From: a virus
Lineage: Duplodnaviria > Caudoviricetes
Reading direction: 5' to 3' (one strand)
Virus record (IMG/VR): IMGVR_UViG_3300010366_000001
Location: 625-64,624 of that record
Length of the DNA stretch: 64,000 nucleotides
The notes under the pieces were generated by a model. That model was not told the origin of the DNA and ran no database searches. It was given only the letters and a program-made list of their open reading frames with translations. Position numbers and translations under genes: made by a program. Shown one piece after another: positions 1 to 64,000 of this stretch. How positions within the stretch are numbered: position 1 is the first letter of the stretch; each line of letters begins with the position of its first letter.

Positions 1-13
1 TGAAGGAGTTGCC

Positions 14-526
14 ATGCTACCGTCATCACCCCCTGAAGAATGGCCCGACGAACCAACCTTCGGACCTGGACCCGAGATTCGCAGCTTCGCCCGCTTTGCT
101 GAGTTGACGCGCGAAAAGCGCGACCTCGAGGGACGCCTGGAAGTGATCAAGGAAGAACTCGAGGCGATCTCGATCACGCTCAAAGAGTACCTGCTCAGCA
201 AAGAGGACCTCGAGGGCGTCACCATCGGCGGATTCAACATCCACCTGCGCCGCGAACTGTGGGCGCGCAAGGCCGAGCTCGCAACCACCGAAGAGGTGTG
301 CCACGCGCTGCGCGCCAGCGGCATGGGCCAGTTCGTCAAAGAGGAATTCTCGACCAGTTCACTTTCCGCCCACGTGCGGCAACTTGAGCGTGAGCACGAA
401 GCCGAGATTTTGAATGGCGAGATCGAGCTTCGCGATCTGCTGCCCGAGCCGCTCGCCGCGGTCTTGAGCGTCGAGCCCACCTACAAAGTCATTGCCATGC
501 AGAAACAAACAAAAAGGAGAAAATGA
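14..526 (+). CDS. Replication-module hypothetical protein with N-terminal coiled coil
   Basis: 170-aa ORF after an aggag RBS; overlaps the start of the next gene by 4 nt; coiled-coil stretch LTREKRDLEGRLEVIKEELE. Confidence 0.6.
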   Translation: MLPSSPPEEWPDEPTFGPGPEIRSFARFAELTREKRDLEGRLEVIKEELEAISITLKEYLLSKEDLEGVTIGGFNIHLRRELWARKAELATTEEVCHALRASGMGQFVKEEFSTSSLSAHVRQLEREHEAEILNGEIELRDLLPEPLAAVLSVEPTYKVIAMQKQTKRRK

Positions 527-1299
527 TGCCAGAATCGAAAACCGGCCTGGTGCGCATGGAGGAGAGCGAATACCTCCTGCTGCAACCGGAAGCCCAGAAC
601 GAATTCCGCGAACTATTCCGAGCCAACATCGGAGAGGGCGGACAGATTAACCCACTCGATCTGCCGCGCGACAAGGTCGGCACGGGCGGCGCCATCGAGT
701 TCCGCAAACAGGCGGCCGACGGCACCGAGGTCGTACAGAAGCTCGACTGCATTGTCGTCTCGTGGCGGCCGGCGCGGTTGTATTGGAAGGACCCCAACCC
801 CAGCGGCAAGCGGCCCGATTGCTCGTCGAAGAACGGCTTCATCGGCATCGGCGACCCGGGCGGAAATTGCGAGACCTGCCCGTACGCACAATACGGCAGT
901 TCGCTCAAAGGCGGCGGGCAGGCCTGCAAGCAGATCCGCCAGATGCTGATCCTCTACCCGGAGGAGATCCTGCCCCACGTCGTCACCATCCCGCCCACCT
1001 CACTCAAGGCCTGCGGCCGCTACTTTCTGATGTTGCTCGGGCTGCGCCTGCCCTACTGGTCGGTGGTGACCCGGATCCAGATCGAGGCCGCGCAGAACGA
1101 GACAGGCGTGAAATTCGCCAAGATGGGCTTCTTTCTCGAGCGCCGGCTGAACCCGGAGGAGCGCGAGCTATTCGCACCGATCCAGAGGCAGATGGCCAAG
1201 CTGCTCGATCCCATGACGGTCGATGCGAACGACTACGATCACGGCACCGCCGCGGCCGAGCCGGCGGAGGCGAACTCACCGGACGACGTGCCGTTTTAA
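523..1299 (+). CDS. Putative single-stranded DNA-binding / annealing protein
   Basis: 258 aa; Cys motif (CSSKNG...CETCPY...CKQ) and acidic C-terminal tail ending DDVPF, as in SSBs; lies directly before the primase. Confidence 0.5.
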   Translation: MMPESKTGLVRMEESEYLLLQPEAQNEFRELFRANIGEGGQINPLDLPRDKVGTGGAIEFRKQAADGTEVVQKLDCIVVSWRPARLYWKDPNPSGKRPDCSSKNGFIGIGDPGGNCETCPYAQYGSSLKGGGQACKQIRQMLILYPEEILPHVVTIPPTSLKACGRYFLMLLGLRLPYWSVVTRIQIEAAQNETGVKFAKMGFFLERRLNPEERELFAPIQRQMAKLLDPMTVDANDYDHGTAAAEPAEANSPDDVPF

Positions 1300-1310
1300 C
1301 GAGGTAGGGA

Positions 1311-3257
1311 ATGCGGCTCACCCCGGACGATTACGCCGCTCTCGAGCGTTGCTATATCACCCCGCCGATCGCGCAGGCGGCGGGCCTGTTCCGCGTCCCG
1401 TCGATTGAGGGGCGCGACCTGGTGGGCCGCAAGGGCGGAGGAGACTACTCCGGCGTAGTCTTCCCGCTCACTTGGCCGGGCGAGCCGGCGATCGCGCTCT
1501 ACCGCCTCCGCCTCGACCACCCTCCAGTCGATCTATCGAACGGCAAGCCGCAGCACAAGTATTTAACCGCGGCCGGCGCGCGCAACCGGCTCTACATGCC
1601 CCTCGAGGACCCCGCCCTGCTCCAGGACGTCGAGGTGCCGATTGTGATGACCGAGGGCGAGAAAAAATACTTGGCCCTGCACCGGCTGGCCCACGAGCAG
1701 GGCGGCAATGGCACAGGCAAGCCGGCATTCATCCCCATGGCCCTGTTCGGCGTCTGGGGCTGGCGCGGCATCATCGGCTACACCTCGGACGCCCACGGCA
1801 ACCGCGTCGAGCAGAAGGGCCCCATTCCCGACCTCGACCGCGTCAAGTGGGAGGGGCGCCGGGTCTACCTCTGCTACGACGCCAACGCCGCCACCAACGA
1901 AATGGTGCGGGTCGCCCGGGGGCAGGCGGCGCGCGAACTGGAAAGCCGCGGCGCCATGGTCTGGGTCATCGACCTGCCGCAGGCGCCCGGAGTGAATGGG
2001 GTGGACGACTTTTTAGCGGCCGCCCCCAGCGGGCCGCAGGACTTCCTCAGCCTGATGCAGGCCGCCATCCGCTACCGCTGGCGCGACGAACTGGCCAGGA
2101 ACGAGAAGGGCAAGATTTTGCCGGGCATCAACAACGTCCTGCTGGCGCTGCGCCTCGCCCCCGCATGGCACGGCGTGCTGGGCTTCAACGAATTCGCCCT
2201 GGTCGTCGAAGCGCGCCGGCAGCCCCCCTGGGGCGGTCTCGTGGGGCGCTGGAGCGACACCGCAGACCTTCTCACCAGCGCCTGGCTCGAGCGGCAGGGG
2301 ATCGTTACGTCCGACCTGCTGGCTTCGAAGGCCGTGCAGACCGTGGCCCGCGACCACCCCTTCCATCCCGTGCGCGATTACCTGGACGGGCTGGAGTGGG
2401 ACGGCATCGAGCGCCTCGACGACTGGTTGACGCTGTACCTCGGGGTGAAGCCCGGCGCATACGTCCGCGCCGTAGGCAAGCGATGGTACATCAGCGGCGT
2501 AGCCCGCGCCCGCAAGCCCGGCTGCCAGGTGGATCACACCCTGATCCTCGAGGGACTGCAGGGCATCGGCAAATCGAGCGTATTCAAAATTATCGGCGGC
2601 GAATTCTACAGCGACGACATTGCGGAGCTCGGCACCAAAGACGCGTCGCTCTCCGCCGCCGGCGCCTGGATCATCGAGCTAGCCGAGCTCGACGCCATGG
2701 GGCGCGCGGATATCAGCAAGATCAAGGCCTTCTTATCCCGAAGCGAGGACCGCTTCCGCCCGCCCTACGGCCGACATCTGATCACCGCCCCGCGGCAGTG
2801 CATCTTCGGCGGGTCGGTGAACGTTGCCGCCTATCTGAAGGACGAGACCGGCGGGAGAAGGTTCTGGCCGGTCACCTGCGGCCGAATCAACCTCGAGGCC
2901 CTGCGCCGCGATCGCGACCAACTCTGGGCCGAGGCCGACGCGCGCTACAACCGAGGCGAGCCATGGTGGCTCGACACAGCGGAGCTCAATCGAGAGGCGG
3001 CCGCGGAGCAGGAGGCGCGCTACCAGACCGACCCGTGGGAGCCGGAAATCGACCGCTACCTGCTTTCCCGCACCGAAGTCACCACCAGCGACGTGCTCGA
3101 GAACGCCATCAAAAAAGACAGGGGCCAGTGGACCCGCGCCGACGAGATGCGCGTCGCCGCCATCCTGAGAAGGCTGGGCTGGGAGGCAGGCCGGCGCGGT
3201 TCTGGCGGCTCGCGGCGCCGCATCTACGAACTCAGAGAGGCGCCGGTAGGAGTGTAG
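1311..3257 (+). CDS. Primase-helicase: DUF3854-like TOPRIM domain plus VirE/VapE-type P-loop ATPase
   Basis: TOPRIM motifs VMTEGEKK, YLCYDAN, GVDDFL; Walker A LEGLQGIGKS; IIELAELD; RFRPPYGR; YLKDETGGRRFWPV. Confidence 0.9.
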   Translation: MRLTPDDYAALERCYITPPIAQAAGLFRVPSIEGRDLVGRKGGGDYSGVVFPLTWPGEPAIALYRLRLDHPPVDLSNGKPQHKYLTAAGARNRLYMPLEDPALLQDVEVPIVMTEGEKKYLALHRLAHEQGGNGTGKPAFIPMALFGVWGWRGIIGYTSDAHGNRVEQKGPIPDLDRVKWEGRRVYLCYDANAATNEMVRVARGQAARELESRGAMVWVIDLPQAPGVNGVDDFLAAAPSGPQDFLSLMQAAIRYRWRDELARNEKGKILPGINNVLLALRLAPAWHGVLGFNEFALVVEARRQPPWGGLVGRWSDTADLLTSAWLERQGIVTSDLLASKAVQTVARDHPFHPVRDYLDGLEWDGIERLDDWLTLYLGVKPGAYVRAVGKRWYISGVARARKPGCQVDHTLILEGLQGIGKSSVFKIIGGEFYSDDIAELGTKDASLSAAGAWIIELAELDAMGRADISKIKAFLSRSEDRFRPPYGRHLITAPRQCIFGGSVNVAAYLKDETGGRRFWPVTCGRINLEALRRDRDQLWAEADARYNRGEPWWLDTAELNREAAAEQEARYQTDPWEPEIDRYLLSRTEVTTSDVLENAIKKDRGQWTRADEMRVAAILRRLGWEAGRRGSGGSRRRIYELREAPVGV

Positions 3258-3259
3258 GG

Positions 3260-5122
3260 TTGCCTCGCCATTTCAACCAGGGGCAGCGGCGCGCGCTTTA
3301 TGACGCGGCCGGCGGAAGGTGCACGTCCTGCGGGGCCGAATTAGGTGAAGGATGGCACGCCGACCATGTGATTGCGCACGCAGCCGGCGGGCCAACGGAC
3401 GTTATCAACGGGCAGGCACTATGCCCGGAGTGTAATCAGCGAAAGGGAACATCCAACATGACTATACCGAATCCATACGAGTGGCAGGAGGGATTCCAGG
3501 AAAGCTGTATCAATAAATTCCTCCGCGGCCAGCGCGACTACATATGCGTCGTGACCCCCGGGGGCGGCAAAACGATCGGCGCCCTGAAGGTCGCGGTGAA
3601 ATTAAGAGACGCGCACATCATCTCGCACATTGTAATCGTAGCGCCGCAGTGTTCCGTAGTGAGCCAGTGGAGCGCCGAAGCGCACAAGCTGGGGCTCAAC
3701 ATCGAGCGTTTCGGCAGCCCCGAGCGCCGGCGCAAGTATGACGGGATTGCGGTCACCTACGGCTCGATCGCGAGCGGGGCCCAGAACTATCGCAGCTATT
3801 GCAATGAGCCGACGCTCGTGATCCTCGACGAGGTCCACCACGCCGATGAAAAACAGGCCTGGGGCGAGGCGCTGCGGGCGGCATTCGAGGCCCCGACCAC
3901 CTACCGGCTGATGCTTTCGGGCACGCCCTTCCGGACCAAGGGCATCATTCCTTTTGTCCCCTATGATCTGGAAGAGCTCCGGGAGGGCCGCTACCAGGCC
4001 GTCGCCGACTTCACCTACTCCCACGGCGAGGCCGTGAACGACGGAGCGTGCCGGCGGGTGGTGTTCCCCTCCATCGACGTCCCGATGGTCGAATGGACGA
4101 AGGGCGATGGCCATTTCGCGTTCTCCCTTTCCGACACCACGCTGCGCGATGAACTGGAGAGCGAGCGGAATTCGGTAGTGCTCGACGCCTCCTCAGAAGC
4201 CGTGCGGCTGGTGCTCGAGCAGGCCCACCGGAAGCTCACCGAATTACGCCGCGCGCAGCCGAACACCGGCGGCCTGGTGCTCGCCAAGCGGCAGGAGCAC
4301 GCCCTGCAACTGGCCGAGGTGCTCGAGTCGATTGCCGGCGTGAAGCCGGTGGTCGCAATCTCCGAAGACCCGGAGTCGGACGCCAACATCGAACGCTTCC
4401 GGAACTCCTCGGATCCATGGATCGTTTCGGTGCGCATGGTAAGCGAAGGCGTAGATATCAAGCGCCTGCAGGTCCTTGCCTACCTCACCAAAACCGACAC
4501 CCCCATGTTTTTCCGCCAGGCCGTCGGGCGCGTGGTGCGTACCATCAAGGGCGCGCGGCACCGCGACGCCTACGTGTTCATCCTCAACCGCGAACCGCTG
4601 ATCACGCTCGCCGCGCAACTCGAGGCCGAGCAGACCATCGAAATCCCGAAAGAGAAAAAGCCGCGGGAAGGCAGCGAAAAAGAGTGGGAGGAGGGGGACC
4701 CGCTGGTATACGTCTCCTGCGAGGCCGGAGTCGGATCCACCATTCTCACCGGCGGCGCCGATCCGCTTCCGGCGGACCTGATCGACAAGGGGGGCCGGCT
4801 GAAGGACCTGCTGAACCTGGACCTAACAGCCGAAGAGATGGCAGAGGCGCTGCGCGATTGCGAGACCGATGACCCGGAATTGCTCAAGCGGCCGGCCGAG
4901 CCGAAAGACCGGCGCATGGAGCGGAAAACGAGGCGCTCCAATAGCCTCGCCCATTCCGTCGGAATGACCCGCGGCTATGCCAAAGAAGAGGCCGCCAAGC
5001 TGATGCACAAAGAATGGGCCAGGATGCCCGGCAACCACTGGCAGGCCAATATGGACGAACCGGAGCTAGACAGGAAAATTCAATGGCTGATCCAAGAACG
5101 AGCCCGCGCGCAGGTCGCGTAA
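3260..5122 (+). CDS. HNH endonuclease fused to SF2 (DEAD/DEAH, ResIII-like) helicase
   Basis: TTG start at 3260 after aggag, in the frame of ORF 1472..5122; HNH CTSCG..WHADHVIAHAAGG..NGQALCPECNQRKG; helicase motifs TPGGGKT, DEVHH, LSGTPFR, MVSEGVDI, QAVGRVVR. Confidence 0.85.
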   Translation: MPRHFNQGQRRALYDAAGGRCTSCGAELGEGWHADHVIAHAAGGPTDVINGQALCPECNQRKGTSNMTIPNPYEWQEGFQESCINKFLRGQRDYICVVTPGGGKTIGALKVAVKLRDAHIISHIVIVAPQCSVVSQWSAEAHKLGLNIERFGSPERRRKYDGIAVTYGSIASGAQNYRSYCNEPTLVILDEVHHADEKQAWGEALRAAFEAPTTYRLMLSGTPFRTKGIIPFVPYDLEELREGRYQAVADFTYSHGEAVNDGACRRVVFPSIDVPMVEWTKGDGHFAFSLSDTTLRDELESERNSVVLDASSEAVRLVLEQAHRKLTELRRAQPNTGGLVLAKRQEHALQLAEVLESIAGVKPVVAISEDPESDANIERFRNSSDPWIVSVRMVSEGVDIKRLQVLAYLTKTDTPMFFRQAVGRVVRTIKGARHRDAYVFILNREPLITLAAQLEAEQTIEIPKEKKPREGSEKEWEEGDPLVYVSCEAGVGSTILTGGADPLPADLIDKGGRLKDLLNLDLTAEEMAEALRDCETDDPELLKRPAEPKDRRMERKTRRSNSLAHSVGMTRGYAKEEAAKLMHKEWARMPGNHWQANMDEPELDRKIQWLIQERARAQVA

Positions 5123-5742
5123 TCTCCCCCTACCACCCGCGGCCAGACGCCGAGACCGTGCGCCGCGGCACGATCGTCGAGCGCCTGCAGAAAACGCTCG
5201 GCTCGGAGGAGATGCTGCGCCTGTTCCCAAGCTGGCTGGCCCTGGTCCTCGAGGAGGGCATGTGGCGGAGCTTCTGCAATACCGGCACCTACGAACCGTA
5301 CGAATGGACCGAATTCGACGCCTTCGTCAAAGCGAAGCAGCCGAGGGGGCTGGGGTTTAAGGGGGGCGAGAAGCAGCTACGGGAAGAGTGCCGCTTCTAT
5401 GCGGAACAGGGCGACGAGGACGCCGTGAAGGCGCTGGCCGCGCTGGACGGGATGCTGCCGGCGCAGGGGAAGCACGGCGGAAAGCGAGCAAAAGATGGGC
5501 AAGTTGGTAATACCAACTTGACCGGCAGTACGCGGACCTACTCGCTCGCCCGGCTGAAGCGCGACCGGCCCGACCTCGCTGCGCTCGTGATCGCGGGAAA
5601 GATGAGTGCCCACGCCGCGGCGATCGAAGCCGGCTTCCGCGGGCGCACGGTCCAGCACGCCGGCAGCGTCGAAGGCTTCCTGCGCGCGGCCCTGCGCCAC
5701 CTCACACCGGCCCAGCGGGCGGAGCTTCGGGAACGGCTTTGA
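5083..5742 (+). CDS. Hypothetical protein with possible C-terminal HTH-like domain
   Basis: In-frame ATG at 5083; C-terminal YSLARLKRDRPDLAALVIAGKMSAHAAAIEAGFR segment; coupled to next gene. Confidence 0.55.
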   Translation: MADPRTSPRAGRVISPYHPRPDAETVRRGTIVERLQKTLGSEEMLRLFPSWLALVLEEGMWRSFCNTGTYEPYEWTEFDAFVKAKQPRGLGFKGGEKQLREECRFYAEQGDEDAVKALAALDGMLPAQGKHGGKRAKDGQVGNTNLTGSTRTYSLARLKRDRPDLAALVIAGKMSAHAAAIEAGFRGRTVQHAGSVEGFLRAALRHLTPAQRAELRERL

Positions 5743-6020
5743 AGGAGTCCTCGCTCCTGCGCTCCGTAGAGCGTGAACTGAAGCGGCGCGGTGTCACCTA
5801 CCGCAAGCGCCACGGCGGCGTGTTCAGCGTCAAGGGCGATCCAGACCTCTACGGCTGCGCCGCCGGCCGGCACTGGGAAATCGAGCTCAAGCGGCCCGGC
5901 GAGGAGCCTACCGAGCTCCAGCGCGCGCGGTTGGAAGAGTGGGGGCGGGCGGGAGCCAAAACAGGCGTCGTGAAGAGCCTTGAAGAGCTCCGAATTTTCC
6001 TCGAGCAACTATACACCTAG
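5739..6020 (+). CDS. VRR-NUC (PD-(D/E)xK) nuclease
   Basis: KGDPDLYGC...HWEIELKRPGEEPTELQRARLEEW matches the VRR-NUC signature. Confidence 0.85.
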   Translation: MKESSLLRSVERELKRRGVTYRKRHGGVFSVKGDPDLYGCAAGRHWEIELKRPGEEPTELQRARLEEWGRAGAKTGVVKSLEELRIFLEQLYT

Positions 6021-6056
6021 CAAAAGTGTAAAATGCCCAAAAAGGTCAGACATGGG

Positions 6057-6331
6057 GGTGGACAGAGGTTGGACCCCCACCAAATGGGGGAGAAGAGAGT
6101 GGCGAATGTTAATACAAATGTATTAACCGAAAAAAGGTTGGAAAGGTTGGACGGTTGGACAATGTAACGAAATGACGTGAAAAGGTCGGCCAGGTTGGAC
6201 AGGTTGGACCGTTTACGCGCTACATTCTAAAGGGCTACCCAACCTGTCCAACTAGTCCAACCTTCCTCTTCTAGAATCTATAGAAAATTATATATAAAAA
6301 GAGTGCGCGCGAGGGTTGGTCGGAGGTTGGA
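6057..6331. repeat. Iteron-like GGTTGGA repeat cluster, candidate replication origin
   Basis: GGTTGGA at 6067, 6136, 6145, 6153, 6193, 6202, 6325; inverted-type copies at about 6238, 6247, 6257; 8-bp inverted repeat GTTAATAC/GTATTAAC at 6108-6127; AT-rich 6270-6300. Confidence 0.65.
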
Positions 6332-6432
6332 CGGGGGCCACCCGCCCCCCGTGGTAAACAGGCACCCGGGGGCGGTGAAATGGGGCCCCAACTGGACGCC
6401 GCTGGACGCTACTGGAAATCCACTGGACGCTC

Positions 6433-6474
6433 GCTGGATGGGACCCGCTGGATGGGACCCGCTGGATGGGACCC
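6433..6474 (+). repeat. 14-bp tandem repeat x3 (GCTGGATGGGACCC)
   Basis: Exact copies at 6433, 6447 and 6461, preceded by four more CTGGA units. Confidence 0.9.
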
Positions 6475-7007
6475 GCTTTGAGGTGGCTGGCGGCCGTGTG
6501 GGGGGAATCAGCCCTACTACCACCCCGCCGGCCGGACCGCGCGAGGGGGGCCCGGTGGCGGGTGGGGAGGCGGCCGGCCGCGGCGGCGGGGAAACTCCTG
6601 AGAGGGGTTGTCCTCAGTCCGGTAACCACCACGCGAGCGTGGAGGCAGTACGAATAGGACGAAAACCTCCGAAACCCCGCAGAAAGACGAAACCGCGGGA
6701 AACCAAACCAAATCGGACAAAGGGCTCCTGAAAGATGATATTGGGCATTATAACGGTTGACTCGAAACAAATGTAGTTTTGGGCGCCTGGTTCAATGAAC
6801 CGGATGAACCGGACAACAGACTGGCCTTGTTTCACGTCACGAGCCCCGTGGCGCGATCGCCGCGAGGCCGGCGGGCTGCGGCCGCGGCGCCGGCCGGGCG
6901 GGCCCAGGGAGGCCCGGAAAGTGGCGCCGGACCGGGTTGTAATTCCCCGTACGATGTTGCTGCGCGCGTGACGGCAGGCGCCCGGATGTGCTGCAATTGT
7001 GCGCAGG

Positions 7008-7553
7008 ATGGGAACCGCACAGATCCCGGCCGCGGTGAAGCGTAAGCAGTTCGCGAGGCTCGCGGCGACGGGTAAGGCGTTGGTCGATGCTCATGCCGAA
7101 GTCTATGGCCCAGGCAAGGGCACGCGCAAAACGAAAAAGGAGACCGCGAGCAACCTCGCGCGCAGGCCCGACGTCCGGGCCATGATCGCGCGCTACGAAG
7201 CCGAGTTCATGCCGATCGGCGACTACCGCAAACTGCGCGAGGAGTGCGAGAGCAACATGCGAGCCCTGATGCACGACTCACCGGACCACAAAGTCCGATT
7301 AGCCGCATCAAAGATGCTGCATGAGATCGCCAACGAGCGCGTGCAGCGGGAAGAAAAAGAGCATCGCATCGTAAACGTCGATAGCCTGATCCAGGAGATT
7401 GGCGAGCTTGCCGCGCCGGCCGCGGCGCCGGTGCTCGAGCTCACCGCAACCGAGACCGCAGACCCCGACGAGGCTACGCCTGACCCCAGCGAAGAAAGCG
7501 ACGACGATGCAACCGACTCCGACGACACAGCCGACGACACAGCCGACGATTGA
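7008..7553 (+). CDS. Putative terminase small subunit
   Basis: N-terminal KRKQFARLAATGKALVDAHAEVY...ETASNLARRPDVRAMI resembles the TerS HTH; acidic tail. Confidence 0.55.
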   Translation: MGTAQIPAAVKRKQFARLAATGKALVDAHAEVYGPGKGTRKTKKETASNLARRPDVRAMIARYEAEFMPIGDYRKLREECESNMRALMHDSPDHKVRLAASKMLHEIANERVQREEKEHRIVNVDSLIQEIGELAAPAAAPVLELTATETADPDEATPDPSEESDDDATDSDDTADDTADD

Positions 7554-7751
7554 GCCCACACCGCCGCGCCTGGCAGCCTGGGCGCGTCATCACTTCGGCG
7601 GCCGGTACATGCCGTGGCACGTTGTCATCCTGGGCACGATGCAATCGGCCTGCGGCGGTGTCCACTTCAACCCGCGGCGCACCGAACTGCACCAGGGTGC
7701 ACCACCGGCCGCAGGCCGCATCTGCACGCGCTGCGCGCCGCAGGCGAAGTC

Positions 7752-8478
7752 ATGAGCGCGCAGCCCCACGAAGGCGCCTGGCGGTGCACGGTGTGCGGAG
7801 GCGCACCCGCCATCGCCGATGCGCGCTGGCGCTGGAACGGAGAGCAGTGGGAACACAAATGCGGCGACGCGCAGGCGGGGCACTTCGCCGCGGTGCGCGT
7901 GTGCGAAGTCTGCGGCCGGCAGCACGAAGCCTGGATGCCGCACTACAACCCGGGCGCGCCCGTAGAGCCCGCGGAGCCCGCTGAGCCGGCAGGGGACGTG
8001 CCGCTCGCATGAAGAGCGTCTGGGTCTCCTCAACCAAATGGACGGTGCGCGTCGGGGTAGATGACGCCGAGGTCATTCGCGAGGCGGCGCCGATCGTCGG
8101 CACCTTCGTGGGGCAGCCGCTCGAGAACCTCGTCCGCTGGGCCTGGAGCCGCGGCTGGAAGCCTGAGGTGCAGGTGCTCGACCCATGACCACCGAAGAGA
8201 TCCTCGAGGCCCTCCAGGAGACCGCTGACGACGCGCCGGAGGATGAACCGCTGCTGCTGGCTGACGGCTTCGAAGACGCGCTCCTCGGCACGCTCGAGGG
8301 CTGCGGCCGGCCCACGGTGCTCTGCTACGACTACGACCGGTGCATCGAGATCCTGATCGAGCGGGACGGCATGACCGAACCAGACGCGCACGAGTGGATG
8401 AGCTTCAACGTCGTCGGCAGCTACGTTGGCAAGACAACGCCGCTGTGGCTGCACAACCTGCGGGCGCGGCCGGTCTAG
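7752..8478 (+). CDS. Three coupled small genes: 7752-8012 (two CxxC), 8009-8188 (59 aa, not in the ORF track), 8185-8478 (conserved phage hypothetical)
   Basis: ATGA overlaps; the last gene has the ADGFEDALLG...YDYDRCIEIL...EWMSFNVVGSYVG..TP pattern common in environmental phages. Confidence 0.6.
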
Positions 8479-9202
8479 CGCGCGGCCGCCTTCACCTCCG
8501 CTGCGAACCGCGGCAGCATCCTGGCGCCGCCGTCGAACGCGGCCGGCAGCGTACCGCCCATGTCGCCGTCCTCAAAATACGCCCACTGGCGGTCGTCGAG
8601 ATCGCCATCCACGTTGTTCCAGGTGTGCCGCACAAGCACAATCACCGCCACCTTGCCCGCGGCGCGATCCTCGAGCGCGCTCTCGAGCGCCTGGCGGTAC
8701 GAATCGTAGCCGTGCGTGTCGATGACGTCATCGCAATCCATAATTTCGACTGTCCACTCGTAGGTGACCATCAGGCCACCTCCGCCCAGCCGTAATCGGC
8801 CGCGGTTTTGGGCGAGGAGTTGCCGTAGAACCGGCTGTACTCGAGCACGATGCCCAGCTTGGCGCAAGCCTTGAAGAAGCCGCGCACGCGCCTGATGCCG
8901 GTCTCATTGGCGCCCTTGTTGACGCCGTCCGGGCTCATCGACGCCTCGAGCTTCACGACGCCCCAGCTTTTGCCCAGGCCGTCGCAAATGCCGCTGCCCT
9001 TCACCCGCAGCGACTTGGGGAAGCGCGCTGCCAGGGCCTGGGCCTCTTCGATGGTCGGCACCTCGATGCGCGCATGAAACCACTGCGGCTGGTCTATGTC
9101 ATAGTCAAACTGCCGGCCGTCCATCTGGCGCGGCTCGGTGCGGTACACGTTGGTGGTCTGTTCGGTGGCGACCGCGAGCGTGATTGAGTAAATAGCTTCC
9201 AT
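8475..9202 (-). CDS. Two leftward hypothetical genes (9202-8771 and 8771-8475)
   Basis: ATG at 9202 lies 7 nt after a -10 box; TGATG overlap at 8771. Confidence 0.6.
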
Positions 9203-9238
9203 ACTCATTATCATAAAACAAGTGTTGTTTCATGTCAA
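9200..9238 (-). promoter_or_regulatory. Leaderless sigma70 promoter with operator, copy 1
   Basis: TTGACA(9238-9233)-17 bp-TATGAT(9215-9210)-7 nt-ATG(9202); spacer holds AAACAAC-A-CTTGTTT. Confidence 0.85.
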
Positions 9239-9283
9239 GCGGTGCGGCCAAAAAAAAATCCAAAAATATTTTTCACGAAACGC

Positions 9284-9322
9284 TTGACACGAAACAACAC
9301 TTGTTTTAAGCTACTAAGTATG
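9284..9322 (+). promoter_or_regulatory. Leaderless sigma70 promoter with operator, copy 2
   Basis: TTGACA(9284)-17 bp-TAAGCT(9307)-7 nt-ATG(9320); upstream A/T tract. Confidence 0.85.
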
Positions 9323-9933
9323 AACACCGTAACAAGCATCCAAGACAAGCAGATCGCCGGCGAGCTAGCCGCCATCCGCAAGCATGGCTCGAGCGCCGTG
9401 GGCCGCTCTGTGATCTACCGCCACCGCACCGCGGCCATCAAGGCGCTCATCGCCCTGGGCCTCAACACCCTGCAGGCCCGCGAAGCCATCAAAGACGCCG
9501 CCGACATGGTGGTTCTGGCCCTGGCGGCCGCCGCGGAGGTGAAGTAAACCATGCGCTACAGGATTGTGCAAGCCATGCCCGGAACGGATGGCTACGGCTG
9601 GTACGTACTCACCGAGGGAACGGACGGCGCCTGGTATAACTTTTTCGGCAACCGGCCGCTGGCCAACCGCGAACAGGTCGAGCGCGCTGTTTCGCGCTTG
9701 CCGAAGCATGCGACGGAGGTGAAGTAACCATGGCGCTGGAACTGTACACGACGCACGTCGAGCAGGAAGCCTACGACCTCGGCGGGCAACTCAGCTTGCC
9801 GCCGTGGCAGGTCCGGAACCACATGGAGGCACGCCAGGACAAGCACGGCCGGCCGTACTGGGTGGTCGTGGTGGAATCGGCCGAGGCCTGGGATCGCGCG
9901 GTCGCCTGCCGCCGGCGGATGTTCGGAAGCTGA
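9320..9933 (+). CDS. Three small early genes: 9320-9547, 9551-9727 (58 aa, not in the ORF track), 9730-9933
   Basis: Open frames with starts after the promoter or a GGAGG RBS. Confidence 0.6.
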
Positions 9934-9976
9934 AAAATATCTGCGAAAAATTCTTGAAGTTTTTTGCAGCTACCTC

Positions 9977-10015
9977 TTGACACGAAACAAGTCTTGTTTT
10001 AGGATAGTAAATATG
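9977..10015 (+). promoter_or_regulatory. Leaderless sigma70 promoter with operator, copy 3
   Basis: TTGACA(9977)-17 bp-TAGGAT(10000)-7 nt-ATG(10013); perfect palindrome AAACAAG-T-CTTGTTT. Confidence 0.85.
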
Positions 10016-11301
10016 ACGAGCAACCAAAACAACAACCCACACCTGACCCACACAACCGCCACAGCGAGCTACCGCATGCCCCGCGAAGGCAACGAGGCCT
10101 CGCGCGTGCTGCGCATGGCCTGGGACGGCCGCGAGTGCCGCATGAGCGGCGGCAAGTGGGGCAGCCACTCCATCCTGGCCGGCGACAACGCGACGGTGCG
10201 CGCGCACTGGTCGGGCTATGTCAGCAACAACATGGGCCGCGCGATCAAGCCGGCCATCCAGTGGGAGCGTGCACGCTAATGACGCTCCCTAAGACGCTCC
10301 AACGCTACGCCGCGCGCATCGACGACTACTCCGACGAGCGCGCCAGCCAGAACGGCATCTGGCTCTACTACAAGCTCGGCTGGAAGTCCTGGACCGACCC
10401 GCTGGGCTGCCAGCACCAGGACCATGAAGACACGGTCGGCGAGCTCGCCTACTGCGCGCGCAATGCGATCCGCTGCGACTGCCCCGAGTGCGCGCCGCTC
10501 GGGGTCCCGGCCGCCATCAGGGAGGAACTCCAATGACGAAACGCGACGTAAAGGTCGGCTCGACCTACACGGCCAAGGTGAGCGGCAGGCTCGCCCACAT
10601 CAGAATCACCGGCATGTCGCCCTACGGCGGCTACGATGCCGTCAACGTGGCCACCGGCCGCGCGATCCGCCTCCGCACCGCGGGGCGCCTGCGCTCCGAG
10701 GTCGAACCCATCAACCGGCTCGAGTACATCCGCTCCCTGCGGATGGCCGGCCAGTCGTACGAGCAGGCGCGCGACGCCTATCTCGCGCAGGAGGGCAAGT
10801 AGATGGCAAAGCGCCAGTCCACTCTCCTAGTGGCCTGTAATCGCATCGTCGCCGACGAAGCCCTTTTCGATCAGGCGCTGAACGTGCTCCGGATGGCGTT
10901 AGTCGCGCTGGAAGACTGGCAGGACTTCCAGGGCAACGTGCTGCTGGTCGCCGCCGAGGTTCGCGAAATGTCCGCTGAGATCGCGAAGCGGCTGCGGTTG
11001 AACGAGGAGCCCGACCTCAATGGCGGCACTGGCGAGTCGTACGAGGCGCCCGACACCCATGGCTAAGCCTATCGAGGTGGAGATTACCGATGCGTCGGAG
11101 CACCACTGCTTCCGGCTGGTGCTCAATACCCCATCCGGCGAGAAGATCGAGATCATGCTGCACGCACGGGCGCTGGTCGATCTGATCTACCAGTCTTCGG
11201 CGGCGCTCTGCGAATGGCAGAAGCAGACCACGACGATGCTCATCTGCGCCAAGACCGGACTCACCGAAGATGAAGCCCGCAAGGCGGGACTGATTGCGTA
11301 G
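10013..11301 (+). CDS. Five small early genes: 10013-10279, 10279-10536, 10533-10802, 10803-11066, 11059-11301
   Basis: Stop/start overlaps or abutting ends; 10533 gene (MTKRDVKVGSTYTAKVSGRLAHIRI..GGYDAVNVATGRAIR) looks SH3-like. Confidence 0.6.
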
Positions 11302-11333
11302 GGCGCGCTCGAAAAATAATTTTCGCGAACCCC

Positions 11334-11372
11334 TTGACACGAAACAAGTCTTGTTTTAAGCTAATAAGTATG
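11334..11372 (+). promoter_or_regulatory. Leaderless sigma70 promoter with operator, copy 4
   Basis: TTGACA(11334)-17 bp-TAAGCT(11357)-7 nt-ATG(11370); perfect palindrome in spacer. Confidence 0.85.
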
Positions 11373-13029
11373 ACAGCAACCCAAATGATTCCCGCGGTCG
11401 GCACCGAAGTGCTGGTCCGCTTCGAAAAGATCCAGATCGCCTGCGCGGTGCGCGACGTCAAGATGAGCTACGGCGTGCCGCGGCTGCTGGTTGCCCCGGC
11501 CGCCGGCCAGGGCGAACAGTGGATCGAGCTCGGCCGCCTGGTGCGCCCCGAGCGCCCCGTCGCGATAGTCGGGAGGGCCTGGTAATGACGTTAACCAAGC
11601 AAGCGATTCAAGACGACCAGAACATTCGCCGGGCACTGAGCCTGATCAAGGAGCACGTGACCTCGGCCGAGACGCAGCAGAACCGGGATCTCCACGAGGC
11701 CATTCGGCTGGTGGTCGGCGTAGCCCGGCACTACAACCTGCTCGACGCGTACTGGGGCGCGCGGCTGCTCCGCGAGATGGTCGCGCCGATGATGTACACC
11801 TGCGATGGCTGCGCGCGCGACATCGAGCGCGGCGGCATCAGCGACGACGAAGGCAACCTGCAGTTGACCGGCCGCACCGGCAACTTCTATGCTCTCTGCT
11901 GCCTCTGCGGCGCCCCGGCCACCCACGAGGCTGAGCACGTCCAGGAGGTGCAAGGATGAACAAGCTAGAACTCGACGCGGCTATTGTCGCGCTCGCTCGC
12001 GAAGCCAAGCTGGACGGCTGGAATGCATTCGTGGAGGAGCTCAAGGTGCCCTCCGAGCTCTTCGGCGCCCTCATGACCAACCGGCCGGAGATGGTCCGGC
12101 TGGCCCAGCGGCGCCCGCTGACGGCCCAGGAGGCCGATGCGCTCTACAACCTGATTGCCGGACTGATCGAGACGAACAGCGCCCTGCGTGCACACGCGGC
12201 CCAAGTCGCCTCGCTGGTACAGGACTGGATGTCCGGTATCCACGGCATGATCTCAACCGCACGCAAGGTCCGGCAGTTCGCCCGCTTTGAGCACTCCGGC
12301 ATCTACGAGGGCGATGACGATGAAGCGTAACCGGTCCCTAGAGAGCATGTAATGGCACAGAACAAATTCACTTTGGCGTTCTTTGGGAGCGCGACGGTGA
12401 CGGAATACAAATTTCCGCGCTACCGCAAGGCGCACAAGACGCTGGAATCGGCACGCGAGACTGCCCGCCGCGTATGGGAGCAGATGAGCGAGCGCGGCTT
12501 ACCTACGGCCTGCCACACGCCGATTGTTTACGGTCCCGGCTGCGGTCGTGACGGGACATGTGTGGCACCGTGGTAATTCAGCAGGCAAGGAGCATGTAAT
12601 GGCAAAAAAATCAGCGATCGCGTGCCCCCACTGTGGGGGCGCGCTCTCAATCGAAATGATCGGTCAGCTTTGGGGCAGCTACTGCGGCAACCGCCGGCAG
12701 AGCCGCGAGCCCGGCCCCGGCCGGCCGCGGACTATGCCGCGCTGCCCGTGCGGCGCCATGACGGTCAACCGCGCCGAGCAGCGCAAGCACGTGTGCACCG
12801 CGCCGAAGCCGGCCAGGGCGCCGAAGGCGGTCGCATGAGCAACATCTGGCAGCAGCGCGCCGACGAGATCCTGGGCGACAAGTCGAAGGCGTACATCGCC
12901 GCGACGCTCTACTGGCTGGTGCAGAGCGCGATGAACTCGCCGATTAACCGCAAGCGCGTCCGGCCGGAGGAGCAACTCTGGATCGAGGCCGAGATGGTCA
13001 CGCGCGGCTTTCGCGGAGAGGGGGCCTGA
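11370..13029 (+). CDS. Six small genes: 11370-11585, 11585-11959, 11956-12330, 12352-12576, 12599-12838 (Cys/Zn motifs), 12835-13029
   Basis: Coupled ORFs; no recognisable family except Cys clusters. Confidence 0.6.
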
Positions 13030-13333
13030 GAGCCCCCAGGATCGCCCGCCGGGATTTCCGCGTGGGTCAGGGCACCCCCGCCCTGGCGACGCAGCCTGGC
13101 GCCCCGGACCGGGCCAAACCGGGCATTCCTGGGGCTTGGCCGGCCCCGGGTTGCGTTTATCGGCCGCTGGGGACTGGCGCAATGTACTATTACGCGCACT
13201 TAGCGGCTCCCGGGCTCGCCTGGTGAGCCACCAATAGTCAAAACTGATTACCCGCATTACGTTGTTTCCCCTACGGATTACGCCTATGTATTCCCCAGTT
13301 TTTCCCCAGCCAGGTAACATTACCGACGAAACA

Positions 13334-13372
13334 TTGCGCCAATCGTACGTATGCCCTACTCTGGATTGGCAC
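13334..13372 (+). promoter_or_regulatory. Sigma70-type promoter, second family
   Basis: TTGCGC-17 bp-TACTCT; 24/27 identical to 13709-13735. Confidence 0.6.
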
Positions 13373-13705
13373 ATGCCTAAACGCCCCAAGCGCCCCAAAC
13401 CCGACCCGCCGGCACCGTCGTTGGCCGATTCCCGATGGCACGATCTGACGCCTGCCCAGAAGAGCGCCGCCGGCAGGGCCAGCGCCGAGGAGCGCTGGAG
13501 GGGCAAATCGCCCGCGGAGCGCAAGGCGGAAATGAAACGCGTGGCGGCCGGCGGCGCCGGCCGCAAGCGGTCGCGCGCCCTGCGCTGCGGCTGCGGGAAC
13601 ATGACGCTCAAGCGGGCCCGCGCCCGGGCGGATCGCAACGGCACCGGTCTGGGGCACGAGCCGGGATGCCGGTTTTATCGCGATCCACTTCCCGAAATTC
13701 CTTGA
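13373..13705 (+). CDS. Small basic protein with W..lsPaER repeats and C-terminal Cys/His motif
   Basis: ATG at 13373; RWHDLTPAQK..RWRGKSPAERK; RCGCGNMTLKRA..GHEPGC. Confidence 0.6.
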   Translation: MPKRPKRPKPDPPAPSLADSRWHDLTPAQKSAAGRASAEERWRGKSPAERKAEMKRVAAGGAGRKRSRALRCGCGNMTLKRARARADRNGTGLGHEPGCRFYRDPLPEIP

Positions 13706-13730
13706 CAAAATCGTGCGTATGCGCTACCCT
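13702..13730 (+). promoter_or_regulatory. Sigma70 promoter of the tyrosine-recombinase operon
   Basis: TTGACA(13702)-17 bp-TACCCT(13725). Confidence 0.7.
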
Positions 13731-13739
13731 GGATTTTAG

Positions 13740-13913
13740 ATGGCAGACGCGGGCAAGGCGGTCATCCGGACGGTACGTCGCAACGGTTTTCAGACGTGGC
13801 GGGTCGGGTTGTCCTGCGAGCATTCAATCGTTCTTACCCGAAAAGAATTCGCCCGCCTGCAGTGGTTTATCGGCCGCACCATCTACTGTCCGAAATGCCT
13901 GGAGAAACAATGA
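13740..13913 (+). CDS. 57-aa putative Zn-ribbon protein (not in the ORF track)
   Basis: MADAGKAVIRT...LSCEH...YCPKCLEKQ; its TGA overlaps the recombinase ATG. Confidence 0.65.
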   Translation: MADAGKAVIRTVRRNGFQTWRVGLSCEHSIVLTRKEFARLQWFIGRTIYCPKCLEKQ

Positions 13914-14821
13914 CTTCCGCAATTGCAATCGTTTCCACGAATCCGCTTTCCGACTACGCCCCGGTGCGCCGGCTGGTGCTCGATGCGGTCTCGAGCCCGA
14001 TCACCCGCCAGATGTACGGGCTGGCCCTCGACGAGTTCTTTACGTGGCACCAGGCGGCCGGATCCCCGGGCTTCAGCCGGGCCACCGTGCAGGCTCACCG
14101 CGCATCGCTCGAATCAAGCGGATACAGCCCATCTACAATCAACCAACGCCTATCTGCCATCCGTAAGCTGGCCTCCGAAGCGGCCGCCAACGGACTGCTC
14201 GACTACGCCCAGGCAGCGGCCATCAAGGACGTGCCCAACGTCAAGCAGCACGGCGTGCGCACGGGCAACTGGCTGACCAAGGCCGACGCCCAGAAGCTGC
14301 TCAACGCCCCCGACGCGACCACGGTCCGCGGCATGCGCGACCGCGCCATCCTGGGACTCCTGGTCGGCTGCGGCCTGCGCCGCTCGGAGTGCGCCAACCT
14401 CAAGGTCGGCGACATTCAGCAGCGCGAGGGGCGCTGGTGCATTCCGGACCTGATTGGCAAACACGGCCGGATTCGTACGGTTCCAGTGCCGGCCGGCGTG
14501 AAGGAGCGGGTCGATCAGTGGATGGCGGCCGCGGGCGTCGAAAGCGGTTTCATTTTCCGCGCGATCGACAAGCACGGCCACATGGCCGAGTCCCTCTCCG
14601 ACGACGCCATCATGGAGGTGGTCGTCAACTACAATGCCGATGTCCGCCCCCATGACCTGCGCCGCACGTGCGCCAAGCTCTGCCGCAAGGCCGGCGGCGA
14701 GATTGAGCAGATTCAGTTCCTGCTCGGCCACTCCTCGATACAGACGACCGAAAGGTATCTAGGGACACAGCAGGATCTCGAGTCCGCGCCCAACGACAAA
14801 CTGGGCCTCAAATTTCTGTAG
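13910..14821 (+). CDS. Tyrosine recombinase (core-binding plus catalytic domains, no arm-binding domain)
   Basis: Catalytic R (GLRRSE), K (GKHG), HxxR (HDLRR), H (LGHS), Y (TERYL); ATG at 13910. Confidence 0.92.
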   Translation: MTSAIAIVSTNPLSDYAPVRRLVLDAVSSPITRQMYGLALDEFFTWHQAAGSPGFSRATVQAHRASLESSGYSPSTINQRLSAIRKLASEAAANGLLDYAQAAAIKDVPNVKQHGVRTGNWLTKADAQKLLNAPDATTVRGMRDRAILGLLVGCGLRRSECANLKVGDIQQREGRWCIPDLIGKHGRIRTVPVPAGVKERVDQWMAAAGVESGFIFRAIDKHGHMAESLSDDAIMEVVVNYNADVRPHDLRRTCAKLCRKAGGEIEQIQFLLGHSSIQTTERYLGTQQDLESAPNDKLGLKFL

Positions 14822-14877
14822 ATTTAATCTCGATTTCTGATATTTTATTCGGTAACGACAGGAGGCACTTACCGATA

Positions 14878-15354
14878 ATGCCGAAACGAGAAAAACGCAC
14901 GACGGAAGATTTAGACGAACTGCACCTGCATGCCAGGATGGGCCGGGCAGCCCTGATACCGGGCATGCAGCGTGCGATCGAGATCATGCAGCGCGAACTC
15001 GATAAGATGCGCCTCGACCTGATGGGCCTCGAGGCGCCGGAAAAGCAACCGGAAAGTAAGCGGAAAAATTTCGGAACAATTTTGGAAAAAATTCGGAAGC
15101 AGCCGTCCGGCTGGTCGTCCGACCCGGAAGAGCGCAAGCGCGAGATGGCGCGCCGCATGGCCGCCCACCAGAAGAAGGCGAAGGGGCTGCACCCGCGCGA
15201 TGCTGACCACCCCGACCACGCGAAGTGGCTGCGCAAGATGCGCCGCGTCAGTAAACGTACCTGGGAGAAGCTTTCACCCGCCGAGCGCAACGAGCGACAG
15301 AACAAGATGCGCGCCGCCCGGGGCCTCCCGACCGTGCGCCTGGCAGTAGCATAG
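14878..15354 (+). CDS. Highly basic hypothetical, possible nucleic-acid-binding protein
   Basis: K/R-rich; TWEKLSPAERNERQNKMRAARG. Confidence 0.6.
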   Translation: MPKREKRTTEDLDELHLHARMGRAALIPGMQRAIEIMQRELDKMRLDLMGLEAPEKQPESKRKNFGTILEKIRKQPSGWSSDPEERKREMARRMAAHQKKAKGLHPRDADHPDHAKWLRKMRRVSKRTWEKLSPAERNERQNKMRAARGLPTVRLAVA

Positions 15355-15364
15355 GGGTTCAGCC

Positions 15365-17218
15365 ATGACAAGACTCTCCAACCGGCAGTACCCAATGATC
15401 CGCGCCCTAGACAATCTCGGGTCGCACTACATGTCGATCGACGAAGCGCAGGCCTACGACCAGCGCCCCTTCCGCTCGATGCTTCTCCGCGGCTGGTGCG
15501 CCTACCGACCGAAGCACGGCTTCCATATCACCCGGGCCGGCAAGGCCGCGCTGCACGAGTTCCTGAGCACCGATATCGCGCGTAAGGACGCCACCCTGCC
15601 GCTCACCGCGTACTTCGATCCGACGGCCTACGGCCTTCATCCGACCAGGGTGCACGTGATGCCGAAGCGCAAGGTGGCGTGAGACCGGACATGATCACGC
15701 GTGGGGGCGCGCCGGCTGCGAGGATGGGGGTTGACGAGAACGGCTGGTATCGCCGTGTCCAGTCCGACGGCCGCGTGATCCGCGTTGACAGGCGCTGGTT
15801 CAACTCGCTGCTCACGGTGTCGGCGTCGAGGGAAGCAATCACGTGGGACGACGGGTGGTGATACCCCGACTTCGCGCTCGCCGTGAGCGACGCACTGATT
15901 TGGGATCCGGGCATGGTCGTGGTGTGCGCGCTCTGCGGAGGCGAGCGCGGGGGTGACGATCCGCCCGGGCCCTGGTTCCGCCACCGGCCGAGTCATCGCA
16001 GACGTATCCCGATCCTCGGCCCGGTGCGCGGCCGCGCGCTGGGCTACTTGACGTACGTGAGGGTTTGATGGATCTAAACCAGCAAGTGCAGCAGTTCGCA
16101 AGCAAGTGGGGCCCGAGCAGTGATGAGCAGTTCCAGCGATTCGTTACTGATCTACGCGCCCTCTTGGAAAGTTATGGCAGGGCCGCGCTTCTGCATCAGA
16201 GCTTTCCCGACACCGAGCACGAACATGGAGATCCCATATGACGGTCCGCGAACTGATGGCGCGCATCGCCGGCGCCGACTACGACTGGGTGGACGTAGAC
16301 AAAGGGATGCTCGACGCCCTGGCCGACATACCCGTGCGCGAGGCTATGGTGGCCGGCATCGATCCGCGCGACGGGCGCCCCACGCTGATGCGGCTGCCGG
16401 TCGCCAACCTGCGCAAGAAGGAGCGAAGCCAGTGAAACTAACTGTTGTGCGGTTCGTATACGAGCCTCCTGCGCTACAAATCACGCCGGAAACGGAGTAC
16501 GAGTCCGCCGTGCTCCAGCGGTATTGGGCACACGCCGAACTGACAGTAGGAAAGGCCGATGAATCCTTCAACGGGTGGGGGTATGGCATCCGGTTCAAGG
16601 AGGGAGGGCAAAAAGTCGAATGATGCGCCTCGAGAAAAACCAGCTTGTCAAAATACGCCTGGCCGGTTCAGGAGACGGATGGGCCCGCGGGGTAGTAATT
16701 CAGGCGTCTGGTGGAGATCCGCAGAGCGTGGCGTTGCTAATCGACGGGCTGGTGCGGTCGCATAGCGGCGGCTGGATTGGCGGAGGAATGCCGCTGACGA
16801 TCAACTATGAGTTGGAAACCGCCACCAGCCTGATTGGCGATCAGTACGAGATGGAGGTAGTGGAGGCATGAACGATCAGCCCATCTGGGTGGGGGATCCC
16901 TATCGGTGGTCGGCTGCCGAAATTATCGCGAACGCCTGCCGCGAGGCGGAGGTCGAACTGCTCTCTGCAGAGAGCCATCGTCAAGCCAGCTTACGCGAGC
17001 AGGTCCGGCTCGCCGCCAAGCGCCTGATGACGAGGCTATTCCCCTTGCCGGATTTCTCGGACCTGCCCCTAATGCCGATAGGCGCAACCTTCCTCGGCGA
17101 GGCATGGCCGGGTTATAACGACCACTCGTTCAACAGAACCTACCGGTGGCGAAAAAAGCAGGCCAAGGGGCCGCCTCGTCGCGCCTGGCTGCTGCGCAGA
17201 TGGAGAGGTGGCGGATGA
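15365..17218 (+). CDS. Run of small hypotheticals: 15365-15682, 15679-15861, 15883-16068, 16068-16241, 16238-16435, 16432-16623, 16620-16871, 16868-17218
   Basis: Mostly translationally coupled ORFs. Confidence 0.55.
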
Positions 17219-17766
17219 AGCCAATGAGAGCCGATGACATGCTGGCGGAGATCCTGCGACGGCAGAAGGATTACGGCGCGCGCGACGTTGCCGAAGAACG
17301 GCGCAAGCTCATCGAGATGTGGCGCGAGGCGCACCCTGACGCCGTCGCGCAGCCGCCCAGCGTACACCGGCCGCTCGTCAAGATGGACGACGGCGTGGTG
17401 GACGACAGGAACCGACCAGAACGCTGGTTCAACGACGTCTACCAGGTGACGGTGCGCATCTGGACGAAAGACCCAGTTTTCGGCACGTACGGAGGCATGA
17501 TCCAGATTGGCATCAACGCCCACGACGGCACCGCGCGCCACGACTGGCGCGACTTTCAGAACATCAAGAACCAGATTGCCGGGCCGGAGTGCGAAGCATT
17601 CGAACTGTATCCCGCAGAAAGCCGGCTGCTCGATCCGAGCAATTACTACACGCTCTGGTGCTTCCCGGGGATCAAGCGAATCAAGGTCGGCAACAACGAA
17701 GGCCGGCGCGTGTTTGACGCCGACGAGGCGCTCGCCCCGCAGCGGGCGTTTGAGAAAACGGAATGA
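17215..17766 (+). CDS. Conserved phage hypothetical (DUF7694-like)
   Basis: RHDWRDFQNIKNQIAGPECEAFELYPAESRLLDPSNYYTLW pattern. Confidence 0.55.
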   Translation: MKPMRADDMLAEILRRQKDYGARDVAEERRKLIEMWREAHPDAVAQPPSVHRPLVKMDDGVVDDRNRPERWFNDVYQVTVRIWTKDPVFGTYGGMIQIGINAHDGTARHDWRDFQNIKNQIAGPECEAFELYPAESRLLDPSNYYTLWCFPGIKRIKVGNNEGRRVFDADEALAPQRAFEKTE

Positions 17767-18416
17767 CGATGCGAGCAGATCTTGATTGGGCCGCGCTGCC
17801 CGAGCGCATGCGCGCGCTGCCAATCAGCGACCGCGGCTACCCGGTGCCCTGGTTCGTTGAGTGGGTGGACGGCGTGCCGGAGTTTCGCGCCATGGACACA
17901 CGTAAGTGGGTCCGGGCCGTGAAGGAAAAGCTCTGCTGGGTGTGCGGCCAGCCACTCGGCGCCTACCTGGCATTCGTGATCGGCCCGATGTGCGGCATCA
18001 ACCGCACGACCAGCGAACCGCCGTGCCACCGGGACTGCGCCGAGTGGTCGGCAAAGAACTGCCCGTTCCTGAGTCGGCCACACATGGTTCGGCGCGAGAA
18101 CGACCTGCCCGAGGGCGTGCTCGATCCGGCCGGCATGCACATCCCGCGCAACCCGGGAGTGATGCTCATCTGGATCACGCGATCGTACAAGCCGTTCAAG
18201 GCCGGGCTGCGATCGGACCAGTTCGACTACCTGATTGAAATCGGCGATCCGGTGGAGCTCGAGTTCTGGACGGAGGGACGCCGGGCCACGCCGGAGGAGG
18301 TCGAGCGATCCGTCGAGACCGGACTGCCGGCGCTCGAGGAGGTGGCGCGGATGGAGCATGGCGGCGAGCGGGCCCTGGCGCAGAAGGTGGAGGCGTTCCG
18401 GAGGCTATACCGGTGA
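17763..18416 (+). CDS. Cys/His-rich conserved phage hypothetical
   Basis: RGYPVPWFV; LCWVCG; EPPCHRDCAEWSAKNCPFL. Confidence 0.65.
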   Translation: MTMRADLDWAALPERMRALPISDRGYPVPWFVEWVDGVPEFRAMDTRKWVRAVKEKLCWVCGQPLGAYLAFVIGPMCGINRTTSEPPCHRDCAEWSAKNCPFLSRPHMVRRENDLPEGVLDPAGMHIPRNPGVMLIWITRSYKPFKAGLRSDQFDYLIEIGDPVELEFWTEGRRATPEEVERSVETGLPALEEVARMEHGGERALAQKVEAFRRLYR

Positions 18417-19729
18417 ACACAGAGGCAGGCCTATGGGCGTGGCGATGCGCCGGTGAGGGGGTGGAGGTGGAGCCGATCATTTTTCGAGAAGAGGGAGACC
18501 GGGTCACGCTGGAGATGTCGCGTGACGATTACGAGCAGTTGCTGTTGATTCTCGGGTTTCAGGAAGGTAGCGTCCTACGCACAGGCGACGAGAGAACGTT
18601 TTACCGCTGGCTCGAATTCATCAATCGGTTGAATGCGGGCAACCCTCGATTCACGCCCTACGAGATTCCGATGGAGTACGAAGGCCAATGAACTGCCCCT
18701 TCTACGGCCGCCACATGTTCAGGAACAACAGCCTGGTGGTCGATCCGCCATTTCTCCTGCTTCCGCAAGCCGGCAATCAGTGCGGACTCGTGACCACGAA
18801 GCACGCGCCTTGCTACATGGAGATCAACCACCTCGACGTCGACTGGCGGGAGTGCCCGATCGTGCGCGAGACGCGGCTTGAGGAGACGGTATGAAGACGG
18901 GCGACATGGTGAAGGTCTACCCGCACGGGTCGCCGGGGCAGGCGGCCGAGGGGAAAGTGCTGATCGTTTCGGGGAACCAGAAGGCGGTAACCGTTGGGTT
19001 TGAGGAGAAACCTCCGTTCGCGATCGTGAGAGACATTATGGCAATTAGCCCACGAGACGACATGATCACCATGTTTCTTTACCGCTATGAGATCGGACCG
19101 TGGGTGGAAATGGTCGGCGGCGGGCACTACGAGATCGAGGGGCAGGCATGACCGATCCGGAGCTCGAGGGAATCGCGCGCCAGTCGCTCAACATGATGAA
19201 GAGGGACGCCGAGTGCGGGAAGCTCAACTTCTTCATCGGGGCGTGTGCCTACGAAGGGGAGCCGTTGCACCGCATGCGGAAGATCGAGCAGCAGCTTATC
19301 GACCGATGCGGCGAGAGGTGGCTCAACGACGAGCGCATGAAGAGCCGGGCGTTCCACACTATGCGCCTGATCTTCTCGCTCCTGCCTCCGGCCGCCATTG
19401 TGTTCGGGACCGCGGCGAACATGTTCCGGACCACCAAGAAGTTCGACCAGTTGCCGGCGGAAGAGCAGGAACAGATGCTTGACGGCGGCCACGATCGGCA
19501 CCACACTGCGGTCAAGCGCGGGCTGATGACGATCGAGGACGTGCTCCAGGCCACGGCGCAGACGCCCCAGCGGGTCTGCATCTCGCAGTGGATACGCGGC
19601 CACACGCAGCCCGAGCCGCCGCACTTCCTCGATCAGAAGGACTTCGCCGGGCGGCTGAAGATGTTCGGACCCAAGGTCAAGCTCTCCGATCAGATGCTGG
19701 CACAGAAGAAGGGGTGGGAGGTGCAGTAA
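18413..19729 (+). CDS. Four hypotheticals: 18413-18691, 18688-18894, 18891-19151, 19148-19729
   Basis: Coupled ORFs. Confidence 0.6.
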
Positions 19730-20667
19730 TGCCCCGGCTGATTGATGACCTGCGCGCGCCCGATGCGAAGGTTGCCATGCCAAACATCGTGGCGTCGCGG
19801 CTCGAGCAGGCCTGGACCAGCTACGCTGCCACCGTGAACGAGATCCTGCACGATGAGTTTCCGATCCTGCTGATCGATAATGTCGCCGACTACTACTTCC
19901 AGGCCAGCGACCAGGAATATTGGGATCTCTCGAGAGACTTTCCCAACCTGGCGCCGCCTTACGTGCGGTTCTGGTGCGAGCACAAACTGCCGAAGACCAT
20001 CCATTCCAAGCAAAAGGGCGACACCCAGGTATCGGAGTTGGTGCCGAGCGGCAGAGTCGGCATACTGATCACGGCGCTCGATCCGAAGGAGTGCAAAGGC
20101 GATGGCATTCCGGTTGAGGCCCGCTGGATTCTGTGGGCCGATATCTTCATCGATTTCGGCCGGCGGGATTGTGCCGCGGACGGACCGCACTGCCCGATCT
20201 TCCTGGCAATCGATGCTGAGGGACGGTTACTCGGCGAACCCCACGCGCAGAGCTATTCCGAGCCGGAGCTCGGGGAGATTGTGCGCTCGCTGATGACCTG
20301 GTTGCACCCGGCCCTCCTCGCGATCTCATTCCTGCACTGCAAAAATGTCGCGATCGTCGAGAACGAGGCGCCGGCCAAACTCGCCAAGCGGCACCGCGAG
20401 CGACATGGCGTCACGCCGTGCCGCTACAAAACTTTGATCATCGAGCCGCTCAAGCAGATCCTGCGGCGCGAGGGCGGCAGCGACAAGGTGGGGATACAGC
20501 GCGCGCTGCACATCTGCAGAGGGCATTTTAAGGATTACCGCCAGGGCGCCGGCCTGTTTGGGAGGTATCACAAGTTGATCTGGCAGCCGTCGATCGTACG
20601 CGGCACGAAGGGAGAGAAGGCCCCGCCGCGCGAAGCGGAGATTCGATTACCCAAGGAGGCGCTATGA
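19729..20667 (+). CDS. 312-aa hypothetical with C-terminal LHICRGHFK motif
   Basis: TAATG overlap start; HxxRGH(F/W) C-terminal motif seen in many phage unknowns. Confidence 0.65.
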   Translation: MPRLIDDLRAPDAKVAMPNIVASRLEQAWTSYAATVNEILHDEFPILLIDNVADYYFQASDQEYWDLSRDFPNLAPPYVRFWCEHKLPKTIHSKQKGDTQVSELVPSGRVGILITALDPKECKGDGIPVEARWILWADIFIDFGRRDCAADGPHCPIFLAIDAEGRLLGEPHAQSYSEPELGEIVRSLMTWLHPALLAISFLHCKNVAIVENEAPAKLAKRHRERHGVTPCRYKTLIIEPLKQILRREGGSDKVGIQRALHICRGHFKDYRQGAGLFGRYHKLIWQPSIVRGTKGEKAPPREAEIRLPKEAL

Positions 20668-21678
20668 AACCGATTGAGGTACGCTGCCCGTCTGACCCGT
20701 TGACCGACTTCTTAGAGCAGGCCCTGCTGCGCTGCGTGGGCCGCATCCGCAAGCGCATGCGCGACTCCGTTATCCTGACGCCCAGCCGACGAACCTACGG
20801 CCGCGAGAAAGGGTTTCTAGCGAAAAGAGGGCGCCGCTCGCTGCCCCGCGTGGTGCGGCCGCGCAGGAAGGCCCAGCGATGAAATACGACCTTGGCAGTG
20901 GCATGTACCTCGAGGGCGACGCCGGCGGCGAGAGCCCATGGCGCCGGCGCGTGGTGGAGTCGAAGCTGATACCGAATACGCAATCGGGCTACACTGTAAC
21001 GCTCGAGTGCGGGCATATGGCGCAGGTCTTCGGTAGATGGCAGGCCGCGGACGGCTTCATCTGCACGCGCTGCCGCGACGAAGCCGAGCACGTCAAATCG
21101 CCGGGTTGATACGTGGAGGTGCCACCATGAGAAAACCGAGATGCGGCGAAAAGCCGAGTGGTTTTGCCGAAGAGCAACTAAAGAAGGCGGGAATCGTGAA
21201 GTGGAAGCTGGAACCGCATGATATTAAGATACTCCGCGACGCCTTGACTAAAACCCTGGAAGAGCGAAGCGCCTATTGGGCCAAGAAATTCTCCGAGCAG
21301 AAGCGCGCGCGCGAGGACTGATCGTATGACCGATCCAGAACTACAAGGCAAGCGGTGGCCACTATGAGATCGAACCAGCATAGGCATAGGCATAAGAAGG
21401 ACAAAGATCCGGTAAGAGAGCTCGCCTACGCAGCGGTCGACGCGTTGAACTGCACGTGGTTCATGTACTGGATCACGGAGTACGCGTCGCAGGATGATGA
21501 TGGCCAGACGTTGAAAACGCTCGACCGGCTGGCCGGCGCCCTCGAGACTTTTTTCCCCGGCGAGCGCATGACCTACGAGAAATTTGTGGCGGGCGTGGAG
21601 GAGCTACTGGCCATGCCGACGTCGGAGGCCGCGAAGCGGATCCTTGCGGTCCGGCATTTACGGCCGCCTTCAAAGTAA
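20664..21678 (+). CDS. Four hypotheticals: 20664-20882, 20879-21109 (LECGH..CTRC Zn ribbon), 21127-21321, 21364-21678
   Basis: Open frames; end of the rightward accessory operon. Confidence 0.55.
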
Positions 21679-21963
21679 CTTCTGCAGGGCGTTCTCGACG
21701 GCGCCCTGCAGGGCTGAGTCGCTGACGTTCGCTCCATCCTGCTGCACGGCCGGATCCATCACCGTCGGCGGCTGCGCCTGCGCGGCTACGGTGTCCGGAT
21801 TCTGGACCGCATTTTGCGCCCACTTTATCCTCGTATTGTGGGCCGGCGTTGACGGTGGCTCGCCGAACACGTATGACGCAAACGTGAGCACCGCGACCTT
21901 CACACGGTTGCGAAATGCAAAATCGACCATTAAGTCGCCCGATTCCTGATAAGTCAAAGCCAC
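21670..21963 (-). CDS. Small protein after tail fibre (possible fibre assembly factor)
   Basis: 97 aa, follows the fibre gene after a GGAG RBS. Confidence 0.5.
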   Translation of the reverse strand: MALTYQESGDLMVDFAFRNRVKVAVLTFASYVFGEPPSTPAHNTRIKWAQNAVQNPDTVAAQAQPPTVMDPAVQQDGANVSDSALQGAVENALQKLL

Positions 21964-21975
21964 GTTCGTCTCCTC

Positions 21976-24525
21976 CTATTTCCGTTCCAGCGAGTCCACC
22001 CGCGCTTGCAGCAGCGCAAGTTGCGTCAGGAGTGCGTCCATCTCCGCCTGCGTTGTTACCAGAGCAACGACTCCGTTTTTCCGATAATTTCCCGTCACAT
22101 TGCAATCGCCCGCGATGTCCATGGCATAGTTTGGCGACGCGACACCGATGCCGACCTTGCCGCCGTTGGTCGGATTTAGTTGCATCGGAATGCCGTTGAG
22201 TTGCAAGCAGCGGTTCACGCCAGAACCATAGTCATATGACTGAACGATGCCGATATTCGGGGCTGGATTATAGGTAATCACGACGCCAGCACCAGATGTG
22301 GGCGTGCCAGCCCCGGTGTAGTTCGTGCTGCGGATGATGCCAGCGCAGTCGATGGCACACTGGGGAGCGGTCGTACCGGCAAAGCCGAGGTTGCCGGCCT
22401 TGGTGATACGCAGTAGCTGCGTGTTGTCCTGCCAGAAGCTGAAGCCGCCGTCCGCGCCGCCGCCGCCGCTGACCGAGACGAGGGAAAACTCACCCTGGCC
22501 ATTGCTCTTATTCCAGCCGATGCAGCCGCCCCCGTTCGTCCACGGCGCGATGAGAAAATTAACGCTGCCGATATTTGCGCCCGCGCTGAACCCATACGGG
22601 CCGTTCGAATCCACCAAACAGCGCGGGGCTGTTAATCCGATGCCGAGAGCGCCTGCTGGAGTGATCATCATTCGCGCATCAGGCGAACCGCCAGTCCCGG
22701 TGCGAAACCACATATTGCCGCTTCCATCCGTACCTAGCCCCGCCCAGTTGCCGCCGCCGAAGTCGTACAGCCTGATGTTCGCGTCAGTGTTAGCAATTGC
22801 GGTCAACGGTCCCGCGGCCGTTCCGAAGGTGCTGGCCTTGGCGGTTGTATAAATGGCTCCACTCGCATGAATCGTGCCATTCACGTCGAGCGTGTAGGCC
22901 GGTAAGCTCATGCCAATACCGACCGAGCCGCCCCTGAGTACGATCGTCTGCGTATCGACGCCACCGGCTCTAGTGCCTAGCACCGCCCCTATGTTGAAGT
23001 TCGCGAAATAGTACGACCCGAAGTACGCGCCGTAATCCTGATTGCGATCTACGCCAATTTGAAGTCGCCCGTCTGGTACAGTGTCCGATGCTGCCGCGTT
23101 TCCTGGGCCTTCGATGAATACCGCCGTGTTTGTAGCTACAGAACCAACTGGCGTGCCAGTATTGGCTCCAACATGGAGCCTTACACTCGGCGATGGCTGA
23201 GCGATGCCGAGCCGGGAGTTGGTGATATCCCAGAACAGGTTTGCGCTCGCGGCGAATATGCCAGCACTGTTGTACTGTATCTGCCCGGTCGAGCCCGCAG
23301 CGGGTGCCGTCCATGCCATCCCGTTCGCCACACCAGAATTAGCCGTCAGTACTTGGCCGTCGTGTGTTGCGCCGCCCGTGCCCATACGCGTGACGCCAGT
23401 GCTGCTGCGGACGATTAGATCGCCCTGCGTGGTTGTCGGATCAGCGATGAAGGCCGGCGCCCCGGTGATCTTCGCCCACGCGAGCGCGGTAATCCAGGCC
23501 GGATTCGCATAGGTCGTGCTCGTATCCGCGGCGTTGGTCACCTGCGCCGCGGTGTAGTCGCCGCTCGCTGCCACGACCGCACCGCTCCGACCGAAGACGG
23601 TGCTAACGCCGGCTGCCGGCGCCCCGGTGATCTTCGAATACGCAAGGCTCGTGATCCACGCCGGATCCGCATAGCTTCCGAGCGTCGAAACAGCGTTGGT
23701 GACCTGCGCCGCGGTGTAGTCGCCCGCGACGGCCACTACAGCACCCGAGCGGCCGAACACGGTCGCTACGCCCGTCGGCGGCGCGCCGGTGATCTTCGAC
23801 CAGGCGAGCGAAGTAATCCACGCCGGGTCCGCGTAGGAGCCGACCGCCGAAACCGCGTTAACGACATTAGCCGCGGCGAGCGGGGCGCCGGCAACGCGGT
23901 AGACGCCGCCGATGTTTACGTCGCCCGTAACACCGATCGTCGAAGCGTTGTTGAGCGCATGCCCGGCCGCATCGACGTCGCCCACCCAGGGAGACTGGGA
24001 GCCGGTGCCCGGCGTCGCCCAGCGCATTCCCATGGCCTGCGTCGAGTCCGCGGTGAGCACCTGGCCGTTGGTGCCGACCGGCAGGCGGCCGGTGGCGCTC
24101 GTTCCGCGTACGATCAAGTCTCCGGCCGCCGTGGTCGGATCGGTCATGCCGCCGCCGGCGGGGCCCTGGGGCCCAGCGGGGCCGACGGGACCAGGGCTGC
24201 CAGTTATGCCAGGGGGGCCCTGGGGGCCGGTATTGCCAGTGGGCCCGGCGGGACCGGGGATTCCTTGCTGGCCTTGGATCCCTTGCTGGCCCTGGGGCCC
24301 GGGGTCGCCAGCGGGCCCGATAGGCCCAGGCACGCCGGGGATCCCCTGCTGGCCCTGGATTCCCTGCTGGCCAGGGGGCCCTTGCTCGCCAGGCTCGCCC
24401 TGGGGCCCCTGGGGGCCTGGGATGGGCGTTCCGGGCAGCAGGCCTACCAGGTAGCTGCGGCGCGGCGTGAGGATCGCGGTAAGCGGCGCGCCGCCCAGTT
24501 TCACGTCGGTCGTGGATGCACTCAC
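21976..24525 (-). CDS. Tail fibre-like protein with collagen repeat
   Basis: (G-X-Y)n at about 24140-24425; repeated [38 protein letters not shown] and VGIG...P...LDV.G modules; C-terminal coiled coil. Confidence 0.85.
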
Positions 24526-24869
24526 GCTACCGCCTCACGCGTCACTTCCTGAATGAGCGTCACATCGCCGTGCATGATGGTGATGATTTCGCCGGCGGCG
24601 GTCGTGAGTTGGAGGTCCCAGCTATAGTTCACGCCAGGCATGAGCGTCGTCTGGTCGTGGGGGAGCGAGAGCGACACCTGGCTGGGCGGCATCACCGTGC
24701 AGGTCATGGTGGCGGCCACGTCGGGCGCCTCATCGGCCACTCCGGCCCGGATCTGCGACTGCGCCGTGTAGCCCGTCAGGTCGGCCGGCGTCCCGTCGGC
24801 GTTGTATACGTTGACGGTCGCGGCCCAGTCATCGCCCTGGTAGATCTCGAGATCGACGACCTTCGGCAT
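24522..24869 (-). CDS. BppU-N-like fibre attachment / baseplate domain protein
   Basis: [35 protein letters not shown]...YSWDLQL pattern. Confidence 0.65.
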
Positions 24870-24964
24870 TTAGAAACAGCATACGCCAAAAAGATAGGCC
24901 CGATTCGCGTAATGCAAACCGGGCCCGGAGCAAAAGCCAGAAAGGTCGAAAAGCGATCGACGCC

Positions 24965-26461
24965 TCAATAATACGCGCGCGGCGGGGGCGGCGTCCACTC
25001 CTCCTCGGTCTCGTCCGACGCGGTCCGTATCCAATTGCCCTCCCTGAGCCGTAGGAGCCCCCAGACGGCCGCGTCGTGCACGTCGTCGGACTGGCCATAG
25101 GGGAAGGCCGCCATCTCCTCCACGACGTCCCTGGCCCATTTGCAGCGCAGTGGCGCCCAGACCATGCGCGAGCTAAACATGTCGGACACGGCGTTGGTGC
25201 GGGTCACCTTGTCCTTGCTGCGGTTCGGATTCGCTTCGTAGACCGGTATGCCGGCGCGCCACAGTTCCTGAATCAGCGGCGTGCCGGCGCTCATGCGCTC
25301 GACCACCAGGGTATCGGGCTTCCATTGGTCGTACAGCCTGCGGGCCCACTGCTTCAACTCGGGGAAGTCCACGCGGCGCACCCAGCAATCGAGCAGCAGT
25401 ATGCCGGTCTCGAGCGGCCCGTCGGCCGTGCGCCGGCGCCGGAAGACGCCCCAGGTAACGCACGCCGACCGGTTGCTCGAGGTCTTCGCAGAGAAGGCCG
25501 TGTCCCAGGCCTGCACGATGAAGTCGAAGGTCGAGGGCGGGTTGGGGTCGGTCCAGTCCTGCCACCACTCGCGGCGAATGATGGCGCCCTCTTCGCTCGT
25601 GGGGTTCTGCTGGTAGTTCGCCATCCAGCGCGAGAGCGGCATGGTGTTACGGGTGGCCTCGAGCTCGGCCTTGCTCCAGAACTCCGGAAACAGCGGCTCG
25701 CCGGACGGCAGGATGGCGGGCAGTTGAATGAGCTCCCACTGCTCGCCGTGCTCCTCCTCGATCGCCTGGCGGAGTAGCTGCCCGGTGAGGTCCAACTGGC
25801 CCCAGCGAGTCATCACGACCAGGATGGCGGCGCCGGGCTGGAGCCGCTGCCGCGGGCCGGACAAGTACCAAGCCCAGGTCTTTTTGAAATCGACCTCCGA
25901 GTTTTCGATGACCGCCTGCTCGGAGTGCGGATCGTCGATGATCACCAGGTCGCCGCCGCGGCCGGCTGCGGCGCCGGTTTTGCCGATCGCGAAGTATTGG
26001 CCGCCTTTGTTCGTATTCCACCGGTAGGCCGCGCGCGCGTCCGGCGAGAGCGCCATGTCGGGGAACACGCTGCGGTAGTCGTCGGAGTTGATGAGGTTCC
26101 TCATCTCGCGGCCAAAGTCAAGAGCGAGCGATGCGGTATGCGAGCATTCGAGAACCTTCCTGTCCGGATGGCGCCCCAGATACCAGGCCGGAAAAAGCAC
26201 ACTTGTGAACTTGCTCTTGGTGGACCGCGGCGCGAGATTGATGATGCACCGCTTCAGTTCGCCCGCATCGATCCGCTCAAACACGTCCGACATGATCTGG
26301 TGGTGGCGCCCATAGACGAAATCGGGCCAGACGCGCCGCACGAAGGGCAGAAATTTATCACGTGCGCCCTGCGTGCGCTTCTTCGCAAGCTCGGCCTCGA
26401 GGGCCTTCAAGTCAGCGTTCTTGAGCCTCTCCTTGAGCCTGAAACGTTGTTCTGAGGTCAT
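24965..26461 (-). CDS. terL: Terminase large subunit
   Basis: INLAPRSTKS Walker A variant; GDLVIIDDP; RNase H-like VQAWDTA; FPYGQSDDVHDA. Confidence 0.95.
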   Translation of the reverse strand: MTSEQRFRLKERLKNADLKALEAELAKKRTQGARDKFLPFVRRVWPDFVYGRHHQIMSDVFERIDAGELKRCIINLAPRSTKSKFTSVLFPAWYLGRHPDRKVLECSHTASLALDFGREMRNLINSDDYRSVFPDMALSPDARAAYRWNTNKGGQYFAIGKTGAAAGRGGDLVIIDDPHSEQAVIENSEVDFKKTWAWYLSGPRQRLQPGAAILVVMTRWGQLDLTGQLLRQAIEEEHGEQWELIQLPAILPSGEPLFPEFWSKAELEATRNTMPLSRWMANYQQNPTSEEGAIIRREWWQDWTDPNPPSTFDFIVQAWDTAFSAKTSSNRSACVTWGVFRRRRTADGPLETGILLLDCWVRRVDFPELKQWARRLYDQWKPDTLVVERMSAGTPLIQELWRAGIPVYEANPNRSKDKVTRTNAVSDMFSSRMVWAPLRCKWARDVVEEMAAFPYGQSDDVHDAAVWGLLRLREGNWIRTASDETEEEWTPPPPRAYY

Positions 26462-26547
26462 TTACAGTCAGATTACGTCAATCTGCATACACTCATACAC
26501 GTAAGACGATTGAAATTGAGTGGTGAAACGTGGATAATTGCCCCGTA

Positions 26548-26889
26548 ATGGCACAAGCCACTCGCCGCGGCCGGCCCCGTTTATACGAGCAGACGCACCA
26601 CGTGCATCTGACCATGGACCGCGCCGCACACCAGTCGCTGGTCGGACCGATGCTCGAGGAGTTTAGGGACTCGCACCCCGAGGCAACGGCTAACGACTAC
26701 TTTCGGTTTCTGCTCGATGACACCGTCCGCCGCTGGCGTGCCGCGGAGGCGGAGCGCAACGGAGCCGCTGCCAGGCTGCGCGCGAGAATGCGCCGCTTAG
26801 CAGAATCGGCCGCCGCGGCCGGGGACGACAAGATCGATGGCCACGTGCGGCGCCTGGCCGCGCTGGTCAAGCCGCAGCCGGCTGCATGA
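26548..26889 (+). CDS. Putative DNA-binding regulator (AT-hook plus RHH-like), divergent from terL
   Basis: RRGRPR followed by beta-strand HVHLTM and helices; promoter TTGAAA(26510)-17 bp-GATAAT(26533). Confidence 0.5.
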   Translation: MAQATRRGRPRLYEQTHHVHLTMDRAAHQSLVGPMLEEFRDSHPEATANDYFRFLLDDTVRRWRAAEAERNGAAARLRARMRRLAESAAAAGDDKIDGHVRRLAALVKPQPAA

Positions 26890-27051
26890 GGATCGGCTAC
26901 CGCGGCCGGCGCTGGGTGTTCGTCGTCTACCTGCGTCGCTGCTCTTCGCTCGAGCTCTGGACGCCCTGGTTCGGCTTCGGGCTCGGGCTCGAGATCTGGG
27001 CCGAGCGGCGCCGCCAATTAACGCACCGAAATGCGTGTTAAAATACAAAAT

Positions 27052-27216
27052 ATGAATGTGTTTTGGAAGGTGATCTGCGCGGCGCTCCTGCTTATGGCCG
27101 CGTCGTGGGCTGCCCACGAGTTTTTGACCTATTCGCAGCGGACGACGATCGCCCTGGTCGGCCTGGTTATCTGGGCCGTGACCGCGGTGAACGCGCTATC
27201 CGGCCAGCGATCGTAG
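27052..27216 (+). CDS. 54-aa two-TM membrane protein, leaderless
   Basis: TGt-TAAAAT(27039)-7 nt-ATG; two hydrophobic segments. Confidence 0.55.
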   Translation: MNVFWKVICAALLLMAASWAAHEFLTYSQRTTIALVGLVIWAVTAVNALSGQRS

Positions 27217-29400
27217 AATGGCTTCTCTGTCCGGCTGTTTCCGCAGCACCGGATGCATTCCGCCGCCGGCCTGAGCGATAGGCGGCTTCTGCTCCTCGTT
27301 CTCGTCCTTCTTCATCCCCGTAAGCTGCATGATGCGCGCCGCCATAGAGAGCCCCCGCGCGCTGCCGACCGGGACGCGTAAGCCCTCGGTGAACAGGCGC
27401 ACGCCGGCCGTAGAGCGAAAAAGCTTCGATAGCGCCGCGCTGCCCAGCGTGAGCTTCAGGCCGGTGAGCGGATTGGTGAACCACGCTCCAATGCCGCCGG
27501 CCGCCAGCGTGATGAGGCCGGTGCCGCTCGGGTTGACGTTCTTCGCCAACTCCTTCCAGGCGAGCATCAGCTTATCTAGCTCTTCGACATGGCCCGAGCC
27601 GGGAAAGAGCAGTTTCTTCGTTTCGTCGCCGAGTTTGTGCCATTCGCTGAAGCGCGCATCGGGCCCCTTTTTTGCGTCGAATAGCTCCTCGAGGTAGGCC
27701 CGGCCGATCTTCGCCATCTCGCTCAAATTCAACTGGCCGGCGACGCGGCGAGTGAGCCCAATGCTGGCGTCGCGGTCGCGCGTCAGCCGGTTGAAGGTGC
27801 CGACGCCTTCCCGCGCCTCGGGCGCCTTGCCGGCGATCCTCTCGAGCACCCGCTCAGTAACGTAGCTCGCGTTGGTCGCGGCGCGCGCGTCCTGCAGGTG
27901 GCCCAGCACCTGCGCGCCCTTCGATAGAGCCCCGGGCGTGGGCGGACCGGCGACGGCCGCATCGATCGCATCCTGCAGCTTGGGGATGACGAATTTCGCC
28001 AGGCCCTGGCCGCGTCCCCGGCCGGCCTTGCGCGCCAGCCCCTTGATGGCGCCCAGCGCGTCCTCTGCGGCCGATGCAGAGATGACGTCCCCGCCGTTCA
28101 TGAACGCTTCGACCGCCTGGATGCCCGGCGCGTATTGCGGCTGCGAGATATCGAGCCCGCCCTTGACCTTTTCGAAGATCGGCTTGAGCGTCTTTTTCAG
28201 CCCGCTCACATCCACCGGCAGGGCAATGTCTTCGAAGATCGGGATCTGGCGCAGGATGGGGGCTCCGGTCACGGGGTCCCAGCCGGTTACCGTGTCGTTG
28301 GTGCCGACCTGCACCTTTTTCAGGTTGGCCGGATCGGCTTCGTACTGGTGGAAAACATCGTAGTCCCGGCTGGCCGCCGCGCGCTGCGCCTTAACTCGGG
28401 ATTCGAGCTTTCCCGCAATGTCTGTGCCGGCGGTCTCGGCCGTAAGGCGCTGCCCTGGAGCGGCCCGCTCGGTGAGTTCCTGCGCCCGGGCCTCGAGGTT
28501 CTTTTTGGTCAGCGCGTCGGCCGCCTCTTCGACAAAGCCGCCTCCCGGCATGACCCCGCTGGTCTTTTGGGTGAACTTGAGAAACTTGTTGTCGGTGGCG
28601 ACCCCCACGTTGCCCGGCACGCGCGTTTCGGGCGAGCCCTCTTCCATCACATACTTCATCGCGTCGCGCAGTTCGGGCGTCGCGCGATTGAAGCCGGGAA
28701 TGCGCGCAGTTACGCTTTCCGGCATGAGCCCCAGGGCCGAGGGAGCGATGAGCCCGGTGGCCTGACCCATGGCGCGCGCTACGTCTGGATCGTGGCCCGG
28801 CTCAACGACATTGCCGTACTTATCGAAGACCGGCGCCGCGGGGCTCCCCGTCTCCGCGGCCTCGACCGCGGCCGGGCCGACCATCGGGAAGTTGCCGAGC
28901 GTCTGCCCGGCGGCCTCCATGGCGTCGTACCATTGGCCCGTGCCCGCTGCGCGCTGCCAGGCTTCCTTAGTCTTCTCTGCCTGCTTTTGGTGGGCCTGCA
29001 CTACCCCGTGCATCATGTCCACCGTGTCGGGCTCGAGTGTATGCTTGGCGCCGGCTGCGAACGCCATGAGGTCGCCGACGGCCTTGGCCATGTGGGGCAG
29101 CCCCTCGAGGGTCGTTTCCCAGAGGCCTTTGCCGTAGCGGCTCGCGGCGGATCCCTGCGGCTGAACGAAATCCGGCTGCTGGTTGGCGGTCGTGGCGGTA
29201 TTGTTCAGCCCCGCGGCCTGCTGCGCTTTCCATCCCTTGGCCGCCTGGTCGAACATGTCGCCGGCCGGCGCAGGAAGAGCGGGCGAGGTCTGCGCCGGGC
29301 CGGCGCTGGGTTGAATGGGCGCCACTGCACCATTCGGATGCTGTTTGCGCCACTCTTCCGCAGCCTGGTCAAACATGTCCTGGGGCATCAGAATATCCAT
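27196..29400 (-). CDS. Putative internal virion / DNA ejection protein
   Basis: 734 aa, Ala/Gly-rich helical, last of a coupled three-gene block; duplicated DMFDQAA motif. Confidence 0.6.
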   Translation of the reverse strand: MDILMPQDMFDQAAEEWRKQHPNGAVAPIQPSAGPAQTSPALPAPAGDMFDQAAKGWKAQQAAGLNNTATTANQQPDFVQPQGSAASRYGKGLWETTLEGLPHMAKAVGDLMAFAAGAKHTLEPDTVDMMHGVVQAHQKQAEKTKEAWQRAAGTGQWYDAMEAAGQTLGNFPMVGPAAVEAAETGSPAAPVFDKYGNVVEPGHDPDVARAMGQATGLIAPSALGLMPESVTARIPGFNRATPELRDAMKYVMEEGSPETRVPGNVGVATDNKFLKFTQKTSGVMPGGGFVEEAADALTKKNLEARAQELTERAAPGQRLTAETAGTDIAGKLESRVKAQRAAASRDYDVFHQYEADPANLKKVQVGTNDTVTGWDPVTGAPILRQIPIFEDIALPVDVSGLKKTLKPIFEKVKGGLDISQPQYAPGIQAVEAFMNGGDVISASAAEDALGAIKGLARKAGRGRGQGLAKFVIPKLQDAIDAAVAGPPTPGALSKGAQVLGHLQDARAATNASYVTERVLERIAGKAPEAREGVGTFNRLTRDRDASIGLTRRVAGQLNLSEMAKIGRAYLEELFDAKKGPDARFSEWHKLGDETKKLLFPGSGHVEELDKLMLAWKELAKNVNPSGTGLITLAAGGIGAWFTNPLTGLKLTLGSAALSKLFRSTAGVRLFTEGLRVPVGSARGLSMAARIMQLTGMKKDENEEQKPPIAQAGGGMHPVLRKQPDREAILRSLAG

Positions 29401-31898
29401 CCATGCTGCGAGGCCAGTCGGCGCGCCTCGTTGGGATCGCCCTCGGCCGCGTTGATAAACTGCCGTAGCGTGTTCTGGTCGAGCCGTTTGCCGCCGCCAT
29501 CGGGCAGCGGCCCGTAGAGCACCGTGCGGCGCGCGTCAGTCGCCTCGGGCGTGAACAGTTGCAGCTTGCCCCGATGATAGGTGCCCTCGTCGTATTGGTG
29601 CTGCAAGGTGATGCGCTGCGAGTCGAGCAGGTGCAGCGTGTTCACGATATTGCTGCGCAACTGCTGGTCGCTCATCTTGTGGTCGAAGTCCGCGGCCGCG
29701 GCCATGCGCTCCACCTGGCCTCCGCCACTCGGAATGTAGGCCTTGGAGACTTCTTCGGAAACCTTCTTGCCGATCATGTCGAATGTCGAAGCGAGGTCGG
29801 ATCCGGTCTGCAGGCCGAGCGAAACGGCGATCTTATTGAGCACCGGTAACTGGCCGTTGGCGAGTGCGCGCCGCGCCGTATCGAGCAGCGCCACATGCTC
29901 GAGCGACGTGGAGAGCGGGCCGGTCATCTGCGACTTCGCCCCCTGCGCGAAGCTATTCTCGGTGGCCTGCATGGTCTTATATTCCTGGTCCGCCCGTGCC
30001 CAACTGAAGCTCGGGTCGGCCTTCTGGGCGGCGCGCAGGATGCGCCGGCGCGTGTCCATGTCGCGGCCGAGGATCTCCTGGAACTGGGCCGGCACCAGGT
30101 CGTGGCTGACGACCTGTTTGGCGAGTCCGTCCACCTCTTCGTCGGTAAGCTGCGCGGCCTTGAGGCGCTTCTGCTCCTGAATCCGAAGCTGCTTCTGCTC
30201 CCACGTGGCCGGGTCGGTCTGCGCTTCGACCTGCAGTTCCGGATACTGGGCCAGTTGCTCGTAAATCGGCCGGCCGGGCTGGAGCTCGATGCCTTCGCGC
30301 TGCGCGATCGCCCGCGCCCGCGCCTCGCGATCGCTAGTGAGCGTCTTCTGGAAATTGGCGCGGGCCGTGACGACCGCCCGCTCGGCAGCCGCAAGTTCGG
30401 TCTGCTTGGCGCGCTGGTTGGCGCCAATCTCCTGCGCACCGAGAGTCGCTACCTTCTCGTCGTAGGCGTTCATCCGGTCCTGCAAGGTAGCGCCGGCCTT
30501 GAGGGCCTCGACGTAGTTGGCGCGCGCCGTCTGGCGCTGCTTCTCCATGGCCTGCATGGTGCTCATGCCGGCCTCGCCCAACTGCATCCCGAAATTGGGT
30601 GCATGCGAGGCCATCAGCGCGAACCCCATGTGCATCAGGATCTGCGAAATCGAGGGGTGCAGGTTCTCTTCGGCCTGCCGCTGCAATTGCGTGATGGCGT
30701 CCTGCAGGTGGCTGAAGTCCGGACGCTCGCCCATCAGGGTCTTGATGGCGGCCTTCGACCGCGCGATCTCATCGGTGGTCGGCGCGAGACCGGCTCTCAG
30801 CTTAGCCGCGTAGTCTTCCGCGGCCTGCACCTCAGGCGACACGTAAGCGCCCAGCCCCGAACGGGCGCCCGGCGGCTGCGCTGGAGGGGCGGCTTGCGCC
30901 TCCTCCTCGGCGGCGGCCGGCGCCGGCGGGCCGGTGTAGGGCAGTGGCCGCTGCGGTCCGAGGTCAGGCATACCCGGAATAGCCTGCTGGGGCATGCCAT
31001 TGGGCCCTACGGGCGTCAGGGGCATGTCTTCCGGCGTCGTCCTGAGGAGAGCCTGCTGCGAGGCCTGCTGGCCCGCTGTAGGCCTCGCAAACGACGAGCT
31101 AGGGGCCAGGGCGCGCTGCGACGATAGCTGCCCCAGGATCTTCTTAACATAAGCCTGCGTCTCAGGGTAGGGCGGCACGCCGCCGAACCGCTGGACGGCT
31201 CCCTCGCCGGCGTTATAAGCAGCCAGCGCCTTCTCGGTGTCGCCGCCGTACTTGTCGATCAGGTCGCGCAGGTGCCGCATCCCGCCATCGATGTTCTGCC
31301 GCGGGTCGCGGGGATTAACGCCTAGATCCCGAGCCGTTCCCGGCATCAGTTGCATGGGCCCGATGGCGCCCTTGGGAGAAATGGCGCCAGCGCGAAAGCC
31401 GCTCTCCGTCCTGGCTACGGCCCGGCCGAGGCGCGGATCCATGCCGTAGCGCGCGCTGGCCGCATCCAGCAGGCCGGGGATATCGGCGTCGGTGTCGTCC
31501 GGATCATCCGGATCGTGGAGAGGCTCGCGATAGCCTCCGCCCTCCGCCATGGCCCGCGGCGGCATTCCCATATTGCCCGGAGGCATGGCGCCCGGCATGG
31601 GCGATCCCGGGGCGCCGCCTGGCATCGCTTTGGCCGGCGGCGCGGCTCCGGCCGGCGGGGGCGGGCCGGTAGGCTGGGGTGGCATCAACTGCTGGAGCGT
31701 GCCCCGCAGCGTGTCCTGCATGACGCTGCTCGTCGGCGGTTTTGCGCCATCGCCGCCGGCGCGCAGCAGTTTGCGGCGCTGGAGTTCGGCGAGCACCAGG
31801 TAGGCCGGCGCGGCGCCGGTAGGCTGCTGCACCTCCTTGGCCAGCCACTGGTCGGGGTAGGTCTTCAGGTCGTTGGCGACCGTGATGAGGTCAGGCAT
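29388..31898 (-). CDS. Internal virion protein with soluble lytic transglycosylase domain
   Basis: SLT motifs AVARTESGF, GAIGPMQLMPGTA, DPRQNIDGG, ALAAYNAG, PETQAYV. Confidence 0.88.
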   Translation of the reverse strand: MPDLITVANDLKTYPDQWLAKEVQQPTGAAPAYLVLAELQRRKLLRAGGDGAKPPTSSVMQDTLRGTLQQLMPPQPTGPPPPAGAAPPAKAMPGGAPGSPMPGAMPPGNMGMPPRAMAEGGGYREPLHDPDDPDDTDADIPGLLDAASARYGMDPRLGRAVARTESGFRAGAISPKGAIGPMQLMPGTARDLGVNPRDPRQNIDGGMRHLRDLIDKYGGDTEKALAAYNAGEGAVQRFGGVPPYPETQAYVKKILGQLSSQRALAPSSSFARPTAGQQASQQALLRTTPEDMPLTPVGPNGMPQQAIPGMPDLGPQRPLPYTGPPAPAAAEEEAQAAPPAQPPGARSGLGAYVSPEVQAAEDYAAKLRAGLAPTTDEIARSKAAIKTLMGERPDFSHLQDAITQLQRQAEENLHPSISQILMHMGFALMASHAPNFGMQLGEAGMSTMQAMEKQRQTARANYVEALKAGATLQDRMNAYDEKVATLGAQEIGANQRAKQTELAAAERAVVTARANFQKTLTSDREARARAIAQREGIELQPGRPIYEQLAQYPELQVEAQTDPATWEQKQLRIQEQKRLKAAQLTDEEVDGLAKQVVSHDLVPAQFQEILGRDMDTRRRILRAAQKADPSFSWARADQEYKTMQATENSFAQGAKSQMTGPLSTSLEHVALLDTARRALANGQLPVLNKIAVSLGLQTGSDLASTFDMIGKKVSEEVSKAYIPSGGGQVERMAAAADFDHKMSDQQLRSNIVNTLHLLDSQRITLQHQYDEGTYHRGKLQLFTPEATDARRTVLYGPLPDGGGKRLDQNTLRQFINAAEGDPNEARRLASQHGWIF

Positions 31899-34800
31899 GC
31901 GGGCCTCCCTTCAGCGAGTTTAGAGTGGCCGCACGCCAACTGTCGATGAGGGGCCCGATCTGGCCGCCCTTCGCGCGAAGCAGAGGGTTAGTGTCCGGGT
32001 CTATTTGGGGGGCGACTGGTTTGACTTTAACGGGGCCCGCTTGCCAACCATACCCACCACCTTGATAGACCGGGCGGGCTGATCCGCGGGATCGGGCCAG
32101 AGCTCGCTCCTTAACTGATTCGCTAATCGGCCGTCGCCAGAGCCGATTTGCTCCAGCATTTTCAGTTCCCGCAGCTTCAGGTCCCGCAGACTCTCGTTGT
32201 AGTTGTTTGATGAGTTGTCCATAGTTTTCCTTGTTCGCGTTCAAGACGTCGTAGTGCTCCACCATCGCATGGCCGACGGCATCGTTCTGCTCCAACGTTT
32301 TGAGCGCCTTCTCCATGTCGGCCAGGGCGTTCACCTTGCCGTTGTGAATCAGGTCATTCAAAACCTGGGGATGGCTTATTCTAGCGACCATGGCTGGGTC
32401 GTGCACGTACTCCGGCATGTATATAAAACGCATACCAGCGTACTGCCCGGGCTTCATCCCTGGTCCGCCAAACAGCGTAAAGCCGCCGATGTTATCGGTC
32501 TGAATCTGGCTAATTACATTCCATGCGTCCTCACTCGAAAGAGGCTTCTTAAAATAGACGCTCAGACCTGGACGTGCGTATACGGCATTAGTACTGTCAT
32601 CGGGGATTGTCCTGGCAATGAAGGCATCGTCCTGTTTGTGCTTCTGCGCCGCCTTGATGACCTCCTCTGTGACCTTGTTGACGGAAGCCTCGCCGGTCTC
32701 CGGCAGCGTCACCTCGAAATTGGAGGCAAAGACCGGCTTGCCGGCGTTGTCGCCGCCGGGCGCCGACCACATGCCGAGCGCGTGGCTGTTGACGATCGAT
32801 TTGACGTTGGGGTCCGCGGCCGCCACCCGGTGCGCATCCTTCATCATGTCGATGGCATTTTGCGGTACGTCGGACATCTCAGGCTCGATGCCAGCCACGA
32901 TGCGGCCCAGGCCCGACTCCTTGGCGGTCGCCGCCATGTCGCCGCCCTCGCCTATTCTGCTGGTCAGGCCGCGCTGCGTCCACATGTCCTTCTCGCGAAA
33001 CCAGAGGAAGGCCTGTAGCTCATGCGGATCCATCCCCAGTTGCGCGGCGGCCTTGTCGAAGACCTTCTGGCCGAACATGAACTGACCGGTACTGCGAATG
33101 CCCTGCGCGTCGTTGATGACGCCCCCGGCTACGCCGCCCTCGGCCGGCTGCGGGATCGCCGGTGCATCGCCGTAGAGTTGGTGCCGAATGCGCTGAAGCA
33201 TGCGCGCGGCCCAAACATCGACCGTCGCCAGGTCGCTCGAGCCCGCCATGTTTCCACTGTAGTTTTGCGTCTTGGGCGATGTCGGCTTGCCGCGGAAACG
33301 GTTGATCAGCGCGTCCATCACCTTCATGGTGTTCGCATTGAAATTCTTGTCGCCGTAGCGCAAGGCCCGCGGACCGGTGTACTTGTTGGGCTGGCCGCCG
33401 GCCTCCCGATACGCCTCGTACTGCTTGAGAACGTCGTCGTAGTCGCCCTTGGCGTTCCGCTCCAGCCCTTCGACGGCCTGCTTGAAATTCTCTGTGACCG
33501 GCGTCCGCGCGCTCGTGACGCCGAGCATGTCGGCGAACAGGTCGCCGGCCGAGCCATACATCCTGCGCAGAATGGTCCGCATGCGCGTGTACCACTGCTT
33601 CTGCTCGTTGATGCGCATGGCCGTGCGCTCATCGAGAGTGCGCACATCGGGCTCTTTGACGGAAGCCTCCTGGGCCTGCTGCTGGATGCCTCGCACCTCC
33701 TGGACGATGGCGTCCGCCATGTTTTGCGAAACCTGCTCGCCGGCCGGCGTCAAGGTGTCTGTCGTCCAGAGCTTCTGGCCGCGCACCGGGTCGTCGAAGG
33801 CGTACGGGATCTCTTTGTATTTGATTTCGTACGACGCCGGCTTCGGCTTCCCGCCCTCTCTGGTGGGCGGCCGCTCAGGCGTGAACTTGATGCCCTTCAC
33901 CTCGAGCGGCTGAAACGGGAAATCGCCGCGGGTCGGGAACTGCGCTCGCTTGTCGCGGATATCCTGCTCTGCGGCCCGTTGCAGCCGGTTCATAGCCCTC
34001 TGATTCAGATCCGGAAGGTCACGCTGCAAGGCGTCCGAGATCATCTGCCGTTCTGGTGCGTAGACCCGCGAAAGGTTCGCTAGCTGGCGCTCGCCGCGGC
34101 GCCCTTCCTCGGCCGCTTGAAACACATCGATCGGTGCGCCGGCGGGTGCGGCCGCGGGCGGTTTCGGTCCGGCCGCCTGCTCGGCCCAGAACTGCGGCAA
34201 TGCCTCCGGCGCGACGCCGGCCGCCTGATCCGCCATAGCCTTCGCCTCTTCGAAGTTCTTGACGGTAGGCTGGCTGCCCGGGAAGTCCCTCGTCATCTGG
34301 CTCAACCACTGCGGATATTCGCCGATTCCCTGCATGATGTACTGGGCGCCCTTAACGGCCTTAGCGGCGCCCCAGGTAGCCATGTCGCCGAGGTTCTCGC
34401 CGCCCGGGATGCCACTGTGGAGTTGCGAGCCGCTGAAGGCCCCGCTCTCACGCATTCGCTCGGACGCCCTGGAGGCCGCCCGGTCCGGGTCGGTAAAAAT
34501 CTGGCCCAGCCCACCGGGCTTTGCCGGTGGCTCGGTAGGGACGTCCGCGAGACCGCCCGGCTCGCGAAGTATCGTGGTTGGTTCCGGGATGGGATGCAGG
34601 GCGCCGCTGACCGCGGCCGGCAAAAGCATCCCCAAGCCGTGGCCGGTGGCCTTGGCGTACTCACCTTTATCAACGTCCTGGGCCACCTGCTGCGCACCGG
34701 CGCCAAACATCGGCACCGCACCGGCGCCGTGGTAGAACGTACCCGGAATATCGCCGCGCCTCATGGCTTCCCCGGTCTGCCCGAGTTCACCCCATACGCG

Positions 34801-36966
34801 CGACGGCTCGTTGACCAGCCCCAGACCCAGGTTCTTCACGGTATCGAGCCCGCGCTGCATCTCGCCGGGGTCCGGCACGCGACCGCTCCAGGGGGTAGCA
34901 GCGACGATATCGCCAAGCTGCTTGAGCATGCTCGAGTCGGCGAAGGACCGCCAGAGGTCTTTCGCCGAACTCGCGAGCCCGCCTCCCTCTGCCATGCGAA
35001 CCGCTCCGCCGTGCGCATACCGCTCCGCCGTGGATCCGCCATTGCTGTACAGGCCGCCCTTCGCAAACGGCTTCCAGCCGAGGCTCCCCATGGTGCCGGC
35101 GGCGCCCATCAGCCCACCCATGAGTTGTCCGAAGATCGAGCCCTGCGGCGCCTGAATAGTCGTGTTCTGCGTGCCGTTGCTCGACGTCGTGTAGGGCAAC
35201 GGCATCATGTTCTGCAATTGCGCGAGGTAGGCCAGCGCCTGCATGGGCATCGTCAGATTTTGCATCTGATTCTGGTACGCCACGTCCGCATTCTGCTGCG
35301 CCATGCCCTGCTGTGACTGGGCCGCCTGGGCCATCGCCGCCAGGCCCTGCAGGCCGGCCATATAGTTGTTTAACTGCATGCTGCCGAGGCCCTGACCAAT
35401 CTGGTTCATTTGCCCCGTCATCTGCAGGTTGAGCCCCTGCTGCTGCTGCCGCGCCTGCTGCTGCTGGATCGCCTGCTGCAATCCAAGCTGCTGGCCCTGC
35501 ATGCCGAGATTCTGCGTCTGGAGCGCGCCCTGCAGGTTGCCCTGGTACTGCATCCCGAGCCCCTGCATCTGCGCGGCCTGATTCGCGAGCGCGCCCTGGA
35601 AGCCCATCTGCTGGGCCGCCAGCCCGGACTGCAGGCCCGCCTGCTGGTTGGCAAGCTGGGCCTGCATTCCGTAGCCGGCATTGGCCAGGCCGGCCTGGAG
35701 ACCAGACTGCTGGTTGGCGAGCGATGCCTGGAGAGCTTGGCCGGCCTGGAACTCTTGAGCCTGCTGGTTGGCGAGCGCCGCCTGCAGGCCCGTCTGCTGG
35801 TTGGCGAGTTGCGCCTGCATGCCGAGTTGCGCCCCGAGGCCCTGGGTTTGGAGCAGGGCCCCGAGGTTCTGCTGGCCAACCGTCAACCCCGCTTGCTGGT
35901 TGGCGAGGTTGGCCTGCAGTCCCGTCTGCGCGCCCAGCCCTTGGGTTTGCAAGAACGAGGAGAGGTTCTGCACGTTGGCCTGCTGCTGCGCCTGCTGGTT
36001 GGCGAGCGCGGCCTGTAAGCCGGTCCCGATGTTGAATTGCTGCGCCTGCTGGGACAACGCCTGCTGCTGGTTGAATTGCTGCTGGGCCTGCGTGTAGGCG
36101 TCCTGCAGTCCCTTGGCCTGGATGTTCGCCAGGTTCAACTGCAGATCGCGCGCGCCGGTGGCCTCGGTTACCGCCTGCCGCGAACCGCCGTAGGCGCCGG
36201 CCGCGACTGCCTGCGATCGCTGCGTCTGTAGCTGCTGGTTGTAGTCCTCGACCGCTTTCTGCTTCTGAACATCCACCACCTGCTGCGCGTAGGGCGTCAT
36301 GAACGACGACGCCGTGCCCGGGTCGGTCCAGGATTGCGTGGTGGCCTGCGCTTCGGGCGCCACGTTGGCGGCCGCCTGCATCTGAAAGTCTTTCAGGTTC
36401 GGCGCCGAGACCATCTGCGCCGGGCCCATCTGATACTGCTGGAGGTTCGGCCCCGAGACCTGCATCAACCCCGTGATGGGGTTCACCATTCCGGTGGGCG
36501 CCGAGACCCGCTCCGACTGCACTGCGGTCGGCGCCGACACTTGCATCGGATTGTATTGGTAGCTCGACGCGAGACCGGAGACCGACGGCATGCCGCCGGC
36601 GAAGGGATTGTCGAAGCTCAACGCCTGCGGCCCGAACTGCTGGTTGAAACTGATCGTGTTCGGATCGACCCCCATGGCGCCGACCGTGCCCATCAGATTG
36701 CGGAAGAATTCACCCAGCCCGCTCTGGTCGGGCGCGTTGCCCATGGCGCCGGCCTGCGACCAGTAGTTGTTCGTCAACTGCGTCGGATCGGCAACCGAGG
36801 CCTGCGGCCCCATGTTGTTGACAAGGCCTTGGTCGCCGGTGACCATCCCCTGCGCCGTGCCGAGGATCTGCCGCCACATGTCCATCAGACCGGAGTCCGG
36901 CGTGTAGGTGTTGGTCTGATTCGAAGTGGTGTTCTGCTGACCTGGTGTGCTAGAGAATAGGCCCAT
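31891..36966 (-). CDS. 1691-aa multidomain ejection protein: Gln-rich pilot region plus polyvalent-type enzymatic region
   Basis: AxxAGAYGGSRQAV pilot-type motif; 11-residue Q-rich repeats; later PKTQNY / ATVDVWAAR motifs. Confidence 0.75.
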   Translation of the reverse strand: MGLFSSTPGQQNTTSNQTNTYTPDSGLMDMWRQILGTAQGMVTGDQGLVNNMGPQASVADPTQLTNNYWSQAGAMGNAPDQSGLGEFFRNLMGTVGAMGVDPNTISFNQQFGPQALSFDNPFAGGMPSVSGLASSYQYNPMQVSAPTAVQSERVSAPTGMVNPITGLMQVSGPNLQQYQMGPAQMVSAPNLKDFQMQAAANVAPEAQATTQSWTDPGTASSFMTPYAQQVVDVQKQKAVEDYNQQLQTQRSQAVAAGAYGGSRQAVTEATGARDLQLNLANIQAKGLQDAYTQAQQQFNQQQALSQQAQQFNIGTGLQAALANQQAQQQANVQNLSSFLQTQGLGAQTGLQANLANQQAGLTVGQQNLGALLQTQGLGAQLGMQAQLANQQTGLQAALANQQAQEFQAGQALQASLANQQSGLQAGLANAGYGMQAQLANQQAGLQSGLAAQQMGFQGALANQAAQMQGLGMQYQGNLQGALQTQNLGMQGQQLGLQQAIQQQQARQQQQGLNLQMTGQMNQIGQGLGSMQLNNYMAGLQGLAAMAQAAQSQQGMAQQNADVAYQNQMQNLTMPMQALAYLAQLQNMMPLPYTTSSNGTQNTTIQAPQGSIFGQLMGGLMGAAGTMGSLGWKPFAKGGLYSNGGSTAERYAHGGAVRMAEGGGLASSAKDLWRSFADSSMLKQLGDIVAATPWSGRVPDPGEMQRGLDTVKNLGLGLVNEPSRVWGELGQTGEAMRRGDIPGTFYHGAGAVPMFGAGAQQVAQDVDKGEYAKATGHGLGMLLPAAVSGALHPIPEPTTILREPGGLADVPTEPPAKPGGLGQIFTDPDRAASRASERMRESGAFSGSQLHSGIPGGENLGDMATWGAAKAVKGAQYIMQGIGEYPQWLSQMTRDFPGSQPTVKNFEEAKAMADQAAGVAPEALPQFWAEQAAGPKPPAAAPAGAPIDVFQAAEEGRRGERQLANLSRVYAPERQMISDALQRDLPDLNQRAMNRLQRAAEQDIRDKRAQFPTRGDFPFQPLEVKGIKFTPERPPTREGGKPKPASYEIKYKEIPYAFDDPVRGQKLWTTDTLTPAGEQVSQNMADAIVQEVRGIQQQAQEASVKEPDVRTLDERTAMRINEQKQWYTRMRTILRRMYGSAGDLFADMLGVTSARTPVTENFKQAVEGLERNAKGDYDDVLKQYEAYREAGGQPNKYTGPRALRYGDKNFNANTMKVMDALINRFRGKPTSPKTQNYSGNMAGSSDLATVDVWAARMLQRIRHQLYGDAPAIPQPAEGGVAGGVINDAQGIRSTGQFMFGQKVFDKAAAQLGMDPHELQAFLWFREKDMWTQRGLTSRIGEGGDMAATAKESGLGRIVAGIEPEMSDVPQNAIDMMKDAHRVAAADPNVKSIVNSHALGMWSAPGGDNAGKPVFASNFEVTLPETGEASVNKVTEEVIKAAQKHKQDDAFIARTIPDDSTNAVYARPGLSVYFKKPLSSEDAWNVISQIQTDNIGGFTLFGGPGMKPGQYAGMRFIYMPEYVHDPAMVARISHPQVLNDLIHNGKVNALADMEKALKTLEQNDAVGHAMVEHYDVLNANKENYGQLIKQLQRESAGPEAAGTENAGANRLWRRPISESVKERALARSRGSARPVYQGGGYGWQAGPVKVKPVAPQIDPDTNPLLRAKGGQIGPLIDSWRAATLNSLKGGPHA

Positions 36967-36986
36967 TGGTCGCTCTCATCGAGCGA

Positions 36987-37457
36987 TCAAGCAGTGGCGG
37001 AAAGTAAGTGACCGACATGAAGCGCCCCCGGATCGCTGCGCAAGGTAACGGGCATTGCCCACGGGGAGCCGAGGTCATGGCGCCAGCCTTTGCGCAGCGA
37101 GACCTCCAACTGTTTTGCGCCACGCGCGGTCGCGTAGCTCTCGATGACTTTGACGAAGTCGGCCGCCCACCTGCGAATAGAGCGCGCCGCGGCCATCTGC
37201 AGGACGACCGTATGCGGCTCGCGGAAATGCACCAGCATGATCGCGAGGCAAAAGTGGGGACCGCCGAACTCGCCCCGGTCGGGCGGCTCGGTGTCCCATA
37301 CGAGCCAGAGGTCAATCTGCCCCAGGAGCCAGACGCGCTTGAGGTCCTCGAGTTGCGTCATGTGATGACGACGGATCTGGTCCTGGCGCCATAGACGCCG
37401 TATCTCGCGCCAGTAAGGCTCGAGCCCGCCGGCGGGAGGGCGAAAGATCCGGATCAT
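36987..37457 (-). CDS. GNAT-like protein upstream of ejection genes
   Basis: IESYATARGAKQLEVSLRKGW pattern typical of podovirus tail-region acetyltransferase-like genes. Confidence 0.5.
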   Translation of the reverse strand: MIRIFRPPAGGLEPYWREIRRLWRQDQIRRHHMTQLEDLKRVWLLGQIDLWLVWDTEPPDRGEFGGPHFCLAIMLVHFREPHTVVLQMAAARSIRRWAADFVKVIESYATARGAKQLEVSLRKGWRHDLGSPWAMPVTLRSDPGALHVGHLLSATA

Positions 37458-37507
37458 CTTGTCTTACACGATACACCACGGCGCGGTAGGCGTAGTACAA
37501 TCTGCGC

Positions 37508-38134
37508 ATGAGCACCACCACCGAAGCCCCGCCCCGAAAGAGGAACTCCGAACCGGTCGAGCCGCCACCCGTCCACCATCACGCCAAAGGCGGCGCCTCG
37601 GAAGCAAAGGCCAACGAAGCACCCGCAGCGGCGGCGACCGCGGCGGCACCGGTCGTCACTCCGTTCGCTAACCCGCCGGCGTCCCCGGTAGCGTCTCCGA
37701 CGGGCGCCAGGAAAGCCGTCCACTTTGCCGGCCCGGTAGTGTCGGGGCACAAGACTTATCTGCAGGGCCAGGCCGTGCTCTGCATGCGCTTCGATGTGGA
37801 CAAGTCGACCGGCAACTTTACCGGCGGCACCGCGGCCGCACCCGGCACGAGCTTCCTGCTGGATACCGGAGTGATTCTGTGGAAGACCATCACGAGCGTG
37901 ACGCAGGCCTTCGATGGCACCACCCCGAAGGTGAACATCGGTACGACCTCGGGCGGCTCGGAGATTGCCTCAATCGCGCTCGGCACCGCCGGCGCTCCGG
38001 CCGAAGCGGCGGCGCTGGCGGCACCGACGGCCGGGACCACGCTTTACGTGTCGCTCACCGGTGGTCCGTTTACGACCGGCCACGCATCGGTCGTGCTGCT
38101 GTTTATCGGACCCGCGGCGCTACCCTGGAATTGA
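37508..38134 (+). CDS. Putative minor virion structural protein
   Basis: HFAGPVVSG and VTQAFDGTTPKVNIGTT beta-rich segments; TACAAT(37496)-6 nt-ATG. Confidence 0.5.
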   Translation: MSTTTEAPPRKRNSEPVEPPPVHHHAKGGASEAKANEAPAAAATAAAPVVTPFANPPASPVASPTGARKAVHFAGPVVSGHKTYLQGQAVLCMRFDVDKSTGNFTGGTAAAPGTSFLLDTGVILWKTITSVTQAFDGTTPKVNIGTTSGGSEIASIALGTAGAPAEAAALAAPTAGTTLYVSLTGGPFTTGHASVVLLFIGPAALPWN

Positions 38135-38135
38135 T

Positions 38136-38369
38136 ATGGGGATAGACGCTACCGACAAGCTGGTGCTGGAAAGGATCGACACGGCCTTTGAGCATGTCCC
38201 GGTACCGGCCGAGAAGCAGGACCGATACCAGAAGCTGCACGAGGCCGCCAGGGAGATGGCGCGCGGGATCGTAGACCTCTGCCAGGACTCGATGGAACGC
38301 TCGAGCGCCCTGCAGGCCCTCGAGCAGTCGATTCTGTGGACGGACGCTGCGCTGCGCCGCGCTGCCTAG
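38136..38369 (+). CDS. Acb2/Tad1-like helical hairpin protein (candidate signal sponge)
   Basis: F.H......QDRYQKLHEAAREMARGIVDLCQDSMERSSALQALEQSILWTDAAL fits the family pattern as recalled. Confidence 0.6.
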   Translation: MGIDATDKLVLERIDTAFEHVPVPAEKQDRYQKLHEAAREMARGIVDLCQDSMERSSALQALEQSILWTDAALRRAA

Positions 38370-39377
38370 AGCGGATCCACTCCGGCCCGCCGCAGCCGGC
38401 ACACCACGCCCCAGATATCCTCCGCGGAGGCGGCCGCTTCGGCGGCGGCTTTGATATCGGACACATCGATCTTGAATTGTGCCCAGTACGGCGTGCACCA
38501 ACCGGCCAGGTAGTGACCGATCAGGCCGACGTCGGCCGCGACGAGCGGCTCGTATAGAAGCAGGCGCGAGACGGCGAAGGCCAGCGGCAGGTAGTGCTGG
38601 TGCTGCCAGTAGACTGGCGTCGCCGGCCGCACGGGGCGCGCCGCGGTCATTGAATCGTCTCCTCCTGCTTAGCATACTCACCCCGATCGACCCGCTTCTG
38701 CAGGTCGGCGAGGAGGTTCTTCAGGTTCAGTTCAAAGGAGGAATTGTGGCCCAGCACCCAGCACAGCATGTCGAGTGATGCGGACAGCAAAGGAAAAGCG
38801 GGATGGCGAGAGAGAGGCGGGCACTCGGCCAGGCTTTCCAGGGAATCGTGCGCCGACTGGATCTCGTCGCGGGTGCGCATGGTGGCCCCCCGCATCTCCC
38901 TGATCTCATCGGCGAGCACCTTGAGGGCAACGTATGTGCCGGGCCACTCCTCCTCGTAGAGTTCCTTCCAGATGCCGATCAGCGTCCGCCTCGCCAGCGC
39001 GTCGAGCGGCTCGGCTTGAAATAGCTTCTCCATCGTCGGCCTCCTTTTCTGGCGGGGAGCCGGCCCGGGGCGGACCTCCCCCGGTCTTACCGGGCCGGCT
39101 TTTTATTTCCCCGTGCTCGTCATATCCCTCGCCGCTGTAGATCCGCCGTGTGCATCACAAGGTCGTGGCGCAGGCGGCGCCAGTACTCGATCTCATCGAC
39201 CGGCACGGGCTTGCCTTCAACGAGGTCGGTGAAGGCCCCCATGATGGCGACGGCGCCGGCGTAAAACGTCTGGCGGTGCTCTTCGATTTGATCCGGCTTA
39301 ACGACCTTCGGCAGGCACTCCGCGAGCCAGCTTTTCCAGAGCTCGCGGACGGTCGGACGTTGAGCCGGACGGATCAC
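38366..39377 (-). CDS. Three hypotheticals downstream of the integrase: 39377-39120, 39033-38647, 38650-38366
   Basis: GTG at 39377 overlaps the integrase TGA; AGGAGG RBS; EHRQTFYAGA motif. Confidence 0.6.
39058..39108 (+). terminator. Stem-loop with T tract
   Basis: AGCCGGCCCGG / CCGGGCCGGCT 11-bp stem, inner GGTC/GACC-type hairpin on the minus strand, followed by TTTTATTT. Confidence 0.55.
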
Positions 39378-41035
39378 GCGGCACGCTCCTCCTGGTTCCG
39401 GCGCCGCGTGGCCCAAGACTTGAGTGCACGGGCCGTCCACTCCGCCTGGGTACGCCCGACGTGGACCGGGCAACTCATTTCAAAGGGGATAGGCAGCCGA
39501 GAAATGTACTGGCTGTCAATACTGCCAGTACGTTTCTGCGCTGATGATACCGGCACCGGAACCTTGCCCGAAATGACCGCCGTTCCACCCTTGTAGACGA
39601 CTTTCAGGTCCATCAGCGCCTCGAGGATCGGCCGCCGCTCGGCGTAGGTTTCCGGCTTCTCGCTGGTTTGGATCTCGCGCAGCGCGGCTTCTACCGCCTG
39701 CTTCGATGGAAGCGTCATCACCTTGCCGGCGGCCTTCAGTTCCCGCTCGATCTCGGCAATGCGGTCCTGCAGTCTCTTCTGCTCGAGCTTGCCTTCGGCG
39801 ACTGAGTACATGTGAGCCCGCGTCATCTCAACCACGCGGCGCTGGTCTTCCGCCAGGCGCCTGGCCTCCTTCTCGAGCTTCTCTATACCCTTGGCGCCGG
39901 GAAGGGTCAGCGAGTCGTAATATTTTCGCCCCACCTTGAGCAGGCGATCGGCATCCGTCAGGATCGGCCAGAGGCATTCAAATACCGCGTCGTCGAACGA
40001 CTCCATCTGTACGCTCGGCTCTGCGCAAATGTACCTCTTCGGCGGAAAATTGGTCGTATACCCGCAGCGATAGAACCGGCCGCCGCCGCCCGATTTCACC
40101 CCGCGATATCGATGGTCGCAGTGCGCGCACCAAAGAAAATTGCGCAGCAGGTAGGTGTCGCTCGGCCTTCCGATCCACTGGCGGTCGCCGTTCACCTCCT
40201 GGCACTTGTTCCAGAGATCGTCATCGATCCACTTCGGGCATGGGATGACCTCACCGGTCTTGCTGATGAAGCGGCCGTTGTAAACCGTATGCTCGACCAT
40301 CTGAATGAGCGTCTGCCGGCTCCACTTCCCGCCCCGCTCCGACGGGATGCCTTCCAGGTTCAGGGCGGCCGCGATCTTGTAAAACGGCGTGGGTAGAGAC
40401 CGCTCCAAAAAGACGCGGCTCACGACCTCCAGCTTGAACGGATCGCCGAGCTCGAAAAACTGGCCGCACTTTTCGGGCTCGATCTCGCGCACCGGATGGG
40501 TGGCGCAGGTGTCCCGATTCCAGGGGTGCTTGGGGATGTACCGGTAGCCGTATGGCGGCTTGGCTTCCACGATGCGGCCCTCGGCAAACTTCTCCGCCTT
40601 ACCGTCCATCGAACGCTGGCGGATCTTGCGCCACTCTGAGCCGGCGTGCGAAAACGCCGCGGAACACTTCTCGTAGCCTTCGTCGTCGGCCGGATCGACG
40701 TAGCCTTCGCGAACCACCCACATGGCCTTGCCCGTCTCTACAAAGTCGTCGAGCATGATCCATGGCTTGTACCGCTTACCCGGCCGAAACAGACGATCGA
40801 GAGACGAGAGGCCGATGCCATCGATCTCCGGCAGCTTTAAGCTCTCGAGCACTTCCCGCACCTGCTTGTCGTCGAGCGTTGCCGTGCCGCTGACGCCCTG
40901 AAGCTCAAGAATTCGCACAATGTTGATGCCCGGAAATTTCTTCCGCAGCCGCTCCATGTCCGTCCGCTGCCGGGCTACGTCCTGGCGGTCGCCGCTCACC
41001 CGAATCAGAAATATGATGTTCGGATTCTGCTTCAT
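39374..41035 (-). CDS. Large serine recombinase (integrase)
   Basis: LIRVS catalytic Ser; GVSG; SSLDRLFR; PPYGY; Zn ribbon CAHC..YRC..IC; coiled coil. Confidence 0.92.
   Translation of the reverse strand: MKQNPNIIFLIRVSGDRQDVARQRTDMERLRKKFPGINIVRILELQGVSGTATLDDKQVREVLESLKLPEIDGIGLSSLDRLFRPGKRYKPWIMLDDFVETGKAMWVVREGYVDPADDEGYEKCSAAFSHAGSEWRKIRQRSMDGKAEKFAEGRIVEAKPPYGYRYIPKHPWNRDTCATHPVREIEPEKCGQFFELGDPFKLEVVSRVFLERSLPTPFYKIAAALNLEGIPSERGGKWSRQTLIQMVEHTVYNGRFISKTGEVIPCPKWIDDDLWNKCQEVNGDRQWIGRPSDTYLLRNFLWCAHCDHRYRGVKSGGGGRFYRCGYTTNFPPKRYICAEPSVQMESFDDAVFECLWPILTDADRLLKVGRKYYDSLTLPGAKGIEKLEKEARRLAEDQRRVVEMTRAHMYSVAEGKLEQKRLQDRIAEIERELKAAGKVMTLPSKQAVEAALREIQTSEKPETYAERRPILEALMDLKVVYKGGTAVISGKVPVPVSSAQKRTGSIDSQYISRLPIPFEMSCPVHVGRTQAEWTARALKSWATRRRNQEERAA
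39494..39543. other. Candidate attP of the serine integrase
   Basis: CAGCcgAGAAAtGTACTGGC-tgtcAAtact-GCCAGTACgTTTCTgcGCTG; 17/20 symmetric positions; centre at 39518-39519. Confidence 0.65.
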
Positions 41036-41397
41036 CACGCGCACCTCTTTTCCGCGCGGTTGCGCTGCGTACGCCCTTCAGAATCGCGGCGAACAGGTTT
41101 ACGGCCGCTTGGTCGTTCTGCACCTCCTCGAGGCGCGCGCTGACCTTGACCGGTGGCTTTTGGCGCCGGCTCATTGGCGATCGCCTCGAGTTGATCGATG
41201 CGCGCCCTGAGTGTCGCCGTAGACCGGCTGACCAGCATGCGCAACGCCTCGTCGGCGTCCGCGGTGAGCGAGTTCTCCTGGATTACCTTGCCGTTTGCGT
41301 CGCGGTAGACCAGCCACCATACGGCGCCGCGGAACTGAATGCTTCCGCTCCCGTACGGCAGGCTGCGCTTCTGCCGGATCGCTTGTTGTCTTGTCAT
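41035..41397 (-). CDS. Stand-alone arm-type DNA-binding domain protein
   Basis: YGSGSIQFRGAVWWLVYRDANGKVIQENSLTADADEALRML resembles the three-stranded N-domain of phage tyrosine integrases. Confidence 0.6.
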   Translation of the reverse strand: MTRQQAIRQKRSLPYGSGSIQFRGAVWWLVYRDANGKVIQENSLTADADEALRMLVSRSTATLRARIDQLEAIANEPAPKATGQGQRAPRGGAERPSGRKPVRRDSEGRTQRNRAEKRCA

Positions 41398-41448
41398 AGG
41401 TCAAGGTTAACATAGAGTGTATTAAGAACGCAAGCGGCCCCCGCCCGT

Positions 41449-41772
41449 TCATCCATCTTTCCGCTCTCCGTTCACCAGGGCTTGCGGCCGCCCGCGATCG
41501 ATCATCACATAGCCGTGCTCCTGAATAAATTGCTCGAGGCCCTCCAGGTTGCCGCCGAAGGTCGTGTTGTGCCCGTGCCCGAGCAGCCAGCACAGCACAT
41601 CGGCGTTGGCCATCATGTCGGACATTACCCGGGGGTCATCGTCCGGCCCAAGGACCTCGTGCCGCGTCTCTGTATCGAGGATCAGAGCGACCAGAACATC
41701 GTGCGCGCGCTGGACCTCGTCAGCAGTGCGGACAATCCGCGACTGCCCTATTGCGACCTGCAGGTGGTCCAT
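41449..41772 (-). CDS. Hypothetical, paralogous to part of 39033-38647
   Basis: RTADEVQRAHD...DVLCWLLGH...F..NL. Confidence 0.6.
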   Translation of the reverse strand: MDHLQVAIGQSRIVRTADEVQRAHDVLVALILDTETRHEVLGPDDDPRVMSDMMANADVLCWLLGHGHNTTFGGNLEGLEQFIQEHGYVMIDRGRPQALVNGERKDG

Positions 41773-41774
41773 GC

Positions 41775-41918
41775 TCACCCCACCAGCAACGCCAGCGCCA
41801 TGCAGAACAGGCCGGCCGACTCGAGCCGCTTGGCTGGCGGGGGCTCGAGCACCGCGCCCAGTAGGAACAGGACCGCGGCGAATATCAGCAAAATCGCTCT
41901 TAAACTCGGCATCTTCAT
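41775..41918 (-). CDS. Two-TM small membrane protein with Met-Lys-Met start (holin candidate; not in the ORF track)
   Basis: MKMPSLRAILLIFAAVLFLLGAVLEPPPAKRLESAGLFCMALALLVG; GGAGG RBS. Confidence 0.5.
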   Translation of the reverse strand: MKMPSLRAILLIFAAVLFLLGAVLEPPPAKRLESAGLFCMALALLVG

Positions 41919-41978
41919 CTCTCCCTCCCCCAAAGGAGCCGGCCAACCCCAGCGCCGGCTCCTCGTGCTTGCGGGACG

Positions 41979-42386
41979 TTACTTCCTCATGCCGCTGCGG
42001 GCCGACGGTCCTCCCGGCGACGGCGGTCCCTGCGGTCCTTGCGTGAACGTGATGTCCCCGGCCACCGCCTGTCCCTTGATCGTCGTAATGTCGATAATCG
42101 CGGTGACAGTCTGCACGCCCGATCCGAGATCGGCATCCGCCGTCGCATGGACCGAGGCCGTACCTACCGGCCCTGGCGCGTAGGCATTTGCGATTTGCGG
42201 ATTCCCGGCGGCGGCTGTAACTTCCACGACTGTGGGATCGGTCGAATCCCACGCGGTCGGACCATCGACCTGGACGGTATTGCCGCCAGCATCCCGCCAT
42301 TCGACCGATAAGGTCGCCAGCGTCCCGACCGGCATGGTCGCGCTCGAATGTTGCGAAACTGCCTTTCCTGTTGCTTGTTGTGGCAT
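41979..42386 (-). CDS. Ig-like (beta-sandwich) domain protein
   Basis: VEWRDAGGN..VDGPTAWDSTDPTVVEV...ASVHATADADLG; AGGAG RBS before ATG 42386; frame stays open further upstream. Confidence 0.6.
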   Translation of the reverse strand: MPQQATGKAVSQHSSATMPVGTLATLSVEWRDAGGNTVQVDGPTAWDSTDPTVVEVTAAAGNPQIANAYAPGPVGTASVHATADADLGSGVQTVTAIIDITTIKGQAVAGDITFTQGPQGPPSPGGPSARSGMRK

Positions 42387-42499
42387 CTGTATACTCACTC
42401 CTGTAAATGAGAATTGATCTGCTGTTATGGTGATAGCGGCAACCTGCGGTTGCTGCTGCTGCTGGTGCACTACGACCAGCGGCGTGTCGAAGCTGATCG

Positions 42500-43438
42500 C
42501 TAGTTTGTCCGTGAGTCCCTCCTTACGTACCCGGATAGCTGCTGGGCGATGGCATAGAGCGGATCGCCTTCGGGCGCGGCCACCTGCAGGTGCCCGCCGC
42601 GCTCATAGATCGCACAGTAATGCCTATGGAATTCGATTACGACTGGAGCAACCGTTCCAGTTCCTTCTCCGTCCGCTGCTCGCCGCAGATGGCGCATTCC
42701 CACCAGCTTTGGAAGCATCTCTCGTATGGGCCGCAATCGAGGCCATGCGTTTCTGTCCATTCGTGCTCCTTCAGGACCAGATGTTCCAGGCAGTTGTGCG
42801 CTACTTGCCCGGCGTCATGCTCCTCGGCCGGCAACTACTCGCCCTCAGCCGCGAGGACGCCGCCGTTGGCCCGCGGCGCCGGCGCCGATGATCGCCGGCG
42901 CCTCCTACCTCGCCCTAAAGGGCCCGTCTCCGGCTCCTCCCCGAGCGTGACTCCCAGCAGCTTCCCCATCACGTCCGACACCGATTCGCCGTTTACGCTC
43001 GAAATCAACTCAGCGCCGCGAATCAGCTTCACCATTTGTCGCCTGGTCAGTCTCTGTTGTACTGGCATCGTCGAATTCTCCTCTCAGAACTTTGTCGAGC
43101 CGCATGCGGCACAAGACGCAGACCTCCGGAGGGAAGGCCTCCATGCGCAAATTGAGAGTCCCGCCATCCACGAGCTTGGTGCCGCAATAGGCAAGCTCCG
43201 GCCGGCCGATCATCCCTACGTGCCGGCGCTTCTTTCGATCGAGAGGGAGCATCATCACCGGATCGTCCGCGAGCCAACGCGCCTGCAGGCGGTATGCCTC
43301 GGTCCACCAGTCGCGGCTCAAGCACCGCAGGCAGACCGAGCCCAACGAGGTGGTCGTGCCGCCGCAGCGCGTGCAGCGATGCTCCTTCGCATGAAACTCC
43401 ACTCTCTTCCCGCGGAGTTCGATCCCGTCATCAGTCAT
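42500..43438 (-). CDS. Small leftward hypotheticals (43438-43010, 43068-42835, 42834-42637 and a short ORF ending at 42500)
   Basis: Coupled ORFs with CxxC motifs. Confidence 0.5.
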
Positions 43439-43661
43439 TGGCCGACCCGTTCTGCCCTACGGCTACCTCCGGCATAATGTAGCCGCGCTCGGCCATCACC
43501 TCGAGCACCAGGTGCTCGGGAATGCGCATCGAGGCGCGTCGCTTGTCGCTGAATCGCAGCACGCCGTCGCGGCCGCGGAAGGTGTTCCGCACCAGGCTCT
43601 TCGACACGCGCCACCGGTCCGCGATCTCGGAAATGGAGTACAGTTGCTCGACCATTGCCAT
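43431..43661 (-). CDS. Excisionase/MerR-type HTH protein
   Basis: LYSISEIADRWRVSKSLVRNTF winged-HTH pattern; first gene of the leftward block, with TTGACA-17 bp-CAGTAT upstream. Confidence 0.65.
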   Translation of the reverse strand: MAMVEQLYSISEIADRWRVSKSLVRNTFRGRDGVLRFSDKRRASMRIPEHLVLEVMAERGYIMPEVAVGQNGSAND

Positions 43662-43814
43662 TGCGTTTATCTCATGTTTTTGATTCGCGTAATGACAATG
43701 TCGATACTGACGCCGATTGCTGCAAGTGTCAACCGAAATATACGGCGCCACGTTCCTAATCGCACGAAACATCCGTATTACGCGAAACCGAAAAAAACGT
43801 AAGATGGAGTCACT

Positions 43815-46325
43815 GTGATCGATCGGCCGTTGATTACACCAGACAGCAATGGGGTAGGCCCCATGGCTCTAGACCTGGCCTATACGGACGGCGCCACCAG
43901 CCGGCCGCTCGATGATGGCGGCTACGAGGTCATGCTGACCGGCGCCGCGCCCAAGCCGCCGGCCATCGAAGACGCCCCGCACAACGCAAACCTCGCCGAG
44001 TACCTGCCGGCAAGCACGCTGCAATCGATCGCGAGCGACCTGCGCGCCGCCGTCGAAGACGACCTGCTCAGCCGCAAGGACTGGGAAGACGCGCTCGCCA
44101 AGGGCATGGACCTGCTCGGCATCAAGATTGAGGACCGGTCCGAGCCCTGGAAAGGAGCCTGCGGCGTAGTGCAGCCCATGATCCTCGAGGCCGCGGTCCG
44201 GTTCCAGTCGAAGGCCTCGACGCGCCTGTTCCCGGCCGAGGGGCCGGCCAACGTCAAGACCATCGGCGAGACCGACGAGCGGAAGCTTCAGCAGGCCAAG
44301 CGCGTCGCGACCGACCTGAACTACTGGCTCACCGAGCGCATGCCGGAGTACCGCGACGAGACCGACCAGCTTTTATTCGCGCTACCGGTGGACGGCTCGG
44401 CGTTCAAGAAGATTTACTTCGACACTTTATTGAAGCGGCCCGTAGCGCAGTTCGTCCCCGCGAGCGACTTCATCATGCCGTATGGGTTTCCGAACCTCGA
44501 GACCTGCCCGCGCTACACGCACGTGATGAAGAAGCCGCTCAACCAGATCCTGGTCCTGCAGAACACCGGCTTCTATCGCGACATTCCCATCAACCGTTCG
44601 CCCATTCAGGTGGACCGCATCGAAGAGAAGGTCATCAAGCTGAGCGGGCTCGAGCCAAGCTACACGCAGCAAGAGCTCGTGCCGCTGTGGGAGATTCACG
44701 CCGACCTCGCGATCGAAGGGGACCGCGATCACATGTCGCCCTATGTGATCACGATGGAGCGCGATAGCTCGGACATTCTCTCCATCTATCGCAACTGGCG
44801 CGAAGGCGACGAAGACAAGCGCAAGGTTCAGAGCTTCATCCACTACCGGTACGTACCGTGGCGCGGCGCCTACGGGCTCGGGCTCATCCACCTGATCGGC
44901 GGCATCGCGAAGGGCTCGACCTCGATCCTGCGGCAGCTTGTGGATGCCGGAACGCTGGCCAACCTGCCGGGCGGCCTGAAGTCGCGGCAGTTGCGGATCA
45001 AGGGCGATAACGATCCGATCCGCCCGGGCGAGTGGCGCGACGCCGACGTGCCGGCCGGCAAGATCGCCGACAGCGTTTACTCGCTGCCCTATAAGGAACC
45101 CTCGAGCGTCCTGTTTCAACTGCTGGAAGTGCTCGTCGACCAGGGCAAATCGTTCGCCTCGATCGGGGACCTTGACCTGAGCTCCGCCACCCAGAACGCG
45201 CCCGTGGGCACCATGCTCGCCCTGATCGAGCGTGCCACCGAGGTGGTCGCCGCGGTCTACACCCGCACCCATACGGCGCTCGGCCGCGAGCTTGCCCTGG
45301 TGGCTGAGATCGTCCGCGATCACACCGGGGGCGAGTACGACTACCGGCCGGCCGGCAACGTGCCGCCGTCGGCCAAGACGCAGGACTACGAGCAGCTAAT
45401 CTCGATCGTACCGGTAAGCGATCCCGCGGCGTCCACCATGGCGCAGCGCGTGATGGTCTACCAGAGTGCGTTGCAGCTATCGGCGCAGGCGCCGCAACTG
45501 TATAACCTGCCGTTGCTGCACCGAAGCATGCTCGAGGTGCTGGGCGTCGATAACGCCGATGAGATCGTGCCGGACAAGACGGCGGTCGAGCCGGCGGACC
45601 CGGTCTCAGAAAACATGGCGCTGCTCACGTCGAAACCCGTCAAGGCGTACGAGTGGCAGGATCACAAGTCGCATCTCGCTGTGCACCAGGCGTTCTCCGA
45701 CGATCCGAAGGTCCAGCAAGCCATGCAGCAGAACCCGCTGATGGCCTCGATCGCGCAGGCCGGCGCCGCGCACATTGCCGAGCACGTGGCGTTTCTCTAT
45801 CGCCAGGAGATGGAGACCCAGATGGGCGTGCCGCTGCCGCCGCTCGCAAGCCACCTGCCGCCCGAAGTGGAGCACCAGCTAAGCAACCTGCTGGCTCAGG
45901 CCGCGCAGAAGGTCCTGCAGGCCAACCAGGCCGAGGCACAACAAAAGAAAAATCAGCAGGCGCAGCAGGACCCGGTCGTGCAGCAGGCCGAGAAGGAACT
46001 GCAGTTGAAGGCCCAGGCGCAGCAGGAGAAGGCGCAGACCGACAAAGCCAAGCTCGCGCTCGAGGGGCAGCGGCTGATGGTCAAAGCGCAGGCCGACCAG
46101 GCCAAGCTCGCGTCGCAGGAACGCATGCATTCAGAAACCGTGCAGGCGGAGAACCTCCGCCATCACGTCAGCGAGCAGGCCGAGACGCACCGCACCGTGA
46201 CCAAAGAGCAGGCCGCGAACCTGCGCCACCTGGGCGACACGGCCGCGCGTCATGCCGAGCTTGCTGGAAGCCTGGTGCCCGAGCCCGAGCCGCCGGCGCC
46301 GCCTGCCGAGCCCCCGCTCGAATAG
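43815..46325 (+). CDS. Portal protein
   Basis: 836 aa; SRKDWE..LAKGMDLLG; AAVRFQS; GSAFKKIY; YGLGLIHLIG; GTLANLPGG; APVGTMLALIE. Confidence 0.9.
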   Translation: MIDRPLITPDSNGVGPMALDLAYTDGATSRPLDDGGYEVMLTGAAPKPPAIEDAPHNANLAEYLPASTLQSIASDLRAAVEDDLLSRKDWEDALAKGMDLLGIKIEDRSEPWKGACGVVQPMILEAAVRFQSKASTRLFPAEGPANVKTIGETDERKLQQAKRVATDLNYWLTERMPEYRDETDQLLFALPVDGSAFKKIYFDTLLKRPVAQFVPASDFIMPYGFPNLETCPRYTHVMKKPLNQILVLQNTGFYRDIPINRSPIQVDRIEEKVIKLSGLEPSYTQQELVPLWEIHADLAIEGDRDHMSPYVITMERDSSDILSIYRNWREGDEDKRKVQSFIHYRYVPWRGAYGLGLIHLIGGIAKGSTSILRQLVDAGTLANLPGGLKSRQLRIKGDNDPIRPGEWRDADVPAGKIADSVYSLPYKEPSSVLFQLLEVLVDQGKSFASIGDLDLSSATQNAPVGTMLALIERATEVVAAVYTRTHTALGRELALVAEIVRDHTGGEYDYRPAGNVPPSAKTQDYEQLISIVPVSDPAASTMAQRVMVYQSALQLSAQAPQLYNLPLLHRSMLEVLGVDNADEIVPDKTAVEPADPVSENMALLTSKPVKAYEWQDHKSHLAVHQAFSDDPKVQQAMQQNPLMASIAQAGAAHIAEHVAFLYRQEMETQMGVPLPPLASHLPPEVEHQLSNLLAQAAQKVLQANQAEAQQKKNQQAQQDPVVQQAEKELQLKAQAQQEKAQTDKAKLALEGQRLMVKAQADQAKLASQERMHSETVQAENLRHHVSEQAETHRTVTKEQAANLRHLGDTAARHAELAGSLVPEPEPPAPPAEPPLE

Positions 46326-46355
46326 AAAAGGCCCGCTCCGAAGAACGGGCCCTTT
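46326..46355. terminator. Bidirectional terminator between portal and capsid genes
   Basis: AAAAGGCCCG...CGGGCCCTTT stem flanked by A and T runs. Confidence 0.6.
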
Positions 46356-46401
46356 AGCACTGACTTACCAAACAACCGAACAAGACAACACTGCTTCTAT
46401 T

Positions 46402-47319
46402 CTAACCCCCGCCGCCGGCCGAGCCGAAGATGCCGAGCGGATCCGACCAGCCGAAGCTGTACCGCTCGCGTGCCTTGTAGCGAAGATTCCCCGTGTCGAA
46501 GTCGGGATCGTTGTTGGTTTTGAGCGGCGTGCGCTGAAACATCTTGAGCCCGTTCGGCACATCCGTCACGAGATACCACGCCTTCGGATCGGTGATCCAA
46601 TGGTTGACGAACCAGCCTTCCGGAATCGTTCCATTGTTGTAGAGGGCGTTGATATCGTTGTCCGCGGTGCCCGGGCGATACTGCGAACGCAGCAGGCGGG
46701 TAGCGGTGAACACGAGCGACGCCGGCACAATCAACTTGCGCGGCTTGGCGGCGATGAGCAGCCCGCGGTCATCGACCCAGCCGGCGATCTGCGTGGTGGC
46801 GTTTTCGAGCGCCGTCTCGTTCAGATCGGCCGAGGTGGCACTCGTATTGCTGTTGACTGTGCCAGCGAGGGCCAGCGGATGGTTGATGCTGCACAGGGGC
46901 TGGCCGTCGCCACCGTTGAACGAGCCGGAGAAGGCATTATTCAAGACGGCAGCGCCCTTGGTTTGTTTCGTGTACGCCATGCTCCTCGCGAGCGCCTTGG
47001 TATAGCGCGCGGAAAGCGAATCGTACAGGTTGTCTTCGAAGGCTTCTTCCGTCAAGGCGAAGCCGATCGCAATCGTCTCGTGGGTGTAGCGCGCTGTGTA
47101 GGTCTCCTGGGCCTCGTCGTACGTAACCGCGGCACCTTCGGCCTTCACCGGGGCGGGGCCAAAGCCCGTGATCTTGGCCTCTTCCTCAAAACTGCGCTCT
47201 GAGGACTCGACCGCGAACACATCCTTGTGCTCTTCCGGATAGCGTTTATACTCGATCCCGAACAACGCGTTCAGGCCGGGCACCAACTCTTTGAGTAATT
47301 GTGCTCTGGAAATAGCCAT
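46402..47319 (-). CDS. Major capsid protein (Mu gpT-like HK97 family)
   Basis: MAISRAQLLKELVPGLNALFG; FNGGDGQPLCSINHP; YKARERYSFGWSDPLGIFGS. Confidence 0.92.
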   Translation of the reverse strand: MAISRAQLLKELVPGLNALFGIEYKRYPEEHKDVFAVESSERSFEEEAKITGFGPAPVKAEGAAVTYDEAQETYTARYTHETIAIGFALTEEAFEDNLYDSLSARYTKALARSMAYTKQTKGAAVLNNAFSGSFNGGDGQPLCSINHPLALAGTVNSNTSATSADLNETALENATTQIAGWVDDRGLLIAAKPRKLIVPASLVFTATRLLRSQYRPGTADNDINALYNNGTIPEGWFVNHWITDPKAWYLVTDVPNGLKMFQRTPLKTNNDPDFDTGNLRYKARERYSFGWSDPLGIFGSAGGGG

Positions 47320-47329
47320 AGCGTTGCTC

Positions 47330-47962
47330 CTATAGGCCCTGGCTCACTGCGTAACGATGGACACCGGGTGCCCAGATTACCAGCAAGTCGGTGAATGGAT
47401 CGCCAGGCTGCGAGCTCATGCCAGGAGCCGGGCTGGGGGTGTAGACGAAATCGTAGATGCGCACCGCACCTACGGCCGTGCCAACGGTAGCGGTGTCCAC
47501 GACACAGACCGAATTCTTGATCTGCGCGTTGCCACCATGGAAGCCGGTCAGGCCGGCGTTCATGCCGATCTTATCGACCGTCACGATGCCGTTTGCCTGG
47601 ATCTGCATCACCGCGCTCGGTGAATCGAAAACCTTGATCTGGATATTCGTGTAGCCCAACCCCGCGGCGTTAGCCGGCAGAAATTGGTCGTTCACGAAAC
47701 CCATCTTCGGATCCTGGTAGCTGCAACCCATAAAAATCCCGATCGGGTTGTTGGCAGTCGCAGCAGCCAGGTAAGTGGCGGGCGGCACCGGACTGGCCGT
47801 CAGCGCAACGGGGTTACCGCCGCTGAGGCCTAACGGGTCGCCAAAGTAAAACGCGTACGTGTTGGTAACGTTGAGCGGGATCGTATGGATGCCGCCGGAG
47901 AACGGAACGTCCCCGAGCATCTTTGCAATACGGAACCCGTATGGCCCTGCCTTTTGAGCCAT
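47330..47962 (-). CDS. Putative capsid decoration / minor head protein
   Basis: PYGFRIAK..G; IGIFMGCSY; directly upstream of the capsid gene. Confidence 0.6.
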   Translation of the reverse strand: MAQKAGPYGFRIAKMLGDVPFSGGIHTIPLNVTNTYAFYFGDPLGLSGGNPVALTASPVPPATYLAAATANNPIGIFMGCSYQDPKMGFVNDQFLPANAAGLGYTNIQIKVFDSPSAVMQIQANGIVTVDKIGMNAGLTGFHGGNAQIKNSVCVVDTATVGTAVGAVRIYDFVYTPSPAPGMSSQPGDPFTDLLVIWAPGVHRYAVSQGL

Positions 47963-47998
47963 TGGCGCTCCTATTTCGTGGTTGAGGTCGGGGAGAGG

Positions 47999-48475
47999 CT
48001 AGGCGCCGCGCTCGCGACGCGCGTCAGGGCCGAAGCCGACCGAAGTTTTGGAGTCCCGAGTCACCCTCGATAAGCGCGGATCAGTCTCGCGGTCAAGCTG
48101 ATCATTCACCGCCTGCATCTGACGTCGCGTTAGCTGGTCATAGTAGTCGGCGCGCTGCTTCATGAGTAGTGCGGGCGCGGAACACAATAGCAGGCCGCCA
48201 ATCTCGACGTTCTCGGGCCATCGAGAGTTCTTGTCGGGATGGAAGTCCAGTTCGGGATAGTCAACGGCGCGAACTGGCTCCCAGCCTTCCTGGAAGCTGT
48301 TAGAGATGTTTCCGGGATCGGCCGCGCCCATCGCCGATACTCGGACCCAGCGGAAACAGAGACCTGGCCGCGGGTGCGGATCGGGTAGCGTGGTGGGAGG
48401 TTTCCATGTCAACGGCCGTGCCGCTGCGGCGCGCGTTTCCTGCTCGCGCGGCGTGCGTTCATTGGGCGTGCTCAT
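47999..48475 (-). CDS. Conserved head-module hypothetical
   Basis: W.PP..LP.P.PRPG..FRWVR...EGWEPV...EIGGLLL pattern. Confidence 0.65.
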   Translation of the reverse strand: MSTPNERTPREQETRAAAARPLTWKPPTTLPDPHPRPGLCFRWVRVSAMGAADPGNISNSFQEGWEPVRAVDYPELDFHPDKNSRWPENVEIGGLLLCSAPALLMKQRADYYDQLTRRQMQAVNDQLDRETDPRLSRVTRDSKTSVGFGPDARRERGA

Positions 48476-49458
48476 GATACCCTCCTCCGTTCCTCCTGCT
48501 CTTCTTTCACGAGTTGCAGAGCGTACTGCTCCGGTGTCAGCCCGAGCGTCTTGGCGATGCGCACCTGGGATTCGGTAAGCCGAACGATCCGTTTGCCATC
48601 GGCAGAGGCCGGGCTGCCATTCGGAGCACTGGCGCTCCGCGTACCGCCGGTGACCGCCACCGGACGGGGACGCGCCTGGCCTTCGGGCCGGGCGTCACCA
48701 AACTTGTCGGGGTACTGCCTTGCAAGGCGCTCATCGATGGTGCGCCAATAGAGATCCGGATTCGACTCCTCGGTGATACCGTCGATCGCCAGATGATGGT
48801 GCTGGCGCATCGCGAAGCTGGTCATCTCCTGATCCTTGCCCCACCACGGGTGCGCCGCCACCCAGGCCTGCGTCCGCGCGCTGCCACCCTGCTGCTGTGG
48901 CATCGGGCCGGGCGGCTGCTCCTGCGGCTGCGCCTGCTCACCGGCCACCGGCTTCAAAAGCTTCAGCCGATCGACCTCCGCGGCCGAGCGCGCCATCTCT
49001 TCCTGGGCGTCAACGATCTCGTTGACGTCGTTGGCGCCGTGCGCCTGCCGCAGCCGATTCTTCGCGCCATCCAGTTGCGTCTCCGCACGCCGCAGCGCCT
49101 GATCGATCAGCGCCGATTCAGACCGGCTGTTGCTCTGCCGTAGCTGCTGGTTCTCGCGGTAGAGTTGCTCGGCGAGCGTCGAGGCCGTAGCTGCGTCCTT
49201 CGACCACTGCTCGGCGCGCCGGCGCTGCTCCTGGTAGGCCTGGCGCAGGGACCTGACGGCCTTCTTCGCCGCAGCATCCGCGCGCGCAATCTCGTCGTCG
49301 GTGGTCGCAGTGAGCTTGCCGAGCTCATCATCGGAGATGGCCGGCTTGCCGCCCTTCTCGGGCTCGACCTCAACGGTGACGCCTGAGTCGGCCGGCAGCG
49401 CAACCTCGGCGCCTTCCGGCGCGGCCGCTTCGTGTGCCTGGAGATGTTCGTCAGGCAT
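48472..49458 (-). CDS. Scaffolding protein
   Basis: Long coiled coil; NP.W.G-like HPWWGKD; C-terminal VRLTESQVRIAKTLGLTPEQYA. Confidence 0.7.
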   Translation of the reverse strand: MPDEHLQAHEAAAPEGAEVALPADSGVTVEVEPEKGGKPAISDDELGKLTATTDDEIARADAAAKKAVRSLRQAYQEQRRRAEQWSKDAATASTLAEQLYRENQQLRQSNSRSESALIDQALRRAETQLDGAKNRLRQAHGANDVNEIVDAQEEMARSAAEVDRLKLLKPVAGEQAQPQEQPPGPMPQQQGGSARTQAWVAAHPWWGKDQEMTSFAMRQHHHLAIDGITEESNPDLYWRTIDERLARQYPDKFGDARPEGQARPRPVAVTGGTRSASAPNGSPASADGKRIVRLTESQVRIAKTLGLTPEQYALQLVKEEQEERRRVS

Positions 49459-49940
49459 TATCGACCTACCCTTTCCACCCGCAAGCCGTCGCGCATGACG
49501 GCCTCTACGGTGTCGTCGTTGATCAGTGCATATACAAACGGATAGCCGGCGCGCGTAAATCGCGTGCCGGAATAGGCCCTGATCATTACTCGGTCGCCAA
49601 CCCGACACCAGGGACCGTGCGGAAACCTGGTCTGGTCGGTGTAAGCCTCCTGGCCGGCGGCCACCACGATGCCCTGAATCGACGCCATCTGGTACAGAGA
49701 CCGGGCATCATCCGGCATCACAAGGGCCGCGCCCTCAAGCTTGGCCTGCAGGTACGGAATATAAAGCAGCAGCCTGTAGCCAGCCGGCCGGAACCACTCG
49801 GTGATTTCGCGCGCGAAGAAGTCGAGCCTCTCCTGCGCCGCCATCTGCGCCTCCGCGGAAGCGCGCGGGTCATCCAGGATCCGGATCAGCCCCTCGATCG
49901 AGGCCTGCCGCTCGGTCTCATCCATGACCGCGACGGGCAT
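49458..49940 (-). CDS. GroES/Cpn10-like co-chaperonin
   Basis: RPAGYRLL..; GIVVAAG; WCRVGDRVM..YSGTRF; LINDDTVEAV. Confidence 0.8.
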   Translation of the reverse strand: MPVAVMDETERQASIEGLIRILDDPRASAEAQMAAQERLDFFAREITEWFRPAGYRLLLYIPYLQAKLEGAALVMPDDARSLYQMASIQGIVVAAGQEAYTDQTRFPHGPWCRVGDRVMIRAYSGTRFTRAGYPFVYALINDDTVEAVMRDGLRVERVGR

Positions 49941-50131
49941 TACTCCTCGTCCCCGGAGGCCGGTTTCAGCAATTCCTGCAACTGATCCATGGCAAATTGT
50001 ATACCACGAATCTGTCCAGTGAGATACGTGTAGTCGGAAAAACAGGTCGGTTGGCCCCTCAAAACGGCTTCGCTCAGACTCGATAATTCCTCCGCCAGGA
50101 GCCGTTCCAGACGCCGCGCGAGGCTATCCAA
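49940..50131 (-). CDS. 63-aa head-module hypothetical
   Basis: DYTYLTGQIRGI motif; TTG start overlaps the upstream stop. Confidence 0.65.
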   Translation of the reverse strand: MDSLARRLERLLAEELSSLSEAVLRGQPTCFSDYTYLTGQIRGIQFAMDQLQELLKPASGDEE

Positions 50132-51158
50132 ACGTCACCATGATGGCGTGCCCGCCGTGGGCCATCGGCTTGGCCTGCTGGTCGTGGCCGTAGGCCTGCC
50201 GGCGGATCGAGCGTCGCAGTTCATCGAGGCGCCGCGCGCCGGCGTTGGTCGAACCGTCACCCAAAGCTGCGACCGTGGGCGCGTCGATCACGTACTCGCC
50301 GTCGGAGAGCAGCACCGGCCGGCCGTTGGGCGTCGAACCCTCGATCGCATCCGACTGGCCGCTTCCGGGCCCCGCAAGCAGGCCGCCGCCGGCGCCCGCC
50401 AAGTCCTGCTCGTCGTCGCCCTCTTCATCGTCAGGCGGCGCGGCTGGAGCTTCGTCGCCCGCCGCGTAGTCGCCCTCGGCCGGCGTCTCTTCGTCGTCCT
50501 CGTCCCCTTCACCGTCGTCGGGCTTATGGGCGTGCATCATCTCGGTAAGCTCGCCCAGCGCCTCGCGGCCGAATTTATCGACGAAGGCCTTGAGCGCCGA
50601 GATCGGATCCGGGTGCCGGCCCTCGAGCGCAAGCATGGCCTCGACCACGATCTGCTTTTCGTCCTGCTGGGGGCCGGAGAGATTCTCGTCACCTTCCATC
50701 AGCGCGCCCATGTCCCCCGAGTCGCCAGCGTCCCCCGGGTCGCCAGCGTCCCCCGGGTCGCCAGCGCCCTCCGAATCAGGACTAAGGGCCGCGGCCATCT
50801 CTTCGTCGTCCGGCGCTCCGCCCTCGGCAAAGTTCTGCCGCTGCCAGGGCGCCGCGGTCAGGGCCGAGGGGCTGAAGCTCCGCATGCCCTGCATAGTGCG
50901 CAGAACCTGGCGCGCCTTGGGATCCGCAGGAGGCGCAGCATAGAGCCTGGAGATCGGGCCGCCGTCCTGCATGGTCCCCGGCCGCAGGTGCGGCATGGTC
51001 TTCTTCAGGCTGCCCAGGCCGCTTTCTTTGCGCAGGCTGCCGAAGCTCGGGGTGCGGAGCCCCGGGTTGCGAAAGGCGCGCGAGGCCGAATCGGGCGCCA
51101 TGCGCCGCTCGGCGTTCCTCATTGGATTGCTATAACCGGAAAGTCTCATGTCACACAT
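50124..51158 (-). CDS. Putative internal virion protein
   Basis: GSGQSDAI..LLSDGEYVI.A..V..LGDGS..AGA..L motif; acidic linker; GDPGDA tandem repeats. Confidence 0.6.
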   Translation of the reverse strand: MCDMRLSGYSNPMRNAERRMAPDSASRAFRNPGLRTPSFGSLRKESGLGSLKKTMPHLRPGTMQDGGPISRLYAAPPADPKARQVLRTMQGMRSFSPSALTAAPWQRQNFAEGGAPDDEEMAAALSPDSEGAGDPGDAGDPGDAGDSGDMGALMEGDENLSGPQQDEKQIVVEAMLALEGRHPDPISALKAFVDKFGREALGELTEMMHAHKPDDGEGDEDDEETPAEGDYAAGDEAPAAPPDDEEGDDEQDLAGAGGGLLAGPGSGQSDAIEGSTPNGRPVLLSDGEYVIDAPTVAALGDGSTNAGARRLDELRRSIRRQAYGHDQQAKPMAHGGHAIMVTFG

Positions 51159-51444
51159 CCTCCGGGGTAACGACAGTCAGAAAGTACGTGCCCTTCGGCG
51201 TACCTGGAATGTCTTTCAAATAGACGGTGCCGTTGGGCAGTTGCGACGTATCCGGGTAGTCGCCGGGGCCAGGACTGGCGCTGACCCGAGGCGGGTCTGT
51301 CATGATCACCCGGGCCGTGATCAATTCGCCGAGCGACTCGCGCTGCACCATGTAACGATTGATCGCATTCGTCAGTTGCGCGATGTAGGTCTGGTCGTAA
51401 ACCGGCGGCGGCGCCGGCAGCGTTTGTTTGACGACACGTGCCAT
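51151..51444 (-). CDS. Small tail-region protein
   Basis: LPAPPPVYDQTY..QL..AI..Y pattern. Confidence 0.55.
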   Translation of the reverse strand: MARVVKQTLPAPPPVYDQTYIAQLTNAINRYMVQRESLGELITARVIMTDPPRVSASPGPGDYPDTSQLPNGTVYLKDIPGTPKGTYFLTVVTPEDV

Positions 51445-51447
51445 AAG

Positions 51448-53349
51448 CTATTTCCTCCCATCCGGACGCATGTCCGTGCGCATCGTACCCCATCTCCAGC
51501 TAACGCCGGCGGCCGTCGATTCCAGGCGCACCGAGATCTGCCGCTCGCGAGCCCGGATGGTCTCGAGACCCGTGTTCGGCGTGACGTTCACCCTCGAGAG
51601 CACCTGCTTGGGCGCCTGCGTATCGCCACGCCCCAGGATGCTCAGCCCGACCGACTGATCTTCCGCCGCGGCTGAACCGCGGAACTGCACGTCGGGAATC
51701 AGCCGGCTGATGAACAGGTAATGCTCGCCGCCATCGCTATCGAGGTCCGCGGATTCGATCCATGCCGGCAGGGGCGCGCCATTCGCGTCGGTTCCGAACT
51801 CGTGGTAGTAGAGCAGGCTCGGCCCGCGGTCCGAGGCCACCGGGTAGGAAGCGCGGCCCATGTCGAGCCAGGCGGTGCGCTCGATTGTGCCCTTCGACCA
51901 GACCTGGTCGATGTAATTGTACAAAACGTACTTGTCGTTTTCGAGCGAATTCGCAGACGGATAGAACCAGACCACCTCGCCGAAGGCATGATTGTGGCCG
52001 GCGTAAACTTTGTAGCCCTGGAGAAAGTTGAGGTCGCCGAACACATAGTCCTTCAAGCTGCACGGCAGTTCCTGCGTCTGCCCGGTATAAGCGTAGAACA
52101 ACCCCCGATCCATCCAGAACACGGCGTTGCCAGCGTTGATAACAGCGTTCGGCCCAATCAGCGAGAGGCCCTCGGCGATCGAATCGAAGCCGAACACATA
52201 GGGCGCCCCGATGTACTTCATCGACCATAGGCCGAGGTCCGTCCAGATGAGAATCTCCTGGCGGGTGCGCATGCCGCCGATGATGTAGCTGCCGGCGCTC
52301 AGCCGATAGTCGCCGGCGGAGTTGGTGCGCAGGGGATTCCACGTGTAGGCGTCTTCTTCGGTTGACCAGCGCACGAGCAGCAGGTCCGGCTTGGTGATCC
52401 CCACCTCGGGATGATTGCAGCCCATGGCGATCAAATGACGGTCGTTGGGGCTCACCAGAACCTGGCTCGCTATGGTCGGCACCTCGACCGGCGTAAAGGT
52501 ATCGGCGCCAACCGTCACCGTCTGGTTGAGGGGCTCGGCCCGGTGACCCAGCCCCGATGCCTGGTGCCAGTAGTAGATCTTACCGCCGCGGACGTTCGCC
52601 ACCATGTCTTCGCCGAAGTTGTCGATATCCCACAAGCGAAGCTGGTTCACAGAGGGATCCGCGGGATTCAACAGCGTGGGATCGAACGGCATGCCCCAGC
52701 CAACGTTATACGGAGCAGGCCCGCCCCACGGCGGAATGCCCCAGCCCATGCCGATTACGGCGTCGGGCTGCCCGGAGGGAATCAGGCAGGTTGCCTGCAC
52801 GTTCGGCCCGCCGCCCGCCTGATTGCCGATCGCCGCCGGATCCGCCATCGGGATCGTGATATGGGTCCCGTCCGGCACACTCGCAACCACGTATTCCCGA
52901 TTGAGCACCGCCGGCGTGTAGTTATCGCAAGCAGTGCTCGCGCCGCTGAAAATTACGTAGTCGCCGGCATTGAGCCCGTGCGCCGATGCAAACGTGACGG
53001 TGGTCGCATTCGACCCCGCCGGCCCGCTCGAGAATGGATCCGCCGGCAGAACGAACGTCGCCCCGATCGGCGTCAGGTCGTAGTAGTTCTCGCTCCAGAG
53101 AATGTACAGATGACTGTTGGTGCCGAGCCCGACGTAACGATTCTGCTCGAGCGTTGACCACTGGTGAATGTAGCGGCACACGCCCTCCATCGGCGTCTCG
53201 GTGACCGCCTGCCAGCCGCCCATCTTCTCCGGATGCCCAGCCCGGAATCGCACCTTGTCCGCGTCGTACCAGCCGCCAGAAGCGGAGTACTCGGTGGACT
53301 CACGCACGATGCCGGGGCTGAACTGAAGCTTCGTTAGCGCCACTTCCAT
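51448..53349 (-). CDS. Tail hub / DNA stabilisation protein (P22 gp10-like)
   Basis: 633 aa beta-propeller-like; GWYDADKVRFR.G.PEKMGGW; LLVRWS; C-terminal WRWGTMRTDMRPDGRK. Confidence 0.8.
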   Translation of the reverse strand: MEVALTKLQFSPGIVRESTEYSASGGWYDADKVRFRAGHPEKMGGWQAVTETPMEGVCRYIHQWSTLEQNRYVGLGTNSHLYILWSENYYDLTPIGATFVLPADPFSSGPAGSNATTVTFASAHGLNAGDYVIFSGASTACDNYTPAVLNREYVVASVPDGTHITIPMADPAAIGNQAGGGPNVQATCLIPSGQPDAVIGMGWGIPPWGGPAPYNVGWGMPFDPTLLNPADPSVNQLRLWDIDNFGEDMVANVRGGKIYYWHQASGLGHRAEPLNQTVTVGADTFTPVEVPTIASQVLVSPNDRHLIAMGCNHPEVGITKPDLLLVRWSTEEDAYTWNPLRTNSAGDYRLSAGSYIIGGMRTRQEILIWTDLGLWSMKYIGAPYVFGFDSIAEGLSLIGPNAVINAGNAVFWMDRGLFYAYTGQTQELPCSLKDYVFGDLNFLQGYKVYAGHNHAFGEVVWFYPSANSLENDKYVLYNYIDQVWSKGTIERTAWLDMGRASYPVASDRGPSLLYYHEFGTDANGAPLPAWIESADLDSDGGEHYLFISRLIPDVQFRGSAAAEDQSVGLSILGRGDTQAPKQVLSRVNVTPNTGLETIRARERQISVRLESTAAGVSWRWGTMRTDMRPDGRK

Positions 53350-53704
53350 TCACCTTGGCAATATCGACAACAGACGGTTCAAACTGTTTGAGCAGGGGCT
53401 CGAGCCAGCGGCGGTCATTCGCCGAAAAGCCCTGCGGCCACTCCTTGAGCAGCTTCTCGATGCGGTTCAATTCGTCGGTCGAAAATTCGAACTGGCGCAC
53501 CAGTTCAGGGCGCAGGTCCCACATGGGCTGATCGAGCTCGCCCACCTTCACGGTGCGGAAATTGACTTCCCTCTTCTCCTCTTCGGAAAGCTCGATGCGG
53601 TCCTGCAGGCGCCACCAGAAGCGCACGTCGTCCACCGAGCCGCGCTGCGAGCCCATCAGGAAATGCAGATTCAGGCGCTGCGTATGATCGAGATGTAGAT
53701 CCAT
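53300..53704 (-). CDS. Hypothetical
   Basis: 134-aa ORF with RBS. Confidence 0.6.
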   Translation of the reverse strand: MDLHLDHTQRLNLHFLMGSQRGSVDDVRFWWRLQDRIELSEEEKREVNFRTVKVGELDQPMWDLRPELVRQFEFSTDELNRIEKLLKEWPQGFSANDRRWLEPLLKQFEPSVVDIAKVNGSGANEASVQPRHRA

Positions 53705-53714
53705 CCAAACCTCC

Positions 53715-56195
53715 TTAGCTCCATTCGTACCAATAAGACAACGTTGCAGTGCCGCCAGCCGTCGTGACCTTGTAGCTGTAACTCGGCAGCACGACGAACG
53801 TCAGGCAGGATTCATTTATGGAATTTTCACCGCCGCTCACGGCCACAACCGTCGTCGCGCCCGATGCATCGGCATAGGCGAATACCTGGGCGTTGGCGTT
53901 GCACTGGCAGGACACCGTGACCAGCAAAGCTTTGCCGCCGCCGTTGGTATAGACAGTTCCGGTAATGTTCCGGTTTGAGGTCTGGTTGGTTTGCGTCGTG
54001 AATCCGCCTGCCGCCACCGTCGCCCACTGCCCGTCACCGCGGAGATAATTCGCGCTGCTCGGCGAGCCGCCACCGAGCCGCGCCGCGGCAATCGTGCCGG
54101 TCGTAATGTCCGCGCCACTATGAACGTGAACAGACGGCGGAAAGGTCGCCGGCTTCCCGCTCACCTTGCCCCATGAAATATCCAGCCAGGCCGGATCGGA
54201 ATAGCTTCCCTGGGTGGAAACGGCGTAGGTGACTTGCGAGGCGGTGTAATCACCGGCCTGCGCGGCCACCGCTCCCCCGCGGCCGAAAACGGACGTCACC
54301 AGCGCCACGCCCTTGACGCGAACCGCACCGCTCGCATTGATATCGCCGACGACGTCAAGCTGGTAGCCCGGCGCCGCCCCGCCGATCCCCACGAAGCCTA
54401 CGCCAGCACCGCTGCTCTTGATCGCGAGCCACGGCGCCGCACCGCTCGCGCTCGAGCCCACCACGAAGACCCCTGCCGCCTGAGTCAAGAAGGTAACGTC
54501 CGCCCCCATGCGATTCAGGCCGATGGTGAGATAGTTCCCAGCCGCCGGATTGGTCTGGAGCAGAAGTGAATAGTCGCCGGTGTCGCCGTCCTGGTAGGCG
54601 GCGCCAACTAGGATGCCGTTACCTTTTACGTGGAGAGTGCTCAGCGGCGCCGTCGCGAAGCCGACTCCGATGCTGCCTGCGTTCTGTAGGGTTTTGCCGT
54701 TGCCGTCAATATTCGTGAGCCAGGGACTCTGTGTAAGGGGCGTGCCCTTCACGCGGAAGGTGCCACTGCAATTGATATCGCCAGCCACGTCGATCGGGTA
54801 CTGCGCGGCAGCGAGGGACACGGCAATCGACGCGACGTTGGTCAGGTTGAAGCCGCCGCCGTCCACCGAGGCTTTCCAGGGACTGGGCGCCACCCAGGTT
54901 GCCGAGCCGCCGCTCACCGTGAGCACCCGGTTTGCCGCCCCCAGCGGCAGAACCGTCCACGAGCCGGTCCAAATAAGCATGTCTCCGGTAGTGGCGCCGG
55001 CCGCCACCTGCGCTGGAATGTTCGCCCAGGACGTTGCATTCGCGCCGGCCGTCAGCACCTGGCCCGCCTGCCCGCGCGCGAGAACCTGCCAGGCCCCGGA
55101 CTGCCAGGCGAGCAGGTCTCCCGTGTTCACACCCTGCGGCTGCGGCCACGCCCAGGCGAGGCCCGAGGCGCCGGCCGTCAGCACCTGGCCCGCGGGACCC
55201 ATGGGGAGCACCGTCCAGAAGCCCGGCCCGGGCACCGCCTGCCAGACCAGCGTGTCGCCCGTAGCAGAACCGGAAGGCAAGGTCGCACCGCCCCCGCCGC
55301 CACCCGACGCAGCGATCACGACGTCCACCCAATCCTGCGCCGAGTTGTCGGTAATGATCAAAGTGACGTTGGCGCCCTGCACGAAGTTGAGGCCGTGCCG
55401 TGTGCCCTTCAGCGCGCTATTGAGCGTGACCCTTACCTTCTGCACGCTCGCGTTATCCGCCACGCTTAAATGCACGTCGCCCGAAAGCGGGCCGCCGCCC
55501 TGCAGGCCGTAATCGGCGAATACCTGGCGTGTTACCGGCACATAGCCGGCGATCAGGCTCGAGCCGCTCACCTGGATCCCCGCGGAAAACGTCGCAACCC
55601 CGGTGAAGGTTTTCGCGCCGGCGAGAGTCTGCGCCCCGATGCTCACAACGCCGCGAGATGCAGCGCCGGCGTCCGGCACATTCAACGCAACCGAGCTACC
55701 GAGCGGCGCCGGCGATCCGGTCACGCTCAGATCGGCGCCGGCCGCGGCCGACAATGCCAGGCCGATCGTGTTCGGCGAGACGTTGATCGCCGACAGATAC
55801 ATCGGCACCCAGCGCGTGCCGTTCCAGCCCAAAAACTGGCCGTAGCTCGCGCCGGCGCTGGTCAGTTGCATCGCGTTGATCATCACCGACGGAGTGATCG
55901 GGAAATTGACGCGAACCTGCCCCAGCGATGCCGTGGCGAGATCCGGCACCATCCAATACTCGTTATAGACAGCGCCTTCCTCGAGCTCATAGAGCGCCGT
56001 GTAATAGGTGCCGACCGGGATCGCGTTCACGTTCGGCGCAATCAAAACGGAGAGGACGCCGCCCACGATCGGATACACCGTCTGGCCGCCGGCCACCATC
56101 AAGCCGCCAACCTGAAACGCAGGCCAACTCACGATCACGCGGCCGTTAACGGGCCGGCCATCGGCATACGTCAGATTGTCGATGATGCTGGTCAT
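53715..56195 (-). CDS. Tail fibre-like protein 2
   Basis: GD.L.W...W..L..G..GQVLTAG repeats; VFGRGGAVAAQAGDYTA; C-terminal TVYTNGGGK..VLPSYSYKV tip. Confidence 0.8.
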   Translation of the reverse strand: MTSIIDNLTYADGRPVNGRVIVSWPAFQVGGLMVAGGQTVYPIVGGVLSVLIAPNVNAIPVGTYYTALYELEEGAVYNEYWMVPDLATASLGQVRVNFPITPSVMINAMQLTSAGASYGQFLGWNGTRWVPMYLSAINVSPNTIGLALSAAAGADLSVTGSPAPLGSSVALNVPDAGAASRGVVSIGAQTLAGAKTFTGVATFSAGIQVSGSSLIAGYVPVTRQVFADYGLQGGGPLSGDVHLSVADNASVQKVRVTLNSALKGTRHGLNFVQGANVTLIITDNSAQDWVDVVIAASGGGGGGATLPSGSATGDTLVWQAVPGPGFWTVLPMGPAGQVLTAGASGLAWAWPQPQGVNTGDLLAWQSGAWQVLARGQAGQVLTAGANATSWANIPAQVAAGATTGDMLIWTGSWTVLPLGAANRVLTVSGGSATWVAPSPWKASVDGGGFNLTNVASIAVSLAAAQYPIDVAGDINCSGTFRVKGTPLTQSPWLTNIDGNGKTLQNAGSIGVGFATAPLSTLHVKGNGILVGAAYQDGDTGDYSLLLQTNPAAGNYLTIGLNRMGADVTFLTQAAGVFVVGSSASGAAPWLAIKSSGAGVGFVGIGGAAPGYQLDVVGDINASGAVRVKGVALVTSVFGRGGAVAAQAGDYTASQVTYAVSTQGSYSDPAWLDISWGKVSGKPATFPPSVHVHSGADITTGTIAAARLGGGSPSSANYLRGDGQWATVAAGGFTTQTNQTSNRNITGTVYTNGGGKALLVTVSCQCNANAQVFAYADASGATTVVAVSGGENSINESCLTFVVLPSYSYKVTTAGGTATLSYWYEWS

Positions 56196-56198
56196 GGT

Positions 56199-57782
56199 CT
56201 AAGTTGGCGTGTGCGTCGTATACCACTGCGCAGGCCCATCCTGGTCACTGAGCGGAACGAACGTAAAAACCTGCCGGCCGTTGTATTGGTACTGGATTAC
56301 AAAATTGACGGCAGCGCCCTGGGTTCGAACATAAAAACGAACCATGCCGACAGGTATGCTGTCGGTCGCCTGCGACGCATACTCCATAGCAATGGCGCCC
56401 GTGAGCCCCGCGGCGCCGCCGGTCGAAGGCTCTTTGCCGACGTGAATGCAGCCCCAGGGGTGGCCCTGGACGGTTCCGTATAGGTCCAGCCGGCCGGTGA
56501 CCGGTTGCGTCGTGAGGAAGCCACCACCCTTCACAAACAGGTTGCCCTGGCCGTCGATCGAGGCCACGGTGCTGCCGTCCGAGGCCTGCCAGACCTGCAG
56601 GTAGGCCTGGCTCGCCACGCCGCGCACAACCAGCGGCGGCTGGGTTGCGACGCTGGCGAAAATTGCGAGCTTGGCACCCTGGTCGCCGAGGGCCCCAATC
56701 GTAATGTTCCCATTTGCGCGCCAGAAGCTCATCACCCACGCAAGGAAAGCGCCGCCATCGGTATAGGAGGCCAGCGCGAGGTTGCTGCCGGCGTTGCCGC
56801 CAGTCTCGCCGGCGCCTGGTGTGCTCAGGGCCCAACGCAGCGAATTGTTGGTTGCGAAGATCAAATACCGGGCCTGGTTGGTCGGATCGTTGGAGTCGAG
56901 CCAAATCTGCGGCAGGCGGCCGTAACCAATATGCAGACTATGCGAGGGAGTCAGGCCGATCCCAATCCCGTATCCGGGGTTGATTTGCACCAACGCATCC
57001 TGCGAAAGCTGGTTCGAGGGATTCGAATAATAGATGCAGTACGGCGCAGACCCAGAGATCGAGCCGCCCACCACGATGCCCGGGACGGACCAGCCGAGCG
57101 ATCCGTTGGGCTGCACCTCGAGCACCGTGCCAACGGGGCCCACGGCGAGCGGCGCCAGCTTGCCGGCCGGACTGCGGTAGTACAGATCGTACGGGCTGTT
57201 GGTGACCCCCGGCAGCGTCATAGTTACGTCGCCGTTTAAGGCCGCCGCGCCGTTGAAGGTCGCCGTGCCGTTGAAGGTCGCCGGCTGCGAGTAGGTCGCC
57301 GCCTGCGCAAAGCTGATCGCGCCCTGCACCGTGAGGGCGCCCACCACGAGCAGGCTGTTGACTTGCGGGTTGTAGTTCGCGCCGTCCACTTTCGCGGTCG
57401 CCCCCGCGCCGTTGCAGTAGATGATCGCCGACTGGCCGGCCTGCAGATTGAAGTCGCCGCCGGTGCCCTGGCGAAACGCGATCGGAAAGCCGCACGCGTT
57501 TTGCATCATGTAGATCTTCTGCGCGGTGTTGGGGCCGATAGTCACCGTAACGGCTGCGCCCGGCGTCCCCGTCCAGACGATCACCTTGTTGCGGCCATCA
57601 CTCGGCACGCCCGTCTGCGTAAGCAGCGAGTAGGTCTGCGAAGAAAGCGAAATCTGCAAGCTGCCGTCAATGCCGACGTCGAGGAAGTCGTAGCTCTTAT
57701 TCGCCGTGACGCCCCAGGATCCCGCCTGTTCGCCGGTGGCCGGCTTCTCGAGCCCCAGGTTGTTCGTAAAGGTCGATGGCAT
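56199..57782 (-). CDS. Tail fibre/spike-like protein 3
   Basis: MPSTFTNNLGLEKPATGEQAGSWGVTAN anchor motif; beta-rich body. Confidence 0.75.
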   Translation of the reverse strand: MPSTFTNNLGLEKPATGEQAGSWGVTANKSYDFLDVGIDGSLQISLSSQTYSLLTQTGVPSDGRNKVIVWTGTPGAAVTVTIGPNTAQKIYMMQNACGFPIAFRQGTGGDFNLQAGQSAIIYCNGAGATAKVDGANYNPQVNSLLVVGALTVQGAISFAQAATYSQPATFNGTATFNGAAALNGDVTMTLPGVTNSPYDLYYRSPAGKLAPLAVGPVGTVLEVQPNGSLGWSVPGIVVGGSISGSAPYCIYYSNPSNQLSQDALVQINPGYGIGIGLTPSHSLHIGYGRLPQIWLDSNDPTNQARYLIFATNNSLRWALSTPGAGETGGNAGSNLALASYTDGGAFLAWVMSFWRANGNITIGALGDQGAKLAIFASVATQPPLVVRGVASQAYLQVWQASDGSTVASIDGQGNLFVKGGGFLTTQPVTGRLDLYGTVQGHPWGCIHVGKEPSTGGAAGLTGAIAMEYASQATDSIPVGMVRFYVRTQGAAVNFVIQYQYNGRQVFTFVPLSDQDGPAQWYTTHTPT

Positions 57783-57785
57783 TCG

Positions 57786-58411
57786 TCACCTCCGCCCGAA
57801 GCGCAACTCTTTCCAATCCGCCGGCGCCGGCCCGTTTTGGGTCTTCCATGATGACGGCCGCGACCCCTGCGTCTGCCACCTGGCGGCCGCTGCCCGCTCA
57901 AGCTCGCTCCAGCGGCCCCAGACCACGGCGTAGCCCAACTCGGCCGTCATCCCCGCGATCTGCACCGATACCAGTACACTGCGCGGCTGCATCACCCAAT
58001 CCTGATCAGCGCCGTCGCCGGCCCGGGCGTCGGCAGGTGAACGCGGAAGTCGCCCACGTTGCTCGCCTGGTCCGAGACGAAATCGAGCACCGCCACGCTG
58101 CGCTGCTGCTTCGTCTTGTTGTAGATCAGGGCCGCCCGCGCGATCAGGGTTGAGTTCGGCCAGACCGGATCGTCCCACGTCGCATAGGCCGCCGCGGCGG
58201 ATGGTCCGAGCACCCGCGGCTGCTGCATCTCGAGGCCGCCCGCGGTATAGCCCGGCCCGGAGATTTCGCCATCGGTTACATAGGACGTCGTGTCCCGCGT
58301 GAGGTTCGCAAGGTCGGTGTAGAGCGCGATGAAGAACTGGTCCGCCAGCAAGTTGTGGATGCCCTTCAATAGCTCGACCTTGAAGCTGCCGCAGACGCCG
58401 GCCGCGATCAT
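57786..58411 (-). CDS. Two virion-module genes: 58411-57992 and 57992-57786
   Basis: CGSFKVELL.G.H...DQFFIALYT..A.L...TTSY...GE..G.GYTAGG conserved structural pattern. Confidence 0.65.
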
Positions 58412-59037
58412 ACCTGCACCCGCACGTCCGGCTCCTGCTGCGTGTCCTTCTTGGTGCGGCCCTTGGCGTGGTCCGAATCCATCTTGATATCGGCCTCGAA
58501 CATCTGCATGTACCGCTGGAACATGTCGTCTTCGGCCTTCTGATAAATGCCGGCTTCGACCAGCGCGCCCGTGAGCATCGCGTGCGGAAAGTGGTCGCCG
58601 AGCCAACTCGAGCCCGTGAGCACGATGGAGGGCGGCTGAAAGAAGTAGCCGAGCCTCACCGGATACGCCTGGTCCGGCGTCGGCCCCAATTTCAGACTCG
58701 CCTGGTTTAAATAGGCGTAGAAGCGCAGCAGCCCTTCGCAGAACGGATCCGGGTAGCATTCATCGATAAATTCCGGATCCTTGTTGAGCACCGTGACGTA
58801 GCCGTCCGGCCCCAGCGCAATGAGACTGTCGGGCGCCAGAAAGTCAGTGGGAACTGCGAGCAGGTTGCTGTGCGCGACGACCGCGGCCGACACGTCCTTC
58901 CGGAAATTAGGCAGGCGTACGCGCAGGGCGATGCGACCCTCGGCCAGCTTAATAAAATTGTCGATGTTCTCGACGAAGCTGGCCTCGAAATCCTGCGCGT
59001 ACTCCTGTATTGCTGCTCGCAGTTCAATGTAGGTCAT
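58408..59037 (-). CDS. Head-tail adaptor / tail tubular-like protein
   Basis: MTYIELRAAIQEY; FIKLAEGRI; LGPTPDQAY; LTGALVEA. Confidence 0.75.
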   Translation of the reverse strand: MTYIELRAAIQEYAQDFEASFVENIDNFIKLAEGRIALRVRLPNFRKDVSAAVVAHSNLLAVPTDFLAPDSLIALGPDGYVTVLNKDPEFIDECYPDPFCEGLLRFYAYLNQASLKLGPTPDQAYPVRLGYFFQPPSIVLTGSSWLGDHFPHAMLTGALVEAGIYQKAEDDMFQRYMQMFEADIKMDSDHAKGRTKKDTQQEPDVRVQV

Positions 59038-59043
59038 TAGAGT

Positions 59044-60735
59044 CTAGAAGACGCCGCTGAAGCTGGTCCCCCTCTTGGCAATGCCGCAGCCGCGGACCTT
59101 GCCGCCATGCGCCATCTTTTTCGTGCCCTTCGTATTGGGGAAGCCCTTGCGAACCTTGGCCGCACCGCCGGCCGCCATCTTCTCGCAGGAGCCGCCCTTG
59201 TTTTTGCGGAGACCGAACTTCCCGCCCTTCTTCATCGGCGGAGGCGCCGCCGCAGCCGCCGGACCCGGCCCGGGACTCGGCGCGGTCCCCTCGCTATCCT
59301 CGTAGTCGTAAGGGCTTGGCGTTGAGGTCGGCTTTTTCAGGGCAACGGCGATAGAGACCTTCGGCTTGCCCGCCGGCTTTTTCACCAGAACCTTGCCGCC
59401 CTTCTTCTTCGCGACCGGCTCTTCGGCCTTGTCCTCACCGCCCCACTGACGGTCGGCCACCTTGCCGCCCTTGCGGTACGGCCGCTGCCCCTGCAACGAT
59501 CTCTGCAGAGCGCCGAGGCCGGCCGTCGGGCCCATGGGAGCCGGCTGCGCGACCGCCGGCGGCATTACTGGCGCGCCAGGCGGAGGAGGCACGGCCGCGC
59601 CCGGAGGCGGCGCGCTTACCAAACCCTGCAAGCCCGACGGTGGACCACCCGGGGGCGGAGGGCCGCCAGGGGCCGCACCGAAGAATGAACCGCCGCCGGG
59701 AGGCGGACCGCCCGGAGGCGGACCGCCCGCTAAAGCACCGAGGGCCGCGCCCGGCGGAGGACCACCAGGAGCCGCACCAAAGAATGAACCGCCGCCGGGA
59801 GGTGGACCGCCCTGTTGTAAAGCGCCGAGCGCCGCGGCCGGAGGCGGACCGCCGGGGGGAGGCCCACCCGGAGGCGGACCGCCGATGCCCAGGCCCTGCA
59901 TTGCCGACGCGAGCCCTGGAACACTCGGAGGCGCCGCACCGAGCGACGCGCCGCCGGGAGGCGGAGGCGGAGGGCCTGGCAGCGATATGGGGCTGGCCCC
60001 ACCGCCCTGCAAGGCGCCCTGCATCATGTTGGCGAAGTTGGCCGCGCCGCCCGGGGTCATGCCAGGAGCGCCCTGGAATGACGAGCCGGCAGGCGGAGGC
60101 GGAGCCGACATACCTGGATCGATCGGCATCAGCGAGCCCCCTTGCGGTGCGCCGGACAAGGACCGTTCTGATGGCCCGCCGACGGAAGAACCAGAACCGC
60201 CCCCACTAGACGGGGCGGCTGAACCTAAACGATTACGCATTGAGTTTCCTCCCTCTCGAATCGACCCGCCCCGCGCCGCCTTCGTCGCCGTCGTGGTGTC
60301 GGTCGTCGTACTCTCATCCATGGGCTTGTGCTTGTTTTTCAGCAACGTCGCCGCCAGCAAGCCCATCCCCGCGGCGCCCAGCGGCCCCCATAGGCTCGTG
60401 CCAGAACCAAAAACCGCCCCTGCTCCCAACCCCACGAGAGCTCGCTGCCAGGGCTTCATGGTGTCCCACGGCTTGGGCTTCTCCACCTTCGGCTTGGCCG
60501 GAGGCGCCACCTGGGAAGAACTGCCCGGCGTAGAACTGCCCGGTGCGGGCGTGTCGCCGGCGTCGTCGCCGACCAGACCTGGAGCAGTGCTGATCCGCTT
60601 TACGGTCGGGTCGTCGGGCGTGAAGCCGGCCGGCTCAGAGGTCGGCGACGGCGATGCCGGGTTGAACGGCCCGGCGTCGTCGCCGTCCGATTCGCCGCCA
60701 CTCTGAAAGCGCCGGCGCGGTGTTAGCTGGCTCAT
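59044..60735 (-). CDS. Gly/Pro-rich disordered virion-module protein with basic C-terminus
   Basis: GGPPPGG repeats; C-terminal KKMAHGGKVRGCGIAKRG. Confidence 0.6.
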   Translation of the reverse strand: MSQLTPRRRFQSGGESDGDDAGPFNPASPSPTSEPAGFTPDDPTVKRISTAPGLVGDDAGDTPAPGSSTPGSSSQVAPPAKPKVEKPKPWDTMKPWQRALVGLGAGAVFGSGTSLWGPLGAAGMGLLAATLLKNKHKPMDESTTTDTTTATKAARGGSIREGGNSMRNRLGSAAPSSGGGSGSSVGGPSERSLSGAPQGGSLMPIDPGMSAPPPPAGSSFQGAPGMTPGGAANFANMMQGALQGGGASPISLPGPPPPPPGGASLGAAPPSVPGLASAMQGLGIGGPPPGGPPPGGPPPAAALGALQQGGPPPGGGSFFGAAPGGPPPGAALGALAGGPPPGGPPPGGGSFFGAAPGGPPPPGGPPSGLQGLVSAPPPGAAVPPPPGAPVMPPAVAQPAPMGPTAGLGALQRSLQGQRPYRKGGKVADRQWGGEDKAEEPVAKKKGGKVLVKKPAGKPKVSIAVALKKPTSTPSPYDYEDSEGTAPSPGPGPAAAAAPPPMKKGGKFGLRKNKGGSCEKMAAGGAAKVRKGFPNTKGTKKMAHGGKVRGCGIAKRGTSFSGVF

Positions 60736-61055
60736 GATTCCTCCTCGCGGAATCGCATCTGGCGGCCGCCTGCAGGATCCGGGAAGGGCGGCCAGTTGGC
60801 ATTCGGGTAGAGGCGCCGGCTGGCCTCGAGCCCGGTATCGGGACGCGCGTCGCGGAGCGCCTGCGCGTCCACCACGACGGCTTCCGGCAGAAAGTTCTGC
60901 GGGTGGTCGGGATCGTAGCAGCTAGGGCAGACCCGCATGCCGGTCCCCATGCCGCGCACAGTCGGCTCGCGCATCTCGCGGTATTTGCAGCGGACGCCGC
61001 ACAGATCACACATCCCCCATGCGTACTTGCCGCTCGCCCAGCGTGTCGAGGCCAT
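60732..61055 (-). CDS. Small Zn-finger virion-module protein
   Basis: CDLCG...VCPSCYDPDHPQ. Confidence 0.7.
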   Translation of the reverse strand: MASTRWASGKYAWGMCDLCGVRCKYREMREPTVRGMGTGMRVCPSCYDPDHPQNFLPEAVVVDAQALRDARPDTGLEASRRLYPNANWPPFPDPAGGRQMRFREEES

Positions 61056-61753
61056 CAGATCACCTCGTAGCCGCCGCCGGGAACAAAGCGCACCGGCGCG
61101 CGATCGCGGTCCTCGTCGGCCGCAAGCCCGAACTGTTCTTCGTATTCGCTCTTGAGAAGCTGAACCCGATCGAGAGCGCCCTTCTCCTTACTCTTTAGAG
61201 CGAGGTAGAAGGCGAGCCCGGCGATCATGGCCGGAACGAACCGCCAGGGGATGTCCGGCACGCCGGCGCCGCCCTGCCCCACGGAACGCATGCGCCGCAG
61301 GCGCCAGTAGACCACCTGGTAGCTGGAGTTGGACGGCGGCACCATCCAGACGACGAAGTAGGGCCTGATCGCGCGTCTTACGTGGATCAAGGTCGGCCGG
61401 CCGGGCGCCATCTTGTTGGGGAGCGCCGAGTATTCGGCAAAGCTCCAGCGATCGAGCGGAATGTCCTGGGCGGAGGCGGACGACGTGGAAGGCTGGCGGA
61501 TGACATGCTCCACCAGGTCGATCGTATCCTCGGGCAGCGAGTACCGCTCGAGGCCCGGCTGGAGATTGACGACCACCGGGCCGTCCACTGTCCAGAGGTT
61601 CAGGCCGCGATTCGCCCACTCGATCGCGAGTAGCTCGAGCGCCCGCCGGGCGGTGCGCAGCGCGTAGCCCGAGCGGAACTCGATGCCGGCGCGCTCGGAG
61701 GCCTCCTCGGCGATCTCGGCCACGTCGAATGTAGGCCAACTGAGTTGCGCCAC
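61055..61753 (-). CDS. Head-tail adaptor-like protein
   Basis: EEASERAG..SGY.LRTARRALELL.IEWANRGLNLWTV; EDRDRAP. Confidence 0.75.
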   Translation of the reverse strand: MAQLSWPTFDVAEIAEEASERAGIEFRSGYALRTARRALELLAIEWANRGLNLWTVDGPVVVNLQPGLERYSLPEDTIDLVEHVIRQPSTSSASAQDIPLDRWSFAEYSALPNKMAPGRPTLIHVRRAIRPYFVVWMVPPSNSSYQVVYWRLRRMRSVGQGGAGVPDIPWRFVPAMIAGLAFYLALKSKEKGALDRVQLLKSEYEEQFGLAADEDRDRAPVRFVPGGGYEVI

Positions 61754-61754
61754 C

Positions 61755-61907
61755 TCAGCCCGCCTTCCGAGCCTGATTCAGCGCAATCGCAATAGCCTGC
61801 TTGCGATCGTGCACCACCGGGCCTTTTTTCGAGCCCGAATGAAGATCGCCCTGCTTGAACTCATGCAGGGTTTTTTCGATCTTGCCGCGCCGCTGTTTCG
61901 AAACCAT
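61755..61907 (-). CDS. DUF6496-like 50-aa basic protein (not in the ORF track)
   Basis: KIEKTLHEFKQGDLHSGSKKGPVVHDRKQAIAIALNQARKAG. Confidence 0.75.
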   Translation of the reverse strand: MVSKQRRGKIEKTLHEFKQGDLHSGSKKGPVVHDRKQAIAIALNQARKAG

Positions 61908-61958
61908 CCGCAAGCCCTCTATCGCAATGGTACGATAGCCGCCTTGCGGTGATTATAC

Positions 61959-62168
61959 TCAGGAACTGGTGCCGTACGTCATGGTAATTAAAGGGATCGA
62001 TGCTCTCTCCACCTGAAGCCTTCCGTAAAGCTCACGCAGGACATCCTCCACGGTTAGTTTTCCATCGTTGATCAATGAAGCCTGCAGGTCGAATGATGCC
62101 GATAAGAATCTCTGCTCTATAGCGTTCATCGCGCCATTCCCCTCGTAACAGCCTACTTTGTCTCTCAC
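61959..62168 (-). CDS. Small hypothetical
   Basis: 69-aa ORF; TATAAT box upstream. Confidence 0.4.
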   Translation of the reverse strand: MRDKVGCYEGNGAMNAIEQRFLSASFDLQASLINDGKLTVEDVLRELYGRLQVERASIPLITMTYGTSS

Positions 62169-62276
62169 CTCTGCTCTGGGGGAGGGTTTGAGCGAATTAT
62201 ATAACAGAAAAACGGTATTTCTGCAGAAAAATCCTGAGGGGTCGTACGTACGGTAAGGTTTTACCCTGTCGGTCTG

Positions 62277-62798
62277 TTACCCGACTGATTTCAATTCATT
62301 TGCGGCTGGCGGGTTGTTGCGCTGCCGGAACTCCCGTAGCTCGTGCTGGTAGTCCGGCCTCGCCTTGAGCATTTCCAGGCACTCTATGAATGCCTTGCGC
62401 ATGATCTCTTCGGCCGACTCGCCGCGCGGTTGATGGACATACACCCAAAACGGCACCGTGAGCTCTTGAAGGCGCAGTCCAACCTCGTTCCAGAGTGCGC
62501 GGCCAAGGACTACGGTCTCAGACTCACGTTCGCGCTGCAGCCAGAGCCATGCTCCGGCCTCAATCGCATCCGTGATCCGCAGCCCCTCGCCTTCTGCCCG
62601 CGCCCGTAAGGCTTTGAGCAGATTTTGATCGATCCTCACCGTTACTTGTGACCGCGTTTGCTTTCGATTCGGACGTCGCTGCTTTTTCTCCGGCTTTTCG
62701 TGCTTATGGTTATTACCCGCTTCGATTGACATGGCTGTTTTCACGATTTGTGGCGCATCCGCCATTTTCGAACTAATAAACACATTTCTGTGCTGCAT
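62277..62798 (-). CDS. Ribbon-helix-helix regulator, candidate repressor (start uncertain)
   Basis: SQVTVRIDQNLLKALRARAEGEGLRITDAIEAG RHH pattern; divergent from the replication operon. Confidence 0.65.
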   Translation of the reverse strand: MQHRNVFISSKMADAPQIVKTAMSIEAGNNHKHEKPEKKQRRPNRKQTRSQVTVRIDQNLLKALRARAEGEGLRITDAIEAGAWLWLQRERESETVVLGRALWNEVGLRLQELTVPFWVYVHQPRGESAEEIMRKAFIECLEMLKARPDYQHELREFRQRNNPPAANELKSVG

Positions 62799-62884
62799 TA
62801 CGCCTAGCGCCCCTTGACGATTCCCGTAATCCGATCGAAAATCTCCACTGTCCCCCTACTCTGCCGAGCCCGGAAGGACGGAAT

Positions 62885-63136
62885 TTGACGCCCATCGTAT
62901 CATACGCACGAATAAGTCAAAAAAGCCAGAATCTTTCGATCCTGGAGGTACTGAAATTCATTTTTCGGGCCCCGAAGGACTCCGTACCAGGCGTTCTAGC
63001 CGAAGTTGTCCGCACGCTAGCACGCTATGCGGCCGAAAAGCCCACCCGGCTCGCCGAACCCGACCTGGAGATCCTGCTGGCCGTTTCGGTCGTGCTCCAA
63101 AGCGAAAAACGGGGCAAAAAGGGGCCTCCGGCATGA
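62885..63136 (+). CDS. Small hypothetical, first gene of the replication operon (start uncertain)
   Basis: Its TGA overlaps the helicase ATG. Confidence 0.45.
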   Translation: MTPIVSYARISQKSQNLSILEVLKFIFRAPKDSVPGVLAEVVRTLARYAAEKPTRLAEPDLEILLAVSVVLQSEKRGKKGPPA

Positions 63137-64000
63137 ATCCCCCGCTCTTTGCCCACCAACAAGCCGCGCTCGACTTCATCGATCGCCGCTGGGACCGCGG
63201 CCAGGGGGGCGCAGTGCTCAATCTATGGATGGGGACCGGCAAAACTCGGGTGGCAATCGAGGCGGCCCGGCGCCGCGGACTGCGCCTGATCCTGGTTTTG
63301 TGCCCGCTCGCCGCGGTTGAGGTCTGGGTACAGCAATTTCGCCGCTGGGCGCCCGAATATGACGTGCTCGCGCTCGACGACCGCGCCGGCACCGTCGCCC
63401 AGAGGGTCGCAGCCGCGGCCGCGCGCGTGAAATGGGCCTCCGAGCACGGCAGGCCGCTGGTAATCGCGATCAACTACGCGAGCGCCTGGCGCGAGGCCTT
63501 CGCCAAATGGGCCATGAAACGGTCCTGGCCGCTGGTAATCGCCGATGAGATCCAGTGCTTGAAGATGCCGTCGGGCTCGACCTCGCGTTTTAGCGGCCGG
63601 CTCTCGCTTTTTGCCATGCGCCGGCTCGGTTTGACCGGTACTTTCATGCCGCACTCGCCCCTCGACACCTGGGCGCAGATGCGATTCATCGATCGCAACG
63701 TTCTCGACCCCACCTACACCGCTTTTCGGCTGCGCTATGCCGTCATGCACCCCAAATTTCCCTCGAAAGTCGAGAAATGGAAGGACCTCGAGGGGCTCGC
63801 CAGGCGCCTCGAGCCGGCCGTTTTCCAGGTCGGGCCCGAAGTTTTAGATCTGCCGGGCGAGCAGGACGAGACTTTGTGCTGCAATCTCTCGCGCGAAGCC
63901 CGCCGCATGTATCAGCAGATGGAATCGGACCTGATTACCTGGATTTCGACGGCGGATCCGGCGGTCATCGCGAAAAACAGCCTGGTCCGACTGCTGCGCC
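63133..64000 (+). CDS. SNF2-family helicase, partial (runs off the window)
   Basis: Own translation: LFAHQ, LWMGTGKT, VLCPL, INYAS, VIADEIQCLK, LGLTGT. Confidence 0.9.
   Translation, partial: MNPPLFAHQQAALDFIDRRWDRGQGGAVLNLWMGTGKTRVAIEAARRRGLRLILVLCPLAAVEVWVQQFRRWAPEYDVLALDDRAGTVAQRVAAAAARVKWASEHGRPLVIAINYASAWREAFAKWAMKRSWPLVIADEIQCLKMPSGSTSRFSGRLSLFAMRRLGLTGTFMPHSPLDTWAQMRFIDRNVLDPTYTAFRLRYAVMHPKFPSKVEKWKDLEGLARRLEPAVFQVGPEVLDLPGEQDETLCCNLSREARRMYQQMESDLITWISTADPAVIAKNSLVRLLR

Follow-up and report, generated by a model that had tools for sequence, protein, structure and literature searches.

Polyvalent proteins, which occur in phages and conjugative elements, are of giant size, combine many domains, and are predicted to be injected together with DNA (Iyer et al., 2017; PMC5512222). 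Our literature searches turned up no phage described as delivering an HhH-GPD base-excision enzyme along with its genome, and none is listed in the paper that first surveyed polyvalent proteins; the word 'glycosylase' never occurs in its text, and its single mention of 'HhH' is unrelated (PMC5512222). The HhH-glycosylase fold also serves substrates other than DNA. QNG1/DUF2419, a queuine-salvage N-glycosidase, acts on the free nucleotide queuosine-5'-monophosphate and carries insertions that block the DNA cleft (PMC9881137).

The DNA analysed here (the window) is a 64,000-nucleotide stretch of a soil phage and encodes a giant protein of virion type, P0001. From homology and predicted structure, residues 1113–1345 of P0001 are best read as belonging to a branch of the HhH-GPD DNA-glycosylase superfamily that is divergent and restricted to phages. 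As we discuss below, the predicted fold, the conservation of a candidate active site, and the distribution of the family bear on this assignment and on the function that the domain may have.

The giant protein, its cassette and its neighbours

The N-terminal half of P0001 is Gln-rich and repetitive, and the C-terminal part contains the only other recognisable content of the protein, a conserved cassette of ~650 residues (956–1607) in which an N-extension is followed by a glycosylase-fold centre and then by a tandem ferredoxin-like partner (Table 1). A preliminary description of this DNA had placed an HhH-GPD-like domain near positions 32980–33600 and an unrecognised second domain at about 32200–32900. 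Both are real. All of the sequence strings quoted in that description lie in the single minus-strand reading frame of P0001; the first span corresponds to residues 1122–1329, and homology sets the limits of the domain at residues 1113–1345, a stretch that contains all of the quoted motifs. The second domain is the partner. Upstream, a profile of the 130 residues preceding the domain in 148 homologs matched residues 956–1112 of P0001 with an E-value of 1.9e-22. Across positions 32500–33150, the reading frames in alternative frames are short and rich in Arg, Gly, and Pro, which high G+C would produce; none of them is acidic, and no small acidic gene nested behind the domain is seen there.

The partner domain consists of two tandem ferredoxin-like alpha/beta units and has invariant residues at Glu1418, Thr1497, and Pro1518-Glu1519. 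Of 158 homologs, 152 have it directly downstream of their glycosylase-like domain, at a median gap of 8 residues. Its structural matches were generic for ferredoxin-like folds (RND-pump porter subdomains, Z 9.6; a phage SAM lyase, Z 7.6; Cas2, Z ~5.8), and a search of the ESM Atlas with the partner domain gave no usable match. In complex predictions, the partner packed against the glycosylase-like domain at its long helix, with an ipSAE of 0.68 (best control 0.00), one of three runs scoring 0.00 and pLDDT values being 52–74 for the partner and 36–55 for the other chain; these predictions lend modest support to packing of the two domains. The best reading of these observations is that the cassette travels between polyvalent proteins of phages as one block.

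The last 8 bases of the P0001 gene overlap the start of its downstream neighbour, whose product contains an SLT lytic transglycosylase domain. The phrog_342 label of this neighbour is 'internal virion protein with endolysin domain', and it is thus of the internal virion or ejection protein type. Because P0001 is encoded beside this protein, the virion probably packages the cassette and ejects it along with the DNA. Homologs of the cassette carry ART-PolyVal, InPase, LPD22, LPD38, Kinase-PolyVal, RadC, 2H, and SLT domains and clearly qualify as polyvalent proteins, which are predicted to be injected. Both the gene overlap and the nature of these homologs are contextual support for the injected-protein setting that had been proposed for the domain. 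The phage genome also encodes a large serine integrase, and the phage is therefore probably temperate.

Table 1. Positions in the window of the P0001 gene, the segments of its cassette, the two candidate active-site codons, and the adjoining gene.
Feature	Position	Strand	Basis or remark
Gene for P0001, 1691 aa	31891..36966	minus	ORF list and translation
N-extension of cassette, aa 956–1112	33631..34101	minus	conserved upstream of glycosylase-like domain
DUF7178 domain, predicted HhH-GPD glycosylase fold, aa 1113–1345	32932..33630	minus	PF23802, AF2, structure search
Lys1232 codon	33271..33273	minus	invariant; candidate Schiff-base or ribose-positioning Lys
Asp1250 codon	33217..33219	minus	invariant; candidate catalytic Asp, 18 residues past Lys1232
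Partner domain, aa 1346–1607	32146..32931	minus	alignment, AF2 pLDDT 85
836-aa protein with SLT lytic transglycosylase domain, downstream neighbour	29388..31898	minus	PF01464 1.3e-25; phrog_342

Predicted fold and candidate active site

Sequence searches assigned the domain to a family of its own. PF23802 (DUF7178), for which the gathering threshold is 27 bits, matched at 37.2 bits when the domain was searched alone and at 37.3 bits in a search of the whole genome. The PF00730 (HhH-GPD) HMM matched neither the domain, at E-values up to 10, nor anything else across the phage genome, and HhH-GPD chains were absent from the PDB sequence matches of phmmer and two profile searches, which returned low-complexity and TPR noise. 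HHalign comparisons of DUF7178 with five Nth and 14 mixed HhH-GPD proteins, all taken from MAG genomes, gave P values of 0.2–0.7, and more permissive settings lost the register against the mixed set. The only local HHalign alignment to Nth, which is not significant alone, placed the Lys of the domain on the catalytic Lys and its Asp on the Asp of the VDTH motif. There is no cysteine among the 233 residues of the domain, and hence no Fe-S cluster.

The AF2 model of the domain (pLDDT 93.3, pTM 0.87) has the two-lobe HhH-GPD fold on which the glycosylase proposal depends. In a full-alignment search of 48,161 PDB representatives with this model, the top 21 rows were all of the HhH-GPD fold, comprising 20 DNA glycosylases and QNG1; 35 HhH-GPD enzymes matched above Z 5, and the first unrelated row, at Z 5.2, covered only 66 residues. 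MjOgg was the best match, with a Z of 11.1 and 177 of 205 residues aligned at an rmsd of 3.8 in a second comparison, followed by SsOgg (Z 10.9) and TM1821 (Z 10.2), with unrelated folds scoring as low as Z 2.6; Z values of ~10–11 can be reached by chance for helical models, according to the search tool's own note. Alignments to these Ogg2 enzymes covered 175–178 of ~207 residues. Foldseek also ranked Ogg2 enzymes first among PDB entries, but with weak E-values of 0.3–0.5. In shape, the modelled domain thus appears closest to the Ogg2 8-oxoguanine glycosylase/lyases, which are small and lack an Fe-S cluster.

At the expected position, the model contains an HhH-like element formed by helix 121–131, loop 132–141, and helix 142–152. 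The hairpin loop of ~10 residues is longer than usual and has the family consensus x-x-[AGS]-P-K, without the Gly-x-Gly that is usual for the Gly-rich hairpin (h-P-G-h-G type) of the superfamily. The fused form of the domain additionally has an insertion of ~35 residues at model residues 84–120 and a beta-hairpin at 194–203. Lys1232 (model residue 143) is at the N-terminus of helix 142–152, the second helix of the HhH-like element, and Asp1250 (model residue 161) caps helix 162–176. Their 18-residue spacing is the same as that in five real Nth genes, and by sequence the two residues appear to sit in the canonical register of the superfamily.

Equivalents of the glycosylase Lys and Asp had been suggested for the PKT and TVDVWAAR motifs of the domain, and both residues proved to be conserved across the whole family. 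All 159 aligned family representatives have them without exception, as do seven of seven sequences that include cultured-phage relatives (hosts Mycobacterium, Tunturiibacter, Synechococcus, and Celeribacter), and they are kept in the short stand-alone forms. This invariance argues that the resemblance to HhH-GPD enzymes is more than chance. Marine forms have D-G-H-A after the Asp, which is nearer to the canonical motif. About 20 further polar or aromatic residues are also invariant across the 159 representatives and the distant stand-alone forms. QNG1 retains the same Lys without lyase chemistry, so a Schiff-base role for this residue is not readable from sequence (PMC9881137).

Family distribution and free-standing relatives

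The DUF7178 family is almost confined to phages. It comprises 774 clusters at 50% identity, all within proteins of 270–4200 residues. An alignment-based scan found the domain in at least 488 viral contigs; no match to the domain was obtained in a single-sequence scan of viral contigs or in a tblastn search of 50,697 GenBank phage records. Among 185,579 species genomes, there were 21 loci, all but one in MAG records, and the domain was present in none of 14 control genomes. Searches of length-limited proteins yielded for the most part fragments from short contigs.

The free-standing relatives occupy positions at which early genes would be expected: the Scout relative is encoded by the third gene from the right end, that of Synechococcus phage S-CBP42 (gp36) lies among small genes upstream of RNA polymerase, and that of Celeribacter phage P12053L (gp02) is encoded by the second gene. 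Cluster A mycobacteriophages, a temperate group, are among the carriers of the free-standing form. The minimal stand-alone members have ~200 residues, an Ogg2-like size, with the Lys and Asp at K127 and D145 and without the insertions of the fused form. Some free-standing relatives are already named 'glycosylase' in GenBank (for example, Mycobacterium phage Scout gp87 and Rhodococcus phage Shagrat gp113); our literature searches returned no biochemical data for any DUF7178 member and nothing useful on glycosylases in polyvalent or ejected proteins.

DUF7178 is therefore a large and nearly phage-only family with a strictly conserved putative active site, found either inside giant proteins of the injected type or as a gene at an expected early position, and this pattern of distribution and conservation points to a job needed during DNA entry. 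The function of the domain is open to direct testing, as tractable cultured phages, among them Cluster A mycobacteriophages, a T7-like cyanophage, and roseophages, carry free-standing relatives.

Possible functions and comparison with known systems

On balance, and inferring virion delivery, catalysis, and substrate alike, we think it somewhat probable that the P0001 cassette is a virion-delivered N-glycosylase, possibly also a lyase, that acts on DNA at entry. The core of the cassette would use Asp1250 to cleave an N-glycosidic bond in DNA during its entry into the cell, and Lys1232 would either form a Schiff base in an AP-lyase step or position the sugar. The target would be a common lesion or mark on incoming phage DNA rather than bulk host DNA; the serine integrase and the strict conservation of the family across phages of very different hosts make an incoming-DNA target the likelier one.

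That the substrate is DNA is not certain, because QNG1 has this Lys/Asp pair and yet cleaves a free nucleotide (PMC9881137). The domain might instead be a QNG1-like N-glycosidase for a free nucleotide or a small molecule derived from one, for instance an enzyme that, early in infection, destroys an immune signal or some modified nucleotide. The structure search matched QNG1/DUF2419 (Z 6.6 and 6.0), the fused form has insertions of its own (84–120 and 194–203) and a partner that is predicted to be tightly packed, InPase domains are found in homologs, and enzymes that target nucleotides abound in polyvalent proteins (PMC5512222). The best matches, however, are to the DNA-acting Ogg2 enzymes, 3–4 Z units above QNG1, and the minimal stand-alone forms are Ogg2-sized at ~200 residues and have no insertions. 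We regard DNA as the likelier substrate and a free-nucleotide enzyme as an unlikely alternative. A glycosylase/lyase that nicked the host chromosome on entry and shut the cell down would be equally compatible with the fold and the Lys/Asp pair, and host-directed nucleases are often present in polyvalent proteins (PMC5512222). But wreckage of the host genome by a protein injected before the choice between lysis and lysogeny would defeat lysogeny, and this phage has a large serine integrase; stand-alone relatives are found in the temperate Cluster A mycobacteriophages. We consider such a weapon quite unlikely. The preliminary description had suggested either the removal of defence marks from phage DNA or damage to host DNA, and the latter is the weaker of these two ideas because the integrase makes the phage probably temperate.

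Two further readings dispense with catalysis or with homology. The fold could have been kept to bind DNA, to hold DNA ends, or to serve as a structural part of the ejection apparatus, as HhH elements bind DNA without sequence preference and the domain is found in virion-type proteins; we judge this very unlikely, since the invariant Lys, Asp, and ~20 polar or aromatic residues are more readily explained by an active site than by a surface and the stand-alone forms lie among small non-structural genes, outside virion modules. That the resemblance is a chance arrangement of helices in a domain unrelated to HhH-GPD enzymes seems to us barely credible. Sequence and profile searches gave no significant match and Z values of ~10–11 are within the chance range for helical models, but the strong matches all belong to one superfamily and span nearly the whole target chain, scores drop sharply to unrelated folds, and the two invariant residues fall at the canonical register and secondary-structure positions.

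Returning to a catalytic cassette that acts at entry, a more specific role can be sketched, which we offer as speculation with a low chance of being correct. The cassette might be a first-minute counter-defence or DNA-cleaning enzyme that excises a host-installed base adduct or a common lesion from the entering genome or cuts the N-glycosidic bond of a nucleotide immune signal, with the partner domain serving in substrate recognition or end processing. If so, it would be delivered in the virion or, where phages have the free-standing form, be made from the earliest transcripts, and would represent a widespread and unrecognised step of phage infection.

How does the domain compare with described enzymes? 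Like the Ogg2 enzymes (MjOgg, 3KNT/3FHF; SsOgg, 3FHG; TM1821, 3N0U), it is predicted to have a two-lobe all-alpha fold, matching over nearly the whole chain at Z 10.2–11.1, with no Fe-S cluster, a Lys that opens the second HhH helix, and an Asp 18 residues further on. In MjOgg, we take the catalytic residues to be K129 and D147. By contrast, identity to Ogg2 enzymes is only 7–11%, with no detectable sequence or profile similarity to DUF7178; the DUF7178 hairpin is longer and without Gly-x-Gly; the fused form has the ~35-residue insertion and the beta-hairpin and comes with a ferredoxin-like partner (152 of 158); and the family is phage-restricted. Nth and other bifunctional HhH-GPD enzymes (OGG1 and AGOG) match the fold at Z 7.1–8.5, and in the five real Nth genes, as in DUF7178, the Lys and Asp are 18 residues apart and an Arg follows the Asp at a distance of five residues. 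Nth and MutY, unlike the cysteine-free DUF7178 domain, have a C-terminal four-Cys [4Fe-4S] loop, and PF00730 does not match the domain. QNG1 shares the HhH-glycosylase fold and the invariant Lys and Asp (Z 6.0–6.6), but it is a weaker match than Ogg2 and a cellular protein with a free-nucleotide substrate, cleft-blocking insertions, and a C-terminal tail.

Among polyvalent proteins, P0001 differs in having only one cassette and a Gln-rich region, and the DUF7178 domain is absent from the named Pfam LPD families of Iyer et al., 2017 (PMC5512222). Pfam DUF7178 (PF23802)/phrog_3842 is the same family and has the WY, PK, D-x-W/H, and Q-A-x-x-W motifs in common with the domain described here. Stand-alone DUF7178 proteins have ~200 residues, whereas in this phage the domain is enlarged and embedded, together with two companion segments, in a virion-type protein of 1691 residues.

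Genomic setting and family membership

A preliminary description proposed an HhH-GPD DNA glycosylase-like domain with a Lys and an Asp at window positions 32980-33600, and all strings that it quoted lie in a single minus-strand open reading frame, in which this region encodes aa 1122-1329 of the giant protein P0001. The window covers nearly all of a 64.6-kb virus record bearing direct terminal repeats, and the P0001 gene is located within the structural and packaging region of the phage. Its 3' end overlaps the beginning of an SLT lytic transglycosylase gene. Genes for a collagen-like tail fibre and the large subunit of terminase follow further on, and the neighbourhood also contains a large serine integrase gene and one for a portal protein. 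Of the two genes that border the giant-gene/SLT pair, neither matches Pfam or PHROGs; both may encode additional ejection or virion proteins.

Features of P0001 and its surroundings, with positions in the window
Feature	Position	Strand	Evidence
P0001 gene, 1691 aa	31891-36966	minus	ORF list and translation
Repetitive Gln/Ala/Leu/Asn-rich region, aa 1-720	34800-36966	minus
N-extension, aa 956-1112	33631-34101	minus	profile of 130 aa upstream in 148 homologs, E 1.9e-22
Glycosylase-like domain, aa 1113-1345	32932-33630	minus
Partner domain, aa 1346-1607	32146-32931	minus	downstream profile, AlphaFold2 model
SLT lytic transglycosylase gene, 836 aa			PF01464, 1.3e-25; phrog_342, 'internal virion protein with endolysin domain'
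Flanking gene, 734 aa	27196-29400	minus
Flanking gene, 156 aa	36987-37457	minus

Pfam assigns aa 1114-1258 of P0001 to DUF7178 (PF23802), which the domain alone matched with 37.2 bits (cut-off 27), and its sole PHROGs assignment was phrog_3842, a group without known function; PF00730, the HhH-GPD model, gave no match to the domain even at an E-value of 10. When 1.84 billion cluster representatives were searched exhaustively with phmmer, 774 relatives were recovered at E ≤ 0.001, and nearly all of the 150 listed were proteins of 600-4200 aa in which the position of the domain varied. Homologs bear LPD22, LPD38, Kinase-PolyVal, ART-PolyVal, InPase, RadC, ParB, 2H phosphoesterase, and SLT domains, hallmarks of polyvalent proteins that mark injected multidomain effectors (Iyer et al., 2017; PMC5512222). 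The word 'glycosylase' is absent from that paper, its single mention of 'HhH' is unrelated, and our literature searches turned up no paper that names DUF7178 or reports a domain of glycosylase fold in ejected or polyvalent proteins of phages. DUF7178 is essentially a phage family: it was detected on at least 488 viral contigs, 185,579 species genomes contained only 21 loci (20 in MAG records), and 14 control cellular genomes contained none.

A tblastn search of 50,697 GenBank phage records with the P0001 domain gave no match. With P0179, a distant stand-alone member of PF23802, as the query, 137 records were matched, from phages of Mycobacterium (48 records), Streptomyces, Gordonia, and Rhodococcus, T7-like cyanophages, Siovirus roseophages, and a Tunturiibacter phage. 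Labels on the matched proteins vary among 'glycosylase', 'DNA glycosylase', 'hypothetical', 'portal protein', and 'glycosyltransferase', and the glycosylase idea already exists informally in certain GenBank annotations. 'Portal protein' and 'glycosyltransferase', given to the ~200-aa stand-alone members Tunturi_3 gp111 (Tunturiibacter phage, L118:5968-6564) and gp106 of Rhodococcus phage Madraxi, respectively, look like annotation errors.

Predicted fold and conserved residues

For aa 1090-1350, AlphaFold2 with an alignment of 62 sequences gave a confident, almost all-helical model (mean pLDDT 93.3, pTM 0.87). It contains an HhH-like element (helix 121-131, loop 132-141, helix 142-152), with Lys1232 (model residue 143) at the start of the second helix and Asp1250 (model residue 161) capping the next one. 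The hairpin departs from a canonical HhH in its greater length and in the absence of the Gly-x-Gly signature; the domain contains no cysteine and therefore no Fe-S cluster.

Foldseek placed Ogg2 enzymes, the small 8-oxoguanine glycosylase/lyases, at the top of its PDB matches but weakly (E 0.3-0.5). In a full-alignment search of 48,161 PDB representatives, the best 21 rows all had the HhH-GPD fold, including TM1821 (Z 10.2), OGG1 (8.0), CacOgg (7.7), E. coli Nth (7.1), QNG1 (6.6), MagIII, Mag1, EndoIII-3, AGOG, NTHL1, MutY, MIG, ROS1, and AlkA, and the first unrelated row had a Z of 5.2 over just 66 residues. In a repeat comparison, DNA-bound MjOgg (Z 11.1, 177 of 205 residues, rmsd 3.8) and SsOgg (Z 10.9) were matched, all 35 rows above Z 5 were HhH-GPD enzymes, and the next row fell to Z 2.6. 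Helical models may attain Z values as high as those of the best matches by chance; the HhH-GPD assignment is convincing because the strong matches all belong to one superfamily, cover nearly the whole chain, and are followed by a sharp fall in score.

In an alignment of the domain excised from 158 homologs plus the query, ~25 positions were invariant or nearly so, including Trp1125-Tyr1126, Gly1138, Ser1152, Asn1160, Gly1174, Pro1231-Lys1232, Asn1239, Thr1248, Asp1250, Trp1252, Arg1255, Gln1318, Trp1322, Glu1325-Lys1326, and Trp1329. The Lys and Asp singled out in the preliminary description, Lys1232 and Asp1250, were invariant in this alignment, in short, distant stand-alone members, and in proteins of cultured phages of Mycobacterium, Tunturiibacter (Acidobacteria), Synechococcus, and Celeribacter. 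The Lys-to-Asp spacing of 18 residues equals that of the catalytic pair in five Nth genes, which were among real HhH-GPD genes taken from five MAG genomes. HHalign of the DUF7178 alignment against these Nth proteins was not significant (P 0.38), nor was it with looser settings or against a mixed HhH-GPD set; its sole local alignment to Nth, itself non-significant, brought the Lys, the Asp, and an Arg that lies five residues after the Asp into register with the same residues in Nth. Two marine podovirus members, S-CBP42 gp36 (L120:6980-7576) and P12053L gp02 (L121:745-1335), have D-G-H-A in place of D-V-W-A at the Asp motif, a form nearer to the canonical D-T-H and D-G-N of Nth and MutY; this intermediate could help to bridge the families by profile methods. 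Model and alignment bear out the preliminary observation and, as regards predicted fold and key residues, support its interpretation.

Partner domain and N-extension

The preliminary description also mentioned a second domain downstream, and 152 of 158 homologs have a conserved partner domain immediately after the glycosylase fold (median gap 8 aa); in five of the six exceptions, the protein ends within 150 aa of the glycosylase-like domain. Its AlphaFold2 model (pLDDT 85) consists of two tandem ferredoxin-like units, with Glu1418, Thr1497, and Pro1518-Glu1519 invariant, and fold searches with it returned only generic ferredoxin-like matches, none informative. A search behind the glycosylase-like domain for a nested gene encoding an acidic partner found none. 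Homologs share the N-extension ahead of the glycosylase-like domain, and it holds a small region with Gly-Trp and Pro-Tyr-x-Phe motifs. Upstream and downstream profiles together thus define a conserved unit of ~650 aa (aa 956-1607), which from these profiles appears to be a near-obligate three-part cassette. The Gln-rich N-terminal ~950 aa of P0001 have no relatives among 159 DUF7178-bearing proteins, and the cassette therefore looks grafted onto a lineage-specific carrier.

Complex prediction supports packing of the glycosylase-like and partner domains on each other, with the partner β-sheet predicted to lie against the long helix of aa 1127-1144. The two domains gave a median ipSAE of 0.68, against 0.00 for the best of three controls, and so passed the mark set for a predicted complex. 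The calibration counts for that mark, 58 of 80 for solved complexes and 2 of 110 for mismatched pairs, apply only approximately here, as custom alignments were supplied; a score of 0.00 was obtained in one run of the three, between-run contact agreement was at least 0%, and partner pLDDT was at least 52.

Proposed activity and comparison with known enzymes

Based upon the predicted fold and the invariant Lys/Asp pair, the DUF7178 domain is most likely a candidate enzyme for cleavage of N-glycosidic bonds. The Asp would serve as the catalytic carboxylate, and the Lys either as a Schiff-base nucleophile, as in the glycosylase/AP lyases Nth, OGG1, and Ogg2, or as a sugar-positioning residue. Many pocket-type residues are strictly conserved among phages with very different hosts, a pattern that favours a single shared substrate over one that depends on the host. 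In Mycobacterium phage Scout, the stand-alone gene is the third counted from the right end of the genome; in T7-like S-CBP42, it lies among small genes upstream of RNA polymerase; and in Celeribacter phage P12053L, it is the second counted from the left. Each of these positions is an early region in phages of that type. From these positions and the polyvalent homologs, DUF7178 occurs either in injected-type proteins or where the first transcripts arise.

We favour action on the incoming phage genome, from which a lesion or an installed mark would be removed. General destruction of host DNA is unlikely, because this phage has a serine integrase, the mycobacteriophages that carry relatives of the domain are temperate, and the protein would be delivered before the lysis-lysogeny decision. 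A serious alternative is a free nucleotide as substrate, since the queuine-salvage enzyme QNG1 has the HhH-GPD fold and both residues yet cleaves queuosine-5'-monophosphate, with insertions that shut the DNA cleft (PMC9881137). The fused form in P0001 likewise has insertions and a partner domain predicted to pack against it, but the minimal stand-alone forms lack these insertions, and Ogg2 matches exceed that to QNG1 by 3-4 Z units. These minimal members (200-209 aa; Lys127/Asp145 or Lys122/Asp140) resemble Ogg2 enzymes in size and layout, and MjOgg has its catalytic pair at Lys129 and Asp147.

Follow-up and report, generated by a model that had tools for sequence, protein, structure and literature searches.

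In the textbook arrangement of serine integrases, attP lies in non-coding DNA beside the integrase gene. Mycobacteriophages BPs and Brujita, reportedly described by Broussard and colleagues in 2013, are said to carry attP in the repressor gene, where integration removes a demonstrated C-terminal protease tag. The Myxococcus phage Mx8 (IntP/IntX) has attP within its integrase gene, and integration provides a new 3' end that results in a modified enzyme (PMC6070905). The archaeal SSV-type "suicidal" tyrosine integrases also contain the recombination site inside their own gene as a compact int-att module, and were termed exclusive to archaea in a 2021 review (PMC8371274). A literature search of incomplete coverage found no published serine integrase with attP in its own gene.

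The DNA analyzed here, called the window, is a 64,000-nucleotide stretch that covers almost all of a 64,624-bp IMG/VR virus record; the record has direct terminal repeats and is rated complete. The source of the record is a 64.6-kb soil phage with a GC content of about 64%. A complete free-form genome with terminal repeats is expected to hold both an intact integrase gene and an intact attP. The large serine integrase gene (P0001, 556 amino acids) occupies positions 39374 to 41044 on the minus strand, and its open reading frame and translation correspond to the uninterrupted free-phage form. The Pfam models Resolvase, Recombinase and Zn_ribbon_recom all score above their cut-offs (3/3): PF00239 marks the N-terminal catalytic domain (E = 1.2e-10), and PF07508 and PF13408 the recombinase and zinc-ribbon domains. 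The R-V-S motif containing the nucleophile serine is invariant across the integrase alignments, as are other catalytic-domain residues. The family profile matches the solved structures of A118, SPbeta and other serine integrases, and the matched stretch of the A118 chain is residues 3-318. An AlphaFold model of P0001 (mean pLDDT 80) contains long paired helices that form a coiled coil at residues 384-439 and a last β-hairpin at residues 478-495. Resolvase, recombinase and zinc-ribbon domains plus a coiled coil are the architecture shared with the A118/LI, Bxb1, phiC31, SPbeta SprA and TP901-1 integrases. Judged by its sequence, P0001 belongs to the large serine recombinases. The nearest proteins are 33-44% identical to it, the closest at 44%.

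A 50-bp imperfect dyad, the predicted attP, lies inside this gene at 39494-39543 and encodes integrase residues 501-517 of 556. A repeat search and a separate dyad scan both returned the coordinates given by the sequence-only reading, which had placed the dyad in the integrase coding sequence with a central AA at 39518-19. The two arms (39494-39516 and 39521-39543) are 23 nt each, are complementary at 19/23 positions (83%) and flank a 4-nt spacer. The scan used 22-nt arms around a central dinucleotide across all 64 kb, and the site centered on AA 39518-19 scored 17/22, which makes it the top dyad of the window. A score of 17/22 or better was reached somewhere in 12% of 200 Markov-simulated windows. 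The dyad is therefore real but not significant alone, and its significance arises from its conservation in relatives. The predicted crossover dinucleotide at 39518-39519 is the dyad center and reads AA on the plus strand and TT in the integrase gene, where it forms positions 2-3 of the Ile509 codon with 47 residues beyond it; the homologous TT is the breakpoint in relatives. The dyad had been described as lying just after the coiled coil, but it is actually about 60 residues past helices 384-439 and follows the β-hairpin at 478-495.

The DNA of ten integrase loci with the canonical, free-form tail (4-13 kb each) was compared for the presence of this site. The best dyad of the entire locus is centered 20 codons before the integrase stop in 9/10 of these free-form homologs and scores 16-19 of 22. 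These dyads are all centered on codon positions 2-3, eight of them on TT and one on AA. In L056, the remaining locus, the same codon carries a local peak of 12/22 over a background of 2-8. The window dyad lies at the corresponding integrase codon, its 17/22 falls inside the family range of 16-19, and it has all of the invariant columns of the 10-site alignment (A2). Arm sequences vary between loci while their complementarity is kept. Complementary cells make up 75% of A2 over the ten sites, compared with 58% after shuffling and about 40% with the partner arm slid; 20 of the 26 arm pairs are altered on both sides, and none of 500 shuffles reached the observed value on any of five measures. G-U combinations are almost absent among the arm pairs, which points to a protein-binding DNA dyad rather than an RNA hairpin. 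The reading of the dyad as an RNA hairpin or terminator was rejected on this near absence of G-U pairs and on the lack of any terminator-like call at the window dyad. The outer arms are the best-conserved part of the site and, read in frame, give mirrored lysine-rich and T/S-S-F peptide motifs, which indicates that the DNA site shapes the local amino-acid sequence. These homologs do not conserve the tail without the dyad; they have tail and dyad together. The integrase genes of the relatives also lie within a long co-directional string of genes in which the next gene overlaps the integrase stop.

Other relatives represent the recombined state. The dyad is missing from homologs with aberrant tails, which diverge right after the homologous TT. 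Five kinds of recombinant junction break at this TT (L002/L003, L044, L007, L045 and G280), so that the prophage junctions of the relatives map to the dyad and not to another site. The integrase of L002/L003, found in two samples, continues into the N-terminal part of an ADOP permease gene in antisense orientation. The product of this host gene scores 1.5e-14 against NCBIfam perm_prefix_1 and aligns to positions 1-35 of the ADOP model (803 positions), and the gene is interrupted within its first membrane helix. The L045 integrase, from a Bryobacterales MAG, likewise enters an antisense ADOP N-terminus. The open reading frame upstream of that ADOP gene resembles a PadR-type regulator, judged from its sequence. 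The L044 integrase continues into a transposase-like gene read in antisense, and the tails of P0004 and P0003 are homologous to that of L044 and thus also derive from an antisense transposase-like gene; the tails of P0004, P0003 and P0016 were judged from protein only. In L007, the integrase frame continues into a PIN-domain gene from which the first ~23 profile positions are missing. The L007 and P0004 integrases are 94% identical over 515 residues and unrelated past the crossover codon. Motifs in the open reading frame that follows the L007 PIN gene suggest a family-2 glycosyltransferase. A scan of genome contigs returned three loci only, and the L004 integrase (contig C3, a Bryobacterales MAG), which lacks the canonical tail, was set aside. 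Host-derived tails of the relatives range from about 50 to 150 residues and are arbitrary in content. One ADOP motif is used by three integrases with pairwise identities of only 28-39%. ADOP permease genes of Acidobacteriota are a recurrent target of this integrase family.

Both junctions of one integrated element are present in G280, a single-contig complete Acidobacteriota genome of 8.76 Mb with at least 67 ADOP genes. The family integrase of G280 reads into the antisense N-terminus of an ADOP gene, and the rest of the same ADOP gene is located 13,346 bp upstream, fused there to the final 20 codons of an integrase tail of the canonical type. The core common to the two junctions is 9 bp. Swapping the halves at the TT yields an attP that is symmetric at 17/24 positions and an attB at 11/24, compared with 8-9 for the junctions themselves, and it also restores a canonical-tail integrase and an uninterrupted ADOP reading frame. 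The attP of phage large serine integrases is similarly a 50-bp imperfect dyad around a central dinucleotide, and attL and attR lack the dyad, as they do in G280. The 13,346-bp element encodes a terminase, a portal, a protease-capsid fusion and a TIR protein. Reconstruction of both G280 junctions establishes that the attP of this family is inside the integrase gene and that integration replaces the tail. In this integrase family, attP resides within the integrase gene and the tail is swapped on integration. The window phage is a further member of this undescribed family.

The family differs from textbook serine integrases in that attP is part of the coding sequence and precedes the stop by 20 codons (by 47 in the window phage). 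The arrangement works like that of Mx8 and, more loosely, like the SSV type, and the window integrase belongs to neither group. As in Mx8, attP is within the integrase coding sequence and the enzyme is modified, not destroyed; Mx8 Int differs in being a tyrosine recombinase, with another chemistry, site architecture, host and target. The SSV-type tyrosine enzymes split their gene into two inactive halves, whereas here a bacterial serine enzyme swaps a short tail that lies past all known domains. The window integrase has the predicted site in its own gene (codons 501-517 of 556) in common with both systems but is a serine and not a tyrosine recombinase. BPs and Brujita are similar in that attP is in coding sequence and integration removes a C-terminal segment; they differ in that theirs is a repressor gene and a tyrosine integrase. 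The gene interrupted here is the integrase and not a repressor, which sets the locus apart from integration-dependent immunity of the BPs type. The present family extends to bacterial serine enzymes the idea of an integrase that rewrites its own gene, which has been documented in the tyrosine enzymes of Mx8 and archaea. Unidirectional genome engineering relies heavily on serine integrases, and the step that usually limits their use is locating the att sites. Because attP sits at a fixed integrase codon, the integrase-attP pair is one compact module, and attP can be read from the gene.

The tail that integration would remove from the window integrase has two parts. Residues 510-522 (39479-39517, minus strand) are the family-conserved part in alignments A1 and A3 and end in an I-P-F motif. 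Residues 523-556 (39377-39478, minus strand) form an extension private to the window phage, with no counterpart in any homolog, a predicted helix at 533-555 and a GC3 of 0.83 in the integrase frame that supports coding. In the tails of most relatives, a lysine-rich motif is followed by a variable stretch, then by I-P-F and finally by a short, basic terminus; the window tail has diverged from this consensus after I-P-F(-E). Among proteins that share 33-44% identity with the window integrase, the I-P-F motif shows little or no variation, which argues for a protein-level role. In the AlphaFold model, residues 519-526 around I-P-F form a β-strand, residues 533-555 form a helix, and residues 501-515, encoded by the inner attP, have pLDDT < 50. 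The A118 integrase can be aligned only to about the hairpin and has no counterpart of the tail. The tail is therefore an addition of the present family, a difference from A118. The sequence-only reading had placed the entire 47-residue tail outside the usual recombinase fold. Of these residues, the first 13 match the family tail, and only the last ~34 are private to the window phage. It had also proposed an alignment of homologs to see whether similarity stops at GSI; the alignment with P0009 stops at residue 508, and residues 510-522 match the tail of other relatives.

The last integrase codons contain the Shine-Dalgarno-like AGGAGGAG of the next gene (39386-39393, minus strand; read from the sequence), and GTGA at 39377-39374 places the start of that gene on the integrase stop, as had been noted earlier. 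At the integrase end of homologs, an AAGAGG or AAGGAG precedes an ATGA or GTGA overlap. In L056 no gene overlaps the integrase stop, yet the terminal tail is conserved. The basic end and the final Ala of the window integrase coincide with AGGAGGAG and GTGA and so are not usable as a degradation tag. The hint of a degron drawn from the "...AA" end is accordingly weakened, as the ribosome-binding motif and the GTG start of the next gene largely account for that end.

The gene that starts with this GTG (39120-39377, minus strand) encodes 85 amino acids of no known family. Because its start overlaps the integrase stop, integration would move it to the opposite end of the prophage. Two small genes follow at 38647-39033 and 38366-38650 (minus strand), co-directional with the integrase gene and with GC3 values of 0.79-0.85. 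Further on, the same strand carries structural genes that include an internal virion protein, the large terminase and a tail fiber. No conservation of the downstream genes was found among the relatives. The proposal that they are a conserved part of the device was rejected, as the relatives do not share them.

Very likely the dyad is the attP of the integrase whose gene contains it, with the crossover at 39518-19, as predicted from its sequence and its conservation. An integrase dimer would bind both dyad arms, attP would pair with a host attB, and strand exchange would occur at the central TT/AA (39518-19). Since the dinucleotide corresponds to positions 2-3 of codon 509, the prophage form of the integrase would keep residues 1-509 and then read host DNA into host-encoded residues. 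The 47-residue tail with its conserved β-strand motif would be stranded at the opposite prophage end, and the coupled downstream gene, with everything behind it on the strand, would lose upstream transcription and coupled translation. The peptide encoded by attP may act as a disordered linker, which would allow the DNA site and the reading frame to coexist. The original proposal of an attP in the integrase gene, a rewritten C-terminus and severed downstream genes is supported by the conserved covarying dyad of the relatives, their five junction kinds and the G280 reconstruction. By analogy with these relatives, the window dyad is probably used in the same manner and the host is probably a member of the Acidobacteriota. 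The locus points to hosts among the Acidobacteriota and to the ADOP permease genes, present there in many copies, as sites of phage insertion. Few phages of these soil bacteria are known.

Junctions or an attB of the window phage itself were sought in Logan contigs, IMG/VR contigs and Acidobacteriota genomes. A Logan contig from the source run spans 37500-39936 with no joint or loose end at 39518-19, in a search of contigs that is blind to rare integrated forms, and the Logan contigs of a second soil run contained only scraps. An exact search of IMG/VR contigs with either dyad arm gave no matches beyond the window's own record. A predicted attB, an ADOP motif with the 10-nt core of the window, was found in 0/401 Acidobacteriota genomes, a pattern that is probably too specific. 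Chimeric junctions, a check suggested by the sequence-only reading, were found in the relatives, where they break at the homologous TT, and none was found for the window phage in Logan or IMG/VR contigs.

The palindrome could instead be an operator or an RNA hairpin that controls the integrase and the next gene, with the true attP elsewhere in the phage. Palindromes can be operators too, this one is 140 nt ahead of a translationally coupled gene, and the searches of contigs and of IMG/VR with the arms gave no junction for the window phage. This explanation is very unlikely in view of the recombinant junctions of the relatives, which break exactly at the dyad center, and of the Watson-Crick changes that maintain complementarity with almost no G-U; in addition, the window holds no equally high-scoring dyad. 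It is also very unlikely that the palindrome arose by chance or is a relic in decay, in a phage that no longer integrates there. All invariant A2 columns are kept, the score is typical of the family (17/22 within 16-19), and the integrase open reading frame is intact, with three domains and the catalytic-serine motif. Points in favor of a relic or chance palindrome are the 12% chance level of the dyad by itself, the divergence of the tail past I-P-F-E and the large, lytic-looking set of structural genes in the window.

If the dyad is attP, the tail swap may have a functional consequence in the window phage. A reading given slightly less than an even chance is that exchanging the tail and cutting the operon are neutral side effects of the position of attP, that both enzyme forms behave alike and that there is no switch. 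Neutrality would explain why the host-derived tails of the relatives are arbitrary in length and content (~50 to 150 residues), why the genes downstream of the integrase are not conserved and why A118 integrase does without the tail, but it does not readily accommodate an I-P-F motif that is modeled as a β-strand and is nearly invariant at 33-44% identity. The terminal K-R/E-R-V-A conservation, much of which overlaps the ribosome-binding motif and the next start, likewise fits neutrality; the L056 tail, conserved with no gene overlapping the stop, speaks against it. The analogous change in Mx8 alters integrase behavior (PMC6070905), which is a further point against neutrality. At the other extreme, and only as a tentative and rather doubtful proposal, the intragenic attP could be a built-in sensor. 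The tailed free isoform would be integration-proficient or short-lived, and the host-tailed prophage enzyme would have changed activity, directionality or stability, in the manner of Mx8 IntP/IntX. The same crossover would silence the translationally coupled genes behind the integrase, and the conserved ADOP motif (at least 67 copies in one host genome) would offer dozens of landing sites per cell. Such a sensor would be a testable way for a prophage to distinguish the free from the integrated state without a repressor.

The gene on the other side of the integrase is conserved. P0029 (41035-41397, minus strand) encodes 120 amino acids, its end overlaps the integrase start, and no Pfam family passes the cut-off. 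P0029 homologs are found directly upstream of the integrase gene in L008, L009, L010, L027 and the G280 element, and P0029 is a candidate accessory or directionality factor.

Integrases that are close in sequence occupy different host genes. P0004, a homolog of the window's large serine integrase, is 94% identical to the L007 integrase and 80% identical to integrase P0005. Integrases at these 94% and 80% levels of identity are found in a PIN gene (L007:7590-7640) versus a transposase-like gene (L044:2010-2060), and the host half-sites of the two loci share a short motif, T-T-n-T-n-C-A-G-G-A-A, located 8-18 nt off centre. These sequence comparisons hint that target choice is relaxed or secondary in these integrases. 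The ADOP permease genes are a recurrent target. Three distantly related integrases (L002, L045 and L048) insert at the same conserved ADOP motif in the first membrane helix, and full-length ADOP permease genes number at least 67 in the complete Acidobacteriota genome G280. This copy number coupled with the common insertion motif means that each host genome may offer many alternative landing sites.

The integrated element in G280 (G280:C1:4290802-4304148, L052:6802 to L053:148) is only 13.3 kb. It encodes a large terminase, a lambda-type portal, a protease-capsid fusion and a TIR-domain protein, together with a weak match to a primase zinc ribbon, and no tail genes were seen among its scanned ORFs. 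The element has the look of a satellite able to form capsids, or of a reduced prophage, within an Acidobacteriota host genome.

A conserved gene lies upstream of the integrase gene in the window (41035-41397, minus strand), L008, L009, L010, L027, the G280 element and L045, and its end falls on the integrase start in most relatives. The product, P0029, is approximately 120 residues long and has the N-terminal motif G-x-x-W-W-x-x-Y-R-D-x-x-G-K, which is reminiscent of the domains that bind arm-type DNA sites in tyrosine integrases. A Pfam scan of P0029 returned no families above the cut-off. P0029 may be a directionality factor or an accessory factor.

The window integrase is close to structural modules, based on the nearby large terminase, tail fibre and portal genes. 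These genes neighbor a 1691-residue ORF (31891-36966, minus strand) with DUF7178 as its sole match, and an adjacent gene encodes an 836-residue protein with a transglycosylase domain of a kind commonly found in internal virion proteins or ejection proteins.

The dyad ranked second in the window is centred on TG at 59994-59995 and scores 16/22 symmetric positions. A dyad scoring 18/22 is present in a relative's integrase gene that is split across L011 and L012, the two ends of one 57,232-bp IMG/VR contig, an arrangement consistent with a circularly permuted assembly.
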